From positions 1-61,606 of IMG/VR virus record IMGVR_UViG_3300030372_004181: a DNA stretch of 61,606 nt. The stretch is one strand, 5' to 3'. Every line of letters begins with the position of its first letter. Position 1 is the stretch's first letter. Below are positions 1 to 61,606 of this stretch, one piece after another. The stretch is from a virus. Its lineage: Duplodnaviria > Caudoviricetes. Under the pieces are notes generated by a model. It searched no databases. It was not told where the DNA came from and saw only the letters and a list, made by a program, of their open reading frames with translations. The position numbers were made by a program, and so were the translations under genes.

Positions 1-5
1 TTAAC

Positions 6-82
6 TATTGACAGTTGTCCCACATTATGCTATAATGTGGGCAACTTAACAGGAGAAAAAGCAAATGAAAGATCAAATGGAC
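6..82. repeat. Terminal direct repeat / circular assembly overlap (copy 1)
   Basis: 6..82 is identical to 61530..61606 (77 nt, a common assembler k-mer size), so the genome is probably complete and circular or circularly permuted. Confidence 0.9.
8..36 (+). promoter_or_regulatory. Consensus sigma70 promoter embedded in an imperfect palindrome
   Basis: TTGACA(8-13)-17 nt-TATAAT(31-36) with extended TG; inverted repeat AGTTG(T)CCCACATTAT-GCT-ATAATGTGGGCAACT spans 13..46. Confidence 0.9.
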
Positions 83-319
83 GACTTAATGAAACTAGCA
101 GAATCGTGTGTTGCAGCAGCAACTCCAGAGACACTGGAGCCCGAGAAGATACAGTTGGCAGACCTAACACAGCACAACATAAAACTGTTGGAGATGGTAG
201 CGAAACGCGACAACAAGATTGCGGAGCAGAAAGGCCAAATAGATTTCTTGCGCGTGGATCGAGATCAGTGGCGCTCGAAGTACGAACACGCGTTGGCTAT
301 CAACGTCATCAAAGAATAA
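65..319 (+). CDS. Hypothetical early protein (coiled-coil)
   Basis: AGGAG RBS, lies directly downstream of consensus promoter, heptad-like C-terminal half. Confidence 0.8.
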   Translation: MKDQMDDLMKLAESCVAAATPETLEPEKIQLADLTQHNIKLLEMVAKRDNKIAEQKGQIDFLRVDRDQWRSKYEHALAINVIKE

Positions 320-331
320 TTAATTCTTGAC

Positions 332-349
332 TGTGGCATAAATACCACG
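332..349. promoter_or_regulatory. 18-bp palindromic operator-like box (TGTGGCA-N4-TACCACG)
   Basis: Related copies at 54681, 60000 and 60678. Confidence 0.5.
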
Positions 350-377
350 GCCCCCTGCGGGGGGCCAAAAATTTTTT
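349..377 (+). terminator. Putative intrinsic terminator
   Basis: GGCCCCC-TGCG-GGGGGCC hairpin followed by A/T tracts, just after the 65..319 stop. Confidence 0.55.
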
Positions 378-399
378 ATCTTTTTATATTTTTTTCTTG

Positions 400-446
400 A
401 CACAACATATAGTGTTGCGAGCACGCTCGCATACTATATCTAGGGG
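400..446. promoter_or_regulatory. Tandem NrdR-box-like pair
   Basis: ACACAACATATAGTGT (400-415) and ATACTATATCTAGGGG (431-446), starts 31 nt apart; NrdR consensus acaCwAtATaTwGtgt. Confidence 0.65.
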
Positions 447-499
447 GCTCGCTTCGCTCGCCCCTTGCGCGTAGTCGCGCGGCGGCTGCGCCGCCGCGC
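417..499. repeat. GC-rich hairpins / CTCGCT-N-CGCTCG element upstream of terL
   Basis: GCGAG-CACG-CTCGC (417-430), CTCGCTTCGCTCG (448-460), 10-bp all-GC stem (477-499) in an AT-rich genome. Confidence 0.7.
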
Positions 500-621
500 T
501 CCTAGACAGGGTACCTGTAACTATTTGCAAAATACATTGTGTTGTTGTAGAGTGTTGACACCCCCTTTTTTAGCGAGGTACTTTATATGTGTGTATATAT
601 ATAATAATCTAGTCATAGAAT

Positions 622-2100
622 ATGAAGATAAAAGATTTCAAAGACCAAATAGGCGAATTAAATATAGAAGAGCAGAAAGAACTAAGTTTACTTTTAGAGC
701 GTCAAGAAAAAGCAAAGAGGACCCAAAAAGCTCAAGAAAAATTCTTGGACTTCGTAAAATTTATGTGGCCACATTTTATTGAAGGGACCCATCATAGAAT
801 CATAGCCGAAAAATTTGATAGAATAGCAAATGGCACTTTGAAACGTTTGATTGTCAACATGCCACCCAGACATACAAAATCAGAATTTGCATCATTCATG
901 TTACCCGCGTTTATCATGGGCCGTAATCCGATGACCAAGATCATTCAAACATCACACACCGCAGAGTTATCGCAGAGGTTTGGTCGTAAAACAAAACAGA
1001 TGATTGACGGAACAGATTTCAAACAACTCTTTCCACAAACAATGCTACAATCAGATTCTAAAGCTGCCGGTCGTTGGGACACAAGTGCAGGTGGTGAATA
1101 CTTCGCTGCCGGTGTCGGTGGTGCGATTACCGGTCGTGGTGCAGATTTGTTAATTATCGATGATCCACATTCAGAGCAAGACGCCCTAAGTGAAACGGCC
1201 ATGGAAGGTGCGTACGAATGGTATACATCTGGTCCTCGTCAACGTTTACAGCCCGGAGGTGCAATCGTTCTTGTTATGACACGTTGGTCAACGATCGATC
1301 TGACAGGACAGTTACTACAAGCACAAGTTGAACCCAAAGCTGATCAGTGGGAAGTTGTAGAGTTCCCGGCAATCATGGACAGCGGTAAACCGACATGGCC
1401 TGAGTATTGGAAGATCGAAGAACTTGAATCAGTAAAGGCATCACTTGCTATTTCAAAATGGAACGCACAATGGATGCAGAAGCCAACATCAGAAGAAGGT
1501 GCAATATTAAAACGTGAATGGTGGCAGCCATGGAAACACAAAGACAAACCAAACTTACACTACATCATACAAAGTTATGACACGGCGTTTAGTAAAAAAG
1601 AAACTGCCGACTATTCTGCAATTACTACCTGGGGTGTGTTCTCACCTGACGACGCAAGACCGGCTTTAATTTTACTTGATGCGCAGCGTGGTCGATGGGA
1701 CTTCCCTGAACTCAAAGAAATAGCGTCAGAAGAATATAATTACTGGGAACCTGAGATGGTTCTCATTGAAGCCAAAGCGAGCGGTATGCCGTTGTCCGAT
1801 GAACTTCGTCGAATAGGAATACCCGTAACCAATTATACACCATCCAGGGGTAACGATAAACGGACAAGGGTCAATTCAATTGCACCGATGTTTGAATCAG
1901 GCATGGTCTATTATCCAGAAAACAGAACTTTTGCAGAAGAAGTTATTGAAGAATGCGCCGCTTTCCCGTATGGTGAGAATGATGACTATGTCGATACGGT
2001 CACCCAAGCGTTGATGCGTTTTAGACAGTCAGGATTAATTCAACTACGGATGGACTACGAGCCAGAACCCGTAGATAATACAAGGAGAGTATTTTACTAA
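622..2100 (+). CDS. terL: Terminase large subunit
   Basis: Walker A NMPPRHTKS, GGAITGRGADLLIIDDP, C-terminal RNase H-like nuclease (SYDTA, DDYVD). Confidence 0.95.
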   Translation: MKIKDFKDQIGELNIEEQKELSLLLERQEKAKRTQKAQEKFLDFVKFMWPHFIEGTHHRIIAEKFDRIANGTLKRLIVNMPPRHTKSEFASFMLPAFIMGRNPMTKIIQTSHTAELSQRFGRKTKQMIDGTDFKQLFPQTMLQSDSKAAGRWDTSAGGEYFAAGVGGAITGRGADLLIIDDPHSEQDALSETAMEGAYEWYTSGPRQRLQPGGAIVLVMTRWSTIDLTGQLLQAQVEPKADQWEVVEFPAIMDSGKPTWPEYWKIEELESVKASLAISKWNAQWMQKPTSEEGAILKREWWQPWKHKDKPNLHYIIQSYDTAFSKKETADYSAITTWGVFSPDDARPALILLDAQRGRWDFPELKEIASEEYNYWEPEMVLIEAKASGMPLSDELRRIGIPVTNYTPSRGNDKRTRVNSIAPMFESGMVYYPENRTFAEEVIEECAAFPYGENDDYVDTVTQALMRFRQSGLIQLRMDYEPEPVDNTRRVFY

Positions 2101-2324
2101 TGAGTGGTGATAGACCTTTAAAGTTTGAAGACTTCACAAACGTGGGAACAAGTTGGAGTCAAACCAATACGATTGGATATCAATTGCCGGGTAATGATAA
2201 TATATTTGTTCTTAGTGATGTCATACAAATGATTAGGGACTCCGGTGGACTTTTTGGTGGTAAAGCAGATGGGGGTTTGATTGGATATTTTGATGGTGGA
2301 ATTGTTTCGTTGTTAAGGAGGTAG
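2100..2324 (+). CDS. Small hypothetical protein with KADGG / FDGG motifs
   Basis: Start overlaps terL stop; carries the recurrent GG motif. Confidence 0.7.
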   Translation: MSGDRPLKFEDFTNVGTSWSQTNTIGYQLPGNDNIFVLSDVIQMIRDSGGLFGGKADGGLIGYFDGGIVSLLRR

Positions 2325-2325
2325 T

Positions 2326-2964
2326 ATGTCATTTTTAGTAGCAAACGTTCCACCAATAAAAGTTCATGTCAAAAAACAATATCTCTATGATTTACAAAAA
2401 GGTCATGGCGAGTTTACTGAAGGTGTGTGGGTCACATGCAAATCAATACAAGGTAGAGCGTTGTACTTTGAAACCTACTTGCCAGAGTACGGTGCACTTT
2501 ATGATAAACTTCCGATTTCCGCTTTTGTAGCTGAACCTACAGAATTAGATTTACCACTTGAAGAATTAGAATTGTGGGATGCATTTGATTATGGTTTGAC
2601 TGTGATCGAGAAAGCAGCAATATCTGGTTGCAAAACAAAATACTTATCGCCTTCTAAGAAGTGGCATACAGGGGAATATCTGTTTACCATTGACAACTGT
2701 CATCAGGACAAAAATATATTAAACACTGGCTATGCTGAAATACCAGAGGAACATAAGTCGTTTAACATTTTGTTATTGGACAACGAACACTTTGCAGCAC
2801 AGCCTAACAATCGTTGCTTGTTCTATGATAAATCGCTAAGTCCTTCAGAACTAAAGACTCCTGACTTTAAGGTATCCACTATTGAATACAATGTAGAGAC
2901 CGAAAGCAAGTGGACAGCGGGCGATGACGATAATTATTTTTACGGCTTGAAAGAACAGAAATAA
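2326..2964 (+). CDS. Conserved-type phage hypothetical protein
   Basis: Long ORF with AAGGAGG RBS; globular composition. Confidence 0.85.
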   Translation: MSFLVANVPPIKVHVKKQYLYDLQKGHGEFTEGVWVTCKSIQGRALYFETYLPEYGALYDKLPISAFVAEPTELDLPLEELELWDAFDYGLTVIEKAAISGCKTKYLSPSKKWHTGEYLFTIDNCHQDKNILNTGYAEIPEEHKSFNILLLDNEHFAAQPNNRCLFYDKSLSPSELKTPDFKVSTIEYNVETESKWTAGDDDNYFYGLKEQK

Positions 2965-2980
2965 TCGATTATTATATTCG

Positions 2981-3262
2981 ATGATTAACCGTTCACAATT
3001 AGGGAGTACAACAAATATGAGTTCATTTTATGAAAGCAATTTATATCCAAACAAAAAAAAATTAGAGGAAAAAAAGAAAAATAGAAAACCTGGTAGACAA
3101 GCAGATGCAAAAAAGACAGGAGGACGTGTTGGGTATAAAAAAGGTAAATTAGTTGGTGGTCAAAATAAATTAGATGCCAACAAAGACGGTAAAATATCTA
3201 AAGCAGATTTCGCTCTTTTGAAAAAAAAGAAGAAGAAAAAGAAAACTAAGAAGAGCAAGTAA
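2981..3262 (+). CDS. Lys-rich small protein with EF-hand-like loop
   Basis: DANKDGKISKADF loop, poly-K tail, KTGGRVGY motif; N-terminus INRSQL matches the capsid protein; alternative start at 3017. Confidence 0.8.
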   Translation: MINRSQLGSTTNMSSFYESNLYPNKKKLEEKKKNRKPGRQADAKKTGGRVGYKKGKLVGGQNKLDANKDGKISKADFALLKKKKKKKKTKKSK

Positions 3263-3504
3263 TGGGAAAACTTTGTCCAAAAGGTAAAGCAGCAGCAAAG
3301 CGTAAGTTTAAGGTCTATCCTTCAGCGTACGCTAATATGTATGCGTCCGGTGTGTGTTCAGGAAAAATTACTCCAGGCGGTAAGAAAAATAAAAAAGCTG
3401 ACGGGGGAAGAGTTGGTTTAAAGAATGGTGGATCACCAGGTAAGATTGCTAAAGGTTGTGGTGCAATCATGAGCAATCGACGTAAAGTAACCAAGTATGT
3501 CTGA
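3262..3504 (+). CDS. Basic small protein (YPSAYAN motif)
   Basis: Translationally coupled; K-rich; KADGGRVG motif. Confidence 0.8.
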   Translation: MGKLCPKGKAAAKRKFKVYPSAYANMYASGVCSGKITPGGKKNKKADGGRVGLKNGGSPGKIAKGCGAIMSNRRKVTKYV

Positions 3505-3809
3505 TGGCGAAAAAAGGTTTAAGAGCATGGGTCAAAGAGAAATGGGTGGACATTGGAGCACCCAAGAAGGATGGCAAATACCAGCCATGCGGGAGAAGCA
3601 AGGGATCAAAGAGGAAATATCCAAAATGCGTCCCACTTGCAAAAGCCACACGGATGACAAAGTCGCAAAAGGCGAGTGCTGTCAGACGAAAACGAGCTGC
3701 AGGTAATCCAGGAGGCAAACCAACGAATGTAGCTACGTTTGCAAAACGTAAAAAAGCTGCAAACGGAGGATCAATGAGTAATTACAGAAAACATTTACGA
3801 AAACCGTGA
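3504..3809 (+). CDS. Basic small protein (KEKWVD...CGR...YPKC)
   Basis: Coupled to upstream stop; K/R-rich; AANGG motif. Confidence 0.8.
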   Translation: MAKKGLRAWVKEKWVDIGAPKKDGKYQPCGRSKGSKRKYPKCVPLAKATRMTKSQKASAVRRKRAAGNPGGKPTNVATFAKRKKAANGGSMSNYRKHLRKP

Positions 3810-3889
3810 AACCAACAAAGATAGGAAACGAATGGATAACATCCACTTATAAAAACTTTCCTATAAGTAGATTGCAAACAGGAGAATAC

Positions 3890-4024
3890 ATGAAAAATAA
3901 AGTTAAAAAAATAAAAAAAGTTGTAAAAGGTTTAGAAAAAGCATCTAAAACTCATGCTGTTCAAGCCAAAACTTTAAAAAAAGTGATTAGTAATGGCAAA
4001 AGATCCAGTAAAAGGAACGGGTAA
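3890..4024 (+). CDS. Basic small protein
   Basis: Start moved to ATG 3890, downstream of AGGAG; K-rich amphipathic helix. Confidence 0.6.
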   Translation: MKNKVKKIKKVVKGLEKASKTHAVQAKTLKKVISNGKRSSKRNG

Positions 4025-4283
4025 AAAGCCAAAAGGGTCAGGGAGGAGACTTTATACCGATGAAAATCCGAAGGACACTGTACGTATTGCGTTCGCGACT
4101 CCGCAAGATGCCCGGAAGACTGTGGCGAAGGTCAAAAAGGTATCTAAACCGTTTGCGCGCAAAATTCAAATCTTAACAGTTGGCGAACAACGTGCTAAAG
4201 TAATGGGCAAATCAGAAGTTGTGCGTATATTTAAACAAGGAAAAGAAGCTATAAGGAAGAAACATGGCAAGAAAACCAGATAA
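3993..4283 (+). CDS. Basic small protein (RRLYTDENPKDT motif)
   Basis: K/R-rich ORF in the same cluster. Confidence 0.8.
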   Translation: MAKDPVKGTGKKPKGSGRRLYTDENPKDTVRIAFATPQDARKTVAKVKKVSKPFARKIQILTVGEQRAKVMGKSEVVRIFKQGKEAIRKKHGKKTR

Positions 4284-4548
4284 ACAACCACCAAAGACTA
4301 AAAAATATTTTAGATCGACTAAATCGGGTGCAGGTATGACTAAAGCTGGTGTTGCACGTTATAGAAGAGATAATCCTGGTTCAAAACTTAAAACAGCGGT
4401 TACAGGTAAGGTAAAAAAAGGTAGTAAAGCTGCAAAAAGACGCAAATCTTTCTGTGCACGTAGTGCAGGACAGATGAAAAAGTTTCCAAAAGCAGCAGCA
4501 GACCCTAATTCTAGACTACGTCAGGCTCGTAAACGTTGGAAGTGCTAA
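4264..4548 (+). CDS. Basic small protein (RRKSFCAR...RWKC)
   Basis: Motif of a type recurrent in marine phage proteins; AAGGA RBS. Confidence 0.8.
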   Translation: MARKPDKQPPKTKKYFRSTKSGAGMTKAGVARYRRDNPGSKLKTAVTGKVKKGSKAAKRRKSFCARSAGQMKKFPKAAADPNSRLRQARKRWKC

Positions 4549-4551
4549 CGT

Positions 4552-4677
4552 ATGATGTGTCGTAATTGCGAACACGAGTGTCATTGCAGTGATAACGGTC
4601 AGTGTGCTGTATGTGAGTGCTCAAACTGTGAGCATAATGCCTTAGATGAATTTTGGGATAGGCTAAATGAAAAGTAA
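4552..4677 (+). CDS. Cys/His-rich 41-aa metallothionein-like peptide (not in ORF track)
   Basis: Manual translation MMCRNCEHECHCSDNGQCAVCECSNCEHNALDEFWDRLNEK; fills the gap 3 nt after the upstream stop. Confidence 0.7.
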   Translation: MMCRNCEHECHCSDNGQCAVCECSNCEHNALDEFWDRLNEK

Positions 4678-4678
4678 G

Positions 4679-4707
4679 TTGACGCAAAGCAATAAAAACA
4701 GTATTCT
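4679..4707 (+). promoter_or_regulatory. Putative sigma70 promoter for the portal operon
   Basis: TTGACG-17 nt-TATTCT in an intergenic gap. Confidence 0.5.
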
Positions 4708-4732
4708 GAGTTAGCATTATAAGGGTAGTATT

Positions 4733-5092
4733 ATGATAAATAGAGACAAACGTATTAAAGATTCTTCTCGAGGATTAGGAAGCATGATGATGGCTTCAGA
4801 TCCTGAAGAAATGAAAGTTCCAACAGATATGATAGATGATCCTGAAGGTCGTTTTGAATCAGATGAACAAGATATGATTCTGCAGATTCTGGAGTCAGGT
4901 CAATTAACTCAGATTAAAGAATCAATCGATCCTTCTACACTTTCAGAAATTATGTCAATGTATGATTCTGCTGTTGAAGATGGAAGATTTATAGGTTCGT
5001 TTGACGAATTTTTAGCGACCATGGTTGTACAACAAGTAAAACAAAATTCATCAGACATGAACCAAGGTATCATGTCAACAATGAGGGGCTAG
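4733..5092 (+). CDS. Acidic hypothetical protein upstream of portal
   Basis: ORF with AAGGG RBS; D/E/M-rich. Confidence 0.75.
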   Translation: MINRDKRIKDSSRGLGSMMMASDPEEMKVPTDMIDDPEGRFESDEQDMILQILESGQLTQIKESIDPSTLSEIMSMYDSAVEDGRFIGSFDEFLATMVVQQVKQNSSDMNQGIMSTMRG

Positions 5093-5093
5093 T

Positions 5094-7550
5094 ATGGCCA
5101 TTGATAGAGAGATGCCTCTCAAAGAACAAATGAAGTTCGACATGAGAGCAGAAGAAGTAGACATTATGGAAGGTGATCCACAGTTAGATGCTGATGGAGG
5201 AGCTACAATTAATTTTGGACCAGAAAATAAAATGTCTAAAGGTCACTCTGAAAATTTAGCAGAATATTTAAGTGATGGTGATCTTGATGTTATATCAAGA
5301 GATTTAGTAGAAGCTTACGAAGGAGACAGAGACTCAAGAGAGGAATGGTCATCAACTTATGCTGAAGGGTTAGATTTACTTGGTATGAAGTATGAAGAGA
5401 GATCAAATCCGTTTCCCGGTGCGTCAGGTGTATCACATCCGTTACTTGCAGAATCAGTAACACAGTTTCAAGCACAGTCTTATAAAGAATTATTTCCTGC
5501 AGGCGGCCCTGTAAAAACTCAAATTATGGGCATGATTAATCCTCAAGTTGAAGCCCAATCTGGTCGCGTTAAAGAATTCATGAATTATCAACTAACCCAC
5601 GTCATGGAAGAATACGAACCCGAGCTTGATCAAATGCTTTTCCACTTACCCTTATCAGGTTCGGCGTTTCGTAAAATTTATTTTGATAACACACTAGGAC
5701 GACCTGTTTCTAAATTTGTGTCATCAGAGGATTTAGTTGTTCCATACGAGGCAACTGATTTAATGACGTGTGCACGAATTACTCACGTTGTAAAAATGAT
5801 GTCGAATGAACTACGTAAGTTTCAAGTTTCAGGATTTTATCGTGATATAGATTTAGAAGAACCAACAGACGATGATCCAAGTAAAGTTAAAGAAAAAATA
5901 GACGAACTTGATGGTCGTAAAAAAGCTTATACAAAAGACAGTATTCACACTTTATTAGAAATGCATGTTGATCTTGACCTACCGGGTTATGAGGATGCCA
6001 ATGAGGCAGGGGAAGAAACTGGAATTAGTTTACCATACATTGTAACTATTGAAGACAACTCAGGGGAAATTTTATCAATACGTAGAAACTGGAATGAACA
6101 AGATTCACTCAAAACTAAAAAACAATATTTCGTACATTACAAGTTCTTGCCAGGTCTTGGTTTCTATGGTTTTGGTCTCATTCATATGCTTGGTGGTCTC
6201 ACAAAAACCGCAACCTCTATATTACGACAGCTTATCGATGCCGGAACACTTGTTAATTTACCAGCTGGTTTCAAAGCAAGAGGGCTTAGGATTAGGGATG
6301 ATGATCAACCTTTAGTACCAGGTGAATTTAGAGATGTTGATGCACCTGCCGGAGACATTCGTAATTCATTAGTTCCATTACCTTACAAAGAACCATCAGG
6401 AACGTTATTTAATTTATTGGGTTTTGTTATTGAAAGTGGTAAATCATTTGCTGCTGTTGCTGACATGAAACTTGGTGAAGGTAACGAAGTAAATCCTGTT
6501 GGTACGACCATGGCTCTTCTTGAGAGAGGCATGAAAGTTATGTCTGCAATTCACAAAAGAATGCACATGGCTCAAGGAAAAGAATTTAAATTACTAGCTC
6601 AACTGTTTGCAGAAACATTGCCTGATATTTATCCTTATCAAGTTATAGGAGGCAATCAAGCTATTAAAGCACAAGATTTTGATGAGCGCATTGATGTAAT
6701 TCCTGTATCTGATCCAAATATATTTTCAGTTACACAACGTGTGACTCTTGCACAACAACAACTACAACTTGCACAAGCTGCACCAGAGATGCATAATATT
6801 CCTGAAGCTTATAGAAGAATGTATGAGGCAATGGGTGTTCAAAATATTGAGGCTTTGATGCCACCGCCTCCACCTCCGCCACCACCTAAAGATCCTGCAA
6901 CAGAAAATGCAGAACTATTGGCTGGTATGCCCGCGCAAGCTTTTCAAGGACAAAATCACGATGCTCACATTGAAGCACACTTTGCTTTAATGCACAGTAC
7001 AGTGGTTAAAAGTAATCCTGTAGTTTCAGCAAATATTCAAGCTCATATTATGCAGCATATCTCATTAAAAGCTCAAGAGCAGGTGCAGGCAGAGGTTCAA
7101 GAACAAATGCAACAAATGCCGCCTGAGCAACAACAAATGATGCAACAACAAATGATGATGGAAATGCAGAGCAGAGTTGCAGAACTTGGAGCAGAATTGA
7201 TAGCAGAGTTTGTTGCAGAGTATGAAGAGTTATTAAAAGACTCTTCTAACGATCCTTTAGTAGATTTAAAAAAAGAAGAGTTAGAATTAAAAGAACAAGA
7301 TATGGAACGTAAAGCTCAGGAAGCACAATTAAAATTAGAACTTGAAGAACGTAAAGCTGATGATCGAAAAGAAACTGATGAAGATAGAATTGATCAACAA
7401 AAAGATGCACTAGCTATTCGTTCAGCGATTGCTGCAGAAAAATTAGAAAAAGATTCTAAAAATAAAATGATGGATAAAGCAGAAAAGATTACAGCCAATC
7501 TTGAAAAAACAACTGCTAATATTTTAAATCCTAACGGGAGACAACAATAG
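5094..7550 (+). CDS. Portal protein
   Basis: 818 aa, between terL and the head genes; HPLLAESVTQFQAQ and FLPGLGFYGFGLIH motifs, long helical Q/E-rich C-terminal tail typical of podovirus portals. Confidence 0.88.
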   Translation: MAIDREMPLKEQMKFDMRAEEVDIMEGDPQLDADGGATINFGPENKMSKGHSENLAEYLSDGDLDVISRDLVEAYEGDRDSREEWSSTYAEGLDLLGMKYEERSNPFPGASGVSHPLLAESVTQFQAQSYKELFPAGGPVKTQIMGMINPQVEAQSGRVKEFMNYQLTHVMEEYEPELDQMLFHLPLSGSAFRKIYFDNTLGRPVSKFVSSEDLVVPYEATDLMTCARITHVVKMMSNELRKFQVSGFYRDIDLEEPTDDDPSKVKEKIDELDGRKKAYTKDSIHTLLEMHVDLDLPGYEDANEAGEETGISLPYIVTIEDNSGEILSIRRNWNEQDSLKTKKQYFVHYKFLPGLGFYGFGLIHMLGGLTKTATSILRQLIDAGTLVNLPAGFKARGLRIRDDDQPLVPGEFRDVDAPAGDIRNSLVPLPYKEPSGTLFNLLGFVIESGKSFAAVADMKLGEGNEVNPVGTTMALLERGMKVMSAIHKRMHMAQGKEFKLLAQLFAETLPDIYPYQVIGGNQAIKAQDFDERIDVIPVSDPNIFSVTQRVTLAQQQLQLAQAAPEMHNIPEAYRRMYEAMGVQNIEALMPPPPPPPPPKDPATENAELLAGMPAQAFQGQNHDAHIEAHFALMHSTVVKSNPVVSANIQAHIMQHISLKAQEQVQAEVQEQMQQMPPEQQQMMQQQMMMEMQSRVAELGAELIAEFVAEYEELLKDSSNDPLVDLKKEELELKEQDMERKAQEAQLKLELEERKADDRKETDEDRIDQQKDALAIRSAIAAEKLEKDSKNKMMDKAEKITANLEKTTANILNPNGRQQ

Positions 7551-8530
7551 TGACTAAACCTGACGATAAACCAGGAAAACCGGGTGGCGGTATTAATCCA
7601 GGAGGCGGCGGTGCAGGTGGACCTAAAGATCCTTGCCGTCCCTCAGAATATATTTATGATCCTGTTACTAAAAGTATGGTTCCTCCTCCAGGTTGCCCAG
7701 GGGCACCTGATCCTGTCGAACCTACTCCAGAACCATCGCCACCGCCTTTAGGATACAGTCCTATATATACAGACGGAGGTATAGGAGTTTTTGAACCTAA
7801 AGTAAAAACAGGGATTGTTGCTGATCAATATGCTAAACTTTTAGACGTTCCTTACAGAGAGGCTTTTATGCCTGGTGGACCAGAAAGTAGTGTTTTTAGT
7901 GCAAAGAATGTTATGCCTGTTGAGACAAAAGCTGATCCTCGTCCTTACAGTAAAACAAAACAAATTCCAATCCGTGATTTAATAAAACTGCCTATGAGAG
8001 ATGCAACAGATGCTGAACTATTGGCCGTATCAGGAACTCCTGATGAACCAATGATGTCAAAAGATCCTTACAAAACCATGTCCTATCAATTAGATTATGT
8101 ATCATCACCTGGAAGAACTTTTACAGGATCTGGAACTAAACCACCTGGTTCAATAACGGGACCCGTTATTCCTTTGCCAGTCGTAGGTGGATCACCTACA
8201 GGAGGTGTTTTTACACCTAACCCTGGAGGTGGGGGAACTTACACAGGACCTGGAGTTAACTTACCCGGTCCAGTTGTTCCTTTACCAGTCGTCGGAGGAT
8301 CATCAAAAACTGGTGGTAATTTAATTCCTCTTAGTGACGAATTAGGTTTTACAATCGATAATGAAGGCAATAAAATTTATTCTGATTCAGAAGGCAATCC
8401 TGTGTTTGCAGCTGATGGAGGTCGTATTGACAAAATGGACGGCGGCATGATGATTATTGAAGACGGGGTTGCAAATGATGGCATTGGTGGTATATTAAAA
8501 AAATATAAAGAAATAAGATCAGAATTATAA
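7550..8530 (+). CDS. Pro/Gly-rich, probably disordered virion-associated protein
   Basis: Internal repeat GPV(I/V)PLPVVGGS twice; C-terminal AADGGRI motif; GTG start coupled to the portal stop. Confidence 0.75.
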   Translation: MTKPDDKPGKPGGGINPGGGGAGGPKDPCRPSEYIYDPVTKSMVPPPGCPGAPDPVEPTPEPSPPPLGYSPIYTDGGIGVFEPKVKTGIVADQYAKLLDVPYREAFMPGGPESSVFSAKNVMPVETKADPRPYSKTKQIPIRDLIKLPMRDATDAELLAVSGTPDEPMMSKDPYKTMSYQLDYVSSPGRTFTGSGTKPPGSITGPVIPLPVVGGSPTGGVFTPNPGGGGTYTGPGVNLPGPVVPLPVVGGSSKTGGNLIPLSDELGFTIDNEGNKIYSDSEGNPVFAADGGRIDKMDGGMMIIEDGVANDGIGGILKKYKEIRSEL

Positions 8531-8534
8531 AGTA

Positions 8535-8732
8535 ATGGACGGACTATGGTTGAGCGATAAGATACTTCGTATCATTCGCGACAAAAAACAAAAGACTACA
8601 GATTTTGTTATGCAAGGCAGCACGACAGAAAGAGCTGACTATAATTTTATGATTGGTCAATATCGTATCTTAGAAGAAATAGAAGATGAGATAAAAGAGA
8701 TCTTAAAAAAAGGAGAACAAAACGATGAGTGA
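8535..8732 (+). CDS. Small helical hypothetical protein
   Basis: ORF between portal region and GroES. Confidence 0.8.
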   Translation: MDGLWLSDKILRIIRDKKQKTTDFVMQGSTTERADYNFMIGQYRILEEIEDEIKEILKKGEQNDE

Positions 8733-9234
8733 TTTAATATTACCCACGCACATGGCTAAAGCCAGAAAAAAAGAAAAAATAAAAGTTGCAGAAGAAGGAA
8801 AAACAATTGAAGAATTAGAAAAAAACCAAAAGAAAGTAGAAGAAATATATGGAACAAGAGAATCTAAATACCTGGACCCTGATAATATTGACAGCGATAT
8901 TGCTGAAAAACTACCTCGTCCCACTGGTTGGAGGATTTTAATTTTACCTTATTTAGGTGCAGAACGCACAAAAGGTGGAGTTATTTTATCTGATCAAACA
9001 CGTGAAAGAGAGCAGTTAGCAACCGTTTGCGGTTATGTAGTAGCCACTGGCCCTGATGCGTATGGAGATACAGCTAAGTTTCCTGAAGGACCTTGGTGTA
9101 AAAAAGGTGATTGGGTGATCTTTGCCCGTTATGCGGGGTCAAGATTAAAAATTGACGGTGGTGATTTAAGACTCTTGAATGATGACGAAATACTTGCTAT
9201 AATACAGGATCCGACTGACATATTACATATGTAG
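8725..9234 (+). CDS. groES: Co-chaperonin GroES (Cpn10)
   Basis: PTGWRILI...TKGGVIL...VVATGPDAY...GDWVIFARYAG...LLNDDEILA is the Cpn10 signature. Confidence 0.92.
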   Translation: MSDLILPTHMAKARKKEKIKVAEEGKTIEELEKNQKKVEEIYGTRESKYLDPDNIDSDIAEKLPRPTGWRILILPYLGAERTKGGVILSDQTREREQLATVCGYVVATGPDAYGDTAKFPEGPWCKKGDWVIFARYAGSRLKIDGGDLRLLNDDEILAIIQDPTDILHM

Positions 9235-9270
9235 TCATCTTGCAATAATTAACCATGGAGAACAAGAACC

Positions 9271-10230
9271 ATGCCAGAGGCAGAAAAAATACAAGACGAT
9301 AAAATCGTCGACATCGATACCAGCGGTCCTTCCGTTGACATTGAACTAGAAGAATCAAAAGTAAATCCCGTAGAAGAACAGGAAGAAGTAGTTGAAGAGC
9401 AAGCTGCTCCTGCTCCTGCTCCTGAACCAGAAACAAAAGAAGACGAACCAAAGTCAACGGACAAAGGTGAGCACGAAGAATACAGTGAAAAAGTTAACAA
9501 AAGAATTTCTAAACTTGTTGGCAAACTTCGTGAAGCAGAACGTCGAGAAGAGGCAGCCTTAAAATTTGCTGAAGGTTTAAAAACTAAAACTGAAGAACTT
9601 GAAAGTAGTTTAACGAATGTTAATCAACACTATGCTCAATCTATGGAGACAGCCTCAACATCACAAGTTGAAGAAGCAAAACTAAGATTAAAAAAAGCAA
9701 TTGAAGAAAGTGATGTAGAAGCACAAGCAGAAGCGCAAAGTATTTTGGCTCGTGCATCTCTTGACGCTGAACGTGCAAAAATTCAAAAAGAACAACTTGA
9801 GTATCAAGCACAACAGTTTCAACAACAAAAAGAAACACCTCAACCTCAACAATATCAACAGCCACAACAACCTGCACCACAACCTGACGCTAAAGCTCAA
9901 AGTTGGGCGGCTAAAAATGAATGGTTTGGAGCGGACGAGGCTATGACGTATACAGCTTTTGCTGTTCACAGAAAACTAGTTCAAGAAGAAGGATACGACC
10001 CTAAATCTGATGAATATTATGACGAAGTCGATCGTAGAATTAGAGAACAATTTCCACATAAGTTTGAAGTAGAAAAAAGCAAGAAAACAGTTGACCAAAC
10101 TGTGGCCCCTGCTGTAAAATCAGTTTCCAAACAAGGAAAACGCACTGTGAGACTCACACCATCACAAGTTGCGATAGCGAAAAAACTTGGTGTGCCATTA
10201 GAAGAATATGCTAAATACGTGAAGGAGTAA
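9271..10230 (+). CDS. Putative capsid scaffolding protein
   Basis: Acidic N-terminus, long coiled coil, C-terminal VRLTPSQVAIAKKLGVPLEEYAK; upstream of the capsid gene. Confidence 0.75.
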   Translation: MPEAEKIQDDKIVDIDTSGPSVDIELEESKVNPVEEQEEVVEEQAAPAPAPEPETKEDEPKSTDKGEHEEYSEKVNKRISKLVGKLREAERREEAALKFAEGLKTKTEELESSLTNVNQHYAQSMETASTSQVEEAKLRLKKAIEESDVEAQAEAQSILARASLDAERAKIQKEQLEYQAQQFQQQKETPQPQQYQQPQQPAPQPDAKAQSWAAKNEWFGADEAMTYTAFAVHRKLVQEEGYDPKSDEYYDEVDRRIREQFPHKFEVEKSKKTVDQTVAPAVKSVSKQGKRTVRLTPSQVAIAKKLGVPLEEYAKYVKE

Positions 10231-10235
10231 GCATT

Positions 10236-10700
10236 ATGACAAATAAAACAAGAACCTCACGCTCATCTCAAACTAGAGATAAAACTGCCAAAAGGCAGCC
10301 ATGGCGACCACCATCTAGATTAGACGCGCCACAAGCACCTGACGGATTTCAGTATCGTTGGATTCGAGCTGAAGTTATGGGTCAAGAGGACAAGAAAAAC
10401 GTTTCTTCTCGTATTAGGGAAGGTTACGAACTTGTTAGACTTGAAGAATTAGGAGGCTTTGATGCCCCGACTGTTGAAGACGGAGCACATAAAGGCGTTG
10501 TTGCTGTAGGTGGATTACTGCTAGCCAAAATACCAAACGAAATTGCAGACGAGCGAAGAGCTTATTTTGCACAACAAACATCAGATCAACAACAAGCCGT
10601 TGACAATAGTTTGTTGAGGGAGCAGCATCCTAGTATGCCTATAGACAATCCAAATAGGCAAACAAGAGTATCTTTTGGCGGTGCCAAGAAACAAGATTAG
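10236..10700 (+). CDS. Head-module hypothetical protein
   Basis: AAGGAG RBS, position in head operon. Confidence 0.8.
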   Translation: MTNKTRTSRSSQTRDKTAKRQPWRPPSRLDAPQAPDGFQYRWIRAEVMGQEDKKNVSSRIREGYELVRLEELGGFDAPTVEDGAHKGVVAVGGLLLAKIPNEIADERRAYFAQQTSDQQQAVDNSLLREQHPSMPIDNPNRQTRVSFGGAKKQD

Positions 10701-10784
10701 TTTCTAACACACTATTCATTGCCAAAATTAAATTGGATTATTAACAATAACTAATAATTTATTAGTCTAAGGAGGACTATAATT

Positions 10785-11351
10785 ATGGCAAATAAAGACG
10801 CAGCCTTTGGGTTTAGACCTGCAAGGCATTTAAGTGGTGGCGAGATTCGTACTGAAGAGTATGCAATTGCAGCTAACCACGGCACTTCCATCTTCAGCGG
10901 ACAAGTTGTAGAGGCAGTGGCAGCGGGCGGTATTGAGCAAGCAGCAGCTGGAGACACTCAGCAATTGGGTGTTTTTGGAGGTTGTTTTTATACTGATCCG
11001 ACATCAAGTAAACCAACATATAAGGCGTTCTATCCGGCAAGCACTAATGCTTCTGATATCGTTGCATATGTTTACTCAGATCCACATATCGTGTTTGAAG
11101 CACAACATGATGGAACTGGAACAGCAGCTATGAATCATTCGGGTTTTGATTTTGTAGGTACTAGTGGAAGCACTATTACTGGACAATCAACTTCTGAGAT
11201 TGATACTTCTACTTCTGGTACATCAGGTGGTTTTAAGCAAATCGGAATCTCAAAAGATCCTGATAACAGTGATACAGCAAATGCAAACGCTAACGCGTAT
11301 GTAGTGTTTAACACTGGTGAGCATGTGTATAAACTAACAACTGGCGTATAG
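10785..11351 (+). CDS. Putative head decoration / minor capsid protein
   Basis: AAGGAGG RBS; beta-rich, small-residue-rich; immediately upstream of MCP. Confidence 0.65.
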   Translation: MANKDAAFGFRPARHLSGGEIRTEEYAIAANHGTSIFSGQVVEAVAAGGIEQAAAGDTQQLGVFGGCFYTDPTSSKPTYKAFYPASTNASDIVAYVYSDPHIVFEAQHDGTGTAAMNHSGFDFVGTSGSTITGQSTSEIDTSTSGTSGGFKQIGISKDPDNSDTANANANAYVVFNTGEHVYKLTTGV

Positions 11352-11365
11352 GGAGGATTTAAACT

Positions 11366-12271
11366 ATGGCTATAAATAGATCACAACTTGCAAAAGAGTT
11401 GGAACCTGGTTTGAATGCACTATTTGGACTAGAATATCAAGGCTATGAGAATCAACACGCTGAAATCTTCGACACAGAAAACTCTGACAGAGCTTTCGAA
11501 GAAGAAGTAATGTTGTCAGGCTTCGGTTCTGCATCAGTTAAACCAGAAGGTTCTTCTGTTAACTTTGATAGCGCAACTGAGTCTTTCACAGCTCGTTACT
11601 CTCATGAAACAGTGGCACTGGCTTTCCAGATTACTGAAGAAGCTGTAGAGGATAACCTTTACGACAAGATCAGTACTCGTTATACGAAAGCTCTTGCACG
11701 TTCAATGGCTCATACAAAACAAGTTAAAGCTGCAAACGTTTTAAACAACGGTTTCGACTCTAACTTTAAAGGTGGAGACGGTGTGGAGTTATTTTCTTCA
11801 GCTCACCCAACTACATCTGGTAACCAAAGAAATGAGTTAGAGACGCCTTCAGATCTTAATGAGACATCTTTAGAGCAAGCAATGATTGACATTGCTGCTT
11901 TTGCTGATGACAGAGGTCTAAAAGTTGCTGCTAAAGCTCGTAAGTTGATTATACCTTCAGCTCTACAATTCACTGCAGAAAGATTAATGAAATCTGCAAA
12001 CAGAGTTGGAACTGCTGATAATGACATCAACGCATTAGCATCAAAAGGAATGATTCCTGAAGGCTATGTAGTGAACAACTACATAACTGACACAGACGCA
12101 TTCTTTATCAAAACTGATGTGCCTAATGGTATGAAACATTTCCAAAGATCACCGATCGCTACTTCTATGGAAGGCGACTTTGAAACAGGAAATATGAAAT
12201 ACAAGGCTAGAGAGCGTTACAGCTTTGGTTTCTCTGATTGGAGAGGAATGTTTGCTTCTGAAGGAGCGTAA
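11366..12271 (+). CDS. Major capsid protein
   Basis: 301 aa, GGGAGG RBS, followed by strong terminator; MAINRSQLAKELEPGLNALFG N-terminus and GGDGVELFSSAHP motif (Mu gpT-like HK97-fold family). Confidence 0.9.
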   Translation: MAINRSQLAKELEPGLNALFGLEYQGYENQHAEIFDTENSDRAFEEEVMLSGFGSASVKPEGSSVNFDSATESFTARYSHETVALAFQITEEAVEDNLYDKISTRYTKALARSMAHTKQVKAANVLNNGFDSNFKGGDGVELFSSAHPTTSGNQRNELETPSDLNETSLEQAMIDIAAFADDRGLKVAAKARKLIIPSALQFTAERLMKSANRVGTADNDINALASKGMIPEGYVVNNYITDTDAFFIKTDVPNGMKHFQRSPIATSMEGDFETGNMKYKARERYSFGFSDWRGMFASEGA

Positions 12272-12297
12272 TAATTCTTTTCAATAAAGAACTTAGG

Positions 12298-12321
12298 AGG
12301 GGCGCTTCGGCGCCCCTTTTT
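12298..12321 (+). terminator. Intrinsic terminator
   Basis: AGGGGCGC-TTCG-GCGCCCCT followed by TTTT. Confidence 0.92.
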
Positions 12322-12323
12322 AT

Positions 12324-12352
12324 TTGCATATTTATTCTTAAAAGCGTATAAT
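12324..12352 (+). promoter_or_regulatory. sigma70 promoter
   Basis: TTGCAT-17 nt-TATAAT immediately after the MCP terminator. Confidence 0.75.
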
Positions 12353-12358
12353 CGACGC

Positions 12359-12421
12359 ACTGCATATATAAAACAGTCAGCATAGACTCATGCAGTAGAC
12401 AATGTCTCAGACTATGTTGGC
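12359..12421 (+). ncRNA. Candidate pseudoknotted 5' leader RNA
   Basis: P1 12359-65/12390-96, P2 12376-85/12412-21 (with G-U pairs), hairpin 12397-12407; begins at predicted TSS and ends just before the SD. Confidence 0.6.
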
Positions 12422-12437
12422 GGAAAAGGAGACCTAT

Positions 12438-13061
12438 ATGGCAAATTCAACTTTTAGTGGTCCGGTCAGATCAGAAGGTGGCTTTAACGTAATTAATAAA
12501 GCAGCTTCTACTGGCGTGATTACAGAAACTGGTTTTTCAGTTAACTCAACTGGACAACTAGTATCAATGGGAACTAGAAAAATACAATCTTTTGCTGGTA
12601 CATTGGCATCAACAAACGCAGCATCAACTGCTTATGGAGATGGTGATGTCCTTGTTGAATTAGGAACTTTAGATGTTACAGCACCTGACGATTTAGTAAC
12701 ACCTTCTAAGTTTTTTATTCACAGAGCATTAATTGGTATTACAACTGCAGCAGGACAAACTCTTGTTGGTGGTTTATCATTAAGTGCAACATCTGGAACA
12801 GCGACTAACACTGCAGTTGCTTCTGGAACTGAAATTGTTGGTGCTGGTGTAACATCTTTTAACGAACAGTTAAGTGCTACACAATCAATCACAGAGGTTG
12901 ATGTAAACTTTAACAATACTGCTGGTAACTACCACATCTTTGTTCCAAACATTACAGCGGCGATTGCTAGTAAAAACTTATATGCTTTTGCTACTACAGC
13001 AGTAAACGCTGACATAACTGCTGGAAGATTTACAGTAGAATTAGAATACTCAGTATTTTAA
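12438..13061 (+). CDS. Putative virion structural protein (MANSTFSGPVRS...)
   Basis: Start moved to ATG 12438 after AAGGAG; T/A/G/S-rich beta protein. Confidence 0.8.
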   Translation: MANSTFSGPVRSEGGFNVINKAASTGVITETGFSVNSTGQLVSMGTRKIQSFAGTLASTNAASTAYGDGDVLVELGTLDVTAPDDLVTPSKFFIHRALIGITTAAGQTLVGGLSLSATSGTATNTAVASGTEIVGAGVTSFNEQLSATQSITEVDVNFNNTAGNYHIFVPNITAAIASKNLYAFATTAVNADITAGRFTVELEYSVF

Positions 13062-13073
13062 AAATTAACGTTA

Positions 13074-13102
13074 ATGTGGGCCTTCGGGCCCACATGTTTC
13101 TT
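13074..13102 (+). terminator. Terminator / UUCG hairpin
   Basis: ATGTGGGCC-TTCG-GGCCCACAT then GTTTCTT. Confidence 0.7.
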
Positions 13103-13120
13103 AATTAAGGAGGGAAACAC

Positions 13121-13534
13121 ATGGCAGACACAGTAACAGGACCAGAGGTCTTACAAGAAAACGATAAAAGAGTAGCTCTTAAAATAGTTATAGAATCAGA
13201 TGGTACAGGCAGTACAACTGTTTTTTATGACGCTTCAGCACGTACTGTTGCAGGAGCCGCTACACGAGGAGCCTTACAAAGAGTTTGGTTTTGTTGTGAT
13301 ACAGGCGACGGAGGAGATTCTTTTGCTCGTTTAGATTTTGAAGATTCAGATGGAGACAGACCTTTACTTGGTTTAACAGGAACAGGTTATTGGGACTTTA
13401 GAGAATTCGGTGGATTACCACCAAGCACTGACGCCAACACTAACGGTGATATTAATGTGGTCATTCCCGGTGAGGCTGACGACGGTAATATGTACACAAT
13501 TATAGCAGAGTTTATTAAAACTGGCTCAGTGTAA
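13121..13534 (+). CDS. Putative virion structural protein
   Basis: AAGGAGGG RBS; structural-region context. Confidence 0.75.
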   Translation: MADTVTGPEVLQENDKRVALKIVIESDGTGSTTVFYDASARTVAGAATRGALQRVWFCCDTGDGGDSFARLDFEDSDGDRPLLGLTGTGYWDFREFGGLPPSTDANTNGDINVVIPGEADDGNMYTIIAEFIKTGSV

Positions 13535-13547
13535 TAGGGAGTAACGT

Positions 13548-14219
13548 ATGGCTGTATCAGGTTCTACTGATTTTAGCATAGATGCTGCAGAAGTAATTCA
13601 AGAAGCTTACGAACGTTGTGGGTTACAAGAAGTTACTGGAAAAGACTTGCGTACAGCAATACGTAGTATGAACTTGCTGATGTCTGAGTGGGCCAATCGT
13701 GGTCTTAACTTATGGACTATTCAACTTGGAACACAATCAACAACAGCAAGTGATGCTGACTACACTTTAGCCACAAATATTGTAGATGTTTTAGAAGTTG
13801 TATTAAGAGATGCTAATAGTTTAGATACAAATCTTGGTAGAGTTAGTCGTGCTGATTATCACATGCTTCCAAATAAAAGCACCGAAGGTAGACCATCTCA
13901 GTTTTATTTTGAAAGAACAACGACGCCAACTTTGTTTTTGTACCCAACTCCTGATTTATCTACATATACCGTAAGATATTATTACTTAAAAAGACTAGAT
14001 GATCTTGATTTAGCCACAGATGATCCAAATGTTTCATTTAGATTTTTGCCTTGCTTAGTTGCAGGTATGGCTTATTATCTTGCTATGAAAAAAGCACCTG
14101 AAAAAGTTCAACTGTTGAAAGCAGTTTACGACGAAGAATTTGAACGAGCTCGACAAGAAGACAGGGAGCGCTCTAGTTTTAGCGCAGTTCCTGGACGAGG
14201 GTACTTTAACAACTACTAA
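13548..14219 (+). CDS. Putative head-tail connector / adaptor protein
   Basis: EAYERCG...SMNLLMSEWANRGLNLW...GRPSQFY...LYPTPD pattern typical of podovirus adaptors. Confidence 0.7.
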   Translation: MAVSGSTDFSIDAAEVIQEAYERCGLQEVTGKDLRTAIRSMNLLMSEWANRGLNLWTIQLGTQSTTASDADYTLATNIVDVLEVVLRDANSLDTNLGRVSRADYHMLPNKSTEGRPSQFYFERTTTPTLFLYPTPDLSTYTVRYYYLKRLDDLDLATDDPNVSFRFLPCLVAGMAYYLAMKKAPEKVQLLKAVYDEEFERARQEDRERSSFSAVPGRGYFNNY

Positions 14220-14229
14220 AGGAGGATTT

Positions 14230-14340
14230 ATGATTAGTAAGTTACTTTTTATAAAAGATTGGGCGATGAATCTTGATAAGAAGAAAAAGATCATTGCAGC
14301 AGCCATTGTAATCATAATTATTATTGCACTGGTAAAATAA
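14230..14340 (+). CDS. 36-aa membrane peptide in lysis cassette
   Basis: AAAGGAGG RBS before ATG 14230; KKKK followed by hydrophobic stretch. Confidence 0.65.
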   Translation: MISKLLFIKDWAMNLDKKKKIIAAAIVIIIIIALVK

Positions 14341-14762
14341 TGGAACCACGAAATTCAACAGAATTAATCGTTATCCATTGTGCGGCAACAAAAGCTTCTA
14401 TGGATGTGGATGCAGCAACCATAAGAGATTGGCATGTCAATGGCAATGGATGGCGAGATATAGGCTATCACAAAGTAATAAAACGTTCAGGAGAAGTTGA
14501 AGATGGACGAGATATTCGTGATTCAGGCGCACATGCTGCTGGCTATAATCATAAAAGCATAGGTATTTGTCTTGTAGGAGGTATGGCTGATGATAATTCT
14601 GCTGAAAATAATTTTACTGATCATCAATGGATAGCTCTTTTGGTGTTAGTTAAAGAATTACAAGATGAATATCCAGACGCTAATGTTATTGGTCATAATG
14701 AAATAAGTGAAAAAGAATGTCCGTCATTTGACGTTCAAGAATGGAAGAGGGATAATTTATAA
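14340..14762 (+). CDS. Endolysin, N-acetylmuramoyl-L-alanine amidase (T7 gp3.5-like)
   Basis: IVIHCAAT, DIGYH, GAHA.GYN..SIGICLVGG, GHNE...KECPSFDV zinc-amidase motifs. Confidence 0.93.
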   Translation: MEPRNSTELIVIHCAATKASMDVDAATIRDWHVNGNGWRDIGYHKVIKRSGEVEDGRDIRDSGAHAAGYNHKSIGICLVGGMADDNSAENNFTDHQWIALLVLVKELQDEYPDANVIGHNEISEKECPSFDVQEWKRDNL

Positions 14763-15148
14763 TGGGACCATTACTATCAATATTACCTACTGTACTTAAA
14801 ACAGGAGCTAGTGTTTTTGCTAATAAACAAAAAGCAAAAATACTTATGTCCGACGCTGCTTTATTGCATGCACAGAAAATGGCAAATGGAGAAGTGGAGT
14901 ATCAAGCTCAAGTTAGACAATCAAACGACAAAGGATGGAAAGACGAGTTCGTTTTGATTCTCATAAGTTTGCCGATTTTATTGTTGATATGGAGTGTGTT
15001 TAGCGATGACCCAAGCATACAAGAAAAGATAGATGTGTTCTTTGACAAGTTTGCAAATCTGCCTTTTTGGTACCAGAGCTTGTTTATCGGCGTGGTCGCC
15101 TCGATATACGGACTCAAGGGCGCAGATATATTTAAAGGTAAAAAATGA
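14762..15148 (+). CDS. Putative holin
   Basis: Adjacent to endolysin; WKDEF followed by hydrophobic helices, LPFWYQ, basic C-terminus. Confidence 0.7.
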   Translation: MGPLLSILPTVLKTGASVFANKQKAKILMSDAALLHAQKMANGEVEYQAQVRQSNDKGWKDEFVLILISLPILLLIWSVFSDDPSIQEKIDVFFDKFANLPFWYQSLFIGVVASIYGLKGADIFKGKK

Positions 15149-15384
15149 AAATGACTTGGGTCATAACTGCTATGCTACTTTATCATGGCGTAGAAAAACC
15201 TATTATTACTGACTATTTGGTAAAATCGTTTGACACAAAATTTGATTGTTTAGACTATGTTTGGGACAACAAAGTAGATATGATTGATGGTTTATTAGAA
15301 GTACACAGAGAAGTAGATGGTGTTAAACTAAGAACGTTTGCTTTTTATTGTGAAAACAGATTCGTAGAATTGGAAGAAGTATGA
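15145..15384 (+). CDS. Hypothetical protein with hydrophobic N-terminus
   Basis: ATGA overlap with upstream gene; two Cys. Confidence 0.7.
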   Translation: MKMTWVITAMLLYHGVEKPIITDYLVKSFDTKFDCLDYVWDNKVDMIDGLLEVHREVDGVKLRTFAFYCENRFVELEEV

Positions 15385-15455
15385 TAGATTTTTCTGGTTT
15401 TGGTATTTATTTTTTTTATGTAGCAATTATTTTATTTGTTTATGAAGCTCTCTGA
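15381..15455 (+). CDS. Possible 24-aa hydrophobic peptide (not in ORF track)
   Basis: MIDFSGFGIYFFYVAIILFVYEAL; ATGA-coupled, bridges two genes. Confidence 0.35.
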   Translation: MIDFSGFGIYFFYVAIILFVYEAL

Positions 15456-15816
15456 AGACACGACCGTCTCCTTACCATTTAAAAATCTTTTGGCCATTCT
15501 GGCCGCCGTGGCACTTGGCACGACCAGCTATTTTACGGTGGTTGAACGTTTAAACAGTATTGAAACTACATTACAGCTAATGGAAAAAGATTTAGAAGCT
15601 GCTAATATCTTTATAGATTCGGTGCCCAAGGGCGGCATGGTCAGTCCCCAAGTCCAAGAATTATACATGTTGGTTGAGTACCTTGGCGAGAACGTAGACA
15701 AACTAAAAGAACAGATGGAAGCAGAGATACCTATGATATTAAAAAATGATATGGTTATACAGTTTCACGAGGAAAGATTAATAGACTTGGAGTCAAAAAC
15801 AAATGGAAACCATTAA
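15442..15816 (+). CDS. Membrane-anchored coiled-coil protein
   Basis: N-terminal hydrophobic helix then heptad repeats; possible lysis accessory. Confidence 0.65.
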   Translation: MKLSEDTTVSLPFKNLLAILAAVALGTTSYFTVVERLNSIETTLQLMEKDLEAANIFIDSVPKGGMVSPQVQELYMLVEYLGENVDKLKEQMEAEIPMILKNDMVIQFHEERLIDLESKTNGNH

Positions 15817-16024
15817 AGTTGTATTTGCAATACTTATGATACAGAACGGTTCAACAATTGAGATGGTGCCGACTGAGGGACTTAGCGATTGTCTTAAGCA
15901 GAAACGTTTAATTAGCAGACAGATAGGTGAGGAGCAAGATGGAATATACATGCAATGTAAGGAGGTTACGGCTTCTCTCTACGAAGACATGGGCCGACTT
16001 AAGATCAAAAAGATCATAGAATAA
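15803..16024 (+). CDS. Small hypothetical protein
   Basis: GGAG RBS; hydrophobic N-terminus, two Cys. Confidence 0.7.
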   Translation: METIKVVFAILMIQNGSTIEMVPTEGLSDCLKQKRLISRQIGEEQDGIYMQCKEVTASLYEDMGRLKIKKIIE

Positions 16025-16088
16025 CGCCTTGACTAAGGAGTATATCTAAGTAAATTATAATATAACATAAAAGCAGTTCGGGGGGATT

Positions 16089-16799
16089 ATGCTTAAGGGT
16101 ATTTCAATACTAGTTATTGTATTAGTTGGATTTTTATGGATGTTTGGTTCTTTAATGGACTCCGCAATGGCAGACGTCACAGGCGCTGGCTCAACAAACA
16201 ACACACAAAATACATCAGGATCATCAGCTAGTAACACAGCAATTACGGGCGGCTATCACAGTGAGTCCACAACAAACTATCAAGATGGTTCATCATCTAA
16301 TACAACTACAAACAACAGTACTACAAACAATTCTTATACTGGTGATCAACGTACGGTGCCCTCTGCATCTGCTCCGGGTATTTCTGCAATGTCACAAGAT
16401 CTTTGCACTGTAGGTGTATCTGCAGGTTTGCAAAAACCATTGATAGGTGCAAGTCTTGGTATTACAAAACGTGATATGAATTGTGAACGTATGAAGTTAT
16501 CTAAACTATTATTTGATTTTAACATGAAGGTTGCTGCTGTATCCATACTATGTCAAGACAGCAGAGTATTTCAAAGCATGGCACATGCTGGAACACCGTG
16601 TCCGTTTAATGGCAAAATAGGTGATGCTGCATTAGAAGAATGGAATAAATATGACAAAGAAAGACCCGACTACGAAGAGTATGTGGCGTCATTACGATAC
16701 ATGGAAAAAGTAGATAACAAAATCTTGGAGGAGTTAAATGAAGAACCTATTATTGTTGACGGCGATGGCAACGCTGTTATCCTCGGTAGCCAAAACTGA
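16089..16799 (+). CDS. Secreted / membrane-anchored protein
   Basis: Signal-like N-terminus, S/T/N-rich linker, Cys-containing domain (DMNCER...LCQD...TPCP). Confidence 0.8.
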   Translation: MLKGISILVIVLVGFLWMFGSLMDSAMADVTGAGSTNNTQNTSGSSASNTAITGGYHSESTTNYQDGSSSNTTTNNSTTNNSYTGDQRTVPSASAPGISAMSQDLCTVGVSAGLQKPLIGASLGITKRDMNCERMKLSKLLFDFNMKVAAVSILCQDSRVFQSMAHAGTPCPFNGKIGDAALEEWNKYDKERPDYEEYVASLRYMEKVDNKILEELNEEPIIVDGDGNAVILGSQN

Positions 16800-18516
16800 C
16801 GTAGTAGTTATACCAGACACACCAAACGTAGGCGACACAACCACAATCACCACTGTAACAACAGGCAATCCTGTTACAACAGATAATCTTATATCTCACG
16901 ATTGGATTGATGGCAGTTGGGTAGGCACAATGTTTCCAGATTCATCAGACATAAACGAACACATTTATCTTACAGGTAAAGATGGCGCATATGCAGAGAC
17001 TACAATTAAATCAGAAGACTATGTGTCAATAGAAGAAATGAAATTAGGTTTTAGTTCTAACTTTAACGCTGACATACGATGGTGGAACCCAACTGAGTCA
17101 ACAGTCACAATGTATCAAATAGCGTCTAATGGTGTTGACACCACAACACAAAGCACAACATTTGAAGACACAACAAATCACAATTATCAGTTTAATAATT
17201 ATGGCAACACTTTAATAATGAATGCTGACCCAAACATGACACATGGCACACTTACAGCAGGTTTTAGTTTTGATATACTTGGAAATAAAAACTACAACGG
17301 CGGACATGCAGGTGTAGACGTAAAGGACCCAACACTAACCATAGACTACACTGCATTGTCAGCGACAACTGTGACAACAGTTGAATACTGTTGGCAAAAA
17401 AATCCACCAACATGTCCTGGTCAAGACGAAATAGATATTGTTGAGGATATAATAGATGACATCGATACTATTATTTACGACATACCTGATGATTTTTTTG
17501 AACCAGAACCTGTTCCAATAGATATTGAATATTCATTCAATGATGAATACTTTGAAGAAGATTTTGGTATAGAAGATGATTATATGATAGCTGACGAATT
17601 TTTTTTTGAAGACGATTACTATCAAGATGACTTTTACGAAGACATTGAATTGGCATACGTTCCTGAAACAGATATTGACATGGACATGGACATGAACGTA
17701 GATTGGAATAATTCTAATGTAGAACTATTTGATGACCTGCCTCTGGTAGAGGAGGCGGTTATAGATGACATAGTTATGGAAGAGGAAATGTTTGTAGAAG
17801 AATTTACAGAAGAAATGCAAGAAGAGTTTATAGAAGAAGTGTATGAAGAATTCGTAATAGAAACAGAAACTGAACCAATGCCTGAACCAGAGCCGGAACC
17901 TATAGAAGAGGTGGCCATGGTAGAGGAAGAAATTATAGAAGAAGAACCAATCGAAGAGGAAATTATAGATGAAGAAGTTGCAGAGCAACCCAGTAGCGAA
18001 GAAGTTATTGCAGACGAACCAGAACCGACAACAGAAGTTGCCGAACAAGAAGAGATCGTCGAGGAGCCAATTGAAACAGAACCTACTGAAATTGCAGAAA
18101 CAGCAGAGCCAGAATCTACAGAATCAGTGGAAGTTGATATAGATATTAAGGTCGCTGCCATAGAAAAAGCAATACAGAACAAAGTATCAAACGAGATGCA
18201 ACGAGTCAGTTTAACGCTTGATGTAATTAATGAAATTGTGTCTCGTGAGATGACAGCAAAACAAGCCGATATTTCTAGCTATTTTGACACAAATGCTGCG
18301 CTGTTCGATACGCGTCAATTACCAGGCGGTGACCCTATGTTTTTTATGCAGGCTAGTCTAGACAGCTATAATAAAACAATATATGCTAGACAATTAAACA
18401 TCATTGGCTCAGATCCTGTTGTAAAATACGAAAACAGAATGAGAAATGCTAAACAAAAAACAGGCGAAGCCTACTTAAAATTAAAGGAGTTGCTAAATGC
18501 AAGAACTATTCAGTAA
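16738..18516 (+). CDS. Secreted protein with extremely acidic central region
   Basis: Signal peptide MKNLLLLTAMATLLSSVAKT; long D/E/I/P-rich tract. Confidence 0.8.
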   Translation: MKNLLLLTAMATLLSSVAKTDVVVIPDTPNVGDTTTITTVTTGNPVTTDNLISHDWIDGSWVGTMFPDSSDINEHIYLTGKDGAYAETTIKSEDYVSIEEMKLGFSSNFNADIRWWNPTESTVTMYQIASNGVDTTTQSTTFEDTTNHNYQFNNYGNTLIMNADPNMTHGTLTAGFSFDILGNKNYNGGHAGVDVKDPTLTIDYTALSATTVTTVEYCWQKNPPTCPGQDEIDIVEDIIDDIDTIIYDIPDDFFEPEPVPIDIEYSFNDEYFEEDFGIEDDYMIADEFFFEDDYYQDDFYEDIELAYVPETDIDMDMDMNVDWNNSNVELFDDLPLVEEAVIDDIVMEEEMFVEEFTEEMQEEFIEEVYEEFVIETETEPMPEPEPEPIEEVAMVEEEIIEEEPIEEEIIDEEVAEQPSSEEVIADEPEPTTEVAEQEEIVEEPIETEPTEIAETAEPESTESVEVDIDIKVAAIEKAIQNKVSNEMQRVSLTLDVINEIVSREMTAKQADISSYFDTNAALFDTRQLPGGDPMFFMQASLDSYNKTIYARQLNIIGSDPVVKYENRMRNAKQKTGEAYLKLKELLNARTIQ

Positions 18517-18796
18517 ACTCAGTGGATACGCAGCACTTATTGGTGTTATAGGTGCCATTGGTGGAGGTTTTATGGCATGGGGTGAATTTAATAACCGCAT
18601 TGCACAGTTAGAAAATAAAGAATTTATTGTTAATGAAACTGTTGATTTATCAAATATTAATCAAAAAATAGAAGATCTTATTAAAGCAATAGAAGCTGTT
18701 AAAGCTGATGTAAAAATAAATGAAGCGGCGATAAATTTTCTTGATGCAAAAATAAACGAAATAAAAGTAGAACAATCTAATCCACTTGGAGGTTAA
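18497..18796 (+). CDS. Membrane-anchored coiled-coil protein
   Basis: AAGGAG RBS; Gly-rich TM helix, heptads, C-terminal NPL. Confidence 0.75.
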   Translation: MQELFSKLSGYAALIGVIGAIGGGFMAWGEFNNRIAQLENKEFIVNETVDLSNINQKIEDLIKAIEAVKADVKINEAAINFLDAKINEIKVEQSNPLGG

Positions 18797-19120
18797 ATGG
18801 CGTACGCAAGAGGTAAATACGCAAAAGCGATCTCTGATCGAAGTGGGGTTGCATTTCCCTATAAAGAAATGGTAAAAGAATGGAATGGCTCTTTAGTTCA
18901 CAGAACTGAGTATGAAGAAAAACATCCTCAACTAGAGCCTAAACGAGTTCGTTCTGATAAGATATCATTATTAGACGCTCGCCCTCAAGAACAACATGTA
19001 GTGTTTGTGTCTATTGGACGTGGAGCAGAAACTGTTTTTTCTTCCGATACGATGCAGCCCGCAACTGTTGCACAAGACATAACAGCTTTATTTAAGATTG
19101 GAACAGTAACAGTGTCATGA
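18797..19120 (+). CDS. Tail-region hypothetical protein
   Basis: GGAGG RBS; AISDRSG...KEWNG...EEKHPQL motif. Confidence 0.8.
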   Translation: MAYARGKYAKAISDRSGVAFPYKEMVKEWNGSLVHRTEYEEKHPQLEPKRVRSDKISLLDARPQEQHVVFVSIGRGAETVFSSDTMQPATVAQDITALFKIGTVTVS

Positions 19121-19731
19121 CCACATTTACAATATTAAAACAAGATTTAATTGATTTAACAGAGGATAATAGTTCAGCATTTGCAACCGAAAGTTTACAA
19201 TTTATAGCAACAGCAGAATTAAGATTATCTAGAGAACTTGATAATTGTCCTGGACTACAGAAACACGTTACTTCTGCATTAACAGCTAGTGATCCTTTTA
19301 TAACCAAACCATCAGATTATGTTTCTTCTATATCTTTTCAAGTGTTGTCTTCAGCAGCAGCAAGAACACCTCTTGAATATAGAGATGTTAGTTACATTAA
19401 TGAGTATTGGCCAACTAGAACAAGCACCGGCACTCCAAAATATTATGCAGATTGGGACGATAACTTTTTTATAGTCGCACCAACTCCAAGCGCTGGTTTA
19501 AATTTAGAAATTAATTACAGAAGAAGATTTGATGCTCTTGATAGTGATACAGCTACAAATTGGTTAACAGAACATGCTTATGATGCATTACTTTACGGTT
19601 CTCTTATCGAAGCAGCTGTTTATAATAAAAACCCACAACAGCAACAAGTGTATCAGCAACGTTACGTTGACGCTGTACAATCAGTGAATAAAGAACTTGC
19701 ATTAAAACGTGGTGATAACTTTACTAGGTAG
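19117..19731 (+). CDS. Putative adaptor / tail tubular protein
   Basis: FIATAELRL...GTPKYYA.W...APTP...NWL...DALLYGSL pattern. Confidence 0.7.
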   Translation: MTTFTILKQDLIDLTEDNSSAFATESLQFIATAELRLSRELDNCPGLQKHVTSALTASDPFITKPSDYVSSISFQVLSSAAARTPLEYRDVSYINEYWPTRTSTGTPKYYADWDDNFFIVAPTPSAGLNLEINYRRRFDALDSDTATNWLTEHAYDALLYGSLIEAAVYNKNPQQQQVYQQRYVDAVQSVNKELALKRGDNFTR

Positions 19732-19733
19732 TT

Positions 19734-22685
19734 ATGGTTTTAAAAATAGAAGATAGAGTCAGAGAGACCACAACCACAACGGGAACCGGAACATATAGTT
19801 TAGGCGGAGCAGTCAATGGTTTTCAATCTTTTGTTACAGCAATTGGTGATGGTAACACTACTTACTATGCAGTTGTTAATCGTAATGCTGATGAATGGGA
19901 ACTTGGTATTGGTACAGTAGCTGACGCAACACCTGATACCTTAGCTCGTACTACAGTTATCTCAAGTTCTAACAGTGATAGTGCTGTTAGTTTTAGTGCG
20001 GGAACAAAAGATGTTTTTGTAACTTTACCTTCTAGTAAATCAACTTTTATAAATGGTAGTAATAGTCTTGTCATTGGTAATGGAGCAGCTGGTGTTGACT
20101 ACAGTCTTACGTTTGACGGCGAAAGTAATGACGGAGTTATAACTTGGAAAGAAGACGAAGACTACTTCTTGTTCTCTGACGATATATTAATGAACAGCAC
20201 CGAAAAAATTCAATTTGGTGACACTGCATCTTTTATACAACAATCATCTGATGGTACTTTACGTATAGATGGTGAAGCAATTATTGATTTAAACGCAAGT
20301 ACAAGAGTTGATGTATCTGGAGATATAAAAGTTGGTGGTGAAGTACAAACAGCCAATATTGGATTTACAGATGGTGATAATGCCCTCGTTATTGTAGATG
20401 GTGGTGGAGTTACTCTTAGCACAAGTTTAACCTTAGCAAGTGGTTCAACCGTTACATCTATAAAAGATGAGGATGATATGGCAAGTGACTCAGCAACAGC
20501 ACTAGCTACTCAACAATCAATTAAAGCTTTTGTTGCAGCATCAATAACAGCTGAAGATTTAGATATAACAACTGACAGTGGTACGATTGCAATTGACCTT
20601 GACAGTGAAACGTTAACCGTTGCCGGTGGTACAGGATTAGCCTCAAGTGCTTCTTCTAATACAGTTACACTAGCAGTCGATGCAGCACAAACAGGAATTA
20701 CTTCTGTCGTTAATACAAGTTTAGAAATAGGTAGAGACGCAGACAACAGAATTAAATTTGGAACAGACAATCAAATTATCTTTGAAGTGTCTGGTGGCGA
20801 CAATGTCATATTTAAAGCAAGTGGTGAAATCGAAGCGTCTAGCTTAGATATATCGGGAGATGTGGATGTTGATGGCACGTTAGAAACAGATGCACTTTCA
20901 ATTAATGGAACTGCGGTAACATCAACAGCAGCTGAACTTAACATTTTAGATGGTGTAACATCAACAGCAGCTGAATTAAATATACTAGACGGCGTCACTT
21001 CTACAGCAGCTGAATTAAATATTTTAGATGGTGTAACTGCAACAGCAACAGAACTTAATTATAGTGATACAGGAGCATCTGTAGGTACGGTAGTTGCAAG
21101 CAAAGTTGTAACAGCAGATGCTAATAAAGATGTAGCATCTTTTAGAAATATTACATTAACAGGTGAACTTGATGCAGGTTCTCTTGATGTAAGTGGTGAT
21201 GCAGATATTGATGGTACATTAGAGGCTGATGCAATAACGGTTAATGGCACTGCTTTATCTAGTGTAATAGCCGGGACAACAGTTACACTAGCATCTACAG
21301 TAACAGTTACAGACAGCACAGCTAATACGAACTTTCCTGTTGTGTTTCATAATGAATCAAATGGTTTATTAGATGACACCGGTGCACTAAGATATAATCC
21401 AAGTACAGGAGAATTACTCGTACCTAAACTAACTGTAGCAGGTACAACTACGACTGTAGATACAGTTACAATGCAGGCTGAAAATGCAATAATATTTGAA
21501 GGAGCTACTGCTGATGCAAATGAAACTACGCTTACAATTATAGATCCCACTGGAGATAGAACAATTAATCTACCAAACGTTTCAGGTACATTACCTGTAT
21601 TAGCAGCTGCAAGCACAACACAGATTACATCTACACCTGAAGAATTAAACACACTAGATGGTATTACCGCAGTGGTTGGTGAACTTAATGCTCTAGATTT
21701 AGGTAGCACAGCAGTTGGAACAGCGATTGCTTCCAAGGCAGTTATTTTGGATTCTAATAAAGATTATACCGGTATTAGAAACTTAACTATTACTGGTGAA
21801 TTAGATGGAGCAACACTAGATATATCTGGTGATGCAGACATTGATGGAACATTAGAAGCTGATGCTATTACAATTGGTGGCACAGCTATAAATACAGTCA
21901 TAGCTGGTGTTACTGTAACAAATGCTACCAATGCAGCGCACGTATCTGTAGCTGATAATGAAAGCACAAATGAAAATAATTTAATACCGTTTATTGAGGA
22001 TGAGTCTGCTACCGGTAATGTTGGTTTAGAATCGGACGGAGACTTTACATACAACCCAAGCACGGGCAGACTTACAGCGACGCAACTAGCCGGTACACTA
22101 CAAACAGCAGCTCAAGCAAATGTCACATCTTTAGGTACACTGACCACGTTGACCGTAGACAATGTCATAATAAATGGATCAACTATAGGACACACTGGCG
22201 ATACAGACTTAATGACAGTTGCAAGTGGAGTCTTGACTGTAGCTGGAGAAGTGTCCATGACAACTTTAGATATAGGTGGCACTAACGTTACATCTACGGC
22301 GGCTGAGTTAAATATTTTAGATGGCGTTACGTCCACTGCCGCAGAATTAAACATATTGGATGGCGTGACTTCTACTGCAGCAGAACTAAATGTACTCGAT
22401 GGTATCACCGCAGTAGTAGGTGAGCTTAACGCATTAGATCTAGGCAGCACAGCAGTTGGTACAGCTATTGCTTCTAAAGCAGTTATTTTAGACTCAAACA
22501 AAGATTATACAGGTATTAGAAATTTAACTATTACAGGTGAACTAGACGGAGCTACATTAGACATATCCGGTGACGCAGATATAGATGGCACATTGGAGGC
22601 AGATGCCATCACAATAGGCGGCACATCAACAGATACACTATATGCATCTCCGGGGTTCGCAGTTGCGATGGCAATCGCTCTGTGA
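19734..22685 (+). CDS. Long tail fibre protein
   Basis: N-terminal DRVRETTTTTGTG, TSTAAELNILDGV repeats, duplicated 77-aa block, C-terminal AVAMAIAL. Confidence 0.85.
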   Translation: MVLKIEDRVRETTTTTGTGTYSLGGAVNGFQSFVTAIGDGNTTYYAVVNRNADEWELGIGTVADATPDTLARTTVISSSNSDSAVSFSAGTKDVFVTLPSSKSTFINGSNSLVIGNGAAGVDYSLTFDGESNDGVITWKEDEDYFLFSDDILMNSTEKIQFGDTASFIQQSSDGTLRIDGEAIIDLNASTRVDVSGDIKVGGEVQTANIGFTDGDNALVIVDGGGVTLSTSLTLASGSTVTSIKDEDDMASDSATALATQQSIKAFVAASITAEDLDITTDSGTIAIDLDSETLTVAGGTGLASSASSNTVTLAVDAAQTGITSVVNTSLEIGRDADNRIKFGTDNQIIFEVSGGDNVIFKASGEIEASSLDISGDVDVDGTLETDALSINGTAVTSTAAELNILDGVTSTAAELNILDGVTSTAAELNILDGVTATATELNYSDTGASVGTVVASKVVTADANKDVASFRNITLTGELDAGSLDVSGDADIDGTLEADAITVNGTALSSVIAGTTVTLASTVTVTDSTANTNFPVVFHNESNGLLDDTGALRYNPSTGELLVPKLTVAGTTTTVDTVTMQAENAIIFEGATADANETTLTIIDPTGDRTINLPNVSGTLPVLAAASTTQITSTPEELNTLDGITAVVGELNALDLGSTAVGTAIASKAVILDSNKDYTGIRNLTITGELDGATLDISGDADIDGTLEADAITIGGTAINTVIAGVTVTNATNAAHVSVADNESTNENNLIPFIEDESATGNVGLESDGDFTYNPSTGRLTATQLAGTLQTAAQANVTSLGTLTTLTVDNVIINGSTIGHTGDTDLMTVASGVLTVAGEVSMTTLDIGGTNVTSTAAELNILDGVTSTAAELNILDGVTSTAAELNVLDGITAVVGELNALDLGSTAVGTAIASKAVILDSNKDYTGIRNLTITGELDGATLDISGDADIDGTLEADAITIGGTSTDTLYASPGFAVAMAIAL

Positions 22686-22707
22686 TATAAAGAAATAGGA
22701 GAAAAAT

Positions 22708-23040
22708 ATGGCACAAGATTTTGAATCAAATGGTAAAAGAATAACAAATTCAGCTACCACTATCTTTACAGCAGACAGCGATGATGCGGTTGTAGGTCTT
22801 CGTTTTGCTAATATTCTAACCACAACAGACACACTAGATGTATTTATTACAGATGCTGGTGACAGTAACAATACTAGATATTTAATTAAAGGTGTTAGTG
22901 TTCCTGTTGCTTCATCTCTTGAAGTTATACAAGGTGGTGCAAAAATTGTTATGCAAAATGGTGATGTGTTAAAAGCGCAAAGCGGAACAGCTAACGGTTT
23001 TGATTGTTGGGTTAGTAGAGTAGATTCGATTAGTACATAA
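22708..23040 (+). CDS. Tail-fibre-associated small protein
   Basis: AGGAG RBS; beta-rich; follows the AMAIAL-ending fibre. Confidence 0.75.
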   Translation: MAQDFESNGKRITNSATTIFTADSDDAVVGLRFANILTTTDTLDVFITDAGDSNNTRYLIKGVSVPVASSLEVIQGGAKIVMQNGDVLKAQSGTANGFDCWVSRVDSIST

Positions 23041-23049
23041 GGAGTAACT

Positions 23050-23232
23050 ATGGCATACAAAGAAGAAATAGGTGGTCCGTTATTTGTTGGATCAGGTGGA
23101 ATGGCATCAGAGGTTATACCTGAACACGATGCTACTGTTGATGTTAATCAAGTTGTAGGTCATGCAGTTCTTGCAGGACCAATTACATTTAACGCCATCG
23201 TAACCATAACAGGTGTCGTGGTGGTGATGTAA
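23050..23232 (+). CDS. Tail-fibre-associated small protein
   Basis: AAGGAG RBS; AGPIT motif. Confidence 0.7.
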   Translation: MAYKEEIGGPLFVGSGGMASEVIPEHDATVDVNQVVGHAVLAGPITFNAIVTITGVVVVM

Positions 23233-25208
23233 TGCCTTTAGAGTTTGACGGCGTTAACGGTATAATTAAGAACAGCACTAGCGATGGTGATGTAACTATT
23301 AAAGGTAATGATGGTGGTAGTGAGATATCATTATTAGCTTTTGATGTATCTGCCGAAGGCACCGCGGTTTTTAATTCTACTGTTACAGTTGGCTCAAGCT
23401 TATTAATTAATGGAACAACTCCCACACTTACAATCGGTGATGCTGGAGCGGAAGACACTAAGATTGTATTTGACGGCAACGCACAAGATTTTTATATAGC
23501 TCTAGACGATTCTGCTGATGATTTAATAATTGGTAGAGGTTCAACAGTAGGCACAAGTGCTGACATACAATTAAACGCTGACGGTGATATAGGTATTGCA
23601 ACAGCTCCTAACAATGTAGACTCAGGCAGAACACTACACATTAAAGGCCATAACTCTGATGGTGCTAACATAAGATTACAAAGCACCGGTGACACTGCTG
23701 ATACTGATGACATGGTTATTCAAAAAAATGACACTGTAGGTTTTATAAAATTATTTGGTGGTGACACTTTTAAAGTATTTACATCTGGCGCAGAACGATT
23801 AGCTATTGATGCTGATGGAGTGGTGGCAATTACAACTTCTGGTAACGGCGATAACCTTCAATTAATATCAACAGATGCTGATGCTAATATTGGACCTAAC
23901 TTAAGACTATATAGAAATTCTGGTTCACCTGCAGATAGTGACAGTTTAGGTATGATTGATTTTGAAGGTCGTAACGATAACTCACAAGACGTAATATACG
24001 GACAAATAGAAACTTTAACTACAGATGTTAGCGATGGAGCTGAAGATGGTTATATGAATCTTTCTGTAATGCTTGCTGGAACACTACGCAGTAGAATAGA
24101 AATGGATTCAGGTGAAACTGTTATTAACGAAGCATCTCAAGACCTAGACTTCCGAGTAGAATCTAATGGTAATGCCAATATGTTATTTGTTGATGGTGGG
24201 AACAATAGGGTTGGAGTTGGTTGTGACCCAAGTGCAGATTTTCATGTTGACTCATCTGGTGGTGGTGTAATTAGAATAAGTAGAAACGGTACTAGTACAT
24301 CAAATTTCATGGCATTAGAATCAGATGGAACTAATGGAACTGTTAAAGCAATTCAATCATTAATAATTTCTACTGGTGGTAGTGAATCTATGAGAATAGA
24401 TAGTTCTGGTAATATATTTGTAGCAAAAACATCAGCCGCTACAAGCACAGTTGGTCACGAACTACAAGCAAATGGAAAAGCAGTATTTACTCGTGCTAGT
24501 GGAACAGTTGTAATTGTGCAAAGAAATACAGATGATGGGGAGTTAATTAAATTTCAACAAGATGGTTCACTTGAAGGTAATATTTCAGTAAGTGGTTCAA
24601 CTGTTTCTTATAACGGTTTTACTGGTTCTCACTGGTCAAGACTTGCTGATAATTCTAAACCAACAATACTTCGTGGAACTATAATGGATTCAATAGATGA
24701 GATGTGTGACTGGTATCAAGCTGTTGCAGAAGTAGCAGAAAGCACAGATGATGAAGGCAACGTAACACCAGCACACACAGTAAAAGAATCAATAGCTTTA
24801 GGTGATAAATCTGTTGGTGATGCAATTACATTTACATCTAATGGAACTGAGTACACAGGCACTATTGTTAAAGAAGGTGATGTAAAGCATACTAAATGTA
24901 AAGTCTCTGACACAGCAGATAGTAAAAAGGTCTATGGCGTATTCTCAAATTGGGATGATCAAGATGACGGACTTGATGGTGATGTTAATGATATGAATAT
25001 CGCACAAGTTGGAACATATATTATTAGAGTTAATAAAGATGTAACTGTTTCTGCTGGTGATCTTCTTGTATCTAATGGTGATGGCACAGCTAAGAAACAA
25101 GATGATGATATTATAAGAAGCAAAACAGTTGCCAAAGTAAATTCAAATATTAAAGTAGAAACGTACAGTGACGGTAGTTATACCGTGCCTTGTACGTTGC
25201 ATTGTTAA
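23232..25208 (+). CDS. Tail fibre with putative C-terminal chaperone/autocleavage domain
   Basis: DFRVESNGNANMLFVDGG and MRIDSSGN fibre repeats; C-terminal YNGFTGSHW...VPCTLHC domain shared with the next gene. Confidence 0.8.
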   Translation: MPLEFDGVNGIIKNSTSDGDVTIKGNDGGSEISLLAFDVSAEGTAVFNSTVTVGSSLLINGTTPTLTIGDAGAEDTKIVFDGNAQDFYIALDDSADDLIIGRGSTVGTSADIQLNADGDIGIATAPNNVDSGRTLHIKGHNSDGANIRLQSTGDTADTDDMVIQKNDTVGFIKLFGGDTFKVFTSGAERLAIDADGVVAITTSGNGDNLQLISTDADANIGPNLRLYRNSGSPADSDSLGMIDFEGRNDNSQDVIYGQIETLTTDVSDGAEDGYMNLSVMLAGTLRSRIEMDSGETVINEASQDLDFRVESNGNANMLFVDGGNNRVGVGCDPSADFHVDSSGGGVIRISRNGTSTSNFMALESDGTNGTVKAIQSLIISTGGSESMRIDSSGNIFVAKTSAATSTVGHELQANGKAVFTRASGTVVIVQRNTDDGELIKFQQDGSLEGNISVSGSTVSYNGFTGSHWSRLADNSKPTILRGTIMDSIDEMCDWYQAVAEVAESTDDEGNVTPAHTVKESIALGDKSVGDAITFTSNGTEYTGTIVKEGDVKHTKCKVSDTADSKKVYGVFSNWDDQDDGLDGDVNDMNIAQVGTYIIRVNKDVTVSAGDLLVSNGDGTAKKQDDDIIRSKTVAKVNSNIKVETYSDGSYTVPCTLHC

Positions 25209-25217
25209 GGACAAATT

Positions 25218-27083
25218 ATGACAAGTGAAATAAAAGTAGACACGATCAGCGAACAGACATCCGCGAACGGTGTAACCATTGATGGTCTAACCATCAAAGA
25301 CGGTAACATTATCGGGGACGTTGCATTAGCTGGTACTACACCTACATTTACAATAGGCGATGGTGGTGCTGAAGATGCGGCTCTTATCTTTGATGGTAAC
25401 GCAGTTGACTTTGTTGTAGGACTTGATGACTCAGCAGATGAATTTAGGATTGGTGTTGGAAGCGGTTTAGGTTCTGATAGAGTATTTGAAATTAATTCAT
25501 CAGGAGATACAACTTTTCAGAAACCTGTTTTTTTTGCTGGAAGTTCACCATCAGTAACAATCGGTGATGGCGGAGCAGAGGACACAAAGCTAGTCTTCGA
25601 TGGCAACGCACAAGATTTTTATATAGCTTTAGACGATTCTGCTGATGATTTAGTAATTGGAACAGGCTCTACTGTAGGTAGTAATGTTAAAATGGTTATT
25701 GAAAACGGAGGTAATGTTGGAATCGGAACTGCATCGCCTTCACAAACGTTGTCTGTTGCAGGGAATATGGATATTTCTGCAACTTCAAGACTATATCTTG
25801 ATGGTGGTGGAGATACTTTTATTGAAGAAGTTTCAGGAAATACAATAGCTATTACTACCAACAACACTGAAAGAATGCGTTTTTTTAGTGGTGGTAATGT
25901 TTCAATAGGTACAACAACTGATCCAGCAAAATTAGCAGTTAGAACTTCCGATAGTACAGCAGGCCCAAATTCTGACGCAGATGAATTATTTTTAGAGTCA
26001 AATGGAAATGCTGGAATGACTATAGGTTCTAGTACATCAACTTCAGGTAACATACATTTTGCTGATAATGGTGCAGCTAATAGAGGAATTTTAACTTACG
26101 ACCATGGTGCAGACGAAATGAAGTTTGGTACTGATGGTTCTATAAAGGGAAGGTTTGATAGTTCTGGTCACTTCTTGGTAGGTAAATCATCACAAGGCTC
26201 AGGCACTGCAGGTGGAGAAATTCTTTCAAGTGGTCTTGTTATAGGTACAAGGTCGGCAAATGTTGCTGCGCTTTTTAATAGACTTGCAGATGATGGTACT
26301 ATTGTATCGCTAAGACAAGCAAGTACAGAAGAAGGAACAATCTCAGTATCAGGTTCAACAGTTTCTTATAACGGTTTTACTGGCTCTCACTGGTCAAGAC
26401 TTGCTGACAACTCCAAGCCAACAATTTTACGTGGAACTATAATGGAATCAATAGATGAAATGTGTGATTGGTATCAAGCTGTTGCAGAAGTACCTGCAAT
26501 TTTATGGACTGCTGAAGATAAAGAAACTCAAGATACTCTTTGGACAGAAGATAACACTTTACCCGATGATGTTGAAGTTGGTGATGTAAGATGGGCAGCA
26601 ACTCAAACTGTTGGTGATGTTAAAGAAGCAGCATATACAATAAAAGAATCAATAGCGTTAGGCAGTAAAGCTGTGGGTGATGCAATCACTTTTACATCTA
26701 ATGGAATTGAATATACAGGAACTATTATAAAGGAAGATGACATTAAGCACACTAAATGTAAAGTATCTGATACAGCGAATAGTAAGAAAGTTTATGGTAT
26801 ATTCTCAAACTGGGATGATGCTGATGATGGGCTTGATGGTGATGTCAATGATATGAACATTGCACAAGTTGGTACATTTATTGTAAGAGTTAGCAAAGAT
26901 GTAACTGTAGAAGCTGGTGATTTACTTGTTTCTAATGGTGACGGCACAGCAAAAGTATTAGAAGGAAGCACATCAATAACAGCGGATGTTCAAAGTTCTA
27001 TAGTTGCCAAGGTAAATTCAAATATTAAAGTAGAAACGTACAGTGATGGTAGTTATACTGTTCCATGCACGTTGCATTGTTAA
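25218..27083 (+). CDS. Tail fibre (paralogue of 23232..25208)
   Basis: GNVGIGT repeats; near-identical C-terminal domain. Confidence 0.8.
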   Translation: MTSEIKVDTISEQTSANGVTIDGLTIKDGNIIGDVALAGTTPTFTIGDGGAEDAALIFDGNAVDFVVGLDDSADEFRIGVGSGLGSDRVFEINSSGDTTFQKPVFFAGSSPSVTIGDGGAEDTKLVFDGNAQDFYIALDDSADDLVIGTGSTVGSNVKMVIENGGNVGIGTASPSQTLSVAGNMDISATSRLYLDGGGDTFIEEVSGNTIAITTNNTERMRFFSGGNVSIGTTTDPAKLAVRTSDSTAGPNSDADELFLESNGNAGMTIGSSTSTSGNIHFADNGAANRGILTYDHGADEMKFGTDGSIKGRFDSSGHFLVGKSSQGSGTAGGEILSSGLVIGTRSANVAALFNRLADDGTIVSLRQASTEEGTISVSGSTVSYNGFTGSHWSRLADNSKPTILRGTIMESIDEMCDWYQAVAEVPAILWTAEDKETQDTLWTEDNTLPDDVEVGDVRWAATQTVGDVKEAAYTIKESIALGSKAVGDAITFTSNGIEYTGTIIKEDDIKHTKCKVSDTANSKKVYGIFSNWDDADDGLDGDVNDMNIAQVGTFIVRVSKDVTVEAGDLLVSNGDGTAKVLEGSTSITADVQSSIVAKVNSNIKVETYSDGSYTVPCTLHC

Positions 27084-27092
27084 GGATAAACT

Positions 27093-29969
27093 ATGAGTGA
27101 AATAAGAGTTGATACTATATCAGAAAAAACCAGCGCCAATGGTGTAGCCGTTGACGGTGTAACATTAAAAGATGGGCAAGTTGATTTAGCGGATAGCAAA
27201 AAAATACTATTAGGTGATTCAGATGATTTAGAAATCTATCACGATGGTTCTAACTCTATTATATCAGATGCGGGAACTGGTAGTATTGAAATTCAATCCA
27301 ATGGAACTGGTGTTTTTTTACAAAAAAGTGCTTCTGAATATTTAGCAAGATTTTTAACAGATGGTGCTGTTGAACTGAGACATGATAATGCAGCTAAATT
27401 AACTACAACCTCAACAGGCATAGACGTAACAGGATCAATAGTAACTGATGCTGGTGGTACAATAGGTGCAACAGGCACAGCCACTACTGTTGCAGGTATT
27501 ACATTTTTTAGTGATACAACTAATAATTCTATTTATACTCACGATGTATCAGGTACAGATGATACAGCGGCTAATAATACTGCTTACGGACTAACGGCAC
27601 TTGATGCAATAACAACGGGAGATAACAACACAGCTTTGGGATATAGTGCTGGTGGTGGTTTAACTTCTGGCACATCTAACACATCTGTTGGTAATGAGGC
27701 CATGGGGGCTGGAACTGTTACTGGTTCTGAAAATGAAGCATTTGGTAGAAGAGCATTAAAAAATCTTACAAGTGGTGCTGGTAATGTTGCCGTGGGAACT
27801 GAAACATTATTAGACACTACTTCTGGTAGCCAAAACGTGGCCGTAGGTAAACAGGCTTTAGAAAATTGTAATAGTGGTGGCAACAACGTAGCTGTTGGTT
27901 ATCAAACTTTAAGAAACACCACGGGCACTGGTAACATAGCTATTGGTAAAGAAACTGCAAAATCTAATACTTCAGGTGTAAGAATAATAGCAATAGGTGC
28001 TGAAGCGTATGATGCTGCTGACACTGAAAACGATAACCTTGCAATAGGTGAAGGTGCATTGGGTGGATCGGTTGCTGGCGGAGAATACAACGTAGCCGTT
28101 GGAAATTATACTTTAGATGCTTTGACTTCTGGTGATTTTAATACTGCTATCGGTTACATTTCTGGTAGTGCAATAACCACAGGTAGTAATAACACAGGAA
28201 TAGGAAATCAATCATTAGAATATCTTACTACGGGTTCTGATAATACTGCTGGAGGTTCAGGTGGTTTAAATGCACTTACTGAGGGTTCAAGTAACACAGC
28301 ATTTGGTAGAGCTGCTTTAGGAGCTGTTACTACCGCTAGTAATAACACAGCACTTGGTAATCACGCTGGACTTGGAATTACTACTGGAGCAGATAATATT
28401 GCTATAGGTTATCAAGCTATTGATGCTGCTGATACTGAGGGTAATAACTTAGCAATTGGTAAAGCCGCACTAGGTGGTTCTGTAGCAGGTGGAGAATATA
28501 ATGTAGCCATTGGTAACTACGCACTCGATGCTTTGACTTCTGCTGACAATTGTACTGCTGTTGGTTACGGAGCCGGTACTGCAATTACTACTGGTGGTAG
28601 TAATACTTTAGTTGGATATAATGCTGGTGAGGCTATTGCAGATGGTGATGGAAATGTTTGCGTAGGAACTAATGCTGGTAAAGATATTACTTCGGGTGCT
28701 AATAATATAGCTGTTGGTCAAGACGCATTAGCTCAAACAACTACTACTGATGCAAATATAGCAATAGGAAGAAACGCATTACAAATTCCTGATACTGAAG
28801 CAAACAACTTGGCTATTGGTCATACAGCAATGTCAGGTTCAATAGCTGGTGGAGAATATAATGTTGCTGTCGGTAACTTTACTTTAGATGCTTTGACGTC
28901 TGCTGATAGTAATGTGGCTATTGGTTATGAAGCTGGAACAGCAATTACAACAGGTTCTTCAAATGTAATAATAGGTGCAGACGCTGCTGAAGCAATGACA
29001 GAAGGACACAGTTCTGTAATAATTGGTCAAAATGCTGGTGCGTCTTTAACCACAGGAAATAGTGTTGTATTTGTTGGACAAGCTGCTGGTGACGGACACG
29101 ATACTGAAACAAACAATGTAGGAGTTGGTCGAGCAGCTTTAGGTGGTGCAATAGCTGGTGGTGAATACAACGTAGCAGTAGGTAACTACACTTTAGATGC
29201 TTTGACTTCTGGTGATGGTAATACCGCTTTAGGATATAATGCTGGCTCAGACAATACAACTGGAGTACAAAATACATTTATTGGTTATGAAACTGGATTT
29301 AATGCAACAACTGGAGATGGTAATACTTTTGTTGGGGGTAGAGCTGGATATGATGCCAATATAACTGGAAATGAAAATACAGGAATTGGTAATTTTGCTT
29401 TATACAGGCTTACTTCTGGTGCATCTAATACTGTTGTAGGTTATGATGCCGCAACATTAATAACAAGTGGTGGTAATAATATATGTATTGGAATGGACGC
29501 TGGAGTAGCAGCTTCACCATCTGGTTCTATAACAACAGGTAGCAATACAATATGTTTAGGCAATAACAACATAAGTGATTTTTTCTGTGCTGATACTTCT
29601 ATTTCTTCTTCTGATAAAAGAGATAAGACTGATATTGAAAATTTTAACGTAGGTTTAGAATGGATTGAAAAATTACAACCTGTAACTTATAGATGGGATA
29701 GAAGAACTTGGTATGGAGATGAGAATAATGCTTTTGGAACTCCCGATGGTTCTAAAAAGAGAGACAGGTTACATTTAGGATTTTTAGCACAAGATGTTTT
29801 AGAGGTTGAAAAATCTTTTGGCTATGCTGAAAAAAGAGAGGATATGCTTACAGTTAATTTAACTGAAGATGGCAGTTCTTATGGAATGAAATACGAAAGA
29901 CTAGTAACAGTCTTGGTAAATGCGGTAAAAGAGCTTTCCGCAGAAGTTAAAGCTCTAAAAGGAGAATAA
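27093..29969 (+). CDS. Tail fibre/spike with beta-roll repeats and peptidase S74-type intramolecular chaperone
   Basis: Many ~14-aa N.A(V/I)G..AL repeats; SSDKRDKTDI...L.PV.Y.W...GFLAQDV...LVNAVKELS. Confidence 0.88.
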   Translation: MSEIRVDTISEKTSANGVAVDGVTLKDGQVDLADSKKILLGDSDDLEIYHDGSNSIISDAGTGSIEIQSNGTGVFLQKSASEYLARFLTDGAVELRHDNAAKLTTTSTGIDVTGSIVTDAGGTIGATGTATTVAGITFFSDTTNNSIYTHDVSGTDDTAANNTAYGLTALDAITTGDNNTALGYSAGGGLTSGTSNTSVGNEAMGAGTVTGSENEAFGRRALKNLTSGAGNVAVGTETLLDTTSGSQNVAVGKQALENCNSGGNNVAVGYQTLRNTTGTGNIAIGKETAKSNTSGVRIIAIGAEAYDAADTENDNLAIGEGALGGSVAGGEYNVAVGNYTLDALTSGDFNTAIGYISGSAITTGSNNTGIGNQSLEYLTTGSDNTAGGSGGLNALTEGSSNTAFGRAALGAVTTASNNTALGNHAGLGITTGADNIAIGYQAIDAADTEGNNLAIGKAALGGSVAGGEYNVAIGNYALDALTSADNCTAVGYGAGTAITTGGSNTLVGYNAGEAIADGDGNVCVGTNAGKDITSGANNIAVGQDALAQTTTTDANIAIGRNALQIPDTEANNLAIGHTAMSGSIAGGEYNVAVGNFTLDALTSADSNVAIGYEAGTAITTGSSNVIIGADAAEAMTEGHSSVIIGQNAGASLTTGNSVVFVGQAAGDGHDTETNNVGVGRAALGGAIAGGEYNVAVGNYTLDALTSGDGNTALGYNAGSDNTTGVQNTFIGYETGFNATTGDGNTFVGGRAGYDANITGNENTGIGNFALYRLTSGASNTVVGYDAATLITSGGNNICIGMDAGVAASPSGSITTGSNTICLGNNNISDFFCADTSISSSDKRDKTDIENFNVGLEWIEKLQPVTYRWDRRTWYGDENNAFGTPDGSKKRDRLHLGFLAQDVLEVEKSFGYAEKREDMLTVNLTEDGSSYGMKYERLVTVLVNAVKELSAEVKALKGE

Positions 29970-29970
29970 T

Positions 29971-30126
29971 ATGGTTAAAAAAAATGGAAGTGGTAAAGAC
30001 GTTTTTAAAGTTAGAGACATAACTGGTAAAATTATTGAAATTGACACAAGTAAAATGATGACAGATAAACCACCTGGCCGATCAAAAAAAAGAACAGTAC
30101 ATAAAAAAGGCGGAAGAGCAAAATAA
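29971..30126 (+). CDS. 51-aa basic protein (not in ORF track)
   Basis: AAAGGAG RBS; MVKKNGSG...VHKKGGRAK. Confidence 0.65.
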   Translation: MVKKNGSGKDVFKVRDITGKIIEIDTSKMMTDKPPGRSKKRTVHKKGGRAK

Positions 30127-30202
30127 ATAAAAACCGTAAAAGAGTTGTCGGTTAAAATAACAACTCTACAACAATAAATAAAAACCATAAAAGGAGAATA
30201 AT

Positions 30203-30505
30203 ATGGCAGTGACTAAAACATGGGTATCAGCTAAACCAAAAAAGAATGCTGATGGTAATGTAACAGAATGGTCCGTTGAGTATAAATATACTGATGGTGA
30301 CTTTTCTCATACATTCAGTAAATCTGAAAAGATAGACACACCATCAAAAGCACCGGGTAGCTATACTAAAACTGAGATACTAGCACTTATGGACGAGGCT
30401 CATTGGGATGATATGTTTGCAAAAAAACATAACGTATACAAGAACCCACCGGCAGTAGACACTATTGACAATTCGTTCGATGTAAGTACATTAAGCGATA
30501 GTTAA
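30203..30505 (+). CDS. Hypothetical, possible tail fibre assembly protein
   Basis: AAAGGAG RBS; follows the fibre genes. Confidence 0.75.
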   Translation: MAVTKTWVSAKPKKNADGNVTEWSVEYKYTDGDFSHTFSKSEKIDTPSKAPGSYTKTEILALMDEAHWDDMFAKKHNVYKNPPAVDTIDNSFDVSTLSDS

Positions 30506-30528
30506 TATAACTTACGAAAGGTATAGAA

Positions 30529-30705
30529 ATGGACGAAAAAACTCAAAATTATGTGAACGGTCTTATAAGTATGCTGACTAAGCAAAGAAACCAAGCACTT
30601 GATGTTAATGCAAAACTTCAAGCTGAATTGGATGTGCTTAGAGCGGAGACTGCTGCACAAAATAAAGAAACTGAGGAAAAGTCAGAAGATCCAGAGGCTG
30701 AGTAA
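30529..30705 (+). CDS. 58-aa coiled-coil protein (not in ORF track)
   Basis: GAAAGG RBS; MDEKTQNY...EDPEAE; stop overlaps next start. Confidence 0.7.
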   Translation: MDEKTQNYVNGLISMLTKQRNQALDVNAKLQAELDVLRAETAAQNKETEEKSEDPEAE

Positions 30706-30941
30706 TGGCTACTGAACATTGGTCACCGGTATACGTTCTTTCGGCTATATCAACCGACCTTGTTCAAAAAATAGAAACTTCTACTTTTGGTGAAAACGCT
30801 TTTGGTGTAGTATCATTTGCAGGTAGCGTTGACACTTCAGTCGAATTATGGACAGAGATCAGCGCATCAGGGACAGGAGAAACATGGTCAACGGTCAACG
30901 CAGGTGGCACGGGTGAATCATGGACATCTATTAGTCCGTAA
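30705..30941 (+). CDS. Small tail-region protein
   Basis: W-T/S repeats; TAATG coupling. Confidence 0.7.
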   Translation: MATEHWSPVYVLSAISTDLVQKIETSTFGENAFGVVSFAGSVDTSVELWTEISASGTGETWSTVNAGGTGESWTSISP

Positions 30942-30950
30942 GGAGATATT

Positions 30951-31373
30951 ATGGCAATAACACAAGCACTATGTAATTCATTCAAACAAGAACTTCTACA
31001 AGGTCTACATGATCTTGATGGTCATACATTGAAGATGGCATTATTTACATCAAGTGCTACACTTGATGCAACGACTACGGCCTATTCTACAACAAACGAG
31101 TCAAGCGGCACAGGGTACACGGCTGGCGGTGCAACACTTGCAAACGTTGCTGTATCATTATCAGGCACTACGGCTTTTGTTGATTTTGATAATGTATCTT
31201 TTACAAGTGCAACAATTAGTGATGCTGCAGGAGCTTTGATATACAATTCATCTGCTAGTGATAGAGCTATAGCAGTCATAGATTTTGGTGCTACAAAATC
31301 AGTATCTAGTGGCACATTAACAATAACATTACCAACAGCGTCAGCGACAACAGCATTAATAAGGGTGAGCTAA
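30951..31373 (+). CDS. Tail structural protein
   Basis: MAITQALCNSFKQELL...GYTAGG...GALIYN motif; AAGGAG RBS. Confidence 0.75.
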   Translation: MAITQALCNSFKQELLQGLHDLDGHTLKMALFTSSATLDATTTAYSTTNESSGTGYTAGGATLANVAVSLSGTTAFVDFDNVSFTSATISDAAGALIYNSSASDRAIAVIDFGATKSVSSGTLTITLPTASATTALIRVS

Positions 31374-32878
31374 TGCCTTTATCAAAAATACAATTACAAC
31401 CTGGAATTTTTACAGATGACACTGTTTATTCGCAAGAAGGTAAATATATTGATTCTGATAAAGTTCGTTTTATGAAAGGCCGACCTGAAAAAATAGGTGG
31501 TTGGGCAAAACTAGACACAGACAATATTGCAAGTGGAGTGGTTCGAGCATTACTTCCATATCGCGCCAACAACTCAAAACGTTATATTGGTATTGGTACT
31601 CACAGTCATTTATATTTGTATGATGATGGTGCAGGTAGTTATATAGATATTACACCAGCTTCAAATTACACAGCCGGCGCACAACACACAACGATTAGTT
31701 CAGGTACGTATACTTATAATACTATGTGGACATTAGATATGTTTGGTGAAGATTTAATTGGTGTCAACGGTATTGGTGGGCGACTTGTAAGATTAGATAC
31801 AAGTGCTTTTCAATCAAATGCAGCGACTAATGCTGTAACAGAAACAACCACAGGAGTTCCGGCTTCTGCAAATGGTGTGATTGTAAACTCTGCATCGAGA
31901 CAAGTTGTGTTGTACGGAGCTCATGATGGCACAGCAGCAAACCCTATGAATGTAGCTTTTTCTGATCTTGCAGATATTTCAGATTTTGTTGCGGCTACTT
32001 CTAATTTTGCAGGCGCACAAGTATTGACAGGAGGTAACTTATTACTTGGAGCTATACGTACACGAGGTACAATATTAATATTTTCTGATACATCGGTATT
32101 TACCATGACCTTTGTCGGTCAACCTGATGTATTTGCATTTCAACAAGTTGCAGAAAACGCTGGCATTGTTGGACCACAAGCAGCAGCCGAGTTTAATGGC
32201 ACTGTATTTTGGATGGGTAACGATGGCTTTTATCAGTTTTCTGGTGGAGTACAACAAATACCATGTTCCGTTGAACGTCATGTGTTTGATAACTTAAGTA
32301 AACAACAAAAGATGAAATGTTTTGCAGGTATAAACCCTAAGTTTAATGAAGTATGGTGGTTTTATCCTATAACAAATGATATAGCGTCCGATGATATTAC
32401 TAAGTATGTAATTTATAACTACAAAGAACGAGTGTGGTCTATCGGTTCATTAGTTAGAGGTGCTTGGGCACCTGAAGGTATTTACGATAACCCAATTGCA
32501 AGTTCAGTTTCTGCAACATCGTCATACATCTACAAACACGAGTTTGGCACTGATGATGAATCGTCGGCCATGTCTTGTAGTTTAACATCCGGTGATATTG
32601 ATTTACCGCAAGATGGTGATGATATTATGTTTATTGATAAAATTGTACCTGACTTTGATGATCAAGTTGGTTCAGTCAGTATGAATTTAAAATTTAGATT
32701 GTACCCGAACGCTTCTCAATTAACAGAGGCAACTGAAACACTTGCAACATCAACTGAGTTTGCAAGTATAAGAGCACGCGGACGACAGATGTCTATGATT
32801 CTATCAAGTAATGCAACCAGTTCACATTGGAGACTTGGTGACATTCGTTTGAATATTCAACCTGACGGTAAACGATAA
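31373..32878 (+). CDS. Putative tail nozzle / P22 gp10-like stabilisation protein
   Basis: ~500 aa beta-propeller-like; D.DKVRF..G.PEKIGGW N-terminus and PDGKR C-terminus. Confidence 0.7.
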   Translation: MPLSKIQLQPGIFTDDTVYSQEGKYIDSDKVRFMKGRPEKIGGWAKLDTDNIASGVVRALLPYRANNSKRYIGIGTHSHLYLYDDGAGSYIDITPASNYTAGAQHTTISSGTYTYNTMWTLDMFGEDLIGVNGIGGRLVRLDTSAFQSNAATNAVTETTTGVPASANGVIVNSASRQVVLYGAHDGTAANPMNVAFSDLADISDFVAATSNFAGAQVLTGGNLLLGAIRTRGTILIFSDTSVFTMTFVGQPDVFAFQQVAENAGIVGPQAAAEFNGTVFWMGNDGFYQFSGGVQQIPCSVERHVFDNLSKQQKMKCFAGINPKFNEVWWFYPITNDIASDDITKYVIYNYKERVWSIGSLVRGAWAPEGIYDNPIASSVSATSSYIYKHEFGTDDESSAMSCSLTSGDIDLPQDGDDIMFIDKIVPDFDDQVGSVSMNLKFRLYPNASQLTEATETLATSTEFASIRARGRQMSMILSSNATSSHWRLGDIRLNIQPDGKR

Positions 32879-33576
32879 TGTCAGGATCACGATTTAGATC
32901 GTTACCACGATTTTCAGCGCTCGACGGACAACCGACAACGGACGCTTTAGGTGAACATATAAATCTTCTTACAAGTGTAATTGAGCAAAACATTCTTGAA
33001 ATAGACCGTGCTGTAGCAACGGAAGACTTAGACCTTGACACTGGTTTTGAAGCACCGGCAATCGGTACAGCGACAGTGAACAACGCACAAGTTGGCTCGT
33101 CAGCTGATATAGCTATAACAAAATTAGACCTTGCTGGAGCTACAACTCAAGGTGATGCAATCAATAATGATGACGTATTTTTTATGTTGGATTTAAATTT
33201 AGGTACAGATACATACGCTAACAGTGATAATAAGAAGGTTAGGGCCTCAAGAATTAAAACTTATGTGTCAGATTTAACGTTGACCACAGCCGCGCAGACT
33301 GCTATAACTAGTGTAGGAACCTTGACAGGTTTAACTGTCACAGCTTCTGGTACTGCTGCAAAACTACAATATACAGGGTCTAGCGGCAACCCCTGCGTAA
33401 CATTGGATCAAGATGATGCCGATGCTCCATTTATAGACTTTGACGGAACTGCTGGTGCAGCAAACACAAATAGTGTTGTGACTACAACAGGTAATGTTTC
33501 AGGAGGTATAAATAGATTTATAAAAGTTAAACAAGGTGGCACTACGTATTACATGCCACTCTATGCAGCGAGTTAA
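32878..33576 (+). CDS. Putative tail needle / short fibre protein
   Basis: N-terminal helix, ITSVGTLTGLTV fibre motif. Confidence 0.6.
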   Translation: MSGSRFRSLPRFSALDGQPTTDALGEHINLLTSVIEQNILEIDRAVATEDLDLDTGFEAPAIGTATVNNAQVGSSADIAITKLDLAGATTQGDAINNDDVFFMLDLNLGTDTYANSDNKKVRASRIKTYVSDLTLTTAAQTAITSVGTLTGLTVTASGTAAKLQYTGSSGNPCVTLDQDDADAPFIDFDGTAGAANTNSVVTTTGNVSGGINRFIKVKQGGTTYYMPLYAAS

Positions 33577-33581
33577 TATTT

Positions 33582-34712
33582 ATGGGTATTGGAAGCAAAA
33601 TAAAAAAGAAACTTAAGAAAATTATACCAAAAGAGGTAGGTGTTGTTGGAAAAGTAATAGCACCTTTTAATCCAATTTTGGGAGCAGGTTTATCAGCTCT
33701 TGGCGGTTATCGTTCAGGAGGATTTAAAGGAGCTTTAACAGGAGGACTCGGTGCTTATGCCTTGGGACAAGGAGCACGTTTTTTAGGAGGAGCAGGATTT
33801 CAAGGAGCTCCAAAATTTTTAGGTGGTTCAGGAACGGGTGGACTTGGTTTAAGTTCACCACTTGGAACAGACACGGGAATAGGTAAATTATTAGAAAGTT
33901 TTAAACAACCAGCAACTTCTCCTGATTCGTCTTTAACAAAAAGTCGTTTCTTTGATGGCAAAGCTCCCGATGCTGTTAGTGGAGTAACGAAAGCAACAAA
34001 AACAGCTGCTGAAAAAAAAGGATTGTTGGCTAGAGCTAAAGCAATATTTGATGGCATGACAGTGAGTCAAAAAATAGCTCTCGGAGTAGGTAGTGCAGCA
34101 GCCTTAGCTGCTTTGTTGGAGGGCGGAGGCGAAGGCGGTATTAGTAATCTTCAGGTAGGTAATCAATTAGGTTATATGGATCCTAATATAAGGGGAACCA
34201 GTGATATGTTTGTCAATGTAAATCCTAAATTTAAAAACACAATGTACGATAGTAATAAAGTATTCACTACAGTTCCAAATGCAAAAGACGGAGGACGAAT
34301 AGGCTTTAAAGATGGGATGTTCGTGGGACTACAAGGAAATGTAAAAATTTCTCCTGGTATTAGAGAAGCGATAAACAGCACATATTATGGTAAATCAAGA
34401 GATTTTATGCTTAAAGAAATATTTCCTAAATTAAATCTTGATCCAACAGCAGGAAGATTTATTGCAGGAAGTGCAGACGGTGGTATTATTGGTCTAGCAA
34501 ATGGAGGCGAACCAGCAATGGAAATGGATTATAGAGGCGGTGGTTTTATACCTGTAGGCTCCAAAGAAAGAGCGGATGATGTACCAGCAAGATTATCAAA
34601 AAATGAATTTGTAATGACAGCGGACGCTGTTCGTGCAGCCGGTGGAGGAAGTGTAGACGTTGGCGCACAAAGAATGTATGATCTAATGAACAATTTGGAG
34701 GCACAAGCATAA
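33582..34712 (+). CDS. Putative internal virion (ejection) protein
   Basis: Gly-rich hydrophobic N-terminus, several xDGG/xNGG motifs, C-terminal ADDVPARLSKNEFVMTADAV domain. Confidence 0.7.
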   Translation: MGIGSKIKKKLKKIIPKEVGVVGKVIAPFNPILGAGLSALGGYRSGGFKGALTGGLGAYALGQGARFLGGAGFQGAPKFLGGSGTGGLGLSSPLGTDTGIGKLLESFKQPATSPDSSLTKSRFFDGKAPDAVSGVTKATKTAAEKKGLLARAKAIFDGMTVSQKIALGVGSAAALAALLEGGGEGGISNLQVGNQLGYMDPNIRGTSDMFVNVNPKFKNTMYDSNKVFTTVPNAKDGGRIGFKDGMFVGLQGNVKISPGIREAINSTYYGKSRDFMLKEIFPKLNLDPTAGRFIAGSADGGIIGLANGGEPAMEMDYRGGGFIPVGSKERADDVPARLSKNEFVMTADAVRAAGGGSVDVGAQRMYDLMNNLEAQA

Positions 34713-35485
34713 TGGCTACGATGGAAGAATTAACACAGCAGGATTACGCAAAATATATAATGCCGGGCTATCGAGAAATGATAGATCCAAGAAATGTGCC
34801 CACTGGACAACAACTTGCTCCAGGACTAACTCAGTTACAACAAGATGCAACAGCATTAGCTAAAGCTGGCATAGGTTCATATCAACCATTTTTAACAGCA
34901 GGTACTCAAGCTTTGCAAGCAGGACAAGCAGCTTTGGGACCTGGTGGCGCTCAAGCTTACATGAATCCGTTTATCTCTCAAGTTAGAGATACTACAATGA
35001 AAGATCTAAACAGAATGTTTGGACAACAAACAGCAGCTCAACAACAACGGGCAATTAAATCAGGAGCATTTGCAGGATCAGGCACTCGTGATGCAATTAT
35101 GTCTGCTGAATTAGCAAGAGGTCAAGCAGATACCGCAGCTAAAACATTGGGTAGTTTAAATATGCAAGGATTTCAAGCTGCGCAACAAGCAGCTCTTAAA
35201 GGTGGACTTGGTCAGTTACAAGCAGGTCAAATGTTTGGTAGATTGGGACAACAAGCACAACAAGGTATGGGAAGAGACATTAGCACATTATACGGTTTAG
35301 GAGAAAATCAAAGACAAATTATAGGCGCTCAAAATTTAGCAACTTATAAAACTCCTTTCTTTGGATTGGGTCAGTATGCTAGTGCTTTAAGAGGAGCTCC
35401 AACATCGGCTCAACAGTTTCAAGCACCTAATCCCATTTTAACAGGTATTCAAGCTGGAATAGGGGCACTATCAGCGTTTCAGTGA
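34712..35485 (+). CDS. Putative internal virion (ejection) protein
   Basis: Q/A/G-rich helical protein with YMNPF motif. Confidence 0.7.
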   Translation: MATMEELTQQDYAKYIMPGYREMIDPRNVPTGQQLAPGLTQLQQDATALAKAGIGSYQPFLTAGTQALQAGQAALGPGGAQAYMNPFISQVRDTTMKDLNRMFGQQTAAQQQRAIKSGAFAGSGTRDAIMSAELARGQADTAAKTLGSLNMQGFQAAQQAALKGGLGQLQAGQMFGRLGQQAQQGMGRDISTLYGLGENQRQIIGAQNLATYKTPFFGLGQYASALRGAPTSAQQFQAPNPILTGIQAGIGALSAFQ

Positions 35486-35486
35486 T

Positions 35487-37241
35487 ATGGATAAAACTTT
35501 AAACAGAAAATTATTTAAAAAAATTAAACACAATCATCGTAGTTCTGGTATAGCTAGTGGATTGGCCTACAGACCAGGGTACAAGGTTGGCGGACGAGTC
35601 GGTTATTCTAACGGCAACAGAGTCAATCCGAAACTATCTTTACCTGAAACTGAAGGAGTACCTGATTATATTACGGGAGCAGTTGATTATAGATTAGATA
35701 GAAACAGAGTTAGAAGACCGATGCCTAATTTTGACATAGCTCTAGGTAAAAATAAAGTTCCATTTTATGAAACGGGTTTAGGCAAAACTGTCGATTTTTT
35801 TACTCCAGATTATTTAATAGGTGATGAACTAATTCCTAAAAAAAGAAAAAAATTTGAAAAAGAGCTAGAAGCCGCTAAATCTTATGATGAAGATACTATA
35901 ATTAAATTAGCTAAAAAAACTCCTGTAAAAGATAAACTAATAACAAATAAAATTAATGACGAAGAAAAAGACAAAGCTTTAGGTAAATTTGATTCTGTAA
36001 AACCAATAAAAGAAACTACAAAACCTAATATTGATGCCAAAGCAAAATCACAAACTAGTAAGATGTATGAGGATCTTATGGTAAAACAAAAAAATCTTTT
36101 GTCAAACAGAGAATCTTTAGATAATGAACTTCAAACTTTGAGAGAAAAACAAAGAAAAGACAACAGATTAAACATAGCTTTAAAAACAGTTCAAGCTATG
36201 AATGATCCTAATTTAAGAGTTGGTCAGTCTAGAGTTGCAGCTGGTGTAGACGCCTTTACTGACGAAGTTATAGCTACTAATAAATTAAAAGCTGAACAAG
36301 AGACAGCTGATATGTTGACTAAATATAACAGGCTAGAAGACGACATAACTCGTAGCAAAAATATGGAAGATTATTTTTTAAAACAAGATTACACAAGAAA
36401 GTACGGATCTTCAGGTGAAAGAATGGAACAATTATCTTTTTTATTAGCGGCTAACGGAGCAGAACCTGGAACAGATCTTCATAAACAATTAACAAATGCA
36501 TTCTTTATTGGAGTTCAAAAACCAAAAGATTTAAGCGCAGTAAGTGAAAAAATATCTAATAAAATTATAGAGATAAATGACCCTAGTAGTTTTAGTGAGT
36601 ATACTCCTAATCAATACAGAATTCAGATAGCAGGAACGGAGCCTTTATATTTAGATGCTGAAGGTCAACTTACAACAGAAGTAACAGAGACAGAGGCTCC
36701 TTTGACTATGGCAAGAGAAGGAAGGATTGTTATTGAACGTATGAAAGGCGGTTATCAATATGCTAAGGGCGGACGAGTTGGTTTTAAAACAGGAGGACGT
36801 GTTGGGTATAAAGAAGGTGAACTAGTTACAGAAGAACAAAAAGAAGAATTAATTCAACCTATTTCTAAAAAAGCGCCTATGGTTATGACCAAAGATCAAT
36901 TAAGAAAAAAACTTCCAGAATTTATAGACGATGAAATAGTTAGTTTAATAGCGTATAGTCCCGATGCTTTTGCAGATTTTGCATCAATTCAAACACGAGG
37001 AGACGCAGATGATTTTAATGATAAATATGATGTTAGATTACAGTTACCTGAAATAAACCAAATGGATTTTAGTAGAGTAGAAGAAAAAATGTCTGCACCT
37101 GCTATGCCGATAACCGCTCCTACTGCGGTTCCAGCTCAACCAAACACAGCAACTCAGACGGGGGCGGGAGCAAATTTAACTCCAACAGAAGTTGCTTTAC
37201 TGGATCCAACGGAACAAGCCATTAGAATGAGAAACAGTTAA
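35487..37241 (+). CDS. Putative internal virion protein
   Basis: Helical; repeated YxxGGRVG motifs. Confidence 0.7.
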   Translation: MDKTLNRKLFKKIKHNHRSSGIASGLAYRPGYKVGGRVGYSNGNRVNPKLSLPETEGVPDYITGAVDYRLDRNRVRRPMPNFDIALGKNKVPFYETGLGKTVDFFTPDYLIGDELIPKKRKKFEKELEAAKSYDEDTIIKLAKKTPVKDKLITNKINDEEKDKALGKFDSVKPIKETTKPNIDAKAKSQTSKMYEDLMVKQKNLLSNRESLDNELQTLREKQRKDNRLNIALKTVQAMNDPNLRVGQSRVAAGVDAFTDEVIATNKLKAEQETADMLTKYNRLEDDITRSKNMEDYFLKQDYTRKYGSSGERMEQLSFLLAANGAEPGTDLHKQLTNAFFIGVQKPKDLSAVSEKISNKIIEINDPSSFSEYTPNQYRIQIAGTEPLYLDAEGQLTTEVTETEAPLTMAREGRIVIERMKGGYQYAKGGRVGFKTGGRVGYKEGELVTEEQKEELIQPISKKAPMVMTKDQLRKKLPEFIDDEIVSLIAYSPDAFADFASIQTRGDADDFNDKYDVRLQLPEINQMDFSRVEEKMSAPAMPITAPTAVPAQPNTATQTGAGANLTPTEVALLDPTEQAIRMRNS

Positions 37242-37247
37242 TGACTC

Positions 37248-40200
37248 ATGGCTCAAAAAAAAGATAATTATTTATACGGAGATTCAGGAACTCAAGGGTT
37301 AAAGTTCTACGAACAAATTGGTCTTGGACTCGGTTCCGGTCTTTTAAAAATAGGTGAAGGTATAGCAGAACTAGGTGCCGGTTTTTCTGACTACGCTCTT
37401 GATACTGATTTTTTAGAATATTTAGAAGAAAATTATCCTAAAATAAACGTAGATGATGGTCTTGGTAAACTAGTTGAAACAGTTGTTCAGTACGGTGTGC
37501 CTTATGGAGCGGCTTTAAAAATAGCAAGCAAAGTATCTAAAGTAAAAAAACTAGGAGAGGTGGCAAAAGCCGGAGGCATAAAAGGCACAGCGGCTAAATT
37601 AGGATACTATGCCTTACCTGCAGTAGTTAGTGAACCGATAGCTGCAACATCTCGTGATGCAACTTTAGGTCAAGCGTTTGGCCTGTACTCTGATGAGTTT
37701 ATGCAAAGATTAGACCCTACTCAATATGAAGGTAGAGAAAGAGCTTCGGCTCAGTTACAACAAAAGTTATTGTTTGGATTAGAAGCAGGTCCTGTTGTTG
37801 GTGGTATAACAACTTTCATAGGTCCAGCAATAAAAGGAACAGCGAAAGCAGCAGCAACTGTGGGCGGTCCCGTTGTAAGAGCATCTGGAAACTATGTTTT
37901 AAATCCTTTAGCTAATGTTTTAAAAAGTGAACGCACCGGAGTTCCTCAAACAATAAGAGCGTTAAGCGCAGGAAGAATTAAAGCAGGAGAAAAATTAGGA
38001 GTACCAAAATACCAAGATTGGAGATTATTTAACACTCGTTCTGAAAATACAAAAGAAAGAATATTTAAAAGAATAGATAACGTTTTAGCTAGTATTAGAA
38101 CATCAGGCAAAATGGATGTTGAAGTTCAACCTTTGTTAGCAAAAGGATATGATACTGTAGAAGCTTACAAGAAAGCAGCCACTGTTCATTTAGATAACAT
38201 TGATCGTATAGCTAATAATTTAGCAAAAGAAGCTGGCATAATAGCTAAAGGTGAAACAACCATTTACAAAAATAATATGTTTGAAAACATAGGAAAATTT
38301 ATTACTGGTAAAAAAATAGGTAAAAACAAAAGTGCTTTAAGTGCATTGCCTAATAAAGAAATAAAAGATGCTGCTAAAAGTTTAAAGAAATTTTTTAATA
38401 TTTTAAAAAATGATATAAAAGATTTAGGAATAGACGCTGACGAATTAGATTCTTTATTTAGAGGAGATATAAATAAATATCTAAACAGAACATACGAAAT
38501 TGTTAGAAGTTCTCGTTATCGTGTTGACCCTAAAGATAAAGAAGCTGCGGTAAGTTTGTTTTCTAAAATGTTAGGAAAAACAGATGAAAGTGGAAATATT
38601 TTATTAAAAGAATTTAAAGACAATCCTGCTTTACTTAGAGAAACAGCAGAAGCTCATGTTGATGAGTTAATTGATTTAGGTGTTGCTGAAGGTAAATCTA
38701 CAGAAAATTTAATTAAAAGAGCGGCAGAATACATTGAGGGAGAGATAGGAAGTGTAAAAGGTTTTTTAAGTAAAAGAGAAGAACTGCCTGATGCCATTAG
38801 AAAAATTTTTGGAGAATCGGTAGACAAGCGAGCTCAAATTTTAGATACAGTTGCAGAATTTGGTACTATTCAAGGAAAGAAAGGAACGTTTGATGAATTG
38901 GCAAAAGTGTTGGGAGAAAAAGGAGTTTTAATTGAAGCCAGTAGTAAAGCCGCAGCTAAATTAGCTTTTAGAAGAAACACTGGAATACGTTCGTATCAAC
39001 TTGAAAAAATAACTGATCAAGGAGTAAGTAAAATACTTGGCAAAAATATCATAGGTAAATATACAACGCCTGAAATAGCTCAAGCATTAAAGGGTCAAAC
39101 TTTAGCTACCGACATACTTTTACAAAGTTCTATCTATAAATCTTTTTTAGCTACAAAAGGTATTTCTCAATTATCTAAAACTGTTCTTAGTCCAACAACA
39201 CAAATAAGAAATGTAGAGTCAGCGGCCATGTTTGCATTGGCCAACGGTCATTTTGGAAGAGGAGCTAGTCTTCGTGATTCTATGAAGTTAGTATTTGAAG
39301 ACGTGATAGGTCCTAAAGGAGCGTTTGACGTAGAAAGATTGGTTGCTAAGGGAGAAGAGTACAGGAGAAGAGGAATAACAAATTCTAATATTATTACTAG
39401 AGAAGTAACGTCATTAATTGATGACATTGTTAAAAGCACAGAATCAACTGGAAAATTAGGAACTACCGAAGCTATTCTTAAAAGTCTTCAAGATAACTCT
39501 ATACTAAGTAACGCTACAAAAATATACCAAGGAGGTGACGATGTTTGGAAAATATTTGGTTATGAATTTGAAAGATCAAAATTATTAAACATTATTAAAG
39601 GTGGATTAGATGAAAATGGAGTAGCGAGACATGTTGATGATGCTAAAAAATATTACAGAGAAGTTTTTGGAAGACAATTTAATGAGTATATGCCAGATGG
39701 CAAATCAATAAAAACAAGAGAAGAAATAATAGGAGAGATTGCTGCTGAAACAATTAAAAACACATATCCTAACTATTCTTACGTACCAACTTTAGTTCAA
39801 AATTTAAGACGATTGCCCCTTGGTAACTTTATTTCATTTCCAGCAGAAATGTATCGTACAAGTTTTAACTTAATTAAATTTGGTTTAAGAGAAATGCAAT
39901 CAAGTGATCCTTTTGTTCGTCAGTCGGGGGCTAAAAAATTAATAGGTTTTAGTTCAGCGCTGGCTGCTGGAAAAGTTGCACAAGAAACAGCTATGAATTT
40001 GGTGGGAGTTAGTGAAGAACAATTAAATGCAATGAGAGAATCTTTTGTTGCACCTTGGAACAAAACAGGTCCGCTAGTGCCTGTATCTAAAAGAACAGAA
40101 GGAGATCAAACTGTTTATAAATTTATAAACTTTGCTTATCAAAGTCCGTATGATGTTTTAAGCGCTCCATATTACGCAGCTATGGGTCAAATTAATAAAG

Positions 40201-41006
40201 GTCGTTTAGAAGAAAAAGAATTAGATGACATAATGTTTAAGGCATTTTTTGGAGATGCTGATGGTCCGGGTGCTTTTACAAGTTTGTTATCTCCATTTTT
40301 AAGTGAATCAATAATAACAGAGAAGATAAATGATTTAGTTATTAGAGGTGGTGTAACATCTTCTGGTAGAAAAATATTTAGTTCAGAAGATACTGCTTCA
40401 GATGCCGTAGTAAAAGGTGTGTTTCACATTTTAAACGGACTAACTCCGGGAGCATTTACGCAAGTTACTAATATGGCTAGAGGTGTTGTAGGAGAAAAAG
40501 GAACCTATAAAGATTTTAACGCTTCAGACGAAGCCTTAGCTTTAATTGCAGGTATAAGAATTAACGAAACAAATGTCGGTAATTCTTTAGGGTTTAATGT
40601 TAATAGTTTTTTAAATGATCAAATAGAAGCTAAAAGATTATTAACAAGTTCTTTTGCAAAAGCTAATGTTAATCCTGAAACTATTTATAGAGAATATGAA
40701 AGATTGTTAGAAAATAAATATAGAAATTTTGCTGAAATTAGAAAAATATTTAAAGATGCTGAAAAACTTGGATACGAAAAAAAATATATTTTAAGACAAA
40801 TTGGTCGAAGAATATCTAAAAAAGATTTAGCTATAATTTTTAGTGGTAAATTTAGAGCAGATAATTTTAATTCTTTATTAAATGACAAAAGATTTAGAAA
40901 TGTTTTAAGAGCAAGAGGACTTAAATTTAGTGATTTTATAAATAGAGACAGATTAAGAGAAATATATTCTCAATACGATGGTCTCGTTTTTGCAGAAAGG
41001 TTTTAA
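37248..41006 (+). CDS. Large internal virion (ejectosome-like) protein
   Basis: 1252 aa, helical, at end of virion module; KTVLSP.TQ.RN and GNF.SFPAE motifs. Confidence 0.7.
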   Translation: MAQKKDNYLYGDSGTQGLKFYEQIGLGLGSGLLKIGEGIAELGAGFSDYALDTDFLEYLEENYPKINVDDGLGKLVETVVQYGVPYGAALKIASKVSKVKKLGEVAKAGGIKGTAAKLGYYALPAVVSEPIAATSRDATLGQAFGLYSDEFMQRLDPTQYEGRERASAQLQQKLLFGLEAGPVVGGITTFIGPAIKGTAKAAATVGGPVVRASGNYVLNPLANVLKSERTGVPQTIRALSAGRIKAGEKLGVPKYQDWRLFNTRSENTKERIFKRIDNVLASIRTSGKMDVEVQPLLAKGYDTVEAYKKAATVHLDNIDRIANNLAKEAGIIAKGETTIYKNNMFENIGKFITGKKIGKNKSALSALPNKEIKDAAKSLKKFFNILKNDIKDLGIDADELDSLFRGDINKYLNRTYEIVRSSRYRVDPKDKEAAVSLFSKMLGKTDESGNILLKEFKDNPALLRETAEAHVDELIDLGVAEGKSTENLIKRAAEYIEGEIGSVKGFLSKREELPDAIRKIFGESVDKRAQILDTVAEFGTIQGKKGTFDELAKVLGEKGVLIEASSKAAAKLAFRRNTGIRSYQLEKITDQGVSKILGKNIIGKYTTPEIAQALKGQTLATDILLQSSIYKSFLATKGISQLSKTVLSPTTQIRNVESAAMFALANGHFGRGASLRDSMKLVFEDVIGPKGAFDVERLVAKGEEYRRRGITNSNIITREVTSLIDDIVKSTESTGKLGTTEAILKSLQDNSILSNATKIYQGGDDVWKIFGYEFERSKLLNIIKGGLDENGVARHVDDAKKYYREVFGRQFNEYMPDGKSIKTREEIIGEIAAETIKNTYPNYSYVPTLVQNLRRLPLGNFISFPAEMYRTSFNLIKFGLREMQSSDPFVRQSGAKKLIGFSSALAAGKVAQETAMNLVGVSEEQLNAMRESFVAPWNKTGPLVPVSKRTEGDQTVYKFINFAYQSPYDVLSAPYYAAMGQINKGRLEEKELDDIMFKAFFGDADGPGAFTSLLSPFLSESIITEKINDLVIRGGVTSSGRKIFSSEDTASDAVVKGVFHILNGLTPGAFTQVTNMARGVVGEKGTYKDFNASDEALALIAGIRINETNVGNSLGFNVNSFLNDQIEAKRLLTSSFAKANVNPETIYREYERLLENKYRNFAEIRKIFKDAEKLGYEKKYILRQIGRRISKKDLAIIFSGKFRADNFNSLLNDKRFRNVLRARGLKFSDFINRDRLREIYSQYDGLVFAERF

Positions 41007-41234
41007 ATGAGCGACGAAACAAAAGCAGCTTTAGAAACACACTTAGCAGAATGTCAACTGCGTTATCAAGTATTTGAAGAGAAGCTTGATAATATGCAGG
41101 CACAGCAAGAACGTATAAATAAACATACATTTGAACTAAGACAGATGATGACTTGGTTTATGGGAGCAGCAGCATCATTTGCAGCCATATCAATGTTACT
41201 TGGAATAATATTTATCATATCTGAAATAATTTAA
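41007..41234 (+). CDS. Small coiled-coil plus C-terminal TM protein
   Basis: H..EC..RY motif, hydrophobic C-terminus; GAAAGG RBS. Confidence 0.7.
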   Translation: MSDETKAALETHLAECQLRYQVFEEKLDNMQAQQERINKHTFELRQMMTWFMGAAASFAAISMLLGIIFIISEII

Positions 41235-42697
41235 ATCCAATCCTTAAGATCTTCACCTAATATTTCGTTTGCAATATTAACTTTGTTGCGTAATGCTTTT
41301 ACAATTTTTTCATCGACAGTCTTTTCACATATCAGATCAACGTATGTAACTTTGTTTGTTTGACCAATTCTGTGTGCTCGATCCTCTGATTGTAATCTTT
41401 TTTCCAAGTCATAACTGTTTGAGTAGTATACTACAGTGTTAGCCGCTGTAAGTGTGATTCCATACCCTCCAGTTTGTGGATTTCCAACAAAATAGCGTGT
41501 AGGGCCGTTTTTCTCTTGAAATAGCGTGATTTGCTTCTGGCGGACCCTAGGGTCCACTGCACCGTAATATGCCACTGTAGAGGCTTCTCCGTAAGCTTTT
41601 TTTAACTCAACAACTATATTTTCTATGTCAGAAACGTAAGTTGCCCATATTATAACCTTGCCTTCGGTTTCTTCCAACAACGACATCAATTCTGTTAATC
41701 GATTATTTTTTAAATGTGTAACTGACCCATCATCCGTTTTCAAATGACCACAAGTGATTTGATGAAGACGTAAAAGTTGTGTCAGTACATTTACAGTTGA
41801 ACAAAGTTTGCCATCAAGTTCTGCCAGCGCCATCTGTCTCATAGTTGTGTACGCACGTTGTTGCTCTGGTGTCATTTCAATTATTCTTTTTTCAAATACT
41901 TTGTCCGGTAAATCAAGACAGTCTTCTTTTAATATTCGATAGGAAAATTTACTAACAATATCTGACAGTTCTCCAAGGTTACGATAACTATTATTGGGTC
42001 TAACAATATTCACCGAACGACCGCCAACGTTAATTGTCTGCATGTTGGCATAGCGTGCTCTAAATGTATAGTAAGAACTATGCCCTAACAATTCTTCATT
42101 TAAAAACTCACATTGTGAGTATAAATCTAAAGGACTTTTGGTGACAGGACTGCCTGTCATGATGCGTTTGTAATACGCATAACGGCTAACGGACACTATA
42201 TTTTTGGTGCGTTTGGCCGATGGTGTCTTTATTGTAGTGCTTTCATCAATTGCCATCATTGACTTGTAACACATTAAAAAACTTTGAGCTGCTTCCATTC
42301 CAGGTTTAGATGAGAAGGCTTCTATGTTCATAACAAACAAAGTCAAAGAGGGGTCTCTTGTTTGTACATACAGTTGATCTAATAGTTCTTGATCTTGTTT
42401 AGATCTAGAGCTTGGAGCAGACCACTGAAACGTCCTACAATCAATGTGTTCTGGTAAGTGTGTAGGTATTTCTTGCTCTATCCAGTTTTTATAAACACCT
42501 TTTGGTGCAACAATAATAGCTGCTTCAATCTTACCTTCGTCATACAACATAGCAATATTATCTAATAATATTTTTGATTTGCCTGTTCCCATTTCACAAA
42601 ACAATGCAAAATTTTTCTTTTTATAACTAACTTTTAACGCATCAATTTGATGTTGATATGGTTTTGTTTTAAAGCGGTAGTCCATGGTTTCTGCCAT
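41231..42697 (-). CDS. SNF2-family helicase
   Basis: EMGTGKS (Walker A), IDEST, MTGSP, GITLT, QSEDRAHRIGQ; start placed at ATG 42697. Confidence 0.92.
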   Translation of the reverse strand: MAETMDYRFKTKPYQHQIDALKVSYKKKNFALFCEMGTGKSKILLDNIAMLYDEGKIEAAIIVAPKGVYKNWIEQEIPTHLPEHIDCRTFQWSAPSSRSKQDQELLDQLYVQTRDPSLTLFVMNIEAFSSKPGMEAAQSFLMCYKSMMAIDESTTIKTPSAKRTKNIVSVSRYAYYKRIMTGSPVTKSPLDLYSQCEFLNEELLGHSSYYTFRARYANMQTINVGGRSVNIVRPNNSYRNLGELSDIVSKFSYRILKEDCLDLPDKVFEKRIIEMTPEQQRAYTTMRQMALAELDGKLCSTVNVLTQLLRLHQITCGHLKTDDGSVTHLKNNRLTELMSLLEETEGKVIIWATYVSDIENIVVELKKAYGEASTVAYYGAVDPRVRQKQITLFQEKNGPTRYFVGNPQTGGYGITLTAANTVVYYSNSYDLEKRLQSEDRAHRIGQTNKVTYVDLICEKTVDEKIVKALRNKVNIANEILGEDLKDWI

Positions 42698-42737
42698 TTC
42701 TGCTCTTAATTCTTTCTTTATAAAATATAATAGTTTT

Positions 42738-42785
42738 CTTTCTTGATTTATTATATAATACATGCTATATAATTTGTCAAGAAAG
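42738..42785. promoter_or_regulatory. Overlapping divergent promoters
   Basis: + strand TTGATT-17-TATATA; - strand TTGACA (42780-75)-17-TATATA; flanked by inverted repeat CTTTCTTGA/TCAAGAAAG. Confidence 0.55.
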
Positions 42786-42790
42786 TTAGT

Positions 42791-43141
42791 ATGACTGTAT
42801 ACTGTATACAAGAACCGAGAGGAACTGCCGATGGCGTTCCTAAATACGACGTGTTAGAAGCGTCACCATACGGTGAAGTAAAATTTTTATTTTCTGAATT
42901 TGCTCAGTTAATGAAAAGTTCGGGTGCGGCCATAAACTCGTTAAGAAAGAAACTAAAAGGTTTTAACGATGGTGACTACTTGATAGCTGCTGGAGATCCA
43001 GGATTAATTGCTATATCCTGTCTAGTAGCAAGTGATCTTAATTTTGGTAGAGTAAAACTATTAAAATGGGATCGCAGAGATAGAAAGTATTATTCATTAT
43101 CGATAGACCTTTATAACAAGGAGAAAGAAAGTGATGAATGA
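42791..43141 (+). CDS. Hypothetical replication-module protein
   Basis: A..YGE, DYL...GDP and LKWDR motifs; first gene of the replication operon. Confidence 0.8.
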   Translation: MTVYCIQEPRGTADGVPKYDVLEASPYGEVKFLFSEFAQLMKSSGAAINSLRKKLKGFNDGDYLIAAGDPGLIAISCLVASDLNFGRVKLLKWDRRDRKYYSLSIDLYNKEKESDE

Positions 43142-43715
43142 AATTGATTATAACGGTGATACAATAGACTTTGAAAAGGATCAATTGGAGAGAGTGAATG
43201 ACTCTGGTCTCCTGAGCATCGCGGATTGTTGTCAAAGATTGGTCGATCTTGAGAACGAAGCATCCACCCTCGAGAATCAATTGAAACACATTAAAGAAGA
43301 AATGTTAAGTGTCAGGAATGAAAAAATACCTGCATTAATGCAAGAAAAGAACTTGACACAACTTAAATTAAATGATGGTAGTGCAATAGAAATAAAGAAT
43401 TTTTACGGAATTAGTGTGCCAAAAGATCCCGATGAACGGGCAACGGCATATCAATGGCTTCGTGACAATAACTTAGGAGATATTATCAAGAATGAAATAT
43501 CAGCTAGGTTTGGTCGTAACGAAGACGGGAAGGCATTGGAGTTTTCCAAGTTAGCCACCGCCAATGGGTACGAGGTTCAACAAGATTTAAAAGTTGAACC
43601 AATGACTCTGAAAGCAACTCTTCGGGAACTGCACGAAAAAGGTGCAGAGCTACCACCCGAGGATATTTTTAAAACGTTTGTTGGTAGGCAAGCAAAAGTT
43701 ACAAGGAAAAAATAA
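43131..43715 (+). CDS. Hypothetical replication-module protein
   Basis: Coiled coil, then WLRDNNLGDIIKN...VEPMTLKA. Confidence 0.8.
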   Translation: MMNEIDYNGDTIDFEKDQLERVNDSGLLSIADCCQRLVDLENEASTLENQLKHIKEEMLSVRNEKIPALMQEKNLTQLKLNDGSAIEIKNFYGISVPKDPDERATAYQWLRDNNLGDIIKNEISARFGRNEDGKALEFSKLATANGYEVQQDLKVEPMTLKATLRELHEKGAELPPEDIFKTFVGRQAKVTRKK

Positions 43716-43717
43716 TA

Positions 43718-44497
43718 ATGAATAAAGTAGCAAAAACAACGAAAAACGAAATAGCGTCAGTAGACACAAATATGTTCATGGCTGACGCAGAAACACAGAG
43801 CGGTCTTGAGAACGTAAGTTCCACGGACGATTTAGCACTTCCATTTTTGAAAGTGTTAAGTCAACTCTCTCCTCAATGCAACAAGACAAGTAATAATTAT
43901 GTCGAAGGTTCAGAGCCGGGCATGATTTACAACACTGTGTCTGGCAACTTGTACGATGGAGAACAAGGTATAGACATTATACCTTGCCACTATAAACGTG
44001 AGTTTATAGAGTGGGGCGAGCGCGGTAAAGGCAGCGGTGCACCCGTAGCAATACATGGGGCTGATTTTGATATCAGTCAAGCACCTCGTGATTCTAACTA
44101 TCAAAACAGAATGGCTAACGGTAACGTCATCGATGAAACTGCAAATCATTATGTTTTAGTAGTTAGTGAAAATGGTTACGAGCAAGCGCTTATTACTATG
44201 AAAGCTACGCAAAGAAAAGTTTCACGTAAGTGGAACTCCATGATGCTTGGTTTGAAGATGCAAGGTAAGAACGGACCTTTTACACCGCCGTCTTATAGTC
44301 ATACTTACAAGCTGAGAACTGTACCACAGTCCAATTCAAAAGGGACTTGGTTTGGGTGGGACATTCAAAAGATTGGTCCCGTTAGTGATAAAGGCATTTA
44401 CGAAGCAGCTAAATCTTTCTCACAAGCAGTGGGTAAAGATACTGTTAAGGTGTCACATGAGGAAGAAGCGCAAGCAGCGGCTTCTAATTCATACTAA
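43718..44497 (+). CDS. Putative single-stranded DNA-binding protein
   Basis: DLALPFLKVL..LSP, beta-rich core, acidic/aromatic tail; position before primase; own terminator. Confidence 0.6.
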   Translation: MNKVAKTTKNEIASVDTNMFMADAETQSGLENVSSTDDLALPFLKVLSQLSPQCNKTSNNYVEGSEPGMIYNTVSGNLYDGEQGIDIIPCHYKREFIEWGERGKGSGAPVAIHGADFDISQAPRDSNYQNRMANGNVIDETANHYVLVVSENGYEQALITMKATQRKVSRKWNSMMLGLKMQGKNGPFTPPSYSHTYKLRTVPQSNSKGTWFGWDIQKIGPVSDKGIYEAAKSFSQAVGKDTVKVSHEEEAQAAASNSY

Positions 44498-44501
44498 GAT
44501 T

Positions 44502-44526
44502 AAGGGCGGCGCAAGCCGCCCTTTTT
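44502..44526 (+). terminator. Intrinsic terminator
   Basis: AAGGGCGGC-GCAA-GCCGCCCTT then TTT. Confidence 0.88.
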
Positions 44527-44541
44527 ATATAAAGGGACACG

Positions 44542-46089
44542 ATGAAAGACAAGTTTATAGAGATATTTAGTGGGTTGAATATTGCTTATGGTAAATTTAT
44601 ACCCGAAGATAAAAATGATGCAGGTAAACTGCAAGGGAAGAATCAAATTATTAGAGAGCCAGAGGGTCTACCCGAACATTTGTGGGAAGATCATTTAAGT
44701 GGCAAAACAAGTTTAGGAATTATACCAATTGATGAAAATAATTCTTGTAGGTGGGGATGTATTGACATTGATATTTACAATGGTTTTAGTCATATTGATT
44801 TAATTAAAAAGATTAGAAAGCATGGGCTACCTTTGATTGTGTTTAGATCAAAGAGTGGTGGAGCTCATGTCTTTATGTTTTTCACTGTCCCTGTGAAAGC
44901 TGGTCTCGTGCAGTCCAAGTTAAAGGAGTTTGCTTCTTTTTTGGGTTGTGCGGGATCGGAGATATTTCCAAAACAAACTAAGTTGTTATTGGATAGAGGA
45001 CAAACAGGGAACTATCTAAACCTTCCATACTTTAATTGTGAAGATAGTCAGAGATACGCTTTAGATGACGATGGTAATCCTTGTAGTATAGAACAGTTCT
45101 ATACACTGTATGATATTTACGCACAAGATGGAGCAGAAAAAGAATATTTAAAACTAGAGGATTTCTTTGTTGGAGGCCCGCCATGTTTAAATACACTGTA
45201 TTCCAATGGCATACCAGAGGGTGGTCGTAATGAGACAATGACAAACATAGCTGTTTATTATCAAAAGTCTGGTGAGAAAAAAATTAAATTAAAATTGTTA
45301 ACGGTCAACGAGGATATATGTGATCCGCCATTAGATGAAAAAGAAATTGATATTATAGTTAATTCTATAACTAAAAAAGAATATGACTATGGCTGTAGTA
45401 AAGAACCTTTAGCATCTAATTGTAATAAGAAAGAATGCTACAAACGCAAGTATGGCAAAGGTAAAGTTGATCTTGAGATTACTCCTGCCGGTTTAGAACG
45501 ATTTGGAGTTGAACCTCCTATATGGTTCATGACTTTAGATGGAGGCACAACCTTAGAGCTTACAACGGATGATCTTCAATTACAAACACGTTTTCAAAAA
45601 GCATGTATTGAACAGTTAAAGATTATGCCAGGAACTATACCGGCCCCACGTTGGGCAGAAAAAATCAACGCATTACTTGGTGAATCAACCGATAGTCCTG
45701 GTATAACAGGTACAAGTAATACAGAGATATTTATAGATTATCTAAAAGAATGGTGCACAAACAAAGGTGCAGCAGAAACTAAAGAAGAAATTAGTTTAGG
45801 TAAACCATGGTTAAATAGAGAGGCCAATACTAATCGTAAACATCATTTTTTATTAAAAGATTTGGAAGATTTTTTACAAAAGAAAAAGTTTAATGCATTC
45901 AACAGAACAAAAATTACTTTTGTTTTAAAAGATAAATTAAAAGGAGAGAAGATAAGTTTACGAATGAACTCGTCTGGGGACAAAGACAAAATTATAAAGG
46001 TATGGTCCATACCTGAATTTGTAGATGAAATGGAAGATATTGAAACTGTTATCCCTGATATGAAAGACAAGAAAGAGTATGAAGCATAA
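44542..46089 (+). CDS. DNA primase (AEP/prim-pol type with PriCT-like domain)
   Basis: WGCIDID, RSKSGGAH, EIFPKQ, GNYLNLPY; EGGRNE...N...PPL. Confidence 0.85.
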   Translation: MKDKFIEIFSGLNIAYGKFIPEDKNDAGKLQGKNQIIREPEGLPEHLWEDHLSGKTSLGIIPIDENNSCRWGCIDIDIYNGFSHIDLIKKIRKHGLPLIVFRSKSGGAHVFMFFTVPVKAGLVQSKLKEFASFLGCAGSEIFPKQTKLLLDRGQTGNYLNLPYFNCEDSQRYALDDDGNPCSIEQFYTLYDIYAQDGAEKEYLKLEDFFVGGPPCLNTLYSNGIPEGGRNETMTNIAVYYQKSGEKKIKLKLLTVNEDICDPPLDEKEIDIIVNSITKKEYDYGCSKEPLASNCNKKECYKRKYGKGKVDLEITPAGLERFGVEPPIWFMTLDGGTTLELTTDDLQLQTRFQKACIEQLKIMPGTIPAPRWAEKINALLGESTDSPGITGTSNTEIFIDYLKEWCTNKGAAETKEEISLGKPWLNREANTNRKHHFLLKDLEDFLQKKKFNAFNRTKITFVLKDKLKGEKISLRMNSSGDKDKIIKVWSIPEFVDEMEDIETVIPDMKDKKEYEA

Positions 46090-47588
46090 TGGCTGAGGTT
46101 ATTAAACTATTAGGTCCTCCGGGAACAGGAAAAACTACAACTCTTTTGGATTATGTAAAAGAAGAGATGGAAAAGAATGACATTGATAAGATAGGTTACT
46201 TTTCTTTTACTAGGAAAGCAGCACACGAAGCAAGAGATAGAGCTATGGAAAAGTTTGATCTTGAAGCAAAAAGTTTTAAATGGTTTTCTACGTTACATTC
46301 TTGTGGCTATCATTGTATAGATTTAGAAGGTAGAGCGGTTATGGGCAAAGCTCAGTATAAATCTTTTGGTGATAAAATAGGATTAAAAGCAAAACTTTCT
46401 GTAGATAAAGAAACAGGGTTATCTGACAATATATATTTAACTCATCATAATTTAGCTAGAGCAAGAGGCATATCACTACAAGAGCATTACAAAAAGTATG
46501 TTGACTCATCTGTTGTGGAATGGAAGTTCTTAGAATATTTTTCTCAAGCATACGATCAATACAAAGAGGTCAACGGTTACATTGATTATTCTGATATGTG
46601 CTACGAAGCAGTTAATGAAAACTTATTACCTCAACTTGATGTGGTTTTTATAGATGAAGCTCAGGACTTAACTCCTTTGCAATGGTCTATGGTAGAACAT
46701 TTTGCATCAACAGCAGGGAAACTTTATCTTGCAGGTGATGATGACCAAGCGATCTACAGATGGTTGGGCGCAGACGTTGAAAGATTTATAGAGTACCCTG
46801 CTACAGAAATAACACTTCCTCAATCTTATAGAGTTAAAAAACAAATACAGGAATTTGCTGATGGTATAATTAAAATAACAAAGAACAGAATTGAAAAAGA
46901 TTGGGAACCAAGAGAAGAAGAGGGTTTACTAAAGTATCACCAAACCATTGAAAGTGTTGATCTTTCTGTTGGCAACTGGTTGATACTAGGAAGAGATAAA
47001 TTTATTTTAAACAAACTAGAAGAGGCTTGTCGTAATCAAGGTCTATGGTATGAAAAACAAGAATTTAAAAACAACGTTCGTCCAATACCTCAAAGAATGT
47101 TTGAAGCAGTTATAGGTTGGAATGAATTAGTTGAAGGTAATCCGGTAGACAAAAAAACAATTAAGAAAATATTTTATTATAAGAAAGTTGCAGAAGGAAC
47201 TAATGATAAAATAGATATAATGAACGACAGTCATTTATACGACATGGACACTTTGAAAGTTTTATTAGGTCCTTTTAGTGTGGGTGAATGGCATCAAGCA
47301 TTGGACAAAATTAATCTTAAAGATAGAGCATATCTATTACGTCTTGGTCTTGGAGAAGAAGATATAACTAAGAAACCTCGCATAAAAATATCTACAATTC
47401 ATGGTGCAAAAGGTGGCGAATCTGATAATGTATTACTTGCGACAGATATGAATTTAAAAACATACAACGCGTATCAGAAAGACTCAGACGATGAACAAAG
47501 AGTATTTTATGTTGGCGCCACAAGAGCAAAGGATGAACTACATGTACTATTACCACAAACGAATATGCACTTTAGGTTTGCGTTATGA
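46089..47588 (+). CDS. UvrD/Rep-like SF1 helicase
   Basis: GPPGTGKT, IDEAQD, GDDDQAIY, QSYR, STIHGAKGGE, FYVGATRA. Confidence 0.93.
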   Translation: MAEVIKLLGPPGTGKTTTLLDYVKEEMEKNDIDKIGYFSFTRKAAHEARDRAMEKFDLEAKSFKWFSTLHSCGYHCIDLEGRAVMGKAQYKSFGDKIGLKAKLSVDKETGLSDNIYLTHHNLARARGISLQEHYKKYVDSSVVEWKFLEYFSQAYDQYKEVNGYIDYSDMCYEAVNENLLPQLDVVFIDEAQDLTPLQWSMVEHFASTAGKLYLAGDDDQAIYRWLGADVERFIEYPATEITLPQSYRVKKQIQEFADGIIKITKNRIEKDWEPREEEGLLKYHQTIESVDLSVGNWLILGRDKFILNKLEEACRNQGLWYEKQEFKNNVRPIPQRMFEAVIGWNELVEGNPVDKKTIKKIFYYKKVAEGTNDKIDIMNDSHLYDMDTLKVLLGPFSVGEWHQALDKINLKDRAYLLRLGLGEEDITKKPRIKISTIHGAKGGESDNVLLATDMNLKTYNAYQKDSDDEQRVFYVGATRAKDELHVLLPQTNMHFRFAL

Positions 47589-47797
47589 CAGATAATGTAA
47601 ATCATCCACCACACTATAAACAAGGAGACATAGAGTGTATTGATGCAATTAAGTCTGCACTTGGAGATAGTTTTAAATTTTATTTACAAGGTAACGCTAT
47701 AAAATATTTATGGAGACATCAACATAAAGGGAAAGTCATAGAAGACTTGGACAAAGCAATATGGTACATTAACAAATTAAAAGAAGAATATGAATAA
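47585..47797 (+). CDS. DUF3310 / T7 gp1.7-like nucleotide kinase
   Basis: DNVNHPPHY...IECID...GNAIKYLWR...K...EDLDKA.WY. Confidence 0.85.
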   Translation: MTDNVNHPPHYKQGDIECIDAIKSALGDSFKFYLQGNAIKYLWRHQHKGKVIEDLDKAIWYINKLKEEYE

Positions 47798-49643
47798 GTT
47801 TGTATACAACGCACCAACTGAATGGACACCGAAAGATTATTATCCTGACTTGTCTAATGAAAAATTAATTGCGATTGACTTAGAAACGTGCGATAGAAAT
47901 TTAACAACTCACGGTTCTGGTTGGGCAACGGGCGATGGTTATGTAACCGGTATCGCTGTGGCGACTGCTGATTGGCAAGGTTATTATCCAATAGCTCATG
48001 GAGGCGGAAACCTCAATAAAAAGAAGGTGTTAGACTGGTTTAAGGGCGTAGCAAAACTTGATTGTGATAAAATTTTTCATAATGCGTCGTACGATTTAGG
48101 ATGGTTAAGAAGTCTAGGGATAACGGTCAACGGTAAAATACATGACACGATGATATCAAGTGCATTGATAGATGAAAACAGATATTCATTTACGTTAAAT
48201 AGTTTGGCAAAAGAAAAATTAGGTGAAACAAAGAACGAAGATTTATTAATCAAAGCTGCAAAAGAATTTGGTGTTGATCCAAAAAAAGAAATGTACAAGT
48301 TGCCATCAATGCATGTAGGCGAGTACGCGGAATACGATGCACGGCTAACGTACGATTTATATATATTTAATAAAAAAGAAATAGAAGCACAAGAACTGCA
48401 TGATATTTATGATTTAGAAACAAGATTACAGCCTTGTTTGATTGACATGAGAGCAAATGGTGTACGCGTAGATTTGGAGCAAGCAGAAGTTGCTAAAAAG
48501 TTATTGTCAAAAAAAGAAAAAGAATTGATGCAACAAATAAAAAAAATGTGTGGCATGGACATAGAAATATGGGCCGCAGCTTCTATTGCAAAAGCTTTTG
48601 ATTATTTAAAAATACCTTACCCAAGAACACCTAAGAGTGGTGCACCAAGTTTTACAAAGAATTTTTTATCTAGTAATGAACATGAGATAGCTCAAAAGAT
48701 TGTGGAAGCAAGAGAAATGAATAAAGCTAACACAACATTTATAGAAACTATTTTAAGACACCAACACAAAGGACGCATACACTCTGAGATACATCAGATG
48801 AGAAGTGACGATGGTGGTACAGTAACAGGTAGATTTAGTTATAGTAATCCTAACTTACAACAAATTCCCGCACGTAACGAAGATATTAAAAAGTTAATTC
48901 GTAGTTTGTTTATACCTGAAGAAGGTAAACAATGGGGCATGTTTGATTATTCACAACAAGAACCAAGATTAGTTGTTCATTATGCTTTTTGTGACAACTT
49001 GGATGTGCACTCAATTATAAGTGGTTACCGTGAAGGCGATGCTGACTTTCATCAAATGGTTGCAGATATTGCACAGATTCCTCGCGGACAGGCCAAGACA
49101 ATAAACCTGGGGCTATTCTATGGTATGGGCAAAAACAAATTGATGAATGAACTGGGTATTGAGAGTGTAGAGGCCGAAGAAATAATAAATACATATCAAA
49201 GTAAAGTTCCTTTTGTAAAACAATTAACATACAATGTTATGGACAAAGCGTCAGCCAGGGGAGAGATTAAAACTTTACTTGGTAGACATTGTCGTTTCCC
49301 TTTCTACGAACCAAGAGAGTTTGGCAAGAAAGGTTTTTACAAAACAAAAGAAGAAGCAATTGATGCACTAGGTCATGGTAATTACAAGCGCGCAGGTACG
49401 TACAAGGCAATGAACAAGTTAATTCAAGGGTCTGCAGCCGATCAAACAAAGAAAGCAATGGTGGACTTATACGAACAGGATGGTATCATACCTCATATAC
49501 AAGTGCATGACGAACTAAACATATCTGTTGAAAACAAAAGCGAGGCACTTAATATAAAAAATAAAATGGAAACGTGTGTTGATCTACATGTACCAAGCAA
49601 AGTCGACTATGCTATTGTAAAGAACTGGGGAGAGGCAAAATGA
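47790..49643 (+). CDS. polA: DNA polymerase family A with 3'-5' exonuclease
   Basis: DLET, HNASYD, YAEYD exonuclease motifs; TGRFS..NPNLQQIP, DYSQQEPR, AKTINLGLFYG, QVHDEL. Confidence 0.95.
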   Translation: MNKFVYNAPTEWTPKDYYPDLSNEKLIAIDLETCDRNLTTHGSGWATGDGYVTGIAVATADWQGYYPIAHGGGNLNKKKVLDWFKGVAKLDCDKIFHNASYDLGWLRSLGITVNGKIHDTMISSALIDENRYSFTLNSLAKEKLGETKNEDLLIKAAKEFGVDPKKEMYKLPSMHVGEYAEYDARLTYDLYIFNKKEIEAQELHDIYDLETRLQPCLIDMRANGVRVDLEQAEVAKKLLSKKEKELMQQIKKMCGMDIEIWAAASIAKAFDYLKIPYPRTPKSGAPSFTKNFLSSNEHEIAQKIVEAREMNKANTTFIETILRHQHKGRIHSEIHQMRSDDGGTVTGRFSYSNPNLQQIPARNEDIKKLIRSLFIPEEGKQWGMFDYSQQEPRLVVHYAFCDNLDVHSIISGYREGDADFHQMVADIAQIPRGQAKTINLGLFYGMGKNKLMNELGIESVEAEEIINTYQSKVPFVKQLTYNVMDKASARGEIKTLLGRHCRFPFYEPREFGKKGFYKTKEEAIDALGHGNYKRAGTYKAMNKLIQGSAADQTKKAMVDLYEQDGIIPHIQVHDELNISVENKSEALNIKNKMETCVDLHVPSKVDYAIVKNWGEAK

Positions 49644-49891
49644 CTGATAAAAATGTTATTAATGTATGCCTGTGTCCAGGGTGTGGCAATCTAACAACTA
49701 TGAAGAAAGTAGTAGATGACACTTTCTTTTGTAAACTTTGCCATCAAAAATTTAAACAGTATAAGAATGGTAAACTAATTTATGTTCCTTTACCGGTTGC
49801 TAAAGCAATGGAAGATAGTGAAATAATATTTGAATCTGATGCTGATTTGGATTTAGATATACAGTTTGATTTTGATCCAGAAGATTCTTAA
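49640..49891 (+). CDS. Zinc-ribbon protein with acidic tail
   Basis: CPGC...CKLC; ATGA overlap with polA. Confidence 0.75.
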   Translation: MTDKNVINVCLCPGCGNLTTMKKVVDDTFFCKLCHQKFKQYKNGKLIYVPLPVAKAMEDSEIIFESDADLDLDIQFDFDPEDS

Positions 49892-50196
49892 TTCTTAAAC
49901 TCGATAGCGTTAAACACCTCACCAACAATGGTCGACGGTCTACCGTCACTGTGGTATGTAGCGCAAGACTGTAGTTCTTCGAAAGGCACACCGTGTTGTA
50001 ATGCAACAGAAACCAATCTTCCAAACTCAGTTAATATATCAAACTTCTCTGTTCCAACTTTACCACCTCCACTTATCCATATCTCTTTAACTTTCTCGTC
50101 TTGAAACGAAACAGCGAGCCTGTAAGGCGTTCCTCCACTGTCAGTTATTTGGAAAGCGTACGCCGGACGACGGTTATCTAATTCTGTTCTACTCAT
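49888..50196 (-). CDS. Stand-alone NrdJ C-terminal (TSCPD-like) domain protein
   Basis: R..L.NRR...EI.I...K.G...SVALQHGVP.EEL...DGRPS pattern recalls class II RNR C-terminal region; no catalytic RNR domain. Confidence 0.65.
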   Translation of the reverse strand: MSRTELDNRRPAYAFQITDSGGTPYRLAVSFQDEKVKEIWISGGGKVGTEKFDILTEFGRLVSVALQHGVPFEELQSCATYHSDGRPSTIVGEVFNAIEFKN

Positions 50197-50365
50197 GTTC
50201 ACCGTTCTCTTTCTCCCATTCGTTGTAGTTTTCCCATTTATTTTTTAAATTAATCACTGATTTTTTTTGAAAGGGTTTTAATTTATCAAAAATATATGGG
50301 CGCATAACTTTTTTATAATGATGTTTTGCGCAAAAAATATCATATTTAGTAATTATATGAGGCAT
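50189..50365 (-). CDS. 58-aa hypothetical protein (not in ORF track)
   Basis: MPHIITKY...EKENGEHE; AGAAAG RBS; stop overlaps start of the TSCPD-like gene. Confidence 0.6.
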   Translation of the reverse strand: MPHIITKYDIFCAKHHYKKVMRPYIFDKLKPFQKKSVINLKNKWENYNEWEKENGEHE

Positions 50366-50402
50366 GGTAAGTCTTTCTTTCTGTTTATTTTTTTTTACAT
50401 AA

Positions 50403-50449
50403 TAACAATATTTTGTTGACAGTCAATAGTATATTACTATATCTTGTGG
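50403..50449. promoter_or_regulatory. Tandem NrdR-box-like pair over divergent promoters
   Basis: TAACAATATTTTGTTG (50403-18) and TTACTATATCTTGTGG (50434-49), 31 nt apart; central TTGACAGTCAA supplies back-to-back -35 hexamers. Confidence 0.65.
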
Positions 50450-50479
50450 TAGATTATAATAAAATATGGAGGAATCTAT

Positions 50480-50644
50480 ATGGATGATAATTGGGTGCCC
50501 CACATAATGGGCAACGATTTTGAGACAACTCGTTTACATGAAGAAAACAAGCTGTTGAAACTACAGGTTGAAGAGCTTCAAAAAACGATAAATAGTCTTA
50601 AGGTATCTTTTGTCCAAGAGACCGGTCGAGAAATCGCAGTATAA
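50480..50644 (+). CDS. 54-aa coiled-coil protein (not in ORF track)
   Basis: GGAGG RBS; MDDNWVPH...GREIAV. Confidence 0.65.
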   Translation: MDDNWVPHIMGNDFETTRLHEENKLLKLQVEELQKTINSLKVSFVQETGREIAV

Positions 50645-50664
50645 AACAAAAAAGAAAGAAGGTA

Positions 50665-50850
50665 ATGATGCCAGACATCACTAAATACTCATCTGTTTCT
50701 ATTTCGAAAACAGCATACAAAGAACTTAATTTAATAAAAGAAAAACTGTCAGATGATTTAGGTGTATCCTTTTCATTGGCAAAACTCATTGAACATTTAG
50801 CAAAAGAAAAAGTAAAAAAGTTAAAGCTCAATGGTCATGCAGGAAAGTAA
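50665..50850 (+). CDS. Small putative DNA-binding protein (ribbon-helix-helix-like)
   Basis: YSSVSIS strand followed by two amphipathic helices. Confidence 0.6.
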   Translation: MMPDITKYSSVSISKTAYKELNLIKEKLSDDLGVSFSLAKLIEHLAKEKVKKLKLNGHAGK

Positions 50851-51544
50851 CGAACCAAAATCGTTAATTACAGAAAGATATTCTTACGGGGATGTTAAAC
50901 GTAAAACAATTAATGGCCGACGTCATTATGAAGGCGAGGGAAAGTTTCTCCCGTCCGTTACAACAATCATCTCCACCACCAAGAGCCAAAAAGATAAAGA
51001 AGGTTTACTTAGGTGGAAAGAGCGAGTTGGCGAAACGGAGGCTGAGGCGATTAAAAGCCAGGCGGCGTCTGTAGGTACAGCTATGCATAAATTCCTCGAG
51101 TGTCATATAAAAGGGCTTGGCTACGATGACCAAACAAACATTGGTATCATAGCCAAGCGAATGGCACAACTAATCGTTAGGAATGCCTTGCCATCAATGG
51201 ATGAATATTGGGGCACCGAAATCCCCCTTTTCTACCCCACATTCTATGGTGGCACGGCCGATTGTACAGGAGTTTGGCGTGAACAGCCAGCAGTTATTGA
51301 TTTTAAACAAACCAACAAACCTAAAAAAGATGAATGGATTGAAGATTATTTTATACAACTTGCGGCTTACATCATGGCTCATGACGCATTATATAAAACA
51401 AAGATGGAAGCGGGTGTTATACTTATGGCGTCACGAGGTATGACATTGCAAATGTTTACATTGAACGGTGATAAACTTGATGACTACAAATACAAATGGT
51501 TAAAACGTTGCGAACAATATTATTTAGGAGAAATGAATGGTTAA
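50831..51544 (+). CDS. PD-(D/E)XK exonuclease
   Basis: PSVTTI, W.ERVG, GT.MH, E..L, GTAD, IDFKQ, YF.QLAAY. Confidence 0.88.
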   Translation: MVMQESNEPKSLITERYSYGDVKRKTINGRRHYEGEGKFLPSVTTIISTTKSQKDKEGLLRWKERVGETEAEAIKSQAASVGTAMHKFLECHIKGLGYDDQTNIGIIAKRMAQLIVRNALPSMDEYWGTEIPLFYPTFYGGTADCTGVWREQPAVIDFKQTNKPKKDEWIEDYFIQLAAYIMAHDALYKTKMEAGVILMASRGMTLQMFTLNGDKLDDYKYKWLKRCEQYYLGEMNG

Positions 51545-51752
51545 ATGGACAACTAAAGAATTAGTAGCGAGGTTAGAAAAATTTTGTGCAAGCCCAGAGG
51601 GCGCGAACGCTCGCGTGTCTCTTGCTGTGCCGATGGGGTTTGGTTCTAATCCGAACACGTCGTTTGATATAAAAAAGATTGATCTTGTGCCTAATACTAT
51701 TATAGGTGCTAAAGAAAAATATCGTTTGATAATTGTAATCCAGGAGCTGTAA
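51537..51752 (+). CDS. Hypothetical protein
   Basis: AGGAG RBS, overlaps upstream stop. Confidence 0.7.
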   Translation: MVKWTTKELVARLEKFCASPEGANARVSLAVPMGFGSNPNTSFDIKKIDLVPNTIIGAKEKYRLIIVIQEL

Positions 51753-51753
51753 T

Positions 51754-51960
51754 ATGATACCGTTATATACTAGAATGAGAAAGATCGAATTGTTTTTAGA
51801 TCGTGATTATTTACCCGAGGATATTAAACGAATATTTAAAGGACATTGGAACAGGCTCAACGAACAACGGACAATGAAAGCTAAAGAAAGAAACTTGGAG
51901 AGTGAAGCATTCTTTGCACGTCTAGGCGGTGTGATGGGACAAGACAATGAGGAAAGCTAA
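51754..51960 (+). CDS. Hypothetical protein
   Basis: AGGAG RBS. Confidence 0.65.
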   Translation: MIPLYTRMRKIELFLDRDYLPEDIKRIFKGHWNRLNEQRTMKAKERNLESEAFFARLGGVMGQDNEES

Positions 51961-52090
51961 AGCACATTACGAACACACACGTGGACCAAAGAAACGCACG
52001 AGCATTGGCAACAGCATACGTTCACGTCCTAAAAATAAACACAAGCGACGTAATTTTAAAAAGTACCGAGGCCAAGGCAAAAAACGCTAG
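51947..52090 (+). CDS. 47-aa basic peptide ending KKYRGQGKKR (not in ORF track)
   Basis: Manual translation; overlaps both neighbours. Confidence 0.75.
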   Translation: MRKAKAHYEHTRGPKKRTSIGNSIRSRPKNKHKRRNFKKYRGQGKKR

Positions 52091-52527
52091 TGGGCTATAA
52101 AGACAAAGCAAAAGAAAAATTAAATCGTGTGCAATACATGAACACCGAACACGGGTGGCTTACAGTTAAATACAATGATTTAAAAAAAACTTGGAAACGT
52201 AAACCCCACCGAAAAGAATTTAAGGATGTTTTAACGAAAGAAGAGTTTTTTCAATCTTGGAAGGAACACAAAGAAAAACACGATTGGAATTGTTATTATA
52301 CGGGCGAACCTATGACAATAGGCAGACCTTTATCAGAGAACGGAGTACATAATAGAAACTCAGCAGACCCAAACAAAATGTCAGTAGATAGGTTTGATTC
52401 AACGAAAGGCTACACCAAAGACAATATAGTTTTTTGTTGTTGGTCTTTTAATAATCGCAAGGGCCCAATTACATTAGATGACTGTAAAATTATTTTACAA
52501 AAAGCACTTGACAGAGAGACCACATAG
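52090..52527 (+). CDS. HNH-like (beta-beta-alpha-Me) endonuclease
   Basis: CYYTG..M...SVDR.DS.KGYT.DN...CC...N..K. Confidence 0.8.
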   Translation: MGYKDKAKEKLNRVQYMNTEHGWLTVKYNDLKKTWKRKPHRKEFKDVLTKEEFFQSWKEHKEKHDWNCYYTGEPMTIGRPLSENGVHNRNSADPNKMSVDRFDSTKGYTKDNIVFCCWSFNNRKGPITLDDCKIILQKALDRETT

Positions 52528-52626
52528 CATTATATAGGATAGTAATTGTTCCCGTTTTGGCTTTAGTAATGCGGCAATGCTTGGCATGAAAACCCAGAAC
52601 GGGACAGCGCGAAGAAAGACAGAAAG

Positions 52627-52770
52627 ATGATTATAGATACACGAAAATGTATAAGGTGTGATAGCGAGTTCACTATAACCCGTTGGCAGAAATCGAAAAA
52701 ATATTGTTCCGATAAGTGCTCAAATGGTTATTATAAGAGCACCAACGCAAAACTGAGGAAGAAAAAATGA
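52627..52770 (+). CDS. 47-aa zinc-finger peptide (not in ORF track)
   Basis: CIRC...F...KKYCSDKC; AGAAAG upstream. Confidence 0.7.
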   Translation: MIIDTRKCIRCDSEFTITRWQKSKKYCSDKCSNGYYKSTNAKLRKKK

Positions 52771-52922
52771 AAACATTATTTCTATTCGGTATTTTTGTAT
52801 TGTTGACATCTATGTCGATCAATCAATACCGGTATCTTGACGTTAACTGGTGCTCATCTGAGATACAGATACTGCGCGATCAAGTAAGTGATATATGGTT
52901 TTACTATGGCCTTGATGATTAG
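52767..52922 (+). CDS. 51-aa protein with signal/TM helix (not in ORF track)
   Basis: MKTLFLFGIFVLLTSMS...; overlaps both neighbours. Confidence 0.6.
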   Translation: MKTLFLFGIFVLLTSMSINQYRYLDVNWCSSEIQILRDQVSDIWFYYGLDD

Positions 52923-53277
52923 ATTATTAATCTTACTTTTATTGACAACTACAGCGACAGCCGACATTTATTGTTACGATGGTGACACCTGCTATGTCAA
53001 CAGAGAGCCTATAAGACTACTCGGTGTCGATACACCAGAGATTCGGGGTGCTAAGTGCAGCCTGGAGCGTATCAAAGCACTGGAAGCCAGAGATTTTTTA
53101 AACGATACCATTGATGATGCAAAAGAAGTGGCAGTCCATGTGTCAAAAGTTCGTGGGCATTACGGTCGTATGCTTGGATATGTGTACGTTGATGGCGAAA
53201 ATATGTCCGATGTGCTTATTAGAAAGGGCTACGGTGTGAAATATGATATGTATAACAAGGAGGATTGGTGCAAATGA
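52915..53277 (+). CDS. Thermonuclease (SNase family) with signal peptide
   Basis: YDGDT...IRLLGVDTPE...YGRMLGYV.VDG...LI.KG; N-terminal MIRLLILLLLTTTATA. Confidence 0.88.
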   Translation: MIRLLILLLLTTTATADIYCYDGDTCYVNREPIRLLGVDTPEIRGAKCSLERIKALEARDFLNDTIDDAKEVAVHVSKVRGHYGRMLGYVYVDGENMSDVLIRKGYGVKYDMYNKEDWCK

Positions 53278-53477
53278 CTTATAAACCATTAACAGCAGGC
53301 GATATACGGTGGATTGAGGCTACTACAGAGCGTGATATGGGCGCTAAAGAGTCGGTAAAGAGCACCGTTCGAAAATTAGAGGCTGAAAACGAGCGAAAAA
53401 TGGAGCGTATATCGGTATCCGGTGACTTTTATCGAAGGTTAAGGGGCAAGGTTCAAGGGACAATGGACAACGGTTAA
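53265..53477 (+). CDS. Hypothetical protein
   Basis: AAGGAGG RBS. Confidence 0.65.
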   Translation: MVQMTYKPLTAGDIRWIEATTERDMGAKESVKSTVRKLEAENERKMERISVSGDFYRRLRGKVQGTMDNG

Positions 53478-53540
53478 CGGACAACGTATAAGGGATATCT
53501 TGAGTAGTTATAAAAAATATTTTTTTACTGAGTAGACCCT

Positions 53541-53641
53541 TCTACACCTACTACACTTACTACAAAAGTATAAAATATAATAATATCAATAATATAGATA
53601 GTGTAAAATGTAGTAACTTTGTAGTAATTGTAGTAACTACA
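53541..53641. repeat. Inverted iteron array around an AT-rich core (origin-like)
   Basis: (TTA)CTACA x3 facing TGTAGTAA x3 in a ~240-nt non-coding gap. Confidence 0.6.
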
Positions 53642-53721
53642 TAATGACATTTTACGTATAACAATTAAAAAACCAAAAAATATTCTAGAAAGTAGTCGAA
53701 ATATACACTATAGTATTCGAT

Positions 53722-54117
53722 ATGAAAGTTACGAAAACGAAACCAAAGAAAGTTGATACACCTAAAGGGTTCCCGGAATCAGTCAAGGTAGGTTATAGAG
53801 ATCTCAAAATCGAATGGATTGCACCAGATTTTAAAACAGATAATCTTACAGATTGTTACGGACACTATAAAGCTAGAGAAGGGCTTATTCAGATACAGCA
53901 TGACTTGTGTGGCCAAGAACGAAGCAATACTTTGTTGCATGAAGTGTTGCATGCATGCGTTTATGGATCCGGACTTAATCAAGCTGAAGGACCTTTGAAG
54001 GAAGATAATGCTGAAGAGTTAACTGTAAATCAACTTACTAATTATTTGATGGGTGTATTTAGAGATAATCCATGGTTTTTGGACTACATTAAAAAGGGTG
54101 TGAATGATTCAGAATAG
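53722..54117 (+). CDS. Zincin-like metallopeptidase domain protein
   Basis: TLLHEVLHA (HExxH) with downstream EE. Confidence 0.75.
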   Translation: MKVTKTKPKKVDTPKGFPESVKVGYRDLKIEWIAPDFKTDNLTDCYGHYKAREGLIQIQHDLCGQERSNTLLHEVLHACVYGSGLNQAEGPLKEDNAEELTVNQLTNYLMGVFRDNPWFLDYIKKGVNDSE

Positions 54118-54585
54118 TTAGTCTTTAACTTCTTCTGAATCAACTTCTATTACGTTCATCTTACTCATCAAATCAGATATTCTTTCTTGTACTTCTGCGT
54201 CTGTAAGTTGATCTATCTTACCATGTTTGACATGCATTTCATTGATGTATAATCCTGCCGCCTTACCACGCGCAACTTCTGCCTGGACTGCTGCTGAATA
54301 GGATTCTTTTTCGACAGCCGCGTCTCTTATTTTTTGTAGTTCTTTAAAGTGTCTATCTATTGTTACGTTATATTTCTTTTGCACTTCTTCGCGCACACGT
54401 TTGATTTCTTCACAAACCAAAGGATAATATTTTACATTTTGTAGTTTTGAGGCATGATGTCTTGCAGATGACTCTGGGTAACCGGCACGTATGGCAGCTT
54501 CAGTTGCCGTTATCCGCCCTTCATTACTAATTAATTCGTGAACAAAAATAATTTGTTTTTCGGTTAGTTTCTTTGGTACTCCCAC
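54118..54585 (-). CDS. terS: Terminase small subunit
   Basis: LTEKQ..F...ATEAAIRAGY..SA...AS.L HTH pattern; AVQAEVARGKAAGLY; GTG start with GAAAGG RBS. Confidence 0.85.
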   Translation of the reverse strand: MGVPKKLTEKQIIFVHELISNEGRITATEAAIRAGYPESSARHHASKLQNVKYYPLVCEEIKRVREEVQKKYNVTIDRHFKELQKIRDAAVEKESYSAAVQAEVARGKAAGLYINEMHVKHGKIDQLTDAEVQERISDLMSKMNVIEVDSEEVKD

Positions 54586-54663
54586 GCTTGAGCCTTTCGC
54601 TTGATGCTTTTTTCACGCTTGCGCCTTCAGTTTTCTATTTTTTTCGCGCTTGCGCCTTCGGTT
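54585..54663. repeat. CGCTTG(A/C)GCCTT repeats upstream of terS
   Basis: Copies at 54585, 54616 and 54647 (31-nt period) plus a partial copy at 54598, separated by T tracts. Confidence 0.7.
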
Positions 54664-54680
54664 TTTTGTTTTTTTCCAAA

Positions 54681-54698
54681 TGTTGCAAAAATATCACA
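54681..54698. promoter_or_regulatory. 18-bp operator-like box (TGTTGCA-N4-TATCACA)
   Basis: Related to copies at 332, 60000 and 60678. Confidence 0.5.
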
Positions 54699-54736
54699 AA
54701 AATAAAAATTTTTCAAGTTTGGTTGTTTTTTGTTTG

Positions 54737-54785
54737 ACACAATATGTAGTGGTTTGATGGCTTTCATAAACACAAGATATAGTAT
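54737..54785. promoter_or_regulatory. Tandem NrdR-box-like pair
   Basis: ACACAATATGTAGTGG (54737-52) and ACACAAGATATAGTAT (54770-85), 33 nt apart. Confidence 0.65.
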
Positions 54786-54856
54786 GTTGATAACTCTAAG
54801 TCAATAGCAAAATAATATAAAATGCTATTGACAATTAGAAACAAATCATTTATACT
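54776..54856. promoter_or_regulatory. Divergent promoters (terS side / early genes side)
   Basis: + TTGACA(54828)-17-TATACT; - TTGACT(54804)-17-TATATC; 10-bp inverted repeat GTCAATAGCA/TGCTATTGAC. Confidence 0.7.
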
Positions 54857-54906
54857 AAGAACTAATTAAGATAAGCGACAAGTATATTCAAACTGAAAGA
54901 TAAAAA

Positions 54907-55089
54907 ATGAAAGATAAAATTACTAGCAAAAAAATCAATCAAAAACAAATAAAAATTATAGATGAGCATTTAGAATTAGAAAGTTTAGATGATTTATATG
55001 AAGAAGAAGAAGAAATCGAGCCTTATGAAACAGTTTATGAAAATGGCAAGTGGAAAAGCTCAAGGTATCGAATTAGTTTTAAGGATTAA
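54907..55089 (+). CDS. Small acidic hypothetical protein
   Basis: First ORF after promoter; GAAAG RBS. Confidence 0.65.
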
Positions 55090-55091
55090 AA

Positions 55092-55763
55092 ATGGGTAAA
55101 GTAAAAACAAAATACAAAAAATGTGATGACTGTGATGTTATTCTTGCTTATACTTTTAAGAAAAAATCAAAATGTTTAAGTTGTCGAAAAATATATCATA
55201 ATTATAGAAGAAAAGAATATGATAAAAAGTATTTAGAAAACAATCAAGAGAGAATTAAAGAATTTAAACGTAATTATTATTTGAATAATAAAGATTTAAT
55301 AATATTTAGGCAAAAAAATAATCCAAACACTAAAACAACACAGCGAAAAACATATCAAAAAAACAAATATAAAATACTCGAAAAACAGAAAATTTATAGA
55401 GCCAAAAACAAAGATAAATATAGCATAACAGCGAAATTATATCGAGACAAAAATAAAGAAAAACTTAAAAATTATTATAATAAATGGAGAATAGAAAATA
55501 AGCACATAATAAAAGCTAACTGTAAAAAGCAGAAGTTATCTAGGCTCAATAGAATTCCTAAATGGACTAACTTAAAAAAGATAAAAGAAATATATAAAAA
55601 CTGTCCTGAAAATTATCATGTAGATCACATTATACCTTTGAAGGGAAAAACAGTAAGCGGATTACATGTTCCCTCTAATTTACAGTATTTAACAGCTAAA
55701 GATAATTTCACTAAGAAAAACAGTTTTAAAGAAGAATATTTATTAATTAACGGATTAGGTTGA
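55092..55763 (+). CDS. HNH endonuclease (possible free-standing homing type)
   Basis: N-terminal CxxC pairs, Y/K-rich helical repeats, [20 protein letters not shown]...N. Confidence 0.88.
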
Positions 55764-55768
55764 AATTT

Positions 55769-56011
55769 ATGGGTAAAGTAAAAGATCAAGGATATATTGA
55801 AGCAGAATTATTTATTGATGAGACTGTCAAAAATATTCACCGAGAATTAATAACAGTACAAGAGGCAATAGAAATATTAAAAGAAAATTCACTTGTAACA
55901 ACATTTTTTAGTGATGATGATATTGATTTAATAGTTGACTTTGAAACTGACCTCTCAATAGATCATCAAGATATAGATTGTATGATAGATGACGAAGGGA
56001 CAATTCATTGA
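55769..56011 (+). CDS. Acidic hypothetical protein (MGKVK start)
   Basis: Same MGKVK N-terminus as the HNH gene, consistent with HNH insertion at this gene's start. Confidence 0.7.
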   Translation: MGKVKDQGYIEAELFIDETVKNIHRELITVQEAIEILKENSLVTTFFSDDDIDLIVDFETDLSIDHQDIDCMIDDEGTIH

Positions 56012-56229
56012 TGGCAAAAGTGATGGAGCAAAATAAATGGTGGAAACTTCACGGCGGTAGATACAACAAAGAAGGCTATGACCGATTAGGAATACATAAA
56101 GATAGTGCGAGAAGAAAAGAGCAAGACAAACAATTTAAAAAAGATTTTGCCTATATGGAGTGGAAAATAAATATTAGAAAAGAATTAGGAATAAAACCGA
56201 GAAAATTTTTTAAAGATAAAGATGAATAA
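56011..56229 (+). CDS. Basic hypothetical protein
   Basis: TGATG coupling. Confidence 0.65.
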   Translation: MAKVMEQNKWWKLHGGRYNKEGYDRLGIHKDSARRKEQDKQFKKDFAYMEWKINIRKELGIKPRKFFKDKDE

Positions 56230-56914
56230 ATTAGAAAGATTAATATTTAAAGACTTAACCAAAAATAATTTTACTTTGAAAAAAGCAAAAGAATTGACGG
56301 GTGGTGGCATAACAAGTCAAAATAAAAAAATGCCATTTTATAATTATGACCTATCAGCTTATGATTGCATTAAAGGTACAGCATTGAGACAAGTTAAAAA
56401 TTCAGTTTGTGCGAGTTGTTATGCAACAAAGGGCAATTTTCATTATCCATCAGTTAAGGCCAGCCATCAATATCATTTAAAAAGTTTAGACAATGGCTTT
56501 CAATGGGTGTTAGGTATGGCATATCAAATTATTAAAACACAAACAAAATATTTTAGATTTCATGCAAGCGGTGATTTACAAAGTGTTGACCATGCAATTC
56601 AAATTATTAATCTGGCAAAATTAACCCCGTCTTGTAAATATTGGATACCGACAAGAGAAACAAAAATTTTAAAAGACTTGAAAGAGCAAAATATAATTAT
56701 TCCAAAAAATTGTGTGTTTAGAGTTTCAGCGCCTTTAATTGATGGCTTTCTTAATAGTAAAGTTTTTAAAAATACAAGCGCAGTTATTTCAAATAAAGAT
56801 AAAGCAAGAAACAAAGATAAAAATTGTCCGAGTTTAAGTCAAGGGGGACAATGTTTAGATTGCAGAAATTGTTGGGATAACAGAATTAAAAATATTAATT
56901 ATTTAATCCATTGA
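56222..56914 (+). CDS. Gp88-like Cys-rich protein
   Basis: KMP...L.A..C..G...VC..CYA.KG...FRFH.SGD...WIPTRE...C..CR.CW. Confidence 0.75.
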   Translation: MNKLERLIFKDLTKNNFTLKKAKELTGGGITSQNKKMPFYNYDLSAYDCIKGTALRQVKNSVCASCYATKGNFHYPSVKASHQYHLKSLDNGFQWVLGMAYQIIKTQTKYFRFHASGDLQSVDHAIQIINLAKLTPSCKYWIPTRETKILKDLKEQNIIIPKNCVFRVSAPLIDGFLNSKVFKNTSAVISNKDKARNKDKNCPSLSQGGQCLDCRNCWDNRIKNINYLIH

Positions 56915-56939
56915 CAGATAGCATTTCATAGTATATAGT
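56911..56939 (+). promoter_or_regulatory. sigma70 promoter
   Basis: TTGACA-17-TATAGT. Confidence 0.7.
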
Positions 56940-56968
56940 GAGGATAATAAAAAAGAGAAAGAATAAAA

Positions 56969-57286
56969 ATGATAGCAACAAAAGAAACAATAGAGAATAT
57001 AGTAGGCAATAAATTTTTCTACATATCCTATTTTAAAAAAGATGGCTCATTGAGAAAAATGCAATCAGCAAGATTAAATGTCAAAAAACATTTGAAGGGT
57101 GGAATAAATAGAAATCCAAATATAGGAAAAAATCAATTAATAGTATTTGATAATAATATTTCAGAATATCGAACTATTAATTTAGATAAAATATATAAAA
57201 TAAAATGTGGTGGAATTGAACTAATTGACAATCTAACGCAAGATATATTTAAAGAATTAAATCAACATGAGAAAGAGAGGGCATAA
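56969..57286 (+). CDS. SH3-like beta-barrel (WYL-like) protein
   Basis: F.KKDGS.R.M..RL.VKK..KGG...VFD...YR.IN. Confidence 0.7.
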   Translation: MIATKETIENIVGNKFFYISYFKKDGSLRKMQSARLNVKKHLKGGINRNPNIGKNQLIVFDNNISEYRTINLDKIYKIKCGGIELIDNLTQDIFKELNQHEKERA

Positions 57287-57553
57287 ATGAGTAAGGCGAA
57301 ATATTGTGCAAATTGCGGGTTTAAGTTCTATCCAAACGCATATAGTTCATATCCACAACCTGAGTACGAATTTAACTCGGAAACTAGAGAAACTAATCGT
57401 TATCAAGTAGCGCCAGCACACAAACATTTCCATTCACAAAGTTGTATGAAAAGTTGGATTGCAAAAAACTCTCAATCTTTTTCAAGATTAGTTGATGAGA
57501 TTGAATATATTAATAACAATAACAATAACAATAACAATAGAGAAAGGGCATAA
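57287..57553 (+). CDS. Zinc-finger-like protein with poly-Asn tail
   Basis: YCANCG...FHSQSC. Confidence 0.7.
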   Translation: MSKAKYCANCGFKFYPNAYSSYPQPEYEFNSETRETNRYQVAPAHKHFHSQSCMKSWIAKNSQSFSRLVDEIEYINNNNNNNNNRERA

Positions 57554-57557
57554 AGCC

Positions 57558-58577
57558 ATGAGTAAAATAAGAATGAATGAAGAATATAGAACTAAAATTC
57601 TTAATAGGTTCGTCGAACATATTGAGGGCGAAGAAACACAAGAGAAAACAGCGTATCTAAATGCGATTGCAAATATGGAAAATATTTATCAATCAACATT
57701 TGAAGTCGCAAAAAAAGTTGTTGAAAGAGCATATCCAAAAGAAGATGTTGAAACTTGCAAGACATTAAAAGAAAAATATGGTTCACCTCTTGATGTTGTT
57801 GCAAAAGATAAATGTTTTTACTTTTCAAGAGCAAAAGAAATGAATGAAGAAATCGATCAATATTCAGATGACCATTCAGAACATTTTGATTTTGGCTTGT
57901 TTGGAGCAACAAACAATAGTGAATATAGTTATGATGAGGGAGGCAAAAAATTCGCATATGCTTACATGAGAGATCACTTAAAAGATAAAGGATTAAACCC
58001 AGATATAATTGCACAACAAAAAGATAATCAAGATAATCCTTATAAATCTCAATGTATAAACGAAAATGATGAGGCACTAGGCAGAAACGGGAGGTATTCA
58101 CGCTATAATTCAGATAGAGATAATAGTAATGGAATAACCAAACAATTTGATGAGGCTTTTTATTTAGATATAATTGGAACTTCACATTGTAGATCAAGAA
58201 CTATTGATTGTACTAGTGAAGAATTTGAAACATTTAAAATTTTTAAAAGTGCAAAATCAAATGTTGCCAATACTCACCAGATTTGGATTGATACCATTCT
58301 TAAACAAAAAGAAATGATTAAGACGGGCTTAAAAGCATATCGAACATTAATTGAAGGTGTTGAGCTTATGCAAGAGTTGGGAATTGAAATTGATGAGGCG
58401 GATTTAGTCAAGGTTAATTCAACGGGCTTAACCATGTATAACCCCGTCAATTTAGCAGACATGATTAAGGGCATGAAGAATAAAACAATGACAAGAGAGC
58501 AAAAGATCGCAGAAAGAATTAAATATGAAAGCGATCATGTTGTAGTTGTTGACAATTCTTCAAGTGCGGTAAACTAA
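57558..58577 (+). CDS. Hypothetical early protein
   Basis: Long ORF; start moved to ATG 57558 after GAGAAAGGG. Confidence 0.85.
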   Translation: MSKIRMNEEYRTKILNRFVEHIEGEETQEKTAYLNAIANMENIYQSTFEVAKKVVERAYPKEDVETCKTLKEKYGSPLDVVAKDKCFYFSRAKEMNEEIDQYSDDHSEHFDFGLFGATNNSEYSYDEGGKKFAYAYMRDHLKDKGLNPDIIAQQKDNQDNPYKSQCINENDEALGRNGRYSRYNSDRDNSNGITKQFDEAFYLDIIGTSHCRSRTIDCTSEEFETFKIFKSAKSNVANTHQIWIDTILKQKEMIKTGLKAYRTLIEGVELMQELGIEIDEADLVKVNSTGLTMYNPVNLADMIKGMKNKTMTREQKIAERIKYESDHVVVVDNSSSAVN

Positions 58578-58578
58578 T

Positions 58579-58767
58579 ATGATGTTGAATGACTTTATAA
58601 TTCAAGATCATGGAACATTGGTGGGGTTCGTCCCCACTAATGAGAAAGGTAAAAAATGGTGGCAAGATCATGTTGAAAATTGCACACAAAGAGGTTCAGT
58701 CTTTCTTGTTGAAAGACGTTATGCAAGATTAATTATAAGTGGTATTGAACACGATCTGGAAGATTAG
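58579..58767 (+). CDS. Small hypothetical protein
   Basis: DHGT...P...W...VERRY motif. Confidence 0.7.
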   Translation: MMLNDFIIQDHGTLVGFVPTNEKGKKWWQDHVENCTQRGSVFLVERRYARLIISGIEHDLED

Positions 58768-58770
58768 AGT

Positions 58771-58947
58771 ATGAGCAAAATTGATAAGGGTTATATATTT
58801 GAATATGATAGACATGAGAGCTATGAAGAAAATTTTAATGTTTGGCGACGACGCAACAATCGAGAACGGGAAAGCTTTGGTTTAGAAAGATATACAGACG
58901 AAGAGGCGATTAAAGTATTTGATGATATATTTATTGATATAAAATAA
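58771..58947 (+). CDS. 58-aa hypothetical protein (not in ORF track)
   Basis: MSKIDKGY...SYEENF..W...ERESFG; fills the gap. Confidence 0.65.
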   Translation: MSKIDKGYIFEYDRHESYEENFNVWRRRNNRERESFGLERYTDEEAIKVFDDIFIDIK

Positions 58948-58950
58948 TAC

Positions 58951-58979
58951 TTGTAATTTATACTATATTATGCTATAAT
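58951..58979 (+). promoter_or_regulatory. sigma70 promoter (extended -10)
   Basis: TTGTAA-17-TATAAT, with ATTATGC before -10 as in other early promoters. Confidence 0.7.
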
Positions 58980-59006
58980 AAGATATTAATTAAGAGAAAG
59001 AATTAT

Positions 59007-59225
59007 ATGATAAATCAAGAAATATTAAAACCCATTGTTGATTTAATTAAAACACTATCCAACAAACAAATTGAATTAAGCACAGAAATATTAAAAATTA
59101 GATATGAAAATTTGGAACTACTTAAAATATTAAAATCAAGTTCAGTTTTAAATCAAGATGAAATTATTAAAATATATAAGAAGGGGGAGGATTATGAAAA
59201 TTCAAAAATCGAAACTAGAAATTAA
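59007..59225 (+). CDS. Small hypothetical protein
   Basis: GAGAAAG RBS after promoter. Confidence 0.65.
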   Translation: MINQEILKPIVDLIKTLSNKQIELSTEILKIRYENLELLKILKSSSVLNQDEIIKIYKKGEDYENSKIETRN

Positions 59226-59325
59226 TTTGCTGAAACAAATCCAACAAAAAGTGAAGGACAGAATAAAGAAAGATTATAAAAATATAAATCTATCACCATT
59301 TTTTAGACAGCGAGGCAGATCATGA
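59194..59325 (+). CDS. 43-aa basic peptide (not in ORF track)
   Basis: GGGGAGG RBS. Confidence 0.55.
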   Translation: MKIQKSKLEINLLKQIQQKVKDRIKKDYKNINLSPFFRQRGRS

Positions 59326-59420
59326 AAAAGATAATTAGACAATTAACATTTGAGGGGTGGTTTGTTGTATTTGCATTTGGCTATATCATTTCTCAAGTGA
59401 TAAGATATTTTATACAATAA
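59322..59420 (+). CDS. 32-aa membrane peptide (not in ORF track)
   Basis: GAGG RBS, ATGA coupling, hydrophobic core. Confidence 0.5.
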   Translation: MKKIIRQLTFEGWFVVFAFGYIISQVIRYFIQ

Positions 59421-59541
59421 TTAAAATATTCCTTAGACGTCTTTGGATAGAGAGAGTGTCAAAACTATGTATGCACACGCTTTTTGATACTCTTTCGCTT
59501 AAATATATTGCTTATTTTTTCAAGTGTTGTTATCTTGAAAA

Positions 59542-59940
59542 ATGGCTATCAAAACCGAGTCAAAACTATGGCTCTTAATTAAAAAAAACACCCCATCAAT
59601 TTGTTGGAATAGATTGGAAAACAGTATTAATGCTGGCCTGCCTGATTTAATCGGCTCTATTCAAGGACATAATTTTTTCACTACTGAATTAAAGATAACC
59701 CACGACAACAAAACAATTCGATTTTCACCTCATCAAATAGCTTTTCATAAAGTCAATCATGGTATTAAATTTATTATGGTTGCGCCCCTCGACCTCTCAT
59801 GCCTAAAACTTTTTGACCATCAAATAGCCGTCGTCCCTCGACCATTGATCGCTGACTATGAACCATTGATAACGATCAATGACACAACGGACAAAAGACA
59901 ATGGACAAAGCTCATTAAAATAATTCAAAATAAATGCTAG
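59542..59940 (+). CDS. PD-(D/E)XK nuclease, VRR-NUC / Holliday junction resolvase-like
   Basis: ES.LW...W.RLEN...G.PDL.G...ELK...FSPHQIAFH. Confidence 0.78.
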   Translation: MAIKTESKLWLLIKKNTPSICWNRLENSINAGLPDLIGSIQGHNFFTTELKITHDNKTIRFSPHQIAFHKVNHGIKFIMVAPLDLSCLKLFDHQIAVVPRPLIADYEPLITINDTTDKRQWTKLIKIIQNKC

Positions 59941-59947
59941 AAAGTGC

Positions 59948-59976
59948 TTGACAAGATTAGATTTTCATGATATAAT
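59948..59976 (+). promoter_or_regulatory. Consensus sigma70 promoter
   Basis: TTGACA-17-TATAAT; no credible ORF directly downstream. Confidence 0.8.
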
Positions 59977-59997
59977 ACATGGTATAATAGGGGGAGA

Positions 59998-60019
59998 AGT
60001 GTTGCATTTTTGCAACACT
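59998..60019. promoter_or_regulatory. Perfect palindromic operator-like box
   Basis: AGTGTTGCA-TTTT-TGCAACACT. Confidence 0.6.
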
Positions 60020-60103
60020 CGCTGCGCTCGTGGGTTGGCGCTTGCGCGCTCGCTGGCGCTCGCGGGTTCACCTCCAGCTCGCTCGCTTGCGCTCGCTCGC
60101 TTG
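60018..60103. repeat. GC-rich GCTC / CTCGCT-N(1-2)-CGCTCG repeat island
   Basis: Multiple copies; paralogous island at 60696..60749. Confidence 0.8.
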
Positions 60104-60121
60104 TCCGTTATTCCTGGAAAG

Positions 60122-60130
60122 TTATCCACA
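60122..60130 (+). promoter_or_regulatory. DnaA box
   Basis: TTATCCACA, perfect consensus, intergenic. Confidence 0.6.
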
Positions 60131-60148
60131 ATTAATGCTAGAAAATGC

Positions 60149-60177
60149 TTGACAACGGACCACGAATAGTTTATAAT
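60149..60177 (+). promoter_or_regulatory. Consensus sigma70 promoter
   Basis: TTGACA-17-TATAAT; shares upstream AATGCTAGAAA(G/A)TGC with the 59948 promoter. Confidence 0.8.
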
Positions 60178-60209
60178 ATGGGGTGGCGGGGCGGGATAAA
60201 ATAAATATT

Positions 60210-60225
60210 TGTTTCACGTGGAACA
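60210..60225. promoter_or_regulatory. parS: parS site
   Basis: TGTTTCACGTGGAACA; reverse complement TGTTCCACGTGAAACA fits chromosomal consensus TGTTNCACGTGAAACA. Confidence 0.8.
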
Positions 60226-60234
60226 AATTAACCG

Positions 60235-60263
60235 TTGACAGCTGTGCTTTATTATGCTATAAT
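60235..60263 (+). promoter_or_regulatory. Consensus sigma70 promoter
   Basis: TTGACA-17-TATAAT with ATTATGC before -10. Confidence 0.85.
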
Positions 60264-60296
60264 TAATTAAATTAAACAAAGAGAAAGAGAAAGCAA

Positions 60297-60590
60297 ATGA
60301 AACAAACACTAACTGAATTTGAATTTTGTAATCAATTTAAAAAAATAAGACCAGACAATTTTACATATGAGGGATTGACTGCATTGTTCGCATACTTCGA
60401 ACAATGGGAAGCGGACACCGGTCAAGAGATGGACTTTGATCCAATAGCTTTTTGCTGTGAATGGGCAGAGTATAAAGACATGGAAGAATTAAACGAGGAC
60501 TATAATGCCGACTATGATTTTGAATCATTGTGTGGTGACACTCAAGTCATAGCAATGAGCAATGGCGGTATTATAGTACAAAAATTTTAA
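60297..60590 (+). CDS. Acidic early protein
   Basis: R.DNFTYEGL.ALF.Y.E...FDPIA.CCEW.EY; own promoter and RBS. Confidence 0.8.
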   Translation: MKQTLTEFEFCNQFKKIRPDNFTYEGLTALFAYFEQWEADTGQEMDFDPIAFCCEWAEYKDMEELNEDYNADYDFESLCGDTQVIAMSNGGIIVQKF

Positions 60591-60596
60591 CATATT

Positions 60597-60662
60597 CCCG
60601 GCGCTTTTATTTGCTTTAGCGCCGGGCTTTCTCGCGTCCTGGGTTGTTTAGTTCCCAGGGCG
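60597..60662 (+). terminator. Twin hairpins / putative terminator
   Basis: CCCGGCGCT/AGCGCCGGG (60597-60626) followed by CTTTCT; second stem 60635-60662. Confidence 0.55.
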
Positions 60663-60677
60663 TAGAAAAAGCTTGAC

Positions 60678-60749
60678 TGTTGCAAAAATGCAACGGCTCG
60701 CTGCGCTCGCTAGTTAGCGCCAGCTCGCTCGCTGCCGCTCGCTCGCTCG
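60678..60749. repeat. Operator-like box plus GCTC repeat island (copy 2)
   Basis: TGTTGCA-AAAA-TGCAACG followed by CTCGCTGCGCTCG...GCTCGCTCGCT. Confidence 0.75.
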
Positions 60750-60784
60750 TTTATTATTTTTTTTTAAAAAAAAATTAAAAAAAT

Positions 60785-60793
60785 TTATTCACA
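60785..60793 (+). promoter_or_regulatory. DnaA box-like site
   Basis: TTATTCACA fits TTWTNCACA; same relative position (after GC island, before promoter) as 60122. Confidence 0.45.
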
Positions 60794-60811
60794 AATTAAT
60801 TTATTTTATTA

Positions 60812-60840
60812 TAGACAACAATCCCATAATATGCTATAAT
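60812..60840 (+). promoter_or_regulatory. sigma70 promoter
   Basis: TAGACA-17-TATAAT, extended TG. Confidence 0.8.
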
Positions 60841-60869
60841 GATTCTCAACTAAACAAGGAGAAAGCAAA

Positions 60870-61121
60870 ATGAATCAAGAACAAAAAATAATAGAAGCAG
60901 CTCTAGAAGAATTTCAAATAAAAGATGTGAGAGCAGAGACAGTGTGCCAGGCTATGAAATGTATTTTTCTAGTGTGTTGTACTCGCGATGATAAAAACTT
61001 AAGTAAGATGGCAACGAGCGACCTCGGTCTTTCGCTATTAAAACTTGCTCAATTTTATGGTGAGTCTGGAGAAACTAATCGAAGAGATTTTATTCTCGCT
61101 GCCGCTCGCTGGAGAAACTAA
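60870..61121 (+). CDS. Hypothetical early protein
   Basis: AAGGAG RBS; own promoter. Confidence 0.7.
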   Translation: MNQEQKIIEAALEEFQIKDVRAETVCQAMKCIFLVCCTRDDKNLSKMATSDLGLSLLKLAQFYGESGETNRRDFILAAARWRN

Positions 61122-61137
61122 TCGAAGAGATTTTATT
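61066..61137. repeat. 29-bp direct repeat
   Basis: CTGGAGAAACTAATCGAAGAGATTTTATT at 61066-94 and 61109-37, flanking CTCGCTGCCGCTCG. Confidence 0.85.
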
Positions 61138-61142
61138 AACTA

Positions 61143-61184
61143 TTGACAGTTGTCCCACATTATGCTATAATGTGGGCAACTTAA
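61143..61184 (+). promoter_or_regulatory. Consensus promoter plus palindrome (repeat of the 8..49 cassette)
   Basis: Identical to 8..49 and 61532..61573. Confidence 0.9.
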
Positions 61185-61206
61185 AACTAAACAAGGAGAA
61201 AGCAAA

Positions 61207-61524
61207 ATGACACACGATTATAGAAAACGATTAGAACCGCAAGACTCACAAAAAACTGTGCACGTTGGTACAAGTGACACCAGCGGAGACGTTAAGGTAG
61301 CGGACTTACAACTTAGCCTAATGTATCGCGCATTGCTGGCGCATCCAAGGAAGTTAACGCGCACACAGCCGCCGGCCCTGGCATGGTGGAAACAGGTCTT
61401 TGGACTGAAGGGCAACAAAGAAAAAATAAAAGCCGAAGCTAAAAAGATATGGCTGGCAAGACTAGGCCCACAGGACGACGGCTACAAAGACCGAGTGTTA
61501 AAAGTTACAACCTCCGGTGAGTAA
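61207..61524 (+). CDS. Hypothetical early protein
   Basis: AAGGAG RBS; GLKGNK motif; flanked by identical promoter cassettes. Confidence 0.8.
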   Translation: MTHDYRKRLEPQDSQKTVHVGTSDTSGDVKVADLQLSLMYRALLAHPRKLTRTQPPALAWWKQVFGLKGNKEKIKAEAKKIWLARLGPQDDGYKDRVLKVTTSGE

Positions 61525-61529
61525 TTAAG

Positions 61530-61606
61530 TATTGACAGTTGTCCCACATTATGCTATAATGTGGGCAACTTAACAGGAGAAAAAGCAAATGAAAGATCAA
61601 ATGGAC
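61530..61606. repeat. Terminal direct repeat / circular overlap (copy 2)
   Basis: Identical to 6..82. Confidence 0.9.

Follow-up and report, generated by a model that had tools for sequence, protein, structure and literature searches.

A chromosomal-type parS site in an HTVC023P-type podophage without parAB: a putative loading site for host ParB

Bacterial chromosomal parS, as reportedly described by Lin and Grossman in 1998 and by Livny et al. in 2007, has the consensus tGTTNCACGTGAAACa, and Lin and Grossman are also said to have found that a single chromosomal parS stabilizes a plasmid through host Spo0J and Soj. In the plasmid-prophages P1 and N15, phage DNA is segregated via the element's own ParA and ParB and its own, different parS. 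The lytic phage phi29 carries five parS sites, and evidence implicates host Spo0J in the segregation of its genome to the prespore (PMC2731898; PMC9437464); with this case published, a lytic phage bearing an orphan host parS is an established principle. The parS mimics of SGI1 are reported to bind the ParB of a helper plasmid, stabilize SGI1, and expel the plasmid as copy number rises (PMC10954446). A literature search outside subscription journals returned no report of a chromosomal parS in any pelagiphage, nor in any lytic phage whose host does not sporulate, and neither parS nor ParB is mentioned in the main genome paper on the HTVC023P-type group, to which the phage described here belongs.

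The stretch of DNA analyzed here (the window) is a single IMG/VR virus record, 61,606 bp long and with a completeness rating of 100%. Its first and last 82 bases are identical save for one mismatch; the record is labelled linear, and the end match would fit a terminal repeat as well as a circular assembly. The genes lie almost exclusively on the plus strand. Profile searches (Pfam, PHROGs) identified TerL (622-2100), the major capsid gene (11366-12271), and, on the minus strand, terS (54118-54585), together with a portal, a GroES-like gene, tail genes, and replication genes for an AEP primase, a UvrD-like helicase, a family A DNA polymerase, and an exonuclease. The GroES-like (Cpn10) gene, at 8725-9234, carries an N-terminal extension and sits in the head module between the portal region and a scaffold-like gene. 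Because its capsid protein shares 70-72% and its polymerase 53-56% identity with those of the Pelagibacter phages HTVC023P and HTVC027P and of phage 023Pt_psg01, the window can be assigned to the HTVC023P-type podophages. A preprint describes this group as devoid of integrases and probably strictly lytic, as the most abundant known group in marine viromes, and as including some members that may infect other phyla.

A predicted chromosomal-type parS occupies positions 60210-60225 of the window, reading TGTTTCACGTGGAACA on the plus strand and TGTTCCACGTGAAACA on the minus strand, with two inverted half-sites, one TGTTTCAC and the other TGTTCCAC. The minus strand has no mismatch to TGTTNCACGTGAAACA. 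For the membership match we used the 16-bp word tGTTNCACGTGAAACa, which we take to be the parS consensus of the literature, and the window's site fits it exactly. An earlier note on this DNA, made from its letters alone, had pointed to this intergenic match and considered it improbable in 61 kb. Both points hold: given the base composition, 1.3e-4 exact sites are expected by chance in the window on both strands, and no other match with one mismatch or fewer occurs in it. The same note had described the phage as lacking parAB and dnaA, and indeed no ParA, ParB, or DnaA family was found among 89 window ORFs with Pfam (E<=0.01) or among 46 with PHROGs. The site lies about 1.9 kb upstream of TerL across the record junction, and a nucleotide search of the surrounding 2.1-kb region against GenBank phages gave no match. 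A parS-like word with two mismatches, TGTTAAACGTAAAACA, occurs within the exonuclease gene of the window (50893-50908) and of a close relative (G110, 13917-13932); it is probably conserved coding sequence and not a site.

The site falls, as do two DnaA-like boxes taken up below, between the ORFs at 59542-59940, 60297-60590, and 60870-61121. This presumed early region contains six consensus or near-consensus sigma-70 promoters within 59948-61560 (five with 12/12 and one with 11/12 hexamer matches), the first at 59948-59976 on the plus strand. Two of the 12/12 promoters, both on the plus strand, flank parS. The upstream one (60149-60177; TTGACA, 17 nt, TATAAT) would give a transcript running through parS and is conserved in all five aligned sequences, including two without parS. 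Directly after its -10 element follows a G-rich leader, GGGGTGGCGGGGCGGG (60180-60195, plus strand), which hardly differs among the five aligned sequences (L245 has a single substitution), in contrast to its variable surroundings, and which looks able to form a G-quadruplex. The downstream promoter (60235-60263) has a TG extension and a -35 element beginning 9 bp past parS; it drives a 97-aa ORF and is found in relatives both with and without parS.

The genes on either side match known protein clusters. The 132-aa ORF at 59542-59940 (plus strand) matches PHROG 2165 (E=2.7e-8) and has a PD-(D/E)XK-like motif by eye, and the acidic 97-aa early ORF downstream of parS, at 60297-60590 (plus strand), matches PHROG 9974 (E=4.7e-10). 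Fifteen viral loci hold homologs of the latter, none with a parS (at most two mismatches) in the surrounding 3 kb; parS and the 97-aa gene are therefore not linked. GC-rich islands of GCTCGCT-type repeats lie at 60001-60110, about 100 bp upstream of parS, and at 60681-60750 and 421-530; all 13 GCTCGCT copies in the window are confined to 60048-61104 or to position 447, and the islands at 60001-60110 and 60681-60750 begin with a short hairpin (GTTGCA-N5-TGCAAC) near a promoter-like site. GC-rich repeats of a GCTTG type also adjoin the parS of HTVC027P, L285, L313, and L300, and those of HTVC027P are annotated as the minus-strand CDS gp32. One guess is that the islands are an origin or packaging site, or encode a small RNA; a search of 59000-61606 against Rfam gave no RNA family match at E<=1. 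Near-identical cassettes of promoter and ribosome-binding site (61135-61209, 61525-61606, and 1-82) precede successive small early genes.

The closest relatives differ in whether they carry the site. Contig L245 covers the orthologous region (its 132-aa gene product is 94% identical to the window's), as does L247 (TerL 98% identical), which is the same contig as L246; the latter was dropped as a duplicate. At the orthologous place, L247 has a parS identical to that of the window and L245 has a perfect palindrome, TGTTTCACGTGAAACA. In two other relatives, L248 and L249 (TerL 85-88% identical), the G-rich leader and its two neighboring promoters are retained but parS is missing, its position being taken by a 10-column gap in L248 and by unrelated sequence in L249. 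Judging from the alignment, parS appears to have been gained or lost on its own among these close relatives.

Further out in the group, the site recurs at positions that are not homologous. HTVC027P carries CGTTTCACGTGAAACA at 16412-16427 of MN698241, inside an unannotated ORF homologous to the 132-aa ORF of the window (tblastn, 50% identity, E=2e-24); the site lies inside the match, where it encodes the codons A-F-H-V-K-H, and L285 has a parS placed in the same way, as judged by its near-identical flanks. In G060 and G071 the site follows the capsid gene by a few bases and precedes a terminator-like hairpin, and in G001 and L017 it lies within a scaffold-like gene. Five contigs (L016, L043, L055, L059, L091) have it 35-150 bp upstream of TerL, five others (L022, L026, L051, L063, L125) in the TerL-to-portal region, and two (G075, L266) in other intergenic DNA. 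The core GTTTCACGTGAAAC is intact at all these places. The five copies upstream of TerL are identical at 16 of 16 positions, with flanks that barely align and offsets that differ.

An exact parS scan of IMG/VR, for which all counts given here refer to the matches listed, returned at least 132 stretches. Fourteen of those listed proved to be HTVC023P-type by tblastn with the window's proteins; their sites precede TerL, fall between it and portal or at the portal end, lie within the scaffold-like gene, or adjoin terS or the GP88-like gene. All 14 fall in the terS-to-scaffold arc, about 29% of the genome; this preference is a lead only, the contigs being related and their recognition having needed conserved genes within 1.5 kb.

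The recurrence was set against background in 918,351 bp from 176 loci fetched by protein homology, with L246 and all loci fetched via a parS match left out. In this set GTTTCACGTGAAAC is the commonest of 70 distinct perfect 14-bp palindromes, with five occurrences in five loci, where about 0.003 core sites per Mb are expected from base composition; among 420 palindromes of the same half-site composition, 418 never occur. The comparison with background that the earlier note had proposed comes out on the side of enrichment. In the loci of TerL and of the 132-aa gene (703,300 bp), five distinct contigs carry a site with at most one mismatch, against 0.07 strand-hits expected, and a reversed control pattern gave one match at two mismatches or fewer. 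The intact core is present in 3 of 80 capsid-gene records (750,226 bp) and in none of 14 records of the 97-aa gene. Four of eight complete genomes of the group carry parS (the window, HTVC027P, G001, and G071, the sites of the last two having two mismatches each, at the outermost bases), and four do not (HTVC023P, 023Pt_psg01, DSL-LC04, and G101). Absence from relatives had been named beforehand as a point against the site; parS recurs in relatives, though roughly half of these lack it, two of the closest four among them. Because the contigs are related to one another, the site counts are not independent events. The data show that a host-type site is strongly over-represented and has been repeatedly gained in this phage lineage.

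Degenerate palindromes with a changed core (CACTTG or CATGTG) were also seen, in G104 (20517-20532), G126 (C3:71627-71642), and G055 (32068-32083). Such variants are a second site in one phage contig and one SAR11 genome and the sole site in a 79%-complete relative, and they might be weak ParB sites.

Sites of this kind also occur outside the group. Phi29-like contigs, which carry the Phi29 capsid, Gp16 ATPase, and protein-primed polymerase, account for 15 of the at least 132 parS-bearing IMG/VR loci, among those listed, and served as a positive control for the scan; several perfect parS each were seen in L009, L010, L019, L034, L035, L046, L075, and L076, and L050 and L070, whose collar and connector genes are of phi29 type, resemble further members. 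Another phage type, with a TerL about 30% identical to the window's, is represented by L036 and L095, which have five perfect copies of TGTTTCACGTGAAACA within about 0.8-0.9 kb beside the TerL homolog (L036 1501-2288; L095 301-1228). In L036 the five sites are bracketed by an Sf6-like small terminase gene and the TerL homolog, and no ParB was found in the short flanks of either contig. One perfect parS each was also noticed in L014 and L054 (4.7 and 6.0 kb), which have a microvirus-like replication initiator and virion structural genes, the major head gene being carried by L054; these sites may be chance or belong to another lineage with parS. Around other parS-bearing viral loci, within 1.5-kb flanks, no ParB was found in 39 ORFs (Pfam) or in 87 ORFs from 39 loci (PHROGs), a range too short to take these phages as devoid of ParB. 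The IMG/VR matches listed thus hint at orphan host parS, often near terminase genes, in several other phage lineages.

Other phages gave mixed results. The core-intact site is absent from nine pelagiphages of other types (473,645 bp), and CRP-901 and CRP-902 (Roseobacter), GB2A and RW (Caulobacter), and MinM2 (Synechococcus), whose capsid proteins are 39-60% identical to the window's, have no site at two mismatches or fewer. The Alcaligenes phage vB_Af_QDWS535 (capsid 47.5% identical) carries TGTTCCACGTGGAACA, which we take to be a Pseudomonas-type parS, 1.9 kb upstream of its terminase gene. It lies within a 1.3-kb non-coding stretch (L487 2100-3396; OK172329.1 47599-48895) with iteron-like repeated words resembling TGGGGAC and CGTGTTC and an A/T tract of about 90 nt, a stretch that looks like a replication origin.

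SAR11 bacteria, which are non-sporulating, are the host of the cultured relatives, and the comparison with host parS was made with Pelagibacter genomes reached through a published SAR11 16S probe used as a pattern. All ten large or complete SAR11 genomes have one core-intact parS each, and 31 of 50 partial genomes (single-cell or metagenome) also have a site. In the five genomes tested for ParB, parS lies about 1.5 kb from a single ParB_N gene; a ParA-like gene adjoins parB in the matches for these five, and SMC is present, above the cut-off in four. The 41 positive genomes divide into the variants TGTTTCACGTGAAACA (23), AGTTT... (10), CGTTT... (5), and TGTTCCACGTGAAACA (3), that is, T-, A-, or C-GTTTCACGTGAAACA together with TGTTCCACGTGAAACA, the same set as in the phages. 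The window's exact variant is the sole match at one mismatch or fewer in Pelagibacter sp. Uisw_116 and Uisw_136 and in the partial genome G137, and no similarity is visible by eye between phage and host flanks. SAR11 therefore has ParB and the same parS, in agreement with what the earlier note had expected of a host, with the reservation that it may not be the window's own: the G+C of the window, about 37%, exceeds the published range of cultured pelagiphages (30.4-35.0%), and a search of 50 SAR11 genomes for its capsid protein (E<=1e-20) was negative, which gives no direct host link.

In one study of infection, HTVC027P had a latent period of about 18 h and relied on host RNA polymerase throughout, and by 60 h lysis had reached more than 80% of the host cells; SAR11_0353 (parA) and SAR11_0354 ("chromosome partitioning protein") have read counts in a supplementary table (PMC12753301).

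The reading that we prefer, on which we are evenly divided, is that the 16-bp element is an orphan centromere, a putative binding or loading site for host chromosomal ParB in a lytic phage without parAB. The recurrence of one intact core at many unrelated places points to selection for a host-ParB site able to work from many positions. After injection, host ParB would nucleate at the phage parS and then spread as a CTP-dependent clamp, as in established ParB biochemistry, so that the host ParA/ParB machinery would carry the phage genome as cargo, and SMC might also be loaded there. The likeliest benefit would be that phage DNA is positioned on the nucleoid and passed to both daughters of a cell dividing during the long latent period, a proposed non-sporulating counterpart of the Spo0J/parS-mediated spore entry of phi29, with competition for the host's single parS as a side effect. 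ParB binding and everything downstream of it is what we infer. The fullest version, in which the phage genome is partitioned to both daughters within the latent period of about 18 h and spreads vertically without lysogeny while out-competing the host's lone parS, is a tentative proposal that we consider somewhat less probable than its opposite; if true, lytic phages of non-sporulating bacteria would here be seen to hijack a centromere for the first time. The suggestion made earlier, that the site positions or segregates phage DNA, is partly supported, by the host-type parS and the phi29 precedent, and leaves room for ParB sequestration as the effect selected instead.

Several observations count against a centromere. 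The site is dispensable, since only four of eight complete genomes have it and L248 and L249 do without. Several copies are part of coding sequence and could owe their preservation partly to constraint on the protein. Integrase and plasmid-maintenance genes are absent from the group, which is described as strictly lytic, and lysis of host cells exceeds 80% by 60 h. Each genome has a single site, where phi29 has five. Finally, the G+C of the window exceeds that of the cultured pelagiphages, and its capsid gene was not found in the 50 SAR11 genomes.

The main rival, which we think rather unlikely as the principal explanation, is that the site is a decoy: phage parS copies would outnumber the host's, strip it of ParB, and with it of ParA/SMC activity, and so stall host segregation and division. 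Because SAR11 genomes have one parS each, a modest phage copy number would dominate, and a decoy would work from any position, fitting the scattered locations. Precedent exists in SGI1, whose parS mimics destabilize the owner of the ParABS system in a copy-number-dependent manner (PMC10954446). Yet a single site per genome is a poor titrator beside an array, and about half of the complete relatives manage without one. The host is lysed anyway, so that any gain from blocking its segregation is hypothetical, and a MipZ-type link between ParB and division in SAR11 is unsupported: the Pfam MipZ model is unspecific, having matched 14 of 14 control genomes, and its SAR11 matches were weak and partial, the best adjoining parB. 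Segregation and decoy would not be exclusive, by analogy with SGI1.

A local regulatory role is improbable. Here ParB or another factor would tune the early promoter 9 bp downstream or insulate the tandem promoters, an idea invited by the position of parS between two 12/12 consensus promoters in the early region, by the promoter-rich intergenic DNA upstream of TerL in which several relatives have their sites, and by ParB-family proteins such as KorB, which are known repressors. A promoter-specific operator is nevertheless difficult to maintain, because in L248 and L249 both promoters persist in the absence of the site, and other relatives have it inside genes or after the capsid gene, away from any promoter context.

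Improbable, too, is the absence of function, the site then being a palindrome formed by chance, a neutral leftover of host DNA that the phage had captured, or the target of an unrecognized phage protein that resembles parS by coincidence. Any of many known motifs could have been noticed, the site is missing from many relatives, and some of the single-site matches in other phages, among the IMG/VR matches listed, may be chance. Against this stands an independent recurrence orders of magnitude above expectation. The flanks are dissimilar by eye between phage and host, the site variants match the host's, and no ParB-like or other candidate binder was found among the 89 ORFs (Pfam) or 46 ORFs (PHROGs) of the window.

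The earlier note had also drawn in DnaA, and its two boxes are where it placed them: a perfect 9-mer, TTATCCACA, at 60122-60130 (plus strand), intergenic and 80 nt upstream of parS, and a 9-mer with one mismatch, TTATTCACA, at 60785-60793 (plus strand), inside an A/T-rich tract 560 nt downstream. Both are judged to be chance, with one exact box observed in the window against 0.77 expected from base composition, 18 matches at one mismatch or fewer against 19.9 +/- 4.4 in shuffles, and no cluster of boxes above chance. The perfect box is kept in one of four aligned relatives, L245 reading TTATCCACA; the position reads TTATTTGTA in L247, TTGTCCGTA in L248, and TTGTCCACA in L249. That parS and the DnaA boxes jointly imitate host oriC and titrate DnaA is therefore scarcely credible, the perfect box being at chance level and not conserved, and DnaA sequestration is likewise unsupported: only parS, not the DnaA boxes, exceeds chance.

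If host ParB does load on the phage, a 16-bp site would be enough to plug a lytic virus into the chromosome-segregation machinery, a use of host segregation by lytic viruses documented so far only for phi29 and spore entry. Because the HTVC023P-type group is reported to be the most abundant in marine viromes and its host has one centromere, even a modest effect on infection through division or on host segregation could shape the infection dynamics of the ocean's dominant bacterium. The parS site would also offer a simple sequence marker for host prediction and for finding phages with delayed or carried infections.

Set beside the known systems, the putative centromere of the window shares with P1 and N15 the segregation of phage DNA through a ParB/parS interaction, here only proposed; it differs in that the window encodes neither ParA nor ParB (Pfam, PHROGs) and has the sequence of its likely host. 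SGI1 is likewise a mobile element without partition genes that carries copies of another replicon's centromere. It is, however, an integrative element and not a lytic phage, it exploits the ParABS of a helper IncC plasmid and not that of the chromosome, and it adds a helper protein (Sci). To the chromosomal parS of bacteria the likeness is one of sequence, with the same 16 bp and a single site both per SAR11 genome and in the phage; the host sites examined lie beside parAB, whereas the phage site has no partition genes nearby and varies in position among relatives. From phi29 the window is set apart by number and setting: five sites in about 19 kb against one in 61.6 kb, sites paired with Spo0A boxes that suspend the lytic cycle with the endospore as goal against likely hosts that are non-sporulating Gram-negative bacteria and a phage in which no sites for host regulators were identified, and a protein-primed family B polymerase against the family A enzyme of an HTVC023P-type podophage, the two lineages being unrelated. 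What the two have in common is that both are lytic phages without parAB whose sites are identical to a chromosomal parS, that of the host in phi29 and that of the likely host in the window.
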